64,000 nucleotides of DNA from the human T2T-CHM13v2.0 reference genome, Homo sapiens. Made by a program: the position numbers and the translations under genes. Positions 1 through 64,000 of this stretch are shown here, in pieces. Location: NCBI RefSeq assembly GCF_009914755.1, contig NC_060947.1; one strand, given 5' to 3'. Below the pieces are notes generated by a model. The model saw only the letters and a list, made by a program, of their open reading frames with translations. It ran no database searches and had not been told where the DNA came from. Each line of letters starts with the position of its first letter. The first letter of the stretch is position 1.

Positions 1-460
1 AACTGATTTTGCCCACACCCACTGACTGAGCTACAAAGGATAGAAGATTTGTTCTAAAGTTGAAAACATAATTTTTTTTGGTGGGTTTTGGTGGGGGGGG
101 GTAGTTGTTGTTTTCTGACCTTTTCCCCATTTAGCTTAAATTAGTTCTTTTAGACAGCATCATGCAAAAGTGATGCAACTGTCTTACTGATATAGATGCC
201 ACCTCTGTTCATTTATGAAACACAACTTATTTAGCCTCCCCAAACCTACAATACTCCAGAAGGATTCAATTTAGGTAACTGAAACACAGAAAGACAAATA
301 AAGTTCCCAAAGTCACCACTGGCTTTTTTATTCACACCAAGCAACACTTCATATCAGTTATTCACTTACAGTTTATGCACAGTGTAATATTATTACTAAT
401 TCCGAACTTTCATTGGAAAGATAAAGTGAAAACAAATGCTGTCATAAAAATAGAACACTA

Positions 461-775
<315 letters not shown>

Positions 776-2153
776 CTAAGTAAGTAACGAAAAAACCACC
801 AGCCCTCCATTCAAGTTTAATTAGTGGTAGGGATTTTTCCTCTGGTGGGGGGGTGGGGGTGGGAATGTGTCTATTTTTTAAGTAAACTCCTTATGCTTTT
901 GGTGGCACCGTGGAAGCAGAATGAATAAAGCCAGCAGTTTTTTTCTACTTTTTAAGCAGATTATTGCTCACACTAGGAAAGCAAGGGAGTGAATTTTATC
1001 AAAGCCTGGGGGCTATCCACACTGTTATTTTGCTCTTTCCTGTGGTGTAGGAGGTTCTATTCTCATGCTGGGGAGACGAAAATACGTCAAAGGAACACAA
1101 GGGGTGTTCTGGAAGATCGCTTTGCCACTTATCTACCATGTGTATGCCACTATCTTCTGGAGGTGGATTAATTCAATATTTTGTAAATTAGATTTTGAGA
1201 AAAATTGGGCAAGAGTGCAAACCTTTCCCTCCACCCTGCCACACACCCTGACTCCCTGGTTTAAATGGTCTCTCACTGGAGTGACAAATTGATGAGTTTA
1301 CAATCAGCCCTTCCCAACACTCAGTTTTAGCTCTAAACTCAAAGAGGTTCATTTTAACATTACAATTATGCATTTACTCAGGAGTAGTGGTAACCAAATA
1401 ATACTACTCTATTCTCAGGAACTACCAACTCATTGAGAGCCCTGTAATCATACCACAATTATTCTTGTGGCAAATTATAATTAAGTACCTCTTCACAATC
1501 AAAGACTCAAATTACAGGATAAAAAATAAAACCCTAAATAAATTGAGTACTGTGACCAGTAAATGGGGTCAGAAGCATCCCAACAAACCATGTCTGGTGT
1601 ACTTCTCTTAGCCGAATAAATCGCAGGCAACATTTTATCTTTAGTTTTGTTGCAGGCTCTTGGTGGATACATTCCCTGCTTAGACCCACCATCTGTTTCA
1701 TTCTTGTCCCCTGCTCTTACTTCCTATAAGACAGGTCCTTCTGGAAGCTGCCTCTACTCTTTTTCTGTTTTAGAACAAATCCAGTTTGTACAAGAGGAAG
1801 TCTTCCTCTCTCTCAAGTATCTGTGTTTGGGCAGGGTTTAGTGCTGCTCTGACTATGAGGAAGTAAGCAAGTCTCTCACTAGCCATCGCCCCTCTGAGCA
1901 AAAGGTGAAATGGCCTCCACCTCTAGATCATTGAGCTAGAGGTCTACCAGAATTGCCATGATTTGGTACCACCTTCTTTGACTGCTTTTCTCCTGTTTCT
2001 TATGATCCAGTCCAGACTCACACAGCCTGAAAATGTGGTAGCTCTTCCTTAGGTGCCACTGGTCCATCACTCAATAATGTGAAAGGAAAGGGATCCATTT
2101 TTGAGTCCTCCAGAAGGTTGGTGTGTAACACACAGCTCTGAGTTAAAAAGTAG

Positions 2154-2532
<379 letters not shown>

Positions 2533-2642
2533 TAGCCTACAGAGTCGGTTTGACCACAAAATATGCACAATGATGGCTAACCCTGAGCTCCACTCAGGGT
2601 GAAGGGTGGAAATGGAAGTGACTTGAATGTCTCAAACATACA

Positions 2643-2645
<3 letters not shown>

Positions 2646-2680
<35 letters not shown>
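2646..2680. repeat. (CA)n microsatellite
   Basis: About 17 CA units. Confidence 0.95.
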
Positions 2681-3006
2681 ACTGTTGTTTATAGAAAGAA
2701 AGAAATGGGGGAGGAGAAAAAATAGACACAGAGCTCTTCATTTAAAATATGGAGTTCCAGTGTTACAATGTCCCCTTTATTAAATTATAAATGCAAAGAT
2801 TTTTACAGGGCCACCTTTTGCAGCCTCCCAGCTCCCTATGGAGCAACAGAATTCAGAAAGACGAAGCTTATTAACAAGAGTGCAGCCATCATACAAACTG
2901 CAGTATGCCAAGGAATTAATAGAAATAGCACTTGCAGAATCAGTAAACTAAACCATCTTGGGCTCTTATCTTCGCTCATAAGATAAAATACTATTAAGAA
3001 TAATAA

Positions 3007-3336
<330 letters not shown>

Positions 3337-4230
3337 CTACACAGCCAGCCTATGATTGGGAAGAGTCTATGAGATACGATTTAAAATAAAATAACCAGTC
3401 AACTGTACTTCAAATGACTACTTAGCCAAAATATCCAAGAAGTAGTGTTTTCTCTTGATTTCTCCTTGAAAGCACTACTCAATTGGCTAGGAAGATTCTG
3501 GCCATTCCCTGTCTTTCCTTAGGGGGATGGAATGGAACTTCTGTTCCTTTCAGTGACTTCTACCTGACAGGCATTTTACAGGCATTATTTCATTTATTCC
3601 TCACAACAAACAGATGAGGAAACTGACACAGAGGTTATGTGACTTGTCCAACCTCATCCATCTGTAGCTCTTGGTATATCATCTATAGCCCTTGCTTTTT
3701 TTGTGGTGTTTCACTGCCTACCGGAGGGATTTTTGTTCGTTTATTTGTTTTTTGGTCTTTGATGAGGTTGATGCCATCTGCCTTGGGGCCCCTGTCATTC
3801 TCCATGGCTATCATCAAAGAGCAGTTGTGACAAACTCCTCTCCATTTTCTAGGAATGTTCAGCAAGAGAGGAAATGGTGGTAAATACAGGAGATAAGAGA
3901 GTATTCAAGATCCTAAGCTCTTTCCTCTGCAATATTCCTCCAGGCTGGTAAGGATGATCTGTCTCTGGTAACTGTCAACTATACTTTTTTTGCACTTGAG
4001 GACTCTTCTTAGTCTTGCCAGGTTTTCTTACATTTTCCCTCTTTAAATCATTCCCAAGGAGATTCTGTCTAACTAGTGAATTTCTAGAGTCACTTGTTGT
4101 TTCCTTTCCTGGATGTTTCATTGTTGATGGAATGAAAGCACAGTGTTTAGGTGGAACATCCACCCTTCTCTGTCCCTAGGGTTCTTATTGCTTACTGTGA
4201 ATATAAAACTTTGATCAAATATACCTTCTA

Positions 4231-4520
4231 TTTTTTTGAGACAGGGTCTCACTCTGTCACCCAGGATGGAGTGCAGTAGCAAGATCACCACTCACTGCAG
4301 CCTCCACCTCCTGGGCTCAAGCGATCCTCCTGCCTCAGCCTCTCAAGTAGCTGGGACTACAGGTGTGCACTACCACACCCAGCTAATTTTTAATTTTTTT
4401 GTAGAGACACGGGTCTCACTTTGTTGCCTAGGCTAGTCTCAAACTCCTGGATGCAAGTGATCTTCTTGTCTCAGCCTTCCAAAGTGTGGGGATTACAGGC
4501 ATGAGCTGCTGCACCTGGCC
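4231..4520 (-). mobile_element. Alu (J-type)
   Basis: Diverged Alu consensus. Confidence 0.88.
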
Positions 4521-4641
4521 TCAAATATACTTTGTTTTATATTATGAAATATTTCAAATAGAAAGTACAGGGACTATAACATTACAATCTTGGACTCACC
4601 GCTTAGCTCTACAAAATCCTAAAATTGTGCCATATTGCCTC

Positions 4642-6255
<1,614 letters not shown>

Positions 6256-6424
6256 TTATTTTATGATAAGCTTCATAGTCAAGGCTACAGGGGACCAAAT
6301 TTGTGATGAAGGCATCAAGCCAAACTCAATTTTCGAAAGCTGCATGCTGACCAGGGAAACTCTCCTGCTGTAGTCATTTACAGGAGGCCTTAGGGCTCTC
6401 TGGTTCTTCCACAGCAGTTCATGT

Positions 6425-6653
6425 TTTATTTATTTATTTATTTATTTATTTATTTTTGAGACAGAGTCTCGCTCTGTCATCCAGGCTTCGGTACAGTAGC
6501 GCAATCTTGGCTCACTGCAATCGCTACCTCCCAGTTTCAAGCAATTCTCTTGCCTCAGCCTCCTGAGTAGCTTGGACTACAGCCGCACACCATGACACCT
6601 GCCTCGGCCTCCCAAAATGCTGGGATTACAGGCTTGAGCCACCGCGCCTGGCC
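6425..6653 (-). mobile_element. Alu with internal deletion
   Basis: Right arm fused to the start of the left arm; (TTTA)n tail. Confidence 0.85.
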
Positions 6654-6996
6654 TTATGTTTTTAGCATTTTACATTTTTCTTCTGTGGTTTTGGAAACTT
6701 CTAGGTCTCTGTGATTCATCATCTCTTTTTGTCTTGCATTAGCGACAATATATTCTGGCCAACTGATGATGGAAGGAGAGCCAGAGAGCCAATCTGCAAG
6801 TTTATAGTCAGTGCCAGATCAGATCAGTGGTAATACTTTCAATATTCTCCCTCTGCTCTGAGGGTGACTGCTGGGGTGTCTGTCTTTCACTCTGGACTTG
6901 TGTGCCCTTTTGGCCTTCTTTTTCAACCTAGTTTTTGTTTTCCTTGGCTTAAACATTTTATTTATTTTTTCCATCGATATCAAAATAACACACGCA

Positions 6997-7140
6997 GCTG
7001 GGTGCAGTGGGGTGCACCTGTAGTCCCAGCTACTCAGGAGGCTGATATTGGAGGATTGCTTGAGCCCAAGAGTTCAAGGTCAGCCTGAGAAACATAGGGA
7101 GACCCCCATCTCAAAATAAAACAAAATATAGTAAAATAAA
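6997..7140 (+). mobile_element. Alu monomer (FLAM/AluJ-like)
   Basis: Single Alu arm. Confidence 0.75.
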
Positions 7141-8428
7141 ACATGCTTATTGTAGAAAATATGTCAAGTACAGGGATATAAAAAAGAAAAAATCATTCAT
7201 AAACTCATCCAGAGGCATTAATATATCGGCATATTCCTTCCATTTTTTTCTGTGTGTGTTTCTTATAATATTTGAGATCATATTGCACATTCAGTTAATT
7301 TACCTATTTTTCGTAACATCTATGTATGTATGTATGCATGTATGTATGTATCTATCCATCCATCCATCCGTTCAAGGTACCTTTTTCCAAAAAAAGATCT
7401 AATGTTCTTATTTAACATTATTCCTAATTATTTTCCCATGTTATTAGGATCTCTATACAAGCATCATTTCCAGAGTCAAAAAAGTATGTGCATTTTGCAT
7501 TTTGATACATACTGCCAAAATAGTTTCCAGAAACATTGTCCCAATTTCAGTTCCAAATAGTTTTAGAGAGCCCCCTTTCTCATTATCCTTATCTCTTTTC
7601 TGGTCCATTTCTAATCATTTTTAAAACTCTGGTTTTACTGCAGACAAATCTTTTTTTTTTTTCATTGAGTCAATGATCTTAAACTCCAGTATATTCCAAC
7701 TTCCAGCTTGTCTAAAACTTAACTTCTCTTGACTCTAGAATTTCCTTCTTCTAGGGTGAGCTAACAGACTACAGTTTGTTTTCAGTTCAGGGAGGTAGGG
7801 CAGTGAGAGGAGCTTCTCCTTGAGATTCAAATAACCAATATAATCCTAAAGACATCTTGTGAGAACTTTCTAAGAGCGGAGAGAAGAGCCTGGTATTAAA
7901 GCTTCTGGGTTTCCAATGCTCTCAGATTGCCCTCAGCCACTGCACATGAATCTCCATAGAAACTGAAAGTCACACGTGGCCCAATTGTTTCAGGGTCCTC
8001 AGAGGAGTTCTCCCTCCTCCTTCCCCTCCCCAGATGGCTTCATGCATAACCAAGTAGCTTTGGAGTCAAATATGTCAAGGCCTCTTTTCTAGCTTCTTGC
8101 TGAGCACTGTGTCACTGAAAATTCTAGTTCTTCCTTATTTTCAGTAGTTAGCAATCAGATCTCAGCAATCAGATCATTGTGGGTGTAGAAGGGGGTATCT
8201 GATAACTCTTTGGAGAACGCCCAAACTTTGGTTTTCGAAAGCTGTATCTTCCCTTTATACCTAAGTCACTTCCTGATATGGGTCTAGTCCACTGAAAGGA
8301 AACTCTATAGGAAATTTGCTCAAATGGAAATAGCAAATCATAGTGATAATTTAAAATTGCACCAATCCCCCATAACTGGATGGAAAGTTACATTAGTTCG
8401 CACCATAAGGAGTTTACAAAGAATTCCA

Positions 8429-8735
8429 GGGTGGGTGCGGTGGCTCACGCCTGTAATCCTAGCACTTTGGGAGGCCCAAGCAGGCAGATCACCTGAGGTT
8501 GGGAGTTCGAGACCAGCCTGACCAACATGGAGAAACCCCGTCTCTACTAGAAATACAAAATTAGCTGGGCGTGGTGGCACATGCCTGTAATCCCAGCTAC
8601 TTGGGAGGCTGAGGCAGGAGAATTGTTTGAACCCGGGAGGCGGAGGTTGCGGTGAGCTGAGATCCCGAGATCGTGCCATTGCACTCCAGCCTGGGCAGCA
8701 AGAGTGAAACTCCGTGTCAAAAAAAAAAAAAAAAA
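8429..8735 (+). mobile_element. Alu (Sp-like)
   Basis: Alu consensus. Confidence 0.9.
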
Positions 8736-10173
8736 TTCCAAACAAAAATATCAATAGCCATACGCAATGGAAATTTGGACTTCAACACAAGCAAGCAGTT
8801 TAAATAGTTTGAATATAAAAGGAGTCAGAATAGACAGGACAAGCCCTAAGGGACACTGTTTGGGTATAATGCTTTAGGTTGCCATGAGTATTTGCATTTT
8901 GTGGCTTATTTGGAAAGTGACATTATTTTATCAAATAACTGAGGCTCCAGAGAGGCTGGAGTCTGGGCAACTTATCCAAGGATGTCTTGATTGGGGTCAC
9001 CAATCACTTTTATTCTAAATGTCATATTATTTGCTCTAGGTAGGCCCTCTGGGGGACATTGGCAGGTCTGAGGCAGAGTAAAAATTATAGCAAATACTGA
9101 GATCCAGCACTTACTATTGCCAGGCCCTGTTTTAAAAGCTTTACATGTATTTGCACATTTACTGCTCACAACCACCTTATGGGGAAGGTGCTAGGCAGGC
9201 AGGGAGGAGGAAATGGAAAGGGAAAGGAAAAGGGAAAAGAGCGGGGGAAGAAAGGAGCAAGAAAAAGTCAATGCAATTCGGCAATTATTTGTTAAGTGCT
9301 AACTGTATGTCAGGGTCTGGTAATCAACAGAACAGAGGAGGGTATAATGAAGAGGGGATATAGGTAGAGAAAAGAGGATGAGTGGGAAGAGGAGGAGGTT
9401 GGAGAGGAGGAAAGGAAAGGAGAAATAATGAAGACAAGAGAAAAGCAAGCCATGCACATGGAGGGCAATGGTAAGAGGAGAAACCTTTGCCACAACCTCA
9501 AGGGTTGGCCGCACTGTCTGGGCTGAGGCAGAGGCTGCTTTCTCCTGGCCCAGTCTTTTACCCATTGTTACCACGAGGTTGGCACAGCTTCCACACAGTC
9601 CTTTAATAAGCCAGCTCTGACCCTGGCGACATTTGGCCTGGTACAGCTCAAGGCAGGTAGCCTACACCCTGGCCTAGCCAGGCCTTTCCCTAGCTCACAA
9701 AGGTCAACTTCATAACGTGGAGCGTGAGCTTTTACCATGTTCTCAGAGAATCTGCCTCTTAGTATTTCTTTTTCTAAAGGCTTCATTGACCCATGTATCC
9801 CTATTGAGTCTTCAAGCACTATTTGACAGAAGGGCTTGTTTTTATCTGACTGCTCCCTGCAATATTACTTTTCCACTAAGTTTGCCAGAGGTACCCCTTT
9901 CTAACATTTGCTACCTGTTCGGATGGTCACCTCATGTCACATTTTTCTCTTCCTGTTCCGCCCACCCTCAGCCCTTGTCGGAAAGGACCCTTTCGGCCTC
10001 TCTAATCACCAGAAGGGACTGCCAGGGCCTTGTGCTGATGACACTCCCACCCTCCGTCAGCCTCCTCCACTAGCTGATAAATGGCACCAGCCATGCTGTC
10101 TCTCTGGTTTTTAGGGGTCCCAAGCAAGGTACATTGCTGCTGCTGCCCAGCCCCTGCCATACCCCAGACCCAC

Positions 10174-10336
10174 CTCAGTCCTGACTTAATGCAGGTAGCT
10201 TCCCAGATGCATTGAGATGCCAGGACTTGGAAGGTGGGACTCGATCGCAGCAGACACTGGCCCTGGAGACATATTCTTACAGTCCAGAGAGGAAGGACAG
10301 TCTGAGCAAACCCCACCCTTTCACAGCCACTCAGTT
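10174..10336 (-). other. BTK: BTK canonical non-coding exon 1 (5' UTR); intron 1 runs from 10173 to beyond the window start
   Basis: Minus strand reads AACTGAGTGGCTGTGAAAGGG...AAGTCAGGACTGAG|GTGGGT, which I recognise as the BTK mRNA leader; GT donor at 10173-10172. TSS approximate. Confidence 0.9.
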
Positions 10337-10450
10337 CCCTTTTTTTGCTTCCTGACCTAAACCAATGTCTTTTTTTCTTCTCAGCAGCATGCTATCTGGT
10401 TCCCTGCTGCCGTCCCTATTCCACCCCCTCAACTGTCCCCGCCCTTCATT
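10330..10450 (-). promoter_or_regulatory. BTK: BTK haematopoietic TATA-less promoter (PU.1/ETS and Sp1 sites)
   Basis: Minus strand AAAAGGGAACTGA and CAGGAAGC at 10331-10354; GC box GGGCGGGGAC at 10435-10444. Confidence 0.75.
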
Positions 10451-11459
10451 TGCTTGGGACCTCTGACACTACTATCTTGAGTCTATCTTTGAAAGAACCT
10501 TTCTCAACATGACTGGGGCCACTGAGACTCTAGATGGGGCTGGCCTGAGCAGACAGGTCATCAAGCTATCCTCCCAGAGGTAAAGGGACAACATACCTAA
10601 AGTACTATGAAGACAGTCAGCACAGGGAGAGGGGCTTACAGGAAAGAGGAGAGATGCTGGGGGCTGGCAGACACAGAGCAAAGAGACTGGCCAGGAAGAG
10701 CGTTTTTCGAGTCTCCTGTCCTCCGGGGCAGAGGAGTCTCAGGGACACACAGTTGAACTTGATAGTGAAGGGACCCCAAAGGACAAAACAAGACAGAGGT
10801 AGAGACAAGACTTCCCCGTGCTGAGTCATTTTCTAAGAAAGCATTTTTCCCCTACAGATAAAAATGTCGGAATATAAGCCCACAGAAATACTTGTGCCCT
10901 TCCCCATTTTCTGTGGATGTTGACTTTCTCCATTTAAGATTTGGCCTCAGGGATTAACTCTCAATGTCCACCTTTCTCTTGAGTCCTGTAAACCGGTAAA
11001 GCAGACTAGGTATGTCACTTGAAGCCTGGAGGTTTTCTCAGGGGCCCCCTACATTATGCTCCAACTGCAATGATTCCCCCAGGGATTCTCCTAGGAAATG
11101 CAGCCAGTATTGAATGCAGACCATGATGGTGGAGCCCCTGCTGACTGATCTGCCTGCCCACCTTGACACCTCGGGCACTGCCATATTTCCTTGCCCCAAG
11201 GCACTGTATCCTAATGTAGAAACAGATCACAGGTCCCACTACAATTTCATCCGAAGTTTTAAGTCAACAGGACCTTATTTTTTTTTCTTTATTTTGTCTA
11301 AAAAACAAACAAACAAGCAAACAAAAAAAATGGGGTATATGTGCAGAAGGTGCAAGTTTGTTACATAGGTATATGTGTGACATGGTGATTTGCTGCACCT
11401 ATTGACCCATCCTCTAAGATCCCTCCCCTCACCCCCAAGCCCCAACAGGCCCTGGGACC

Positions 11460-11763
11460 TTTTTTTTTTTTTTTTTTTTTTGAGACAGGGTCTTGCTCTG
11501 AAGCCCAGGTTGGAGTGCAGTGGCGTGATCATGGCTCACTGCAGCCTCCACCTCCTGGGCTCAAGTGATCCTCTCACCTCAGTCACCCTAGTACCTGGGA
11601 CTATAGGCACACATCACTGTGCTGGGCTAATTTTTCTACTTTTTGTAGAGATGGGGTTTCACTATGTTGCCCAGGCTGGTCTCAAACTCCTGGGCTCAAG
11701 CGATACTCCTGCCTTGGCCTCCCAAAATGCAGGGATTACAGGAGTGAGCCACCTCTCCCAGCC
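11460..11763 (-). mobile_element. Alu (J-type), preceded by a short L1 3' fragment (~11335-11455)
   Basis: Alu consensus; GTTTGTTACATAGGTATATGTGTG is L1PA 3' UTR-like. Confidence 0.85.
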
Positions 11764-11906
11764 ATCAACAGGACTTTAAATAAAAACATTTAAAGTATTT
11801 GTAGACTGATGATAGAGTGGTTGATACTCACATTTGCACAAGACAGATGGACAGCATGTGTTGTATGATTGCCTTACTTTATTGACAACGTCTATCCTTT
11901 CGCTAG

Positions 11907-12276
<370 letters not shown>

Positions 12277-12519
12277 CTCTTTTCTTCAGTCTTATGCCAC
12301 TTGTTGTCACATGCCCTGTCCTTTCTCAAGATCCATCTTGGGGTGGGGACTGGGAGGTGATAGGCATCCAATGGGAGAGCTAAACAAGAGAGAGAGAGGA
12401 GCACAAGGGAAAAGAGCAAGTAGACGTAGGCTTTTCTTCACCCTCTGCCCACGACCACTCCCCTAGCACACTCATCCATACTGACAGAAAGACTGTACTC
12501 AGATAGTGCAAATAAACAG

Positions 12520-13050
12520 CTGAGTGTCACCTGAAGAGATTCCCAATGCAATATAAGGTTCTATTCTTGGTGCTATCCTGTTCAGCATTTTTATTGATCA
12601 TCTTTGAGGAAAATATAAAAAGTAGCCCGGTTAGTCTATGAATGGTGCAAGGCTTTGTGTGCTAGACTGGATGACAGAAGAGGGCAATTAGTTCCCAAAA
12701 AGATCTTGATCACCTGGTGTGAGAAGCCAAATTCCACAAAGTGTATTTTACCAGGGCTAAAGGTGATGTCTCATAATTGGGCCCCAAATTTGAACTTCAA
12801 ATGACTCCAGGAGAAAGTGGAGTAGCAGTAGCATTTGTGAAAATGGTTCAGGGGTTTTTGCTGATAGTAATCAAAAGGCATGTCATCAGTTAACATGGCT
12901 TCCAGAAAAGCCAAGGTGACATTGAGGCTTCCTTATGGAAGTAAAATATCTAGACAGAGGAAGGTAACATGCCACTTACTCTGCAAAGCCAGACCACACC
13001 TAGAGTCCTGCATTCAGTTCTGAGTGCCTCGTCTTAGGGGAAATTAATGA
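12520..13050 (+). mobile_element. Ancient CR1/L3-like LINE fragment
   Basis: Degenerate CR1 RT-like motifs (CCTGTTCAGCATTTTTATTGAT; CAGACCACACCTAGAGTCCTGCATTCAGTTCTG). Confidence 0.55.
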
Positions 13051-13104
13051 GCAGGAGCATGTCCAAAACAGAGAACAGCTCAAGCGATCCTCCCACCTCG
13101 GTGT

Positions 13105-13385
13105 CAGCATTGGTGTACAAACTTTCACTTATAGGATGTATAAGCTCTGGGGATCTAATGTGCAATATAGTGACCATAGTTAATAATACTGTATTATTGA
13201 AATTTGATAAGAGAGCAGATTTTAAGTGTCCTCACCACCCCCATGGTAACTATGGATGGTGATGGATGATAGATGTGTTAATCAATTTGACTGTGGTAAT
13301 CATTACACAGTGTATACACATATCAAATCATCATGTTGTACACCTTGAATATAAACAATTTTTGTCAATTAAATATTTTTAAGTA
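13105..13385 (+). mobile_element. Old L1M 3' end fragment
   Basis: GATCTAATGTGCAATATAGTGACC...GTACACCTTGAATATA typical of L1MA/MB 3' ends. Confidence 0.7.
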
Positions 13386-13829
13386 AACAAAAACAAGCAA
13401 AACCCCCACAAAGCCACATAACACCAGATATGATAGAAAGAACTAAGGTTGATTAAATGAAGAGGGGCCATGTTCACGGTCTTCATATTTCCATGTTACT
13501 AACATAAACCCCTAAAGGCCAGTGAGATTGCTTAAGAATCTGGAAAGAAAAAGAAAATGCTGGAAGTTTGGCAAAGAAATTTTCAGGAAATGTAGCAGGT
13601 AGTGGTAATATATTTATTATCTCATTCCCAGAGACCACCCAACAAAAAAGGGGGTGATCAGAGTGTCAGCTCAGGTCCCACGCGTGTTCCTGGAGGGTTG
13701 TGCAAGCAAGATACCCCAGACTCTCACGGTTCTTCAGCCCCTATTCCACTGCCACCTCCTCCTGTGTCTCAGCCCAATTCTGTCTCCTCACCATCCTCTA
13801 CACTGCAGATGCCCCTGCTTCCTTTGTAT

Positions 13830-14320
13830 GATGTAGTGGTTAAGTGCAAGGCTATAGTGTTAGACTACCTAGGATCAAATTCCAGCTCCACAAAAAAATA
13901 ACAACCTGTGTGACTTCAGGTAAGTAAACTTAACATCTCTTGTGCCTCAGTTTCCTCACCTGTTAAATACTAATACTGGTATATACCTCCTGGGGTTGCT
14001 GTCAGGATTAAAAGGGGTAGTATGTAAGGTGGTTAGGAGAATGCCTGGCATATAGTAAGTGCGCCATAATTTTTTTAGCTATTATAATTACCAGGCCACA
14101 ACAGCAATATTTTATAATGTTAAAGGAACGCGGGCTCTAGAGTCAGTCTACTTGGGTTTGTATCCTAGATTCACTAAATACCGTTGACATTGGGCAAATC
14201 GTTTAACATCCTACAGCCTCAATTTCTTAATCTGTAAAATGAGAATAATAGTACCACCTGTCTCCTAGAATTATTGTGAGAATTGTATGACACAATCTAT
14301 TTAAAATGTTTAGCACCCTG
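13830..14320 (+). mobile_element. Two adjacent MIR elements
   Basis: MIR cores GCCTCAGTTTCCTCACCTGT and GCCTCAATTTCTTAATCTGTAAAATG. Confidence 0.75.
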
Positions 14321-14589
14321 AAGTCTTTCTATGCTGGACTCTCTTGAGACCTAGTATATGCCTTCTGCCAGGTTTGCAAGGAAGGGAAGAGCCGCTAGGT
14401 ACTTTCTACTTCTAGGCTTGATGATTGCTATTACAGGAGCCAAACAATTTCATTGTCACTTTTCAGAACCTAGAGCTGCTGACTTACTCCCTCAACAGAA
14501 GGGTGCTGCTTTAATGCCAATCATTGTTCCTTTTCTTCAAAGTACTTAGTTCATAATTGCACATTTATAAGCCTATTAGATTACTGTAC

Positions 14590-14661
14590 CTCTCCCCCGG
14601 AACAGTGCCTGCCACATAATGGGCATCCAATAACCATTTGTTGAATGGACCAACTGGCCAT
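14590..14661 (-). CDS. BTK: BTK alternative first exon 1C coding part (BTK-C N-terminal extension MASWSIQQMVIGCPLCGRHCSGGE); exon extends upstream to ~14900
   Basis: ATG at 14661, 24 open codons, donor GAG|GTACAG at 14589; peptide recognised as the BTK-C extension. Confidence 0.85.
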
Positions 14662-14879
14662 GTGATAGATGAACTGGAACAATTGGCTCCCTCCAGGTCT
14701 TCATTGAATTAGCAGTTTGCTGCGAAAGGTGTTCCCAGTGACCTTGAGGTGGAACAGGAATGGAACGTGGAGGTGGAGGACCCCTTCATTCGACCCTAGT
14801 CCTGGCTTCCCTCGGGGACGGGGAGGCCAGAGGATCTGGGAAAAACACTGCTCCCTTCACTGAACGCCACTACGTAGCA

Positions 14880-15125
14880 GAGTCCACCAAAAGAGATAAA
14901 GTGACGAAACGTTGAAAGCTGCGGGGCGGGAGGAAGTCGGGGTGAGTGGACCACCCTTTAGGCGGAGTCCTTCCTTAAGCTCCCGCCCGCGGCTCCGAAC
15001 TGAGTCCTCTCAGCCGCCCGAGGGCGCTGCGCTGAGCCTTACACTCTATGATTGCTCCTACCGACTCCCATGAGGAAGTGCGATCGGGAACCTCCTATAT
15101 ACTTCCGTTTGCCTCGCGGTTTCTT
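14880..15125. promoter_or_regulatory. CpG-rich bidirectional promoter of RPL36A and BTK-C
   Basis: CpG-rich, GC boxes, ETS cores (GGAAGT near 14932 and 15075, ACTTCCG 15101), TATATA near 15096, then a pyrimidine TOP tract CTTTCTTTCC at 15123. Confidence 0.8.
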
Positions 15126-15155
15126 TCTTTCCGCGCCGATAGCGCTCACGCAAGC

Positions 15156-15158
15156 ATG
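15156..15158 (+). CDS. RPL36A: RPL36A exon 1 coding part (ATG only)
   Basis: CAAGCATG|GTAGGA after the 5' TOP tract. Confidence 0.93.
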
Positions 15159-15570
15159 GTAGGACTTGCTGGTGGGGGCCGAGTAACATCCAGCTTAATC
15201 TTTCCCCCCCTTCGTCGCCCGTGCTATGCCGGGATGGGTCCAGGCTCCTGTGTGGACTCGATATATCAGAGCAACCCAATCTTGCCGGGATCAACCCTAA
15301 AGGGACCGGGCTACGGGGCCAGGAATTGAAGTGATGGGTTCAAAGAGGTAGAGTTAGCCGGGGGTGGAGTTAATGAGGTCTCTTCCCTCTTTGGGGCTCG
15401 ACGGAGGGAGGAAGCTCTGCTTGAAGCACATGGGGCTGGCCCACCCTGTAGTCAGAGGTAGCAAGTAATGAGGAGTCCTCCTGGAGTGCCTCAGCTTTAG
15501 CTGGGTAAGGTAGGGCGTTGTGCCATTGTGGTCAAATAACATTGCACGTTCTGAACTGTTTCTTTACTAG

Positions 15571-15693
<123 letters not shown>

Positions 15694-15826
15694 TAATTTG
15701 GTGTTAATGTGACATTTGTGTTGTAGAATAACATACGAGTCCGGGTCTCTCTCCCTCCACGCCTGGCTTGAGCGTTAATATTTCTGCTGCGAAATTAAGA
15801 TAAAACCTGTAAGACTTACTTGCTGA

Positions 15827-15967
<141 letters not shown>

Positions 15968-16767
15968 TAATTGCCGTAAGGATATGCACTTGTCTCTAGT
16001 CCACACACTTCATGATATAGGTATAGCGTTAGTTTAGCGAAGTTTTCACTGCACTGATATATCTAGTAGGTGATGGAGCTGGGAATGCAACTCATGTCTG
16101 ACTAGTCCACAATACTGCACTATTTCAGTGTTTACGATTTTTTATCCTTTCCCTTCTGAAGAGGCAAAAAATTGAGGAATGTGCCCTGCTTTCCTAAGAA
16201 CTGAAGTGTGAGTACACTGGTAAATCCTTTCATTTGCCTTGTTCCTTATCTGTCAATATGTCTGAATCCTCGCTTGTTGGTTGCACTAAGAATTGTTCTG
16301 TTGTTTCTCATCACAGAAATCTGCAGTCAACTACCTGTTCTCGTGAAGTCTTAAAACTCTTATAGAATAGCCATTTAGGCCTTTCTGCTAGCCTCCTGAA
16401 TTCTGTATTCTCAGGCTGAGCGAGTTTCTGTTTACTCTCAAACCTTAGGTGATTTGGCTAACTCTTAAAGTAATTAGCACGATGATTGGAACGGAGCATT
16501 CTCTCCAACACAGCATTTCTTTTGGCACTTTGCTTCTTGTGCAGTTTAGCTCCAGAAAGTATTAAGGAATGACTTTAGTGCTCATTTGGATGCAGTAAGT
16601 GGTTTGATCTCAGGGTGGCAAAAAGAATGCTTTTTTTATACCTTTTCACATTCGGATAACTTGTTTAGAAGACAGAGGTTCTAACTAGGTTTTGGCCTAT
16701 TAAGAACTGCAAACTAGCAGCAGCAGAACTCTGGCTAAAGGGGCAAGCTTATTAGGAAATTGAGTAT

Positions 16768-18150
<1,383 letters not shown>

Positions 18151-18160
18151 GGAGCAATCA

Positions 18161-18451
<291 letters not shown>

Positions 18452-18819
18452 GAACAATAAAAAAAGTTGAGGATTAGTGGGGAGTGTAGTTTGAGTTAAA
18501 TAATTCAGTTGAATGGACATAAATTCTAGACATAATTGTAGGTAGTCTTAGAATTTATTGATCTTTTATAGAGATGGGGTTCTCACTATGTTGCCCAGGC
18601 TGGTCTCAAAATCCTGGGCTCAAGTGATCCTGCCTCAGCCTCACAAACTGTTGGGATTAAAGAACTATGCAGAGCTGCTGAATGGCCACAAGTTCAGGGT
18701 GGCAAGATGAGTTGCCCATTTGATAGGAAGCTCTAGGATGTTTGATCTGAATGGGGTTTGGATTCAAACTTGATGACAACTGGGTGACATGCCATCTTTG
18801 CTATTACCACATTTTCTCT

Positions 18820-18887
18820 TTATATATATATATTTATATATTATATATTATATATATTTTTATGTTTTTTATATATATTTATATATA

Positions 18888-18920
<33 letters not shown>

Positions 18921-19202
18921 GAGATGGAGTCTCTGTTTCCCTGGCTGGAGTGCAGTGGTGCGATCTCTGCTCACTGCAACTTCCGCCCACCTCCCGGGTT
19001 CAAGTGATTCTTCTGCCTCAGCCTCCTAAGCAGCTGGGATTATAGACACGTGCCACCATGCCCGGCTGATTTTTTTGTATTTTTAGTAGAGATGGGGTTT
19101 CACCATGTTGGTCAGGCTGGTCTTGAACTCCTGACCTCATGATCTGCCTGCCTCGGCCTCCCAAAGTGCTAGGATTACAGGCATGAGCCACTGTGCCCAG
19201 CC
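18820..19202 (-). mobile_element. Alu with expanded (TA)n/AT-rich tail (18820-18905)
   Basis: Alu consensus; TSD-like TTCTCTTTAT. Confidence 0.88.
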
Positions 19203-19424
19203 TTCTCTTTATTTTTTTTAGTCCACAAGTTCTACACATTTTCTCTTAAATTCACTGATTTTTAGATTATTTTCTCCCTATGGCTTAAGAGTATACTGAG
19301 TACTATTTAAAGCAAAGCATTGCAAAAGAATAGTTGCCCCACTATTCATTTGCAATGCTTTGCTTTAAATAGTACTTAAAGTAGTCATTTTTGAAGAAAG
19401 TGATCTTCTGTAGTTATTTATTAA

Positions 19425-19607
<183 letters not shown>

Positions 19608-19841
19608 TAGCTTTATTATTTGAAAAGGTGAACATCTATTCATTGTGGCATAGAGCTCAGGGGTAATCCTCTAAAAATATTAGATCTATAGCTAAAGATA
19701 TGTGAGGTCTTTTGCTACAAGGAGGAAAGGAAGAATGAGGCAGCTTAACAGCATGGTGAGTATTTTAGGAACAGATAATGTTCTTAATGGGGCAGTAGTT
19801 CATGGCAAAATACAAAACAACTTTTTTCTGTTCTGTTACAG

Positions 19842-19862
19842 GGCCAAGTGATCCAGTTCTAA
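19842..19862 (+). CDS. RPL36A: RPL36A exon 5 coding part
   Basis: GQVIQF-stop; exon lengths 3+106+68+123+21=321 nt = 106 aa. Confidence 0.96.
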   Translation, partial: GQVIQF

Positions 19863-19885
19863 GTGTCATCTTTTATTATGAAGAC

Positions 19886-19891
19886 AATAAA
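19886..19891 (+). terminator. RPL36A: RPL36A proximal poly(A) signal (a distal AATAAA lies at 20243-20248)
   Basis: AATAAA 23 nt after the stop codon, followed by GT/T-rich sequence. Confidence 0.8.
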
Positions 19892-20424
19892 ATCTTGAGT
19901 TTATGTTCACTTCATTTGTTTGCTGTTCATCTTTTGGGAGGGAATAAGCTAGAGCCATCAATACAATTCCGCTTGTGGGGAAATTTATGCCTCTTACTGG
20001 TACTACTTGTTTTGCATTGAAGCTGACTGGTTGAGTTCACATCATATGTTGCAATTTTCTAATTTGGCACTTCAATCACTAGGGGCCTTATGAGGCAGTT
20101 TGTCATTATGCAATGGTTATTGGTTATCATGTGAGTAGACACATTTCAGGCTAATAGGGAGAAGTCAGTAACACATTCATAGTGAATATGAGATGTCTTT
20201 GCTAAGAGTTAAGTGTCAGATCTTTGTTATAACAGTTAATTTAATAAAGAATTTTGGCATTGTTCTTCAGACACAGTACACTGTAACATATATAACATTG
20301 TCTGTGGACTTGGTCTTACACTCTTGAACATTTTGACATTCCCCCTCACATTTTAAAGTAGATATATTTATACCAAAATAACTACAAAGAATAGGTTTTC
20401 TAGTGTATGAAACCCCCCAGTGGA

Positions 20425-21857
<1,433 letters not shown>

Positions 21858-21923
21858 TGAGCTTTTAAAGTGAATGGAGAAAAAGGTGGACAGGAAGTAG
21901 TAGTTGGCAATAAAATAAACATT

Positions 21924-22247
<324 letters not shown>

Positions 22248-22397
22248 CTAGTGATAAGTGGCCCTGTTAGTTTGGCATTCATTCTTAATGTCAGAACTAT
22301 CAAGCACTTGTAGGAAAAATTAAAATGATCCTGTAGCATTATTTTGGAAATAAAGTAATGTTTCTAGCAAGAAGCTTTATTACTGATAGTAACATCA

Positions 22398-22739
<342 letters not shown>

Positions 22740-22890
22740 CTAGATGACCCATATGGAGAAACCACTTTCCACAGCATCCTGCTCTAAGTACTCTCACATA
22801 AAGCCTCCTCCCAGGAACTTTACCTGTATTTACCTTGAATGTCAAAATAGGAAACAAGCCTACCGCAGGGTCTTGAACAAGGAGGGCTCA

Positions 22891-23088
<198 letters not shown>

Positions 23089-23338
23089 TTACTTTCTACT
23101 AACATCCTTGTGAGATGAAAACAGTTTAAAGGAGGCACTTGTAGCCTTCTCTTGAGTTTACAGATTGAACGTCTCCATAAGGAGGTCTAAACCCTTATAA
23201 TGAATTTTCACTGTAAGAAGTTTGCTTCAGAAGTAGGCCATATAACTTGAAATCCCTTAAAGTTAATTTACTTCTATAATCAGAACTAAAATGGTCTTAG
23301 TAAAATTAAAAGCTGCAAAATTACATAGGACTCCATCA

Positions 23339-24620
<1,282 letters not shown>

Positions 24621-24774
24621 ATAATTACAGCAGTGGGGATGGTGAGAAGTGGTTGGAACCTGGGAGAGATGGTAGGATGATAGTAAGTAACGTTGGACTT
24701 TGAAGGAGACCTTGGTTTCCTTTGTTGTCAAGTTCTATCTATCAGTACAGTTCTATTGGATTCTGGGCTCACTA

Positions 24775-24927
<153 letters not shown>

Positions 24928-24939
24928 CTATATATATAG

Positions 24940-25299
<360 letters not shown>

Positions 25300-25660
25300 T
25301 AGCAGCAGGGACAGGCAGTTGCTCTGTGCTTAAATTGTGTAAAGTACCTCCCAGACTGCTGGGATTGTTCTGAGGAAGTAGTGCAGAGATGGTGTGTATA
25401 TTGAGGAAAGGCAGGAATGAAGATGCTTCTTTCTCTGTGACCGATTGACAACCTGGACTCCCCTAAATGATGTTATAGAGAGTTACAATTACTAATTAAC
25501 TCTTAGAGCCCTCTTGAATTATAAGTGCACAATATTAGCTATGGTTAGGTATGCATGGATTTTACATGAATTAATTAATTAATTAATGAACTGAAAGAGA
25601 AGAGATGGGAGCTCTGGCACATGGAGAATAATTATTTCCAGTATTGTGACAGGGTATTTA

Positions 25661-25948
<288 letters not shown>

Positions 25949-26237
25949 TCACCATTGTAGAAGCACAATCGTGAGGTAGCAGAAAGAGAGAACCATTCCA
26001 GGCTGGGGGAAGAGACAAGGTTACTTCACCAGGTATTGGGGGCTTTTCCCCACAAACCCCCAAAATCATCCAGATGAGTTTGTTGGAAGACAAAGAATAA
26101 ATCCCCCAGTTCTGCTGAGCTAGTTCAAACTAGGCATGTGAGCTATAGCCCAGAACTGAGGAGAAAGCTAGCAGCCATGCTAATCTTCCTGATGGGATCC
26201 TGAAAATTACCTTTTGAGGGAAATGATAGATTTACCT

Positions 26238-26935
26238 TGACAAAGACTCTTCTTGACCAAACTTTAGTTAGACTTCTCTGATGAGCCTTCTTTTCGACTA
26301 GACCTCCACCTTGGCTTCCTATGTCTGTCCTAGCAAGACCTCTTAGCAAGAATCCTGCTAAGTCAATACTGCCACCATTGATATCTGATCAATTTCCCTC
26401 ATCCCCCACCCTTCTTGTTTAAGTACATGAAGCTTTAGCAAGAAGCTCCCTACCCTTGATGTCTTCTTAAATATTCCATCCACTGACCCCCTCAATCTGC
26501 TCATTGGCTATAAATCTCCACCTGTCTTTGTTGTATTTGGAATTGAACTTGGCTCTTTCCTCTACTGTGGTAGTACTGAATAAAATCTGTCTTCATCGGC
26601 CGGGCGTGGTGGCTCATGCCTGTAATCCCAGCACTTTGGGAGGCCAAGGTGGGCGGATTACAAGGTCAGGAGTTCGAGACCAGCCTGGCGAATATGGTGA
26701 AACCTTGTCTCTACTAAAAATACAAAAATTAGCCGGGCGTGGTGGTGTGCGCCTGTAGTCCCAGCTACTTGGGAGGCTGAGGCAGGAGAATCACTTGAAC
26801 CCAAGAGGTGGAGGGTTGCAGTGAGCTGAGATTGTGCCACTGCACTCCAGCCTGGGCGACAGAGCGAGACTCCGTCAAAAAAAAAAATCTGTCTTCATCA
26901 TCTTTAACTAGTGTTGGACTCCATTTCTCTTCAAT
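26238..26935 (+). mobile_element. MER31-like ERV1 solo LTR with Alu inserted at 26598-26888
   Basis: Starts TGACAAAGACTCTTCTTGACCAAACTTTAG; AATAAA; Alu TSD AAAATCTGTCTTCATC. Confidence 0.7.
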
Positions 26936-26996
26936 GATCTCCAGAATATTTTCCTTCTATCTTCTAAAATTCTAGTTTATAGTACCATTGCAATAG

Positions 26997-27844
<848 letters not shown>

Positions 27845-27925
27845 TGAGGGCTGTTTCTAAACAAGCTTCTGTACAGAAGTGCTTACAGTCCTCTGAATGA
27901 ACAAGAACATTATCTATAAACTCAC

Positions 27926-28100
27926 ATAATTAGCTAGCTGGCGAATCCCATGAGGAAAGCGCTGAGGGTCTGCCTGAAGTCTGCCTTCTGAATCTCTTTG
28001 GGGAGCCATCCAACAGTCATCAATGCAGAGGTACTCATAACCTGCATCCTTCCAGCCTTCTGAGACCATGAGCTCTGCCATCTCCATGAAGAGCTTCTCA
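27926..28100 (-). CDS. GLA: GLA exon 2
   Basis: [30 protein letters not shown]...RQLANY; 175 nt. Confidence 0.98.
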
Positions 28101-28546
28101 CTGAAAGAGAAATTCCAATAATCATTACAATTCATTAAATGAACACTTAGGTACCTCCCATTTATTAGGCACCTTGGGATTTCACAATTTTTTCCAACCC
28201 AGTAATAGTGTGGTAGTAATCACAAGCAATGTAAGGTAAAATGAATTGTTTTTCCAGATTTTCTTTTGTCTCTCTTATCCCGTTAATATTCCCGCCCTAA
28301 AAACCCCAAACAAAATAGGAATGAGAAATATATGATGAAATTGAAAAGAGTATTAGATCTAAGAAGACAGTTCAGTAAAGTCAGAAACTACAAAGTTAAC
28401 ATAATCAACAGATATCAACAATAATCCTATTTGGAGAAAAAGATCCCATTCACAAGAACAACTGAACAACCTAAAATGCCTAGAGATAAATTTAAGATAC
28501 GTGCAAGGCCCATATGTTAAAACTATGATGCTCCTAAATGATTTGA

Positions 28547-30494
<1,948 letters not shown>

Positions 30495-31247
30495 TCATTT
30501 ATATAGAAAACAATTGTAAGGTTGTATATTAACATTTAAACCATGATTATTTCTGGGTGGTGGAACGGTGGGGGGAAATCTTTATTTTCATTTTGCTCTT
30601 CTTTATCTACATTTTTTGCAATGATCATGCATTAGTTTTATAATCAGATGCAAATACCAATAAAAAAAAATCCGTGATGGGCAAAATTGCCACACATACT
30701 GTACCACAGGGTCACATGAAACTTACAAGGCCAATTTCTTCTGTGATGTCTGACCAACATCCTGACTTTATCTATAAAGATATTCATAGGAATAACTTAT
30801 GGACACAGAAATGTACTGTGACTGCCACCTTTTACCAACATCTATCAGTGATTCCTAACCTTTTTTAAATCACAGAGCCCTTTGAGAATTTGAAGAAAGG
30901 TAAATATCCTCTCTCCAGAAAAATACACATATTCATTCAGATTTGTAGATTTACATTCATTTTCCCATTGAACATTTGCTCTGTAAGCGCAGTTGAATGG
31001 TCAAGCGCTGTGCTATGTACTTTAAATAGGTTATCTCCTTGAAAACTCACCTGTGTGAGATAAGAACTATTTTTCAGATTTTTTTTGTCAGCTCCCTGAA
31101 ATTAAAAGGTTGTAATCCCAATTTACAGATAAGGATTGTGAGGGTCAGATATGTTCAATACCTATCTAATCCAGCCTCAACCCTCACGCAAAGGTGTAAA
31201 TGTATAAAGTTCCTCCATGTCAACCTTCCAGCCTGATGCCACGCTCA

Positions 31248-32700
<1,453 letters not shown>

Positions 32701-35519
32701 AAAACGTTTGAAAACCACGGCCCTGAGTTAAGAAAAACAGATACTGAAAATAGTGGTCTGAGTGCTGGTCTATCCATTCAGGCACTCAGTCTCCACTGCC
32801 TGATTGTCTGTAAGGGGAGGCCCCAAGTGAATTTTATCTGTAGAGTCACATCTAGGCAAATGCGTGCTTGACAAAGGCGCCCAATAAATTACTTTACTGA
32901 ATAGAGTATTTGAATAATGTTTATTTTTCTGCTGATAACAACAATCTACATATTCAATTTCGAACATTTGAAAAATAACAATATAGTATAAAATTTAAAA
33001 ATACACATAATTCACCACCCGGAGACGACTGCTCAACCTGATGTCGTTACAGTTTTTTAAAAAATGTGTATAACACACATATAAATACACAAATTCTTAA
33101 CTCACAAAGAGTCCTGGTTCCCACTTTAGCCAGCAGTCCTGATGGCCTTCCCAGGAGACGCAGTAATGAAGTAGAACCTCTCTGCCCCTACAGAAGGGCT
33201 CTTAAGGAATAGAGCGGTGCAGGGAATTAAATGGGACGGGTTATCCCAGGGATAAGGCAAGCAAAAAAAAAAAAAAAAATCCTGCAAAATGAAATAAAAA
33301 AACAGCTTGTAAATCTGTCACTGAGACCTTAGGATGGTTAATAGGAAAACTGTTATCACTGCAGATGCAGTGTGCTAGGCACATAATCGGCAATCAGTAA
33401 ATGTTTGTTAAATCGTTTCCTCAGTGTAGTTTTATGGCCGTTATTACACTTTGTACTTTGTTTCCAAGAGGCCCAGTGCTCCCAGACCATTTCAGATAAA
33501 CCATCCACATACAAAATTAGAAAATTTTATAAAATTTCCTATACCAAATCCCAGAAATGCAAACATTTTAATTTGTTTTATGTTACTTTTTTTGCTGAAG
33601 TAAAAGTAATTATTTCTGTAGAAATTTAAGGCTGCATAAAAAAATTGGAAAAATAACATGGAAAATCCATAAACCTCCCACTCAGAGTAACCACTAATAT
33701 GTTCTTTCTAACTTAAAAAGAAAAAATCCCAGTACAGCAAATGTAAAGAATTAAAACTGTATAGAAGTATATAGGGTAAAAAGCGAAAAGCCCACTTCAC
33801 CCCCCCACCCTTCAGTTCTCTCAAAAACAAGTTTGCTTCCAGATCTTTTATTTATTTACATACGTATATACATGCATGCCAATCTTTTACTATAAGTAGG
33901 ATCATACTATGTATATTCTTTTATTTAATGTATTTTGGAGATCTTTCTGGGTCAAGGCAGATAGATTTTTTTTAAATGGCTGCATTGCATTCCAGTTTAA
34001 GGATAAAGTATAATTCATTCAGCCATTCCTCTAATGATGGCTATTTAGGTTTCCAATTTTCTGCCATTACTAACAGTGCTGCAAGGAACATTTGTAAGTA
34101 TTTCTGTTGACTAGATTCCTGGAAGGATTCTAGCAGTGTCAAAGGGTATGGGAACATGTATTTTGTACACAGTTGATATTGTAAAGCAGTTGTGCTCTTG
34201 GGTCACTTACAATTATAGCATAAGTAATTTCTCATGTTATTAAATATTTTTGTAACTTTTAAAATTAAATGCATAATATTCGTTTTCTTAATAAAGTACT
34301 TTTCAAAGAATATATAGCTCCATAAATCTGTCTGAATTTCAGATCATCTCCTTAGGGCACATAACTGAAATGTATTTGCTGTCAAAAGGCGTGATACATA
34401 TTATCAAATTGCTTTCAGGATATAGTGGGGTTTATCAAAAAGGAAATAGTTTATATCAATTATCACTCTTCTGGTAGTGTATTAGTTTGTGAACTGCATA
34501 GCACTGATTTACTGTTGCTGTTTAATTTCCATTATCTTGATGGGTGAAAAATAACGATTAGTTCTGATTTTAACTTGCTGGAAGATTGATTAAATTTGAA
34601 CATTTCCCAGATTCCTCTCCTGTATCCTCCTATACCTGTATTCTCTCATACTTAATCTGTTATCAAGTCCCGCAGATTCCACTTTTTTTGGTATGTGTAG
34701 ATACATCTTTTCTCCATTTTACTCCTGTTGCCTTAGGCGATTCCTTTAACATATATTTATGAGACAAGTTCTAACTAATCTCCCTAGTTCCACGTCGACC
34801 CCCTTCTGTTTGAGTGCCACGCTGTTGCCAGGGTGATCTGTCTGAAAGAGTTTTGGTGAAGTCACCCTACATACTCCCCGGTTTAAAAGTCTTAAAAGGC
34901 GCTTAGTGTTTGTATATCAAAGTCTTTGGGATCTGATCTATGCCTTGCCAGTCTTTTCACTTGCTTTTCCCTCTCCTATTTGTGCTTCATCATAATTAAG
35001 AAAAAAAAATGTTTATGGATCCCTGGGCAGATTAGTCTGTTTCATTTAACCATTTGGCCTCCAACCAATAGAACTGATCAACTAGTCCCTCTTTGATACT
35101 ATGCTTACACTCCACTCAGAGGGTCATGGCAAGTATAATGTATATTTGCATTTACATCTTTAATAATGACATTCGGTGCTCCTGTAGGACCATAAGCCCA
35201 TTCTGGGCTTATTGATTCTTGTATGCCAGAGCCGAATATTGGACATGGCAACTAAAAAATGTTTCTAAAATGAATGTGTGAATTCCCAATAATGTCTTTT
35301 TTTCATTTATCTCTGGAGCCCAAATATTTCCCTGATTTTATTGATTTGCATACATTTTTATATAATGAAGATATTATATAAAGAACTTACATAACCTGTG
35401 TTTTGTTTGTGTTTTAATTGTTGTTTAATCTTTTGATCTAGTGAAGTTTTTTATGTTTATATATTCAGATATAGCCATCTTTTATTTGTTGACATCTCCC
35501 ACTGATTTGTTGCTGTTAA

Positions 35520-35845
<326 letters not shown>

Positions 35846-36070
35846 TAATGGTATCTAACACGTAATAGGCATTGAATAAATAACTGCTAAAAAATGAATG
35901 AGTTAAAAATTTGGTGAACTCTCTGTTTATACAGACGTCTTACAGAAAAGCTGTCAGCATAATTGAATTTTCTATTAATAGTTTGCTTTTTTCTCTTACT
36001 ATATCACGAGCATTTTTCCATGACAGTAGTCTTCTTTTTTTTTTTTTCAGCTACACCAAAATTGCATTGA

Positions 36071-37453
<1,383 letters not shown>

Positions 37454-38217
37454 GTAGAGAAGGAGCACTAAATAGCTACTCCAGATATAAAAGCTGTACA
37501 TTTGTGGGAGTTGAATAGAATGGGAGGGATGTTTAGTATATCCAGTATGATTGGTAAATGGGAAATATAATTGATTCTGATCACTCTTGGTCAGCTTCTC
37601 TTTCTTTATCTTTCTTTCTCCTTTTTTAAGAAAACGAGTTAAGTTTAACAGTTTTGCATTACAGGCTTGTGATTCATGCTTACTGTAAAGTGGAAGTTGA
37701 GATTATTTTAAAACTTCAAGCTCAGTAATTTTGAACACTGAAACATTCATCTAGGACATAATAACAAAGTTCAGTATTGACCATAACTGTTAAAACAATT
37801 TTTAGCTTTCCTCAAGTTAGTTATGTTGTAGGAGTGTACCTAAGCAGTAAGCGTATTTAGGTTAATGCAGTTTCACTTATGTTAAATGTTGCTCTTATAC
37901 CACAAATACATTGAAAACTTCGGATGCATGTTGAGAAACATGCCTTTCTGTAAAACTCAAATATAGGAGCTGTGTCTACGATTCAAAGTGAAAACATTTG
38001 GCATGTTTGTTAATTCTAGCTTTTTGGTTTAATATCCTGTAAGGCACGTGAGTGTACACTTTTTTTTTTTTTAAGGATACGGGACAATTTTAAGATGTAA
38101 TACCAATACTTTAGAAGTTTGGTCGTGTCGTTTGTATGAAAATCTGAGGCTTTGGTTTAAATCTTTCCTTGTATTGTGATTTCCATTTAGATGTATTGTA
38201 CTAAGTGAAACTTGTTA

Positions 38218-38223
38218 AATAAA
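38218..38223 (+). terminator. HNRNPH2: HNRNPH2 poly(A) signal
   Basis: AATAAA preceded by TGTA motifs at the end of a ~780-nt 3' UTR. Confidence 0.75.
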
Positions 38224-38960
38224 TCTTCCTTTTAAAAACTGGAAAAAATCTTGAACTGATTGATTTTTATTATGTTCTGTCATATGGGCACACTGATTGA
38301 CTTTACAATTCCCTCAAAGTTAAGATTTTTAATTTTAAAATTATAAATGATATTTAGCATCTTTATATGTTCATTGTTGCATATATCATTAATTATTTCT
38401 AAGATATATCCCTAGAAATGGGATTGCTGAGTCAAAGATATACTCATTTTTAAGGCTTCTGATTTGTGTTACCAGAAAGATTCTGGTACTTTATCTTTCT
38501 ACTTGGAGTGTGTGTTTTATTTTCCCCCTTATACCCTCCTTATTGATGCACATTATTCTTTTTGAACTTTGCCAGTTTTTTAGTTGAGAAATGATATCTC
38601 ATTGCTATTTTAATTTGTATTTTTTTGATTAATATTAAAGTTGTACATTCTTTTTTAAAAAAAACTTACCATGTCTACAGGACTATTGAGCTACTTTTGG
38701 AGACTGTACTTACCAAGATAGTATTCTCTAAAATCCAAAGAAGTGAAAGCAAATAAATAATCCTTTTTATTTCACCACAAACTAGAAGGCACGTTTGTAT
38801 GTTTAAAAAGAAGTAGGCTTACAATTATGTGTTAAAAACAAAACATAAAAAAGAAGCAGGTTTATGTTATGGAAATAAATTGTCTCCTCCATGAATTCAT
38901 TAGTAGATTCTCTATAAACACTCTCAGGTGTATTTTAGGGCATCTAAAGCTTATCTTAAA

Positions 38961-39120
38961 CCAGCGGTTCTCAAACATTCATGTGCATCAGAATCATCTG
39001 CAGGGGTTGTTTAAACATTCATTTCTAGGCCCCATCCCTAGAGTTTCCAATTCAGTAGTTTTGGGATGTTGCTTGAGAATGTGCTGATGCTGCTGGTCTC
39101 AAGACCACGTTTTGAGACCC
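38961..39120. mobile_element. MER5-like hAT-Charlie MITE
   Basis: CAGCGGTTCTCAAAC...CATCAGAATCA...TTTGAGACC termini. Confidence 0.7.
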
Positions 39121-39790
39121 ATCACAGTTCCCCAAACAGCAACTTTAAGGAGCAGCTTCCTTTATGATCCCTGATTGCCTCCCCTTTGTTCCCATAACAA
39201 GTAGTTTAAATTTTCTGTTAAAGTCCAAACCACATATTTACAATACCTCGCACCTCTTAATGAGGATTTTGAGCTGCTGTGGCATTGTGTGCTGATATCT
39301 TAGATTTCTGTCTGGATCACAGTGGTCATTAACAATTCCACCCCTCAATAACTTTAAGGCCCTGATGTCCCTCTTATCAGTACCAACTGTACCGTGAACT
39401 ACAGATCTCTGTAGTTTCACTGACCCCTTGGGGACTGGATTGCTATACTTGGGCTGTTCAGGGCTTGGGGCCCAGAGAAATGAGATGGGAGGCAAATACC
39501 AAGTTGGTATTACCTGACTCCGTTTCATTCAGGAAATGAAAATCAATTCTAGAAAATCATTCAAGCTGAAGATGCAGTGAGACGTGATTGAGATTCTTTG
39601 ATGACTTCTAATTTTTATCACAGCTTTCAGGAGAGCAAGAAATCCATTTTGACTCCTATCATGTTGAGCCAGTCCTTGCCCTTCAGGAAGCCTTTCTCAG
39701 AGGGTAAACAAGTAGGTGTTTTTGCCTTCCCAGGCTACTTAGTTAATTTTCCAGAAGTTTCTCTAAGTCTGAGCAAAGATTCTCAAGTTA

Positions 39791-39806
39791 GCCACTAGAT
39801 GGCACC
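39791..39806 (+). promoter_or_regulatory. CTCF-like motif
   Basis: GCCACTAGATGGCACC matches the CTCF core consensus CCASYAGRKGGCRS closely. Confidence 0.65.
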
Positions 39807-40195
39807 AAATCCCAGGAGACAATAGAGGGTTCTTTGTGATCTTAGATGTTCACTTACTCTTCTTCGCTGGCTAAGAAGACTCAGAAGGGCTCTGGGGAGC
39901 AAAGGAGAGAGAACCTGGAGAAGGTCAGCGGTCAGCACTAGAGGTGTGCAAAGGGACAGCAGTACAGCTGGTGTGCACACGCGTGCACACCCACCACCAT
40001 TCGTGCTCCAACACTCACATCTAACACTACTACCCAGGAAAGTGATGGGAGGTCGAGTGGGCAGTCCACCCACAACACCCCCCAAACACTGAGTCAGAGG
40101 ATTTATTTTCAACTGCGTGTGTGAGCTATTTGGCAGGATCAGGCAGAAAATTTGCAGCCACAGTTATCGTGGTCTAAGTATCCGATGGCTTGTGC

Positions 40196-40695
40196 CAGTG
40201 GTTCTCTGGGTGTGGTACCTGATCAGTAACAGCATGAACCTCCACCTTGTGAGATATGCAGATTCTTTTTGCCCCCCCGCCCCCCGCCTCGTCCCTTTCC
40301 CCCAACGACTGAATCAGAAACTGGGTGTGGAGCCCAACAAGTTGTGTTTTGTTTTTTGTGTTTTTCTGAGACAGGGTCTCGCTCTTGCCCAGGCTGGAGT
40401 GCGGTGGTGCGATCTCAGCTCACTGCAGCCTTGAATTCCAGGCTCAAGTGATACTCCCACCTCAGCCTCTCGAGTAGCTGGGACTACAGGCGAGTGCCAC
40501 CAAGCCCAGTTATTTTTTAAAATGATTTTTATAGAGACGGGATCTCACTATGTTGCCTAGGCTGGTCTCGAACTCCTAGGCTCAAGAGATCCTCCTGCCT
40601 TGGCCTCTCAAAGTGCTGGGATTACAGGTGTGAACCTCTGTCCAGCCAATAAGCTGTGTTTTAACAAGTGCTCAGGGTGGTTCTGCTGCAGGAAA
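40196..40695. mobile_element. MER5-like MITE interrupted by a minus-strand AluJ (40345-40647)
   Basis: CAGTGGTTCTC...ACTGAATCAGAAACT...CTGTGTTTTAACAAG; embedded Alu. Confidence 0.7.
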
Positions 40696-41148
40696 CTACT
40701 GGCTGATGGATACATGGATTCCATTATCCACCCATTCATTGATTCCTGCATTCACTCATCCAACCCTAAAGGAGGTAACCAAAACAGAGACAATCCCATG
40801 TGTAAGCATGACATATCTTCTCTGCCTTCTCTACCCAGCAAAATGATACGAAAATGCATTGCGAATATGTTTATAAATCAAGCTCCTTTTCCATCAGGTA
40901 GAATTCCTAGTGCTGTCAGCTAAAATGAAGATTTCTCCAAGATGGGCCTCCAGGGCTATTGCAAAACAGCTGCTGATGGAAGGAAATTCCACTTGCTGTG
41001 CCTTATACCAGGCTGGGAGTGTCACAAGAACCCTTTACAAGCTGCTCCCACAATGACCAAAACTGTCTTCTCATGAGTGCAAAGCAGGCATGCCCAAGGG
41101 GCCCAGGTTAGCATGGTGCAGGACTCCGCTGGGAAGGTGAGGGGTTAT

Positions 41149-41643
41149 CGTCGCGGGGGAGTGTCGACTAACTGGGCTGGTGGTGCAGGGGTAAAATAAT
41201 TTACCAAGACAGTTGGAGGTAAAGGCAGATTTATTAGAGAAAGTAGGAAAATACGTTTCGAGAAGGCAACGGGCAGCCTGCAAGAGAGGAGCCGACTGAA
41301 AAGAAACAAAGGCTTGCTGGAGATTTTATAGGATGGTTTTTGGGCTGATTGAGAAAACCAAGGCAGTAGGGAGCTAGCTTGCATTCTTCTGTTAGCTGGG
41401 GTGTTTGATAAATTGAGGCGTTTGATAGTGAGCAGGAAGTTTGTGAGTTATGTATGTTATCTGCGCAAGAAGCCACATGTCCTGGGCCATAAAGAAAAGC
41501 AGACCTATAGCTTATCTGATTCCTCTTTTTGTTTATATGTTCTGGACCATGAAGAAAGACAAACTTATAGCTTATTTGCTTTCTCCCTTTGCCTTCCCCT
41601 GCTCCAGCCAGCCTAACTCCTTTTTTCTAATTAGGATTCCACA
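41149..41643 (-). mobile_element. ERV1-class solo LTR (MER83/84-like, subfamily uncertain)
   Basis: Minus strand starts TGTGGAATCCTAATTAG, has TATAAAA and AATAAA; flanked by GTTAT direct repeats (41144-41148, 41644-41648). Confidence 0.75.
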
Positions 41644-42139
41644 GTTATGTTGTCCCTGTGCCTGCAGCCTGTGAATGGACGCCCCACCACCTCCGTCACA
41701 GCAGTGGTCAGCACAGATAAATGCACACAACACACATCGATCTGGCCCTCTGAGAAGAGAATGTTAGGCTTCTGAAAGAAGAGATAAATAGTGAGAGATA
41801 ACATCTAAGAATCAAAATAATATATTCAGTAATTATTTTCTGAACCTATCCTAATGCTCTGACCGATACATTCTTTAGAACATCTACCCGTACATTCCAA
41901 GGACCCTTTTTCCACGGCCCTTTTTCTCCCTGTATCCCTCTTCCTGCTCCCCTTCTTTTGCACAGGGCATGTTTCACATATACAAGATGTTCTTACGTGT
42001 CATCCCACTTTAGAGATGAGGAAATTGAGTCTCAGGGAAGGCAAACATCAACTTTGTCTTGGGGAAAGGGCAGGAAGCTGGAAGGGAGGAGGAAATGAGC
42101 TCTGGCGAAGGAAAGAGGACATGGCTGGGATCCTTATGG

Positions 42140-42950
42140 GGTGGTGTACGAGTACCCGTGCCCCCCCCGATCTGTGGGCTGAGGGTGGCGGTGACTAGCG
42201 CTGGGACCAGCTCCTTCTCTCTCGCTCCCAAGCCCACAAGAATTCGGGGAGAAAGGGTGAGGTAGGGGGCTCCGGGAGAGCGGAGAGAGTTTGGAAAGAA
42301 TCCATCCCTCCTTCTCCCCGGCGGCTTTCTCGAGACCCTCACACAGCGCCCCGCCCCGCCCCAGTACATTTCCTTTCAGGGAAAGGGACAGGGAAGAGGC
42401 TGTCGGGAAATGGCGGCCGCGGCCGGGCTGGGGCTTCAGCGGGAGGCAGCAGAGGGGAAGTGGTCAGCGTGGCGAATGACGGAAGGTGGCGAGGGAGAGG
42501 AAGAGGGGTCGGGTGTCCGCGGAGCTCCAAGAGGGAAGACAATCGCTTTGCCAAACACGGCAGGGCATCTGGAAAGGCCTGGGAACCTCACCCGCCCTCC
42601 CAGGCCCTTCGGGCTCTTTTCGGTCCCATTAGGAGGAGGGGGAGGGCGGCAGGTGGGACCGGGCACAGGCCTAGTCGTGCGACAGGAGAAGGGAAGGAAG
42701 GGCCGGCCCCAGCTGGGTCCTCCTTGCGTCTGGCCTGTGCCGGACGCCCCCGACTCCGAGTGATCTCGGGCCGGTCCCCGGGGGAGTCCAGCTTCTCGCG
42801 CCAGGGGAGTTCTCAGCCCCAGGGCAGTCCAGGGATTAGGCGGAAGGGGGCACGCAGCCACCTGGCCGGGGCAGGGGGAGCTGCGAGGAGCCTTTTTTTT
42901 TTTTTTTTTTCCTGCGCAGAGCCCCTTGCGTGACACACAGTAGGCGCTCA
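42140..42950 (+). promoter_or_regulatory. ARMCX4: CpG island / promoter of ARMCX4 long upstream transcripts
   Basis: GC- and CpG-rich with GC boxes (CCCCGCCCCGCCCC 42348); gene name inferred from known gene order distal to HNRNPH2. Confidence 0.65.
42380..42485 (+). other. ARMCX4: Candidate first exon of ARMCX4 long transcript
   Basis: Donor GAAG|GTGGCG at 42485 inside the island; start approximate. Confidence 0.5.
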
Positions 42951-43024
42951 ATACATGTTTATTTTCAGTTGAGTGTTGCTTCAGCTTTTATGGCTTGTGA
43001 TAAATCCTTATCCTTCTGTTCTAG

Positions 43025-43115
43025 AAACTCGCATTGTCTACTGGATCAAGGACAGACAGCTCACCAACCGTGACAGCACCATACTGGAACTTCAAAAAGT
43101 TCTGAAAACATGTTG
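43025..43115 (+). other. ARMCX4: Candidate second exon of ARMCX4 long transcript
   Basis: Pyrimidine tract CCTTATCCTTCTGTTCTAG acceptor; donor TG|GTTCGT; non-repetitive sequence. Confidence 0.5.
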
Positions 43116-43704
43116 GTTCGTTTGTTGGAGTATTTTTCAACTTAAATTCCTTTTCCTTTTTTTTTTTTTTGCTCACTTTTTCCTCTGCAGAAAAACCTTA
43201 AAATGTTCTACCTTTTCCTTGAAACCTCCTCCCACTCCTTAGTTCACATTGACTTGTCTTTAAATGTTTTTGAGAAAATAATCAGAAATGCACAATTAGT
43301 GCTTGGTGGTTCTCAAATTATTTCACGCGTGGTAGTTTTGATTTTTGCTTTTCCAGTGAGGCTGTACCTTTCATCCTTAGGCAAATATGATGGCTTTCAA
43401 AAGCAGCTATGGGGTGGGAACTGGGAGTGGCTGCAAATGGGCATGGAGCGTCTTTTAGAGATAACGAAAATGTCCCAACTTAGATTGTGGTGATAGTTCG
43501 CACAACTCTATAAATTACTAAAAACTATTGAATTTGCACTTGAAAAGGGGGAGAACTTTATGAAATATAAATTATAACTCAAAGAAGCTCTTAAAATGCC
43601 TATGGAATAATAAGTAAAGAGTAGTGGGGATATGATCTATTTTGTGGGGAGACTAGCAGCAAAGTAAGACATAAAGATAAAGAAACATACACTGGCCTGA
43701 GGAA

Positions 43705-44110
43705 GTAACAAAGTCTCTTTGAGCAAACTTTGGACAGGCTCCTCTCAGCTTTCTTTTCAACTACACCTTGTCCTTGGGCCCTGTCCTCGGCCTGCCTAGC
43801 CCAGTTTTAGCAAGAGTCCTGCTGAGTAACTCCCTCACCCTTGATACCTGATCACCTTGTCCTGCCTTGAGCGAGAATCCTGTTTAGTCAGTTGAGCAAG
43901 AATCCCCCTACCCTTGATATCTCTCTCCCCTTAGGAATTTTCTTTCTACTGACTCCCTCACTCTGCTGCTTGACTGTAAATCCACACTTGTCCTAGTTGT
44001 CTTTGGATTGAGCTTAGTTCTATACTGAAGTCTCTTTTCCTCTATTATAATAGTACTCAAAATATGGCTTTACTGCTTTTGACTAGTATCTGGCTCTGTT
44101 TCCCATTGGC
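43705..44110 (+). mobile_element. MER31-like LTR
   Basis: Similar to the 26238 element (CAAACTTT..CAGGCTCCTCT, TTTAGCAAGA..CCTGCT). Confidence 0.65.
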
Positions 44111-44194
44111 GGAAGGCACTCTCAGACAGTGCTTCTAGTAGTATATATTAGCATGACCTGCCAGGGTACAATTCTTTTTAAAAAGACCACCAAT

Positions 44195-44556
<362 letters not shown>

Positions 44557-44955
44557 CTATTAAGTTCCTGTCCTCAAGGAGCTCATAGTACAGTGGGGAG
44601 CCAAGTAGCAAGCAAATAGCCATGCAAGTGTATAATTGCAATGAGGACAAGTATCATGAAAAGGAGGGTACATGGTGCAATGAGAGCCTATAAAATAGGG
44701 GTATTCGACTAGTCAAGGTGGTCAGGAATTGCTTCAAAGAAGCAGTTATTGAGCTGAGAGTTAAAGGAAGAATAGTGGCTAATTAGATTGGAGGTGAGAG
44801 TTGGAGGAGCTGGTTTGAGGCTATGTGTTCAGAGATGGCATGGTGAGTAAAAGAGACTGAATGAAAGTGGCTGGAGTTCAACAGGCAGTTGGGACAGCAG
44901 TGTGTTGGGTCAGGGCATGCAGGGCCTTACAAGCCATCTTAAGCCATTCAGTCTA

Positions 44956-45414
<459 letters not shown>

Positions 45415-45595
45415 TTATTAGAAGCCATTTCAACAATCTAGAGTAGAGGTAATAGTAGCTTGTACTACAATAGCCATGGTTTACATGGAGGGGATTGGTA
45501 TATTTTAGGGTTTCTTAGGAGGTAAAATCTGCAGGACTTGGCAATGGATTGGAATTGGGAGGGAGGGAGTGTGATATTGTGAAGTACACATTTAG

Positions 45596-47378
<1,783 letters not shown>

Positions 47379-47422
47379 GTCTTCATCCTCATTTTCGCGA
47401 ATTACAGCTTTTAAAACCCTTA

Positions 47423-47806
<384 letters not shown>

Positions 47807-47997
47807 CTAGGTAGATTTAGGACGGGGGCGCTGGTCAAGGCAGGATTAGAGAGTTGAGACTTTTTCACCACACCCCCAGCCTCTGGGGAAGGGAGAGGAG
47901 CTGAAGGTTAAATTGACTAGCAGTGGCCAATGATGTAATCAATCATGCCTACATAGTAAAGCCTCTATTTTATTTATTTTTTATTTTTATATTTTGA

Positions 47998-48156
<159 letters not shown>

Positions 48157-49292
48157 TAGTAGAGACAGGGTTTTGCCATGTTGGTGGGGCTGGTCTCGAA
48201 CTCCTGACCTTATGTGATCCACCCACCTCGGCCTCCCAAAGTGCTGGGATTACAGGCGTGAGCCACCGTGCCTGGCTGTAAAGTCTATAAAAACCCGAAA
48301 GAATTGGGTTTGGAGAGCTTCTGGATAGCGAACACATGGAGGTACCTAGAGGGTGCTGTGCTTGTAGGGGGCATGGAAGCTTGGTGCCCCTTATCCTGTA
48401 CCTTGTCCTATGTGATTGTTCCATCTGGCTGTCCATCTATATGCTTTGTAATATCCTTTATAATAAACCTGTAAACATGTTTTTCAGAGTTCTGTGACCC
48501 TCTCTAGCAAATTAATCAAACCCAAGGGGAGGGTCATGGGAACCCTGATTTACAGTGGGTCAGTCAGAAGCATAGCTTACAACCTGGCATCTGAAGTGGA
48601 GAGCAGTCTTGTGAGCCTGAGCTCTCAAACTGTGGGATCTGACACTATCTCCAGGTAGGTAGTAACAGAACTGAATTCAATTAGAGGACATCCAGCTGGT
48701 GTCCACTGCAAAACTGATTGCTTGATGTATGGGAAAATTCTCCCATACATCTGGGGCTACAGAAGCATTCTATATTAAATAGAGAGTATAGGAAAATCCA
48801 CATTTTGTTTACTCCCCCCTGTATCTTACAGTGAGAGTGAGCGGTCAAGGGTGACTTCTCAGTTTCTGGCTTGTACAACTGGATGTTTGGAGTAACAGCA
48901 TTAAGAAGCAGGACCTTTAAGATCACATTGAATACTAAGTTCAGGTATGAGGACTGTGAGTTTAGTCTTAGACATACTGTGTTTGACGTGCCTTTGAGAA
49001 CACCCAAGAGAATATAGGTAGTTGGATGGATGGATCTAGAGCTCAGAAGGGGCCTATATATTGGATATATAAATTGTGTGCTATATGGATATAGTTGATA
49101 ATTCAAGCCATGTGTGGGGATAAGGTTGTCTAGGCCAAAGAGTATCAGAGTGAGAATGCAGGAGATCAAAGAAGGAGGCTTGAGAAACTCCAGTATTTCA
49201 TGTGGAGTACAGGAGAGTCAGCCTGCAAAGGAGACTGGGAAACAGCAGCCAGGGAGGTTTAAAAGAAAGTTAGGAGGGACTTGTGTCATTGA

Positions 49293-49819
<527 letters not shown>

Positions 49820-51346
49820 TAATGGAAACAAAGAATATAGGCAGCTATTTGAAGCACTTTGGCTGTGAAGGGCATGGAAAAGTCAGGGTAGAAGCAGGAG
49901 CGAGACTACGGGTCAAGAGAGGCCTTTCAAATTATTTATTTATTTATTTTTTTGAGACAGGGTCTCACGCTGTTGCCCAGGCTGGAGTGCAGTGGCACAA
50001 TCACAGCTCACTGCAGCCTTGATTTCTTGGGCTCAGGCGATTCTCCCACTTCAGTCTTCTGAGTAGCTGGGATTAGAGGTGCGCACACCACCACGCTGGG
50101 CTAATTTTTGCATTTTTTGTAGACATGGGGTCTTGCCATGTTACCCAGTCTGGTCTCGAATTCCAGGGCTCAAGCAATCTGCCTGCCTTAGCCTCCCAAA
50201 GTGCTGGGATTACAGTCTTGAGCTGCTGCACCCAGCCAAGGACTTTTTTTAATGGAGAAATTTTGTGGATGTGTAAAGTTTACAATTAAGGGTCTGTAGG
50301 GAGTGAGTGGTTAAAAATACAGCAGAGAGATGGGATAAATCATAGAGTACGTTTGCTAAGAGAGAGGAGCATCTGGAATCGAAAGCATAGGTGGAGGAAT
50401 TAGTGTTCACTAAAAGGCAAGAGCATCTCTGTCTTAATTGAGGAACTAACTGCTGGTAGGATGTGTGCAGGTATAGTTGGTTTATGTTTGGTGTTAGGAA
50501 GATGAGAGACAACTTCCTTCTAAAGGCTCCCCCAACCCCGTTATTTTTTCTGTAAATGAGGGTGTGGTCATCTGCATGTAGAGATAATAAGGAGGAGGAG
50601 TTGGAAGGCTGAAGAGAATGGAGAAGGTTCAATGAGTTGTAAGGGTGAGAGCAGGTTGTAGGTTGACCAGAGAAAAATAGAAGGACTGCTGAGAAATGTT
50701 GATGGCTCACTTCTGGTTGTTGATGGTAAATTTACTATGAGCCAAGCTTTATTTTTTTCTAAGTGCTTCTCTAAGTGTTCTAGTGTTTTATTTAATCCCC
50801 AAAGCAGCTCTATGAGGTAGGTATTATTATTATCACCCCCTTGTCACAGATGGTAAAATGGAGGTACAGCAAAGTTGTGTCATTTGTTTAAGGACAAAGA
50901 GCTAGCTAGGTTTGGAGCCAGGTAGTCTGACTCCAAAGCCCATGATCTTAACCATCACTCTAAAATATATCCTAAAAATAGGTCCTGATCATACTTTTTC
51001 ATTGATAAACATAGATCTGTATAATCACATTTAAGGACTACATTGTTGGTTTTATGCTTGATGGTCTGTCCAGTGACTTTTCCAGAAACTCTCTAGCTGC
51101 ATTCTTGAGTCAATGCCAAATCTCAGAAAGGAGAGAGCTTATTTGAACCCTATGTTACAAGAGTTTTGATTTCCTTTCCTTCTAGTTTGTTGTATTTTCC
51201 AATTTTCTATAGAGAGTACATATAATTTTCATTTTGTGGGGAAAAATAAAGTTAACATCTCTAAAATAAAAAAGCCAGGCTAGGAAGGGAATAGAGGTCT
51301 AAGACTCAGTGTTTTTAAAATCTACTATAGCTAAACATGTTTACTT

Positions 51347-52116
<770 letters not shown>

Positions 52117-52119
52117 TTC

Positions 52120-52650
52120 TATAATTCAACAACTCCATTCCTAGAAATTTCATTTCAAGAGAAATTAAAGCTTATGTGTATATAAAGACGTGTACACCGG
52201 TGTTCTTACCAATTTTATTTATAATTGCCCCAAACTGGAAACAGACAAATGTGCATAAACAAGTGAGTAGATAAACTGTGGTATATCCATACAAGGGAAT
52301 ACTATTTAGCAATAAAAAGGAATAAATCCTTCATATATACACCAACATGGACAAATCTCAAAATAATTATGCTGGGTGAAAGATGTCAGATTAAAAAAGA
52401 GAGTATATACTGTATTATTACATTTATATAGTATAGGAAATGCAAATTAATATACATTTTCAGTACTCAGATCAGTGGTTACCTCTGAAGGTGAGGATTA
52501 ACTAGGAAGGGGCATGAAGGAATCTTATGAGGTGATGGAGGTGTTTTATATCTTGGTCTAGTTACACCAGTGTATACATATCAATTTCATTAAGCTGTGC
52601 ATTTGAGATTTATGCATGTTACTCTGTGAATGTTGTATCTCAGTAAAAAG
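52120..52650 (+). mobile_element. Old L1M (L1ME/MD-like) 3' fragment
   Basis: AAACTGGAAACA..CAAATG; AAACTGTGGTATATCCATACAA.GGAATACTA. Confidence 0.7.
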
Positions 52651-52987
52651 GTTAAGACAAAGTTTAGCTCCTTTTGTCAGTCTCCTTTCCCTTTCCTTTG
52701 ACCCTTTCCTATATTTCTTTTTCTCTCCATCTCTCTCTGTTCTCTACTTTTTGTATCCATTTGAGAGAGAGTTGATGGCACATCAGGCACTCATGCTGAC
52801 TCTACACTTAACCCTGCCAATTAAATGTTCACATCCCTTCAAATGTACAGTTTATTCAGGAAAGTAGGATTGAAGAAGTCTGTGGTTAAAGAATAGCTCT
52901 TAGGAGTGAACATTTCTTCCTTTTCCCTTGCACTTGAATTAGATACGTATCTTTGGGCCTTCACTTCTGTTTTGGTATTTCTTTTCC

Positions 52988-53767
<780 letters not shown>

Positions 53768-54229
53768 TGAGATAATATTGGTAAAGCACTTTGCCTGCCA
53801 TCGAGAGGCCACTTAATTTCGGATGGCTTTCTTATTTCCCAAGACTGTGAACTTGTGACTTTTGACTCTTGGATGACATCTAGCCCTGCTCCATTAGACA
53901 TTAAATAACTCTTTTTATTGTTACTAGTATAACAACTAGGGAGAGGACTTATACTTGCAATATGACTTTTAAATCTGTCCTTGGGCTCACATAACATGTT
54001 TCTTACCATATAAGAATGGAGAAGGCTTTTTTATTGGCTTCCACGACATTCCTGGGTGGTTGGTTTGAGACAGCTAGTTGTTGCTATCCTGTTACAGAGG
54101 TGAAGGCAGGAGAGGCATCTTGACTTCACCAAGATCTTATATCTTGTATGGTGATAGGTCTGGCACTGACAAATGTTCTATATCTTTCCTTGAGCAGATG
54201 TAATAAGACATTACAGACATCTGAGTAAA

Positions 54230-56100
<1,871 letters not shown>

Positions 56101-56451
56101 CAGAGGAAATTACTATTGATATTCTGGCATATTTTCCTCCAGCTTTTCAACAAATCTTGAATATATAATCTTGAATTACTCTTTTAAAAATTGACATTAT
56201 AACATACGCATTTTCCTGTTTTCATTTAAAAATTCCCATAAACATCTGTTTCAAGGTTTGCATATTCTCCCTTTTATGGCTGTAGGCAGGTTCACTGAAT
56301 GACAACTTAGCCTTGAAGCCCTCTATGACCACTCTTGACCCTATATGTCTTGCCTCTGGAATGGACTGAAGCGAAGATGAGTCCCGTGTTCTCTATCCCT
56401 TAATAGTGGTTTCATGTGAGGGAGTTCTGCTTTGCTGGATAGGGTGAATCA

Positions 56452-57592
<1,141 letters not shown>

Positions 57593-58008
57593 TACTTAGG
57601 ACAGTGTTGTGCAATAGGAAGGTCTTCATAAAAACATTTTTGGGAAAAGTACTTAATTTCTCTGAGTCTGAGTTTCCTCATCTGTCACATCTGTTTCCTC
57701 ATCTGATCCATGTGGATTGCAGGTACAACAAGTCACTGGGTTGTTGTGGTGATTAAATGAGAAAATGTCTATAAATGAATCCCAGTGCTTGGCACATAGA
57801 ATGTGCTCCATAAATGTCAGTCATTATTACTATTCCCTGATAAATGACGTAGTGTGGAGAAGTATCGATTGAGTACAGAAAACAGGACAGGGCTTGGAAG
57901 TGGTGATTAATGATGATGCAAAAAAAAATTATTCTCCTGCAAAACCTGCTTGCTTTATGCACATTTGGACTATTGGGGCAGAGACCATGGTGGGCCTGTG
58001 GGCTTTGA

Positions 58009-58690
<682 letters not shown>

Positions 58691-58747
58691 ATGGTCAGAG
58701 TATTCTTAAAAAACATCAAAATGAGTATAGGGTGGGAAGGGACTAAC

Positions 58748-64000
<5,253 letters not shown>

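What the first reader, a model, noticed from the sequence alone, without database searches (positions are those of the whole stretch)
39630..42890. Hidden decayed tandem duplicate of GLA exons 3-1 downstream of HNRNPH2
Seen: non-repeat sequence here matches GLA 25.7-32.0 kb in the same order and orientation. Anchors: TGTGAGCTAT 40120/26137; 40935-40968 vs 27093-27126, 31 of 34 identical, continuing CTGCTGATGGAA 40970/27439 across an Alu present only in GLA; exon-2 relic CCTGTGCCTGCAGCCTGTGA 41655 vs CCTGCATCCTTCCAGCCTTCTGA 28041, split by the 41149-41643 LTR; exon-1 relic AGCCCCAGGG 42815/31932, CGCAGCC 42853/31982, AGCTGC 42879/32011. The minus strand at 42800-42884 translates QLPLPRPGGCVPPSA*SLDCPGAE versus [32 protein letters not shown]. 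Exon-3 similarity (~39745-39835) is weaker. Inference: an unprocessed partial GLA pseudogene. A MIR looks shared (41998/31110) while MER31, MER5 and Alu insertions are copy-specific, suggesting an early-eutherian date. I know of no annotated GLA pseudogene here but cannot search.
Basis: partly seen in the sequence, partly recalled or inferred. Interest (0 to 1): 0.85.

Follow-up and report, generated by a model that had tools for sequence, protein, structure and literature searches.

The report
Decayed GLA intron-2/exon-2 copy beside HNRNPH2
Just downstream of HNRNPH2 lies a badly decayed, non-functional copy of part of the Fabry-disease gene GLA (a piece of intron 2 and most of exon 2), and the same GLA fragment recurs at several other places in the placental-mammal-specific Xq22 gene cluster, so it is a fossil of the duplications that built that cluster.

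Summary
Partly confirmed. Real: a 160-bp piece of GLA intron 2 (window 40846-41005 vs 27010-27126 + 27439-27475, 71%, E 1e-11), continuous across an Alu found only in GLA. It is not an interspersed repeat: whole-genome searches find it only on Xq22, while two control LTR-type repeats give 277-506 candidates genome-wide. Also real, at about 90% confidence: an exon-2 relic at 41650-41833 on the minus strand (61% over 130 bp). It sits at the expected spacing once a solo LTR (41150-41643) and a GLA Alu are removed (199 vs 194 bp), and it is the single top hit in three window-wide tests.

Not shown: exon 3 (below the null) and exon 1 (top-ranked tile but no outlier, GC-rich). No BGW motif and no HNRNPH2 relic follow.

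New context: at least six further Xq22 loci carry intron 2 and exon 2 contiguously, inside segmental-duplication units of at least 8 kb. A profile of these units matches GLA exon 2 at E 1e-12.

This is a decayed unprocessed GLA fragment, physical evidence for the published idea that the GLA-flanking region was duplicated when the eutherian Xq22 (BGW) cluster formed. Ordinary in kind, moderately interesting for its history.

The parts
40840..41030 (-). 'BC' element: relic of GLA intron 2 (counterpart 27004-27126 + 27439-27510, split in GLA by an Alu at 27127-27438)
   Evidence: blastn 71%, E 1e-11; raw score 60 after Alu excision. Genome search finds only 4 places, all Xq22. Alignment A1 covers 8 loci.
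41650..41833 (-). GLA exon-2 relic (about aa 66-113 of GLA) plus about 35 bp of the intron-1 side; its 3' end is cut by the LTR
   Evidence: 41699-41826 ~ 28011-28136, 79/130, E 6e-4. tblastn pieces aa 68-91 and 88-111. Top tile 27.5 vs 18.0 among 332 tile-strands. nhmmer profile E 0.016, next hit E 18. 15/58 residues identical in the GLA frame, last 10 missing.
41150..41643 (-). Solo LTR inserted into the relic (copy-specific)
   Evidence: 493 first-look candidates on many chromosomes; matches cover query positions 13-506 of 41138-41643. TATA-like and AATAAA signals read on the minus strand.
40342..40672 (.). Alu insertion specific to the candidate copy (absent from copy2 and from GLA at this point)
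   Evidence: About 75% matches to all GLA Alus. Copy2 alignment skips it.
40050..40180 (-). Weak relic of proximal GLA intron 2 (counterpart 26070-26199)
   Evidence: 40104-40160 ~ 26121-26177, score 18. Copy2 65793-65935 ~ 26070-26199. 4/300 and 8/300 shuffles reach these scores. GLA 26057-26106 is also matched by the unit profile.
39899..41135 (+). Segment duplicated again about 25.7 kb downstream (copy2, chrX 99885598-99886564, i.e. 65598-66564 in window numbering, outside the window), about 85% identical
   Evidence: Neither half is an interspersed repeat (only self and copy2 found).
41998..42035 (+). MIR-type core, collinear with one in GLA intron 1 (31111-31148) and one in locB
   Evidence: Score 20; three-way alignment. 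The family name is from recall. Common repeat, so weak evidence.
42780..42890 (-).
   Evidence: HSP score 15, E 4.7. Tile rank 1 of 332 but 17.0 vs 16.5. Frameshift-tolerant scan 60 vs 57/56/56. Post-hoc global z 3.5. CpG island: GC 0.62, o/e 0.60.
26057..28327 (-). Source interval in the living GLA gene (intron 2, exon 2 at 27926-28100, start of intron 1) that is represented in the Xq22 copies
   Evidence: nhmmer profile of 7 units: 27848-28327 E 1.2e-12; 26057-27088 E 4.4e-9. locB single gapped HSP 27010-28172.

Best explanation
Window 39.9-41.85 kb is a dead, unprocessed fragment of GLA: part of intron 2 followed by most of exon 2. It has the same orientation as GLA and lies 13.5-14.0 kb downstream of its counterpart, directly after HNRNPH2.

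Inferred origin: a genomic (DNA-level) duplication of the 5' part of GLA in an early placental ancestor. The copy then decayed neutrally and took up an Alu (40342-40672) and a solo LTR (41150-41643). The same GLA fragment was carried along in later segmental duplications that spread through Xq22. At least six units of 8 kb or more hold intron 2 and exon 2 contiguously, one further locus (locA) holds only the intron piece, and there is a young secondary copy about 25.7 kb downstream.

The relic has no coding function.

Shown: the homology, the collinearity and spacing, the copy-specific insertions, and the restriction of all copies to Xq22. Inferred: the date, the tandem mechanism, and any extension to exon 1 and the promoter.
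For: - **BC homology:** 71% over 124 bp plus 37 bp, E 1e-11, reading straight across the empty site of a GLA-only Alu.
- **BC is not a dispersed repeat:** genome searches give 4 places, and the locB relic gives 9 matches, all on chrX 99.86-102.0 Mb. The same tool gives 277, 506 and 493 first-look candidates on many chromosomes for three true repeats.
- **Exon 2 in the candidate:**
  - E 6e-4 against GLA, and 0.002 against the whole window.
  - Only 1 decoy HSP of 20 or more in 94 kb of strand space.
  - Tile score 27.5 vs 18.0.
  - Sole hit of a GLA + 6-unit profile when GLA is masked: E 0.016, next E 18.
  - Spacing from BC is 199 bp vs 194 bp after removing the LTR and the Alu.
- **Exon 2 in the Xq22 units:**
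  - In locB, BC and exon 2 form one gapped alignment to GLA 27010-28172 (E 4e-6 for the exon part).
  - The unit profile hits GLA 27848-28327 at E 1.2e-12.
  - In GLA's frame the units read 11-18 of 58 identical residues with 2-3 stops; their majority consensus reads 19 of 58.
- **BC tree:** GLA groups with cand and copy2 against the other units (support 0.99).
- **Order of HSPs:** 7 of the 12 +/+ HSPs of score 14 or more are collinear, including all four above the decoy maximum of 16. LIS P = 0.045.
- **Published model:** it already posits a duplication of the GLA-flanking BGW/HNRNPH2 region (PMC7586669 and PMC8290160, passages read).
Against: - Sequence between the anchors does not align better than shuffles (z 0.94 and 0.97).
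- Pfam found no melibiase match in any of 45 minus-strand ORFs.
- The unit profile without GLA does not hit the candidate's exon-2 relic at E up to 10. Candidate vs unit consensus is only 58/140 over the exon columns.
- The frameshift-tolerant peptide scan ranks the exon-2 site only 2nd-3rd in the window (49 vs 51 and 49).
- The exon relic is more diverged from GLA than the intron relic, the opposite of a simple neutral expectation.
- Exon 3 is not found and exon 1 is at noise level.
- There is no BGW motif in 39-45 kb and no HNRNPH2 relic downstream. A whole-block tandem copy is therefore not demonstrated.
- No other species could be examined.
Confidence: 0.85

Rival explanations
1. Full version of the reader's claim. 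One tandem duplication copied GLA exon 3 through exon 1 together with the bidirectional promoter. The ARMCX4 distal CpG island (42.0-43.0 kb) would then descend from the GLA/HNRNPH2 promoter, and 42800-42884 would be exon 1.
For: - The geometry fits a head-to-tail copy: offsets of 13.5-14.0 kb, the relic starts 1.65 kb after the HNRNPH2 3' end, and a plus-strand TSS (42393) and CpG island follow it (hub table; B5).
- The exon-1 tile and the exon-1 peptide both rank first in the window.
- The post-hoc global alignment has z 3.5.
- A collinear MIR core is present.
Against: - The exon-1 scores are not outliers (17.0 vs 16.5; 60 vs 57), and GC-rich tiles elsewhere score nearly the same.
- HSP E is 4.7.
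- No BGW motif or HNRNPH2-exon-1-like sequence is found in 39-45 kb, although the same search finds both at ARMCX1 and at the main ARMCX4 promoter.
- No HNRNPH2 relic is found downstream.
- Exon 3 is below the null.
Confidence: 0.3
2. Only the intron-2 element BC is homologous. The candidate's exon-2 similarity is chance, and the candidate is simply one more copy of an Xq22-specific low-copy element.
For: - BC is the only part shared between the candidate and the other units.
- The exon-2 HSP is 61% and partly A-rich.
- One decoy HSP reached 25.
- The peptide scan rank is 2-3.
- There is no Pfam hit.
Against: - The hit falls within 5 bp of the spacing predicted from BC after removing two independently identified insertions.
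- It is the single top hit in three window-wide tests.
- In six other loci BC is physically followed by an unambiguous exon-2 relic, which raises the prior.
Confidence: 0.1
3. The matches are chance plus shared interspersed repeats; there was no duplication of GLA at all.
For: - One strong non-collinear match (43708-44026 ~ 26240-26561) and the MIR core are indeed shared repeats.
- The inter-anchor DNA is unalignable.
Against: - BC has no dispersed family: 4 of 4 genome matches are on Xq22.
- The unit profile matches the GLA coding exon 2 at E 1.2e-12.
- Exon 2 is an old coding exon with a chr22 paralogue at 63%, not a repeat.
Confidence: 0.03

Closest known systems
Unprocessed (duplicated) pseudogene fragments left by segmental duplication
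   Same: Keeps intron sequence next to exon sequence in the parental order and orientation. Lies next to the parent gene. Disabled and truncated. Carries later transposon insertions.
   Different: Extremely decayed (50-71% identity). Only one exon is demonstrable. No annotated entry in the RefSeq table supplied. Belongs to a multi-copy family spread over about 2.2 Mb rather than being a single tandem copy.
BGW-cluster origin model (Winter & Ponting 2005, PMC1274310; Navas-Perez et al. 2020, PMC7586669): the BGW motif upstream of GLA/HNRNPH2 was duplicated to seed BEX/TCEAL/ARMCX genes
   Same: Same locus and same presumed epoch. Same idea that DNA flanking GLA was copied into the new eutherian Xq22 interval.
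   Different: The passages I read describe only the roughly 60-bp promoter motif (and HNRNPH2) as duplicated. Here the copied material is GLA intron 2 and exon 2, on the other side of the promoter, and none of the relic loci examined shows a BGW motif nearby. I saw only the passages returned by term searches; the PDF supplement (Fig. S6) could not be read.
Xq22 low-copy segmental duplications (the units of 8 kb or more at chrX 101.29-102.0 Mb, T2T coordinates)
   Same: The candidate shares the BC element and an exon-2 relic with them.
   Different: The candidate shares only about 180 bp directly with the units. Its BC groups with GLA rather than with the units. The units are 70-88% alike among themselves over kilobases.

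Membership tests
Unprocessed GLA pseudogene fragment | Significant similarity to parental exon sequence | tested here: met
   Exon 2: E 6e-4, tile 27.5 vs 18, profile E 0.016 as sole hit. In sister loci E 1.2e-12. Exon 1 inconclusive; exon 3 not met.
Unprocessed GLA pseudogene fragment | Intron sequence retained in parental order, orientation and spacing (i.e. not a retrocopy) | tested here: met
   Intron-2 element BC lies upstream of the exon-2 relic on the same strand. The gap is 199 vs 194 bp after removing the LTR and the Alu. The two are contiguous in locB.
Unprocessed GLA pseudogene fragment | Disabled reading frame or truncation | tested here: met
   The relic is cut by the LTR (last 10 of 58 codons missing). 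tblastn splits it into two pieces in different frames, so reading it through needs a frameshift or indel. No Pfam domain is detectable. Sister copies carry 2-3 stops.
Interspersed repeat (transposable-element) family | Many dispersed copies on many chromosomes | tested here: not met
   BC: 4 first-look candidates, all Xq22. 39899-40341: self and copy2 only. 41644-42900: self only. Positive controls gave 277, 506 and 493 candidates. The search only sees copies of roughly 70% identity or more, so a very old low-copy family is not excluded.
BGW-motif promoter paralogue | About 60-bp BGW motif with an internal E-box near the TSS | tested here: not met
   The HNRNPH2 (32306-32375) and ARMCX1 motif regions find each other and the main ARMCX4 promoter. 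Neither finds anything in 39000-45000, locA, locB or copy2.
Whole-block tandem duplicate (GLA 5' part + promoter + HNRNPH2) | Relic of HNRNPH2 downstream of the GLA relic | tested here: not met
   tblastn of HNRNPH2 (449 aa) vs 38301-74000: best E 2.2. The 4 DNA HSPs of score 20 or more lie in the repeat-rich 55-60 kb stretch (B1).

The most novel reading that the evidence does not exclude
The candidate is the founding tandem copy from which the whole placental-specific Xq22 (BGW) cluster grew. The first duplication would have run from GLA intron 2 through the bidirectional promoter. The ARMCX4 distal CpG-island promoter would be the decayed twin of the GLA/HNRNPH2 promoter. The unusually well-kept BC core (retained in 8 loci and better preserved than the coding exon beside it) would be a cis-regulatory element that was co-amplified with the cluster.
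Probability: 0.2. Interest if true: 0.65.

Novelty: new member of a known kind. Interest (0 to 1): 0.45.

Why it matters
Published work (Winter & Ponting 2005) reports that the 2.3-Mb Xq22 interval between GLA and GLRA4 has no counterpart in chicken or opossum, and that it holds the BEX, TCEAL, ARMCX and GASP genes. The published origin model infers a duplication of the GLA-flanking region from a roughly 60-bp promoter motif alone.

Recognisable pieces of GLA intron 2 and exon 2 lie right after HNRNPH2 and at several more sites up to 2.2 Mb away. They are direct physical fossils of those duplications. They show that GLA gene-body sequence on the far side of the promoter was also copied into the cluster, although no relic locus examined keeps the promoter motif beside it.

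With GLA as a natural outgroup, these relics give markers for ordering the duplication steps.

There is no sign of function and no obvious clinical consequence. At 50-71% identity the copies should not disturb GLA sequencing, mapping or recombination.

Tried and rejected
- **Pfam scan:** 45 stop-to-stop minus-strand ORFs of 39.2-43.0 kb gave no melibiase hit, only two irrelevant weak hits. I scanned only minus-strand ORFs, leaving out the plus-strand ORFs of the 107 listed and those lying in the Alu.
- **Genome search with the exon-2 peptide:** found only GLA and a chr22 paralogue.
- **Genome search with the GLA side of BC:** found only itself, a sensitivity limit.
- **tblastn of GLA against locA, locB and copy2:** nothing at E < 0.5, because stops break the relics.
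- **Global alignment of inter-anchor DNA:** z < 1. The first attempt, with free end gaps, was uninformative.
- **Exon 3:** A gapped 25779-25885 ~ 40009-40113 alignment was rejected as inconsistent with anchor A.
- **BGW motif:** absent from the candidate region.
- **Genome search with the HNRNPH2 promoter:** found only a chr6 copy of exon 1.
- **HNRNPH2 relic downstream:** none.
- **My first repeat mask:** it wrongly bridged two Alus over the GLA BC element. I checked and corrected this.
- **Other tools:** No cross-species sequence, Dfam/RepeatMasker, GENCODE pseudogene track or self-chain track was available.
- **Literature:** searches for a GLA pseudogene returned 1 paper, which was irrelevant. 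The search on Armcx, Armc10, retrotransposition, GLA and tandem duplication listed 4 papers. Passages from two of them, PMC7586669 and PMC8290160, were read and do not describe GLA relics. The other two were seen only as listings.
Full report
**1. Checking the observation**

TGTGAGCTAT, CTGCTGATGGAA, AGCCCCAGGG and CGCAGCC each occur exactly twice on the + strand, at the stated pairs. 40935-40968 vs 27093-27126 is 31 of 34. The quoted minus-strand translation of 42800-42884 is correct.

A sensitive blastn (word 7, +1/-1) of 38.5-44.5 kb against 21-34 kb gave the Alu-Alu matches plus these same-strand HSPs:
- 40104-40160 ~ 26121-26177 (40/58, E 0.24)
- 40846-40968 ~ 27010-27126 (88/124, E 1.2e-11)
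- 40970-41005 ~ 27439-27475 (E 0.012)
- 41699-41826 ~ 28011-28136 (79/130, E 6e-4)
- 42808-42835 ~ 31924-31952 (E 4.7)
- one strong out-of-order match, 43708-44026 ~ 26240-26561 (235/337)

Searching 39.0-43.5 kb against the whole window at E < 0.01, the only matches that are neither Alu nor low-complexity are the two GLA ones.

**2. Controls inside the window**

With Alus excised, the two intron pieces fuse into one HSP of raw score 60. I call this element 'BC'.

Twelve +/+ HSPs reach score 14. Seven of them are collinear, including all four above 16 (scores 18, 60, 24 and 20). Sixteen is the maximum seen in two reversed-sequence controls on both strands. A random order gives a run of 7 or more of 12 with P = 0.045.

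A larger decoy (the whole masked window reversed, 47,226 bp, both strands, against 4,798 bp of GLA) gave one HSP of 20 or more, five of 19 and sixteen of 18. The exon-2 HSP (24) is therefore rare and the TGTGAGCTAT HSP (18) is not.

In real sequence outside GLA, nine HSPs reach 20. Four of them lie in 39-44 kb on the + strand.

Against the claim, the DNA between anchors aligns no better than shuffles (z 0.94, 115/500; z 0.97, 102/500). Pfam found no melibiase domain in 45 minus-strand ORFs.

**3. Repeat or duplication?**

The whole T2T genome turned out to be searchable.

BC finds four places only, all on chrX 99.86-101.97 Mb:
- itself
- 'copy2' at 99886113-99886564 (84%)
- 'locA' at 101632270-348 (minus strand)
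- 'locB' at 101970814-876

The flank 39899-40341 finds only itself and copy2. 41644-42900 and 42907-43279 find only themselves.

The same tool gives 277 and 506 first-look candidates on many chromosomes for the out-of-order element, and 493 for 41138-41643. Those are true interspersed LTR-type repeats.

The tool cannot see copies below roughly 70% identity. The GLA side of BC finds only itself.

**4. The exon-2 relic**

After removing the LTR (41150-41643) and the GLA Alu (27534-27874), BC and the exon-2 HSP are 199 bp apart in the candidate and 194 bp apart in GLA.

tblastn gives two consecutive pieces on the minus strand: aa 68-91 ~ 41783-41712 and aa 88-111 ~ 41721-41650 (each E about 4).

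Window-wide rank tests:
- The exon-2 zone scores 27.5 on the tile at 41601+, against 18.0 for the best unrelated tile of 332 tile-strands.
- A frameshift-tolerant peptide scan places the site only 2nd-3rd (49 vs 51 and 49).

**5. Sister copies settle the homology**

In locB, GLA 27952-28172 aligns at 60% over 225 bp (E 4e-6), 114 bp after locB's BC; the corresponding GLA gap is 135 bp. With Alus excised, the whole stretch GLA 27010-28172 is one gapped HSP.

Its minus strand reads KEMGFEDLGLDGC*...GDPQHF against [17 protein letters not shown]...ADPQRF, in a single frame.

Searching the genome with this 601-bp relic gives 9 matches, all on chrX:
- 102000853 (88%)
- 101853042 and 101290648 (79%, full length)
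- 101897391 and 101329140 (partial)
- a second short piece at 101329567
- locA
- the candidate
- locB itself

These copies lie in segmental-duplication units of at least 8 kb that are 70-77% alike.

A profile of seven units hits the following in the window:
- GLA 27848-28327 at E 1.2e-12
- GLA 26057-27088 at E 4.4e-9
- the candidate BC at E 1.1e-17
- the GLA intron-1 MIR at E 0.09

It does not hit the candidate's exon-2 relic.

A profile of GLA plus six units for the exon-2 zone, run on the window with GLA masked, has one hit: 41699-41833 at E 0.016, with the next at E 18.

In GLA's frame the six units read 11-18 of 58 identical residues with 2-3 stops, and their majority consensus reads 19 of 58. 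The candidate reads 15 of 58, with the last 10 codons lost to the LTR.

On BC, GLA groups with the candidate and copy2 against the other units (support 0.99). Alignment A1 shows that GLA's two halves abut exactly where the other eight rows are continuous.

**6. What is not shown**

- **Exon 3.** A gapped alternative at 40009-40113 conflicts with anchor A.
- **Exon 1.** Its tile and its peptide rank first in the window, but by 17.0 vs 16.5 and 60 vs 57. GC-rich tiles elsewhere score nearly the same.
- **Promoter.** The region 42.0-43.0 kb is a CpG island (GC 0.62, o/e 0.60). The BGW motif is readily found between HNRNPH2 (32306-32375), ARMCX1 and the main ARMCX4 promoter, but it is absent from 39-45 kb and from locA, locB and copy2.
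- **HNRNPH2 relic.** None follows the candidate (best tblastn E 2.2).
- **Anchor A.** It gets modest support, because copy2 aligns to the same GLA stretch (26070-26199; 4/300 and 8/300 shuffles). The unit profile also matches GLA 26057-26106.

**7. Explanation**

The best-supported reading is a DNA-level duplication of the 5' part of GLA, covering at least intron 2 from about 26.07 kb through exon 2. It lies in GLA's orientation immediately after HNRNPH2.

It decayed neutrally (JC d about 0.37 for BC) and was later interrupted by an Alu and a solo LTR.

The left part (39899-41135) was copied again to 65598-66564 (85%). That homology stops 15 bp before the LTR.

The same fragment travelled with larger units through the BEX/TCEAL side of Xq22.

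The date (early placental) and the tandem mechanism are inferred from divergence, from geometry (offsets of 13.5-14.0 kb) and from the literature. Winter & Ponting report that the GLA-GLRA4 interval is under 4 kb in chicken and 10 kb in opossum (PMC1274310, passages read). Navas-Perez et al. propose that the region carrying the BGW motif next to GLA and HNRNPH2 was duplicated (PMC7586669 and PMC8290160, passages read).

One oddity remains. The exon relics are more diverged from GLA than BC is, in the candidate and in the units alike. Either BC is under constraint or the exon copies decayed unusually fast.

**8. Novelty**

In the passages I read, neither paper mentions GLA intron or exon relics. 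The PDF supplement with Fig. S6 could not be read.

A full-text search for a GLA pseudogene under four phrasings returned one irrelevant paper. The RefSeq table supplied lists no pseudogene here.

I could not consult the GENCODE pseudogene track, the self-chain track or Dfam.

The object is an ordinary kind of thing, a decayed unprocessed pseudogene fragment. Its value is as a fossil of how the Xq22 cluster began.

Noticed in passing
window 39899-41135 vs chrX 99885598-99886564 (L005:1598-2564): A secondary copy ('copy2') about 25.7 kb downstream, inside an ARMCX4 intron, is about 85% identical to the left part of the relic. The homology ends at 41135, 15 bp before the solo LTR, so the LTR edge may mark a duplication or deletion breakpoint.
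   Followed up: partly
window 42907-43279 vs L005:6037-6406: A 392-bp match at only 61% identity (E 9e-17) covers the ARMCX4 alternative exon 43025-43115. It is collinear with the 85% match but far more diverged, which suggests an older paralogy of the two blocks, or gene conversion on the left part only.
   Followed up: partly
window 43708-44026 and 26240-26561 (continuing 26891-26962); L005:4400-4831: Three copies of one LTR-type interspersed repeat, all in + orientation near the GLA-derived pieces, but in a different order in GLA (before BC) than in the candidate and copy2 (after BC). The family is genome-wide (277-506 candidates), so this is probably coincidence.
   Followed up: partly
L008:7180-7275 (chrX 101968180-101968275) vs window 26991-27086: The Xq22 units hold a second partial copy of the left part of BC, about 2.5 kb upstream of the main one. 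The two are separated by a stretch that matches window 58921-60565 at E 1e-134, presumably an L1-type insertion.
   Followed up: partly
window 32404-32451 vs L012:7236-7280 and L013:5254-5304: The 3' end of HNRNPH2 exon 1 plus its splice donor is conserved with ARMCX4 (78%, E 4e-5) and ARMCX1. It lies beside the BGW motif (32306-32375 ~ L013:5122-5192, E 2.7e-4). This agrees with the published 5'-UTR homology.
   Followed up: partly
L011 (chr6 160959678-160959768, minus strand): A 79% match to HNRNPH2 exon 1 (window 32325-32421) is the only other genomic hit of the promoter/exon-1 query. It is probably a processed copy that includes the 5' UTR exon.
   Followed up: no
window 42911-42970: A poly-T run is followed by sequence that I recognise from memory as the 3' end of a MIR element. 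It sits between the putative exon-1 relic and ARMCX4 exon 43025-43115.
   Followed up: no
window 45600-45937 vs L006:4472-4781 and L005:3318-3638 (minus): Another roughly 340-bp element at 66-67% identity is shared between the window, locA and the copy2 block. Whether it is a dispersed repeat was not tested.
   Followed up: no
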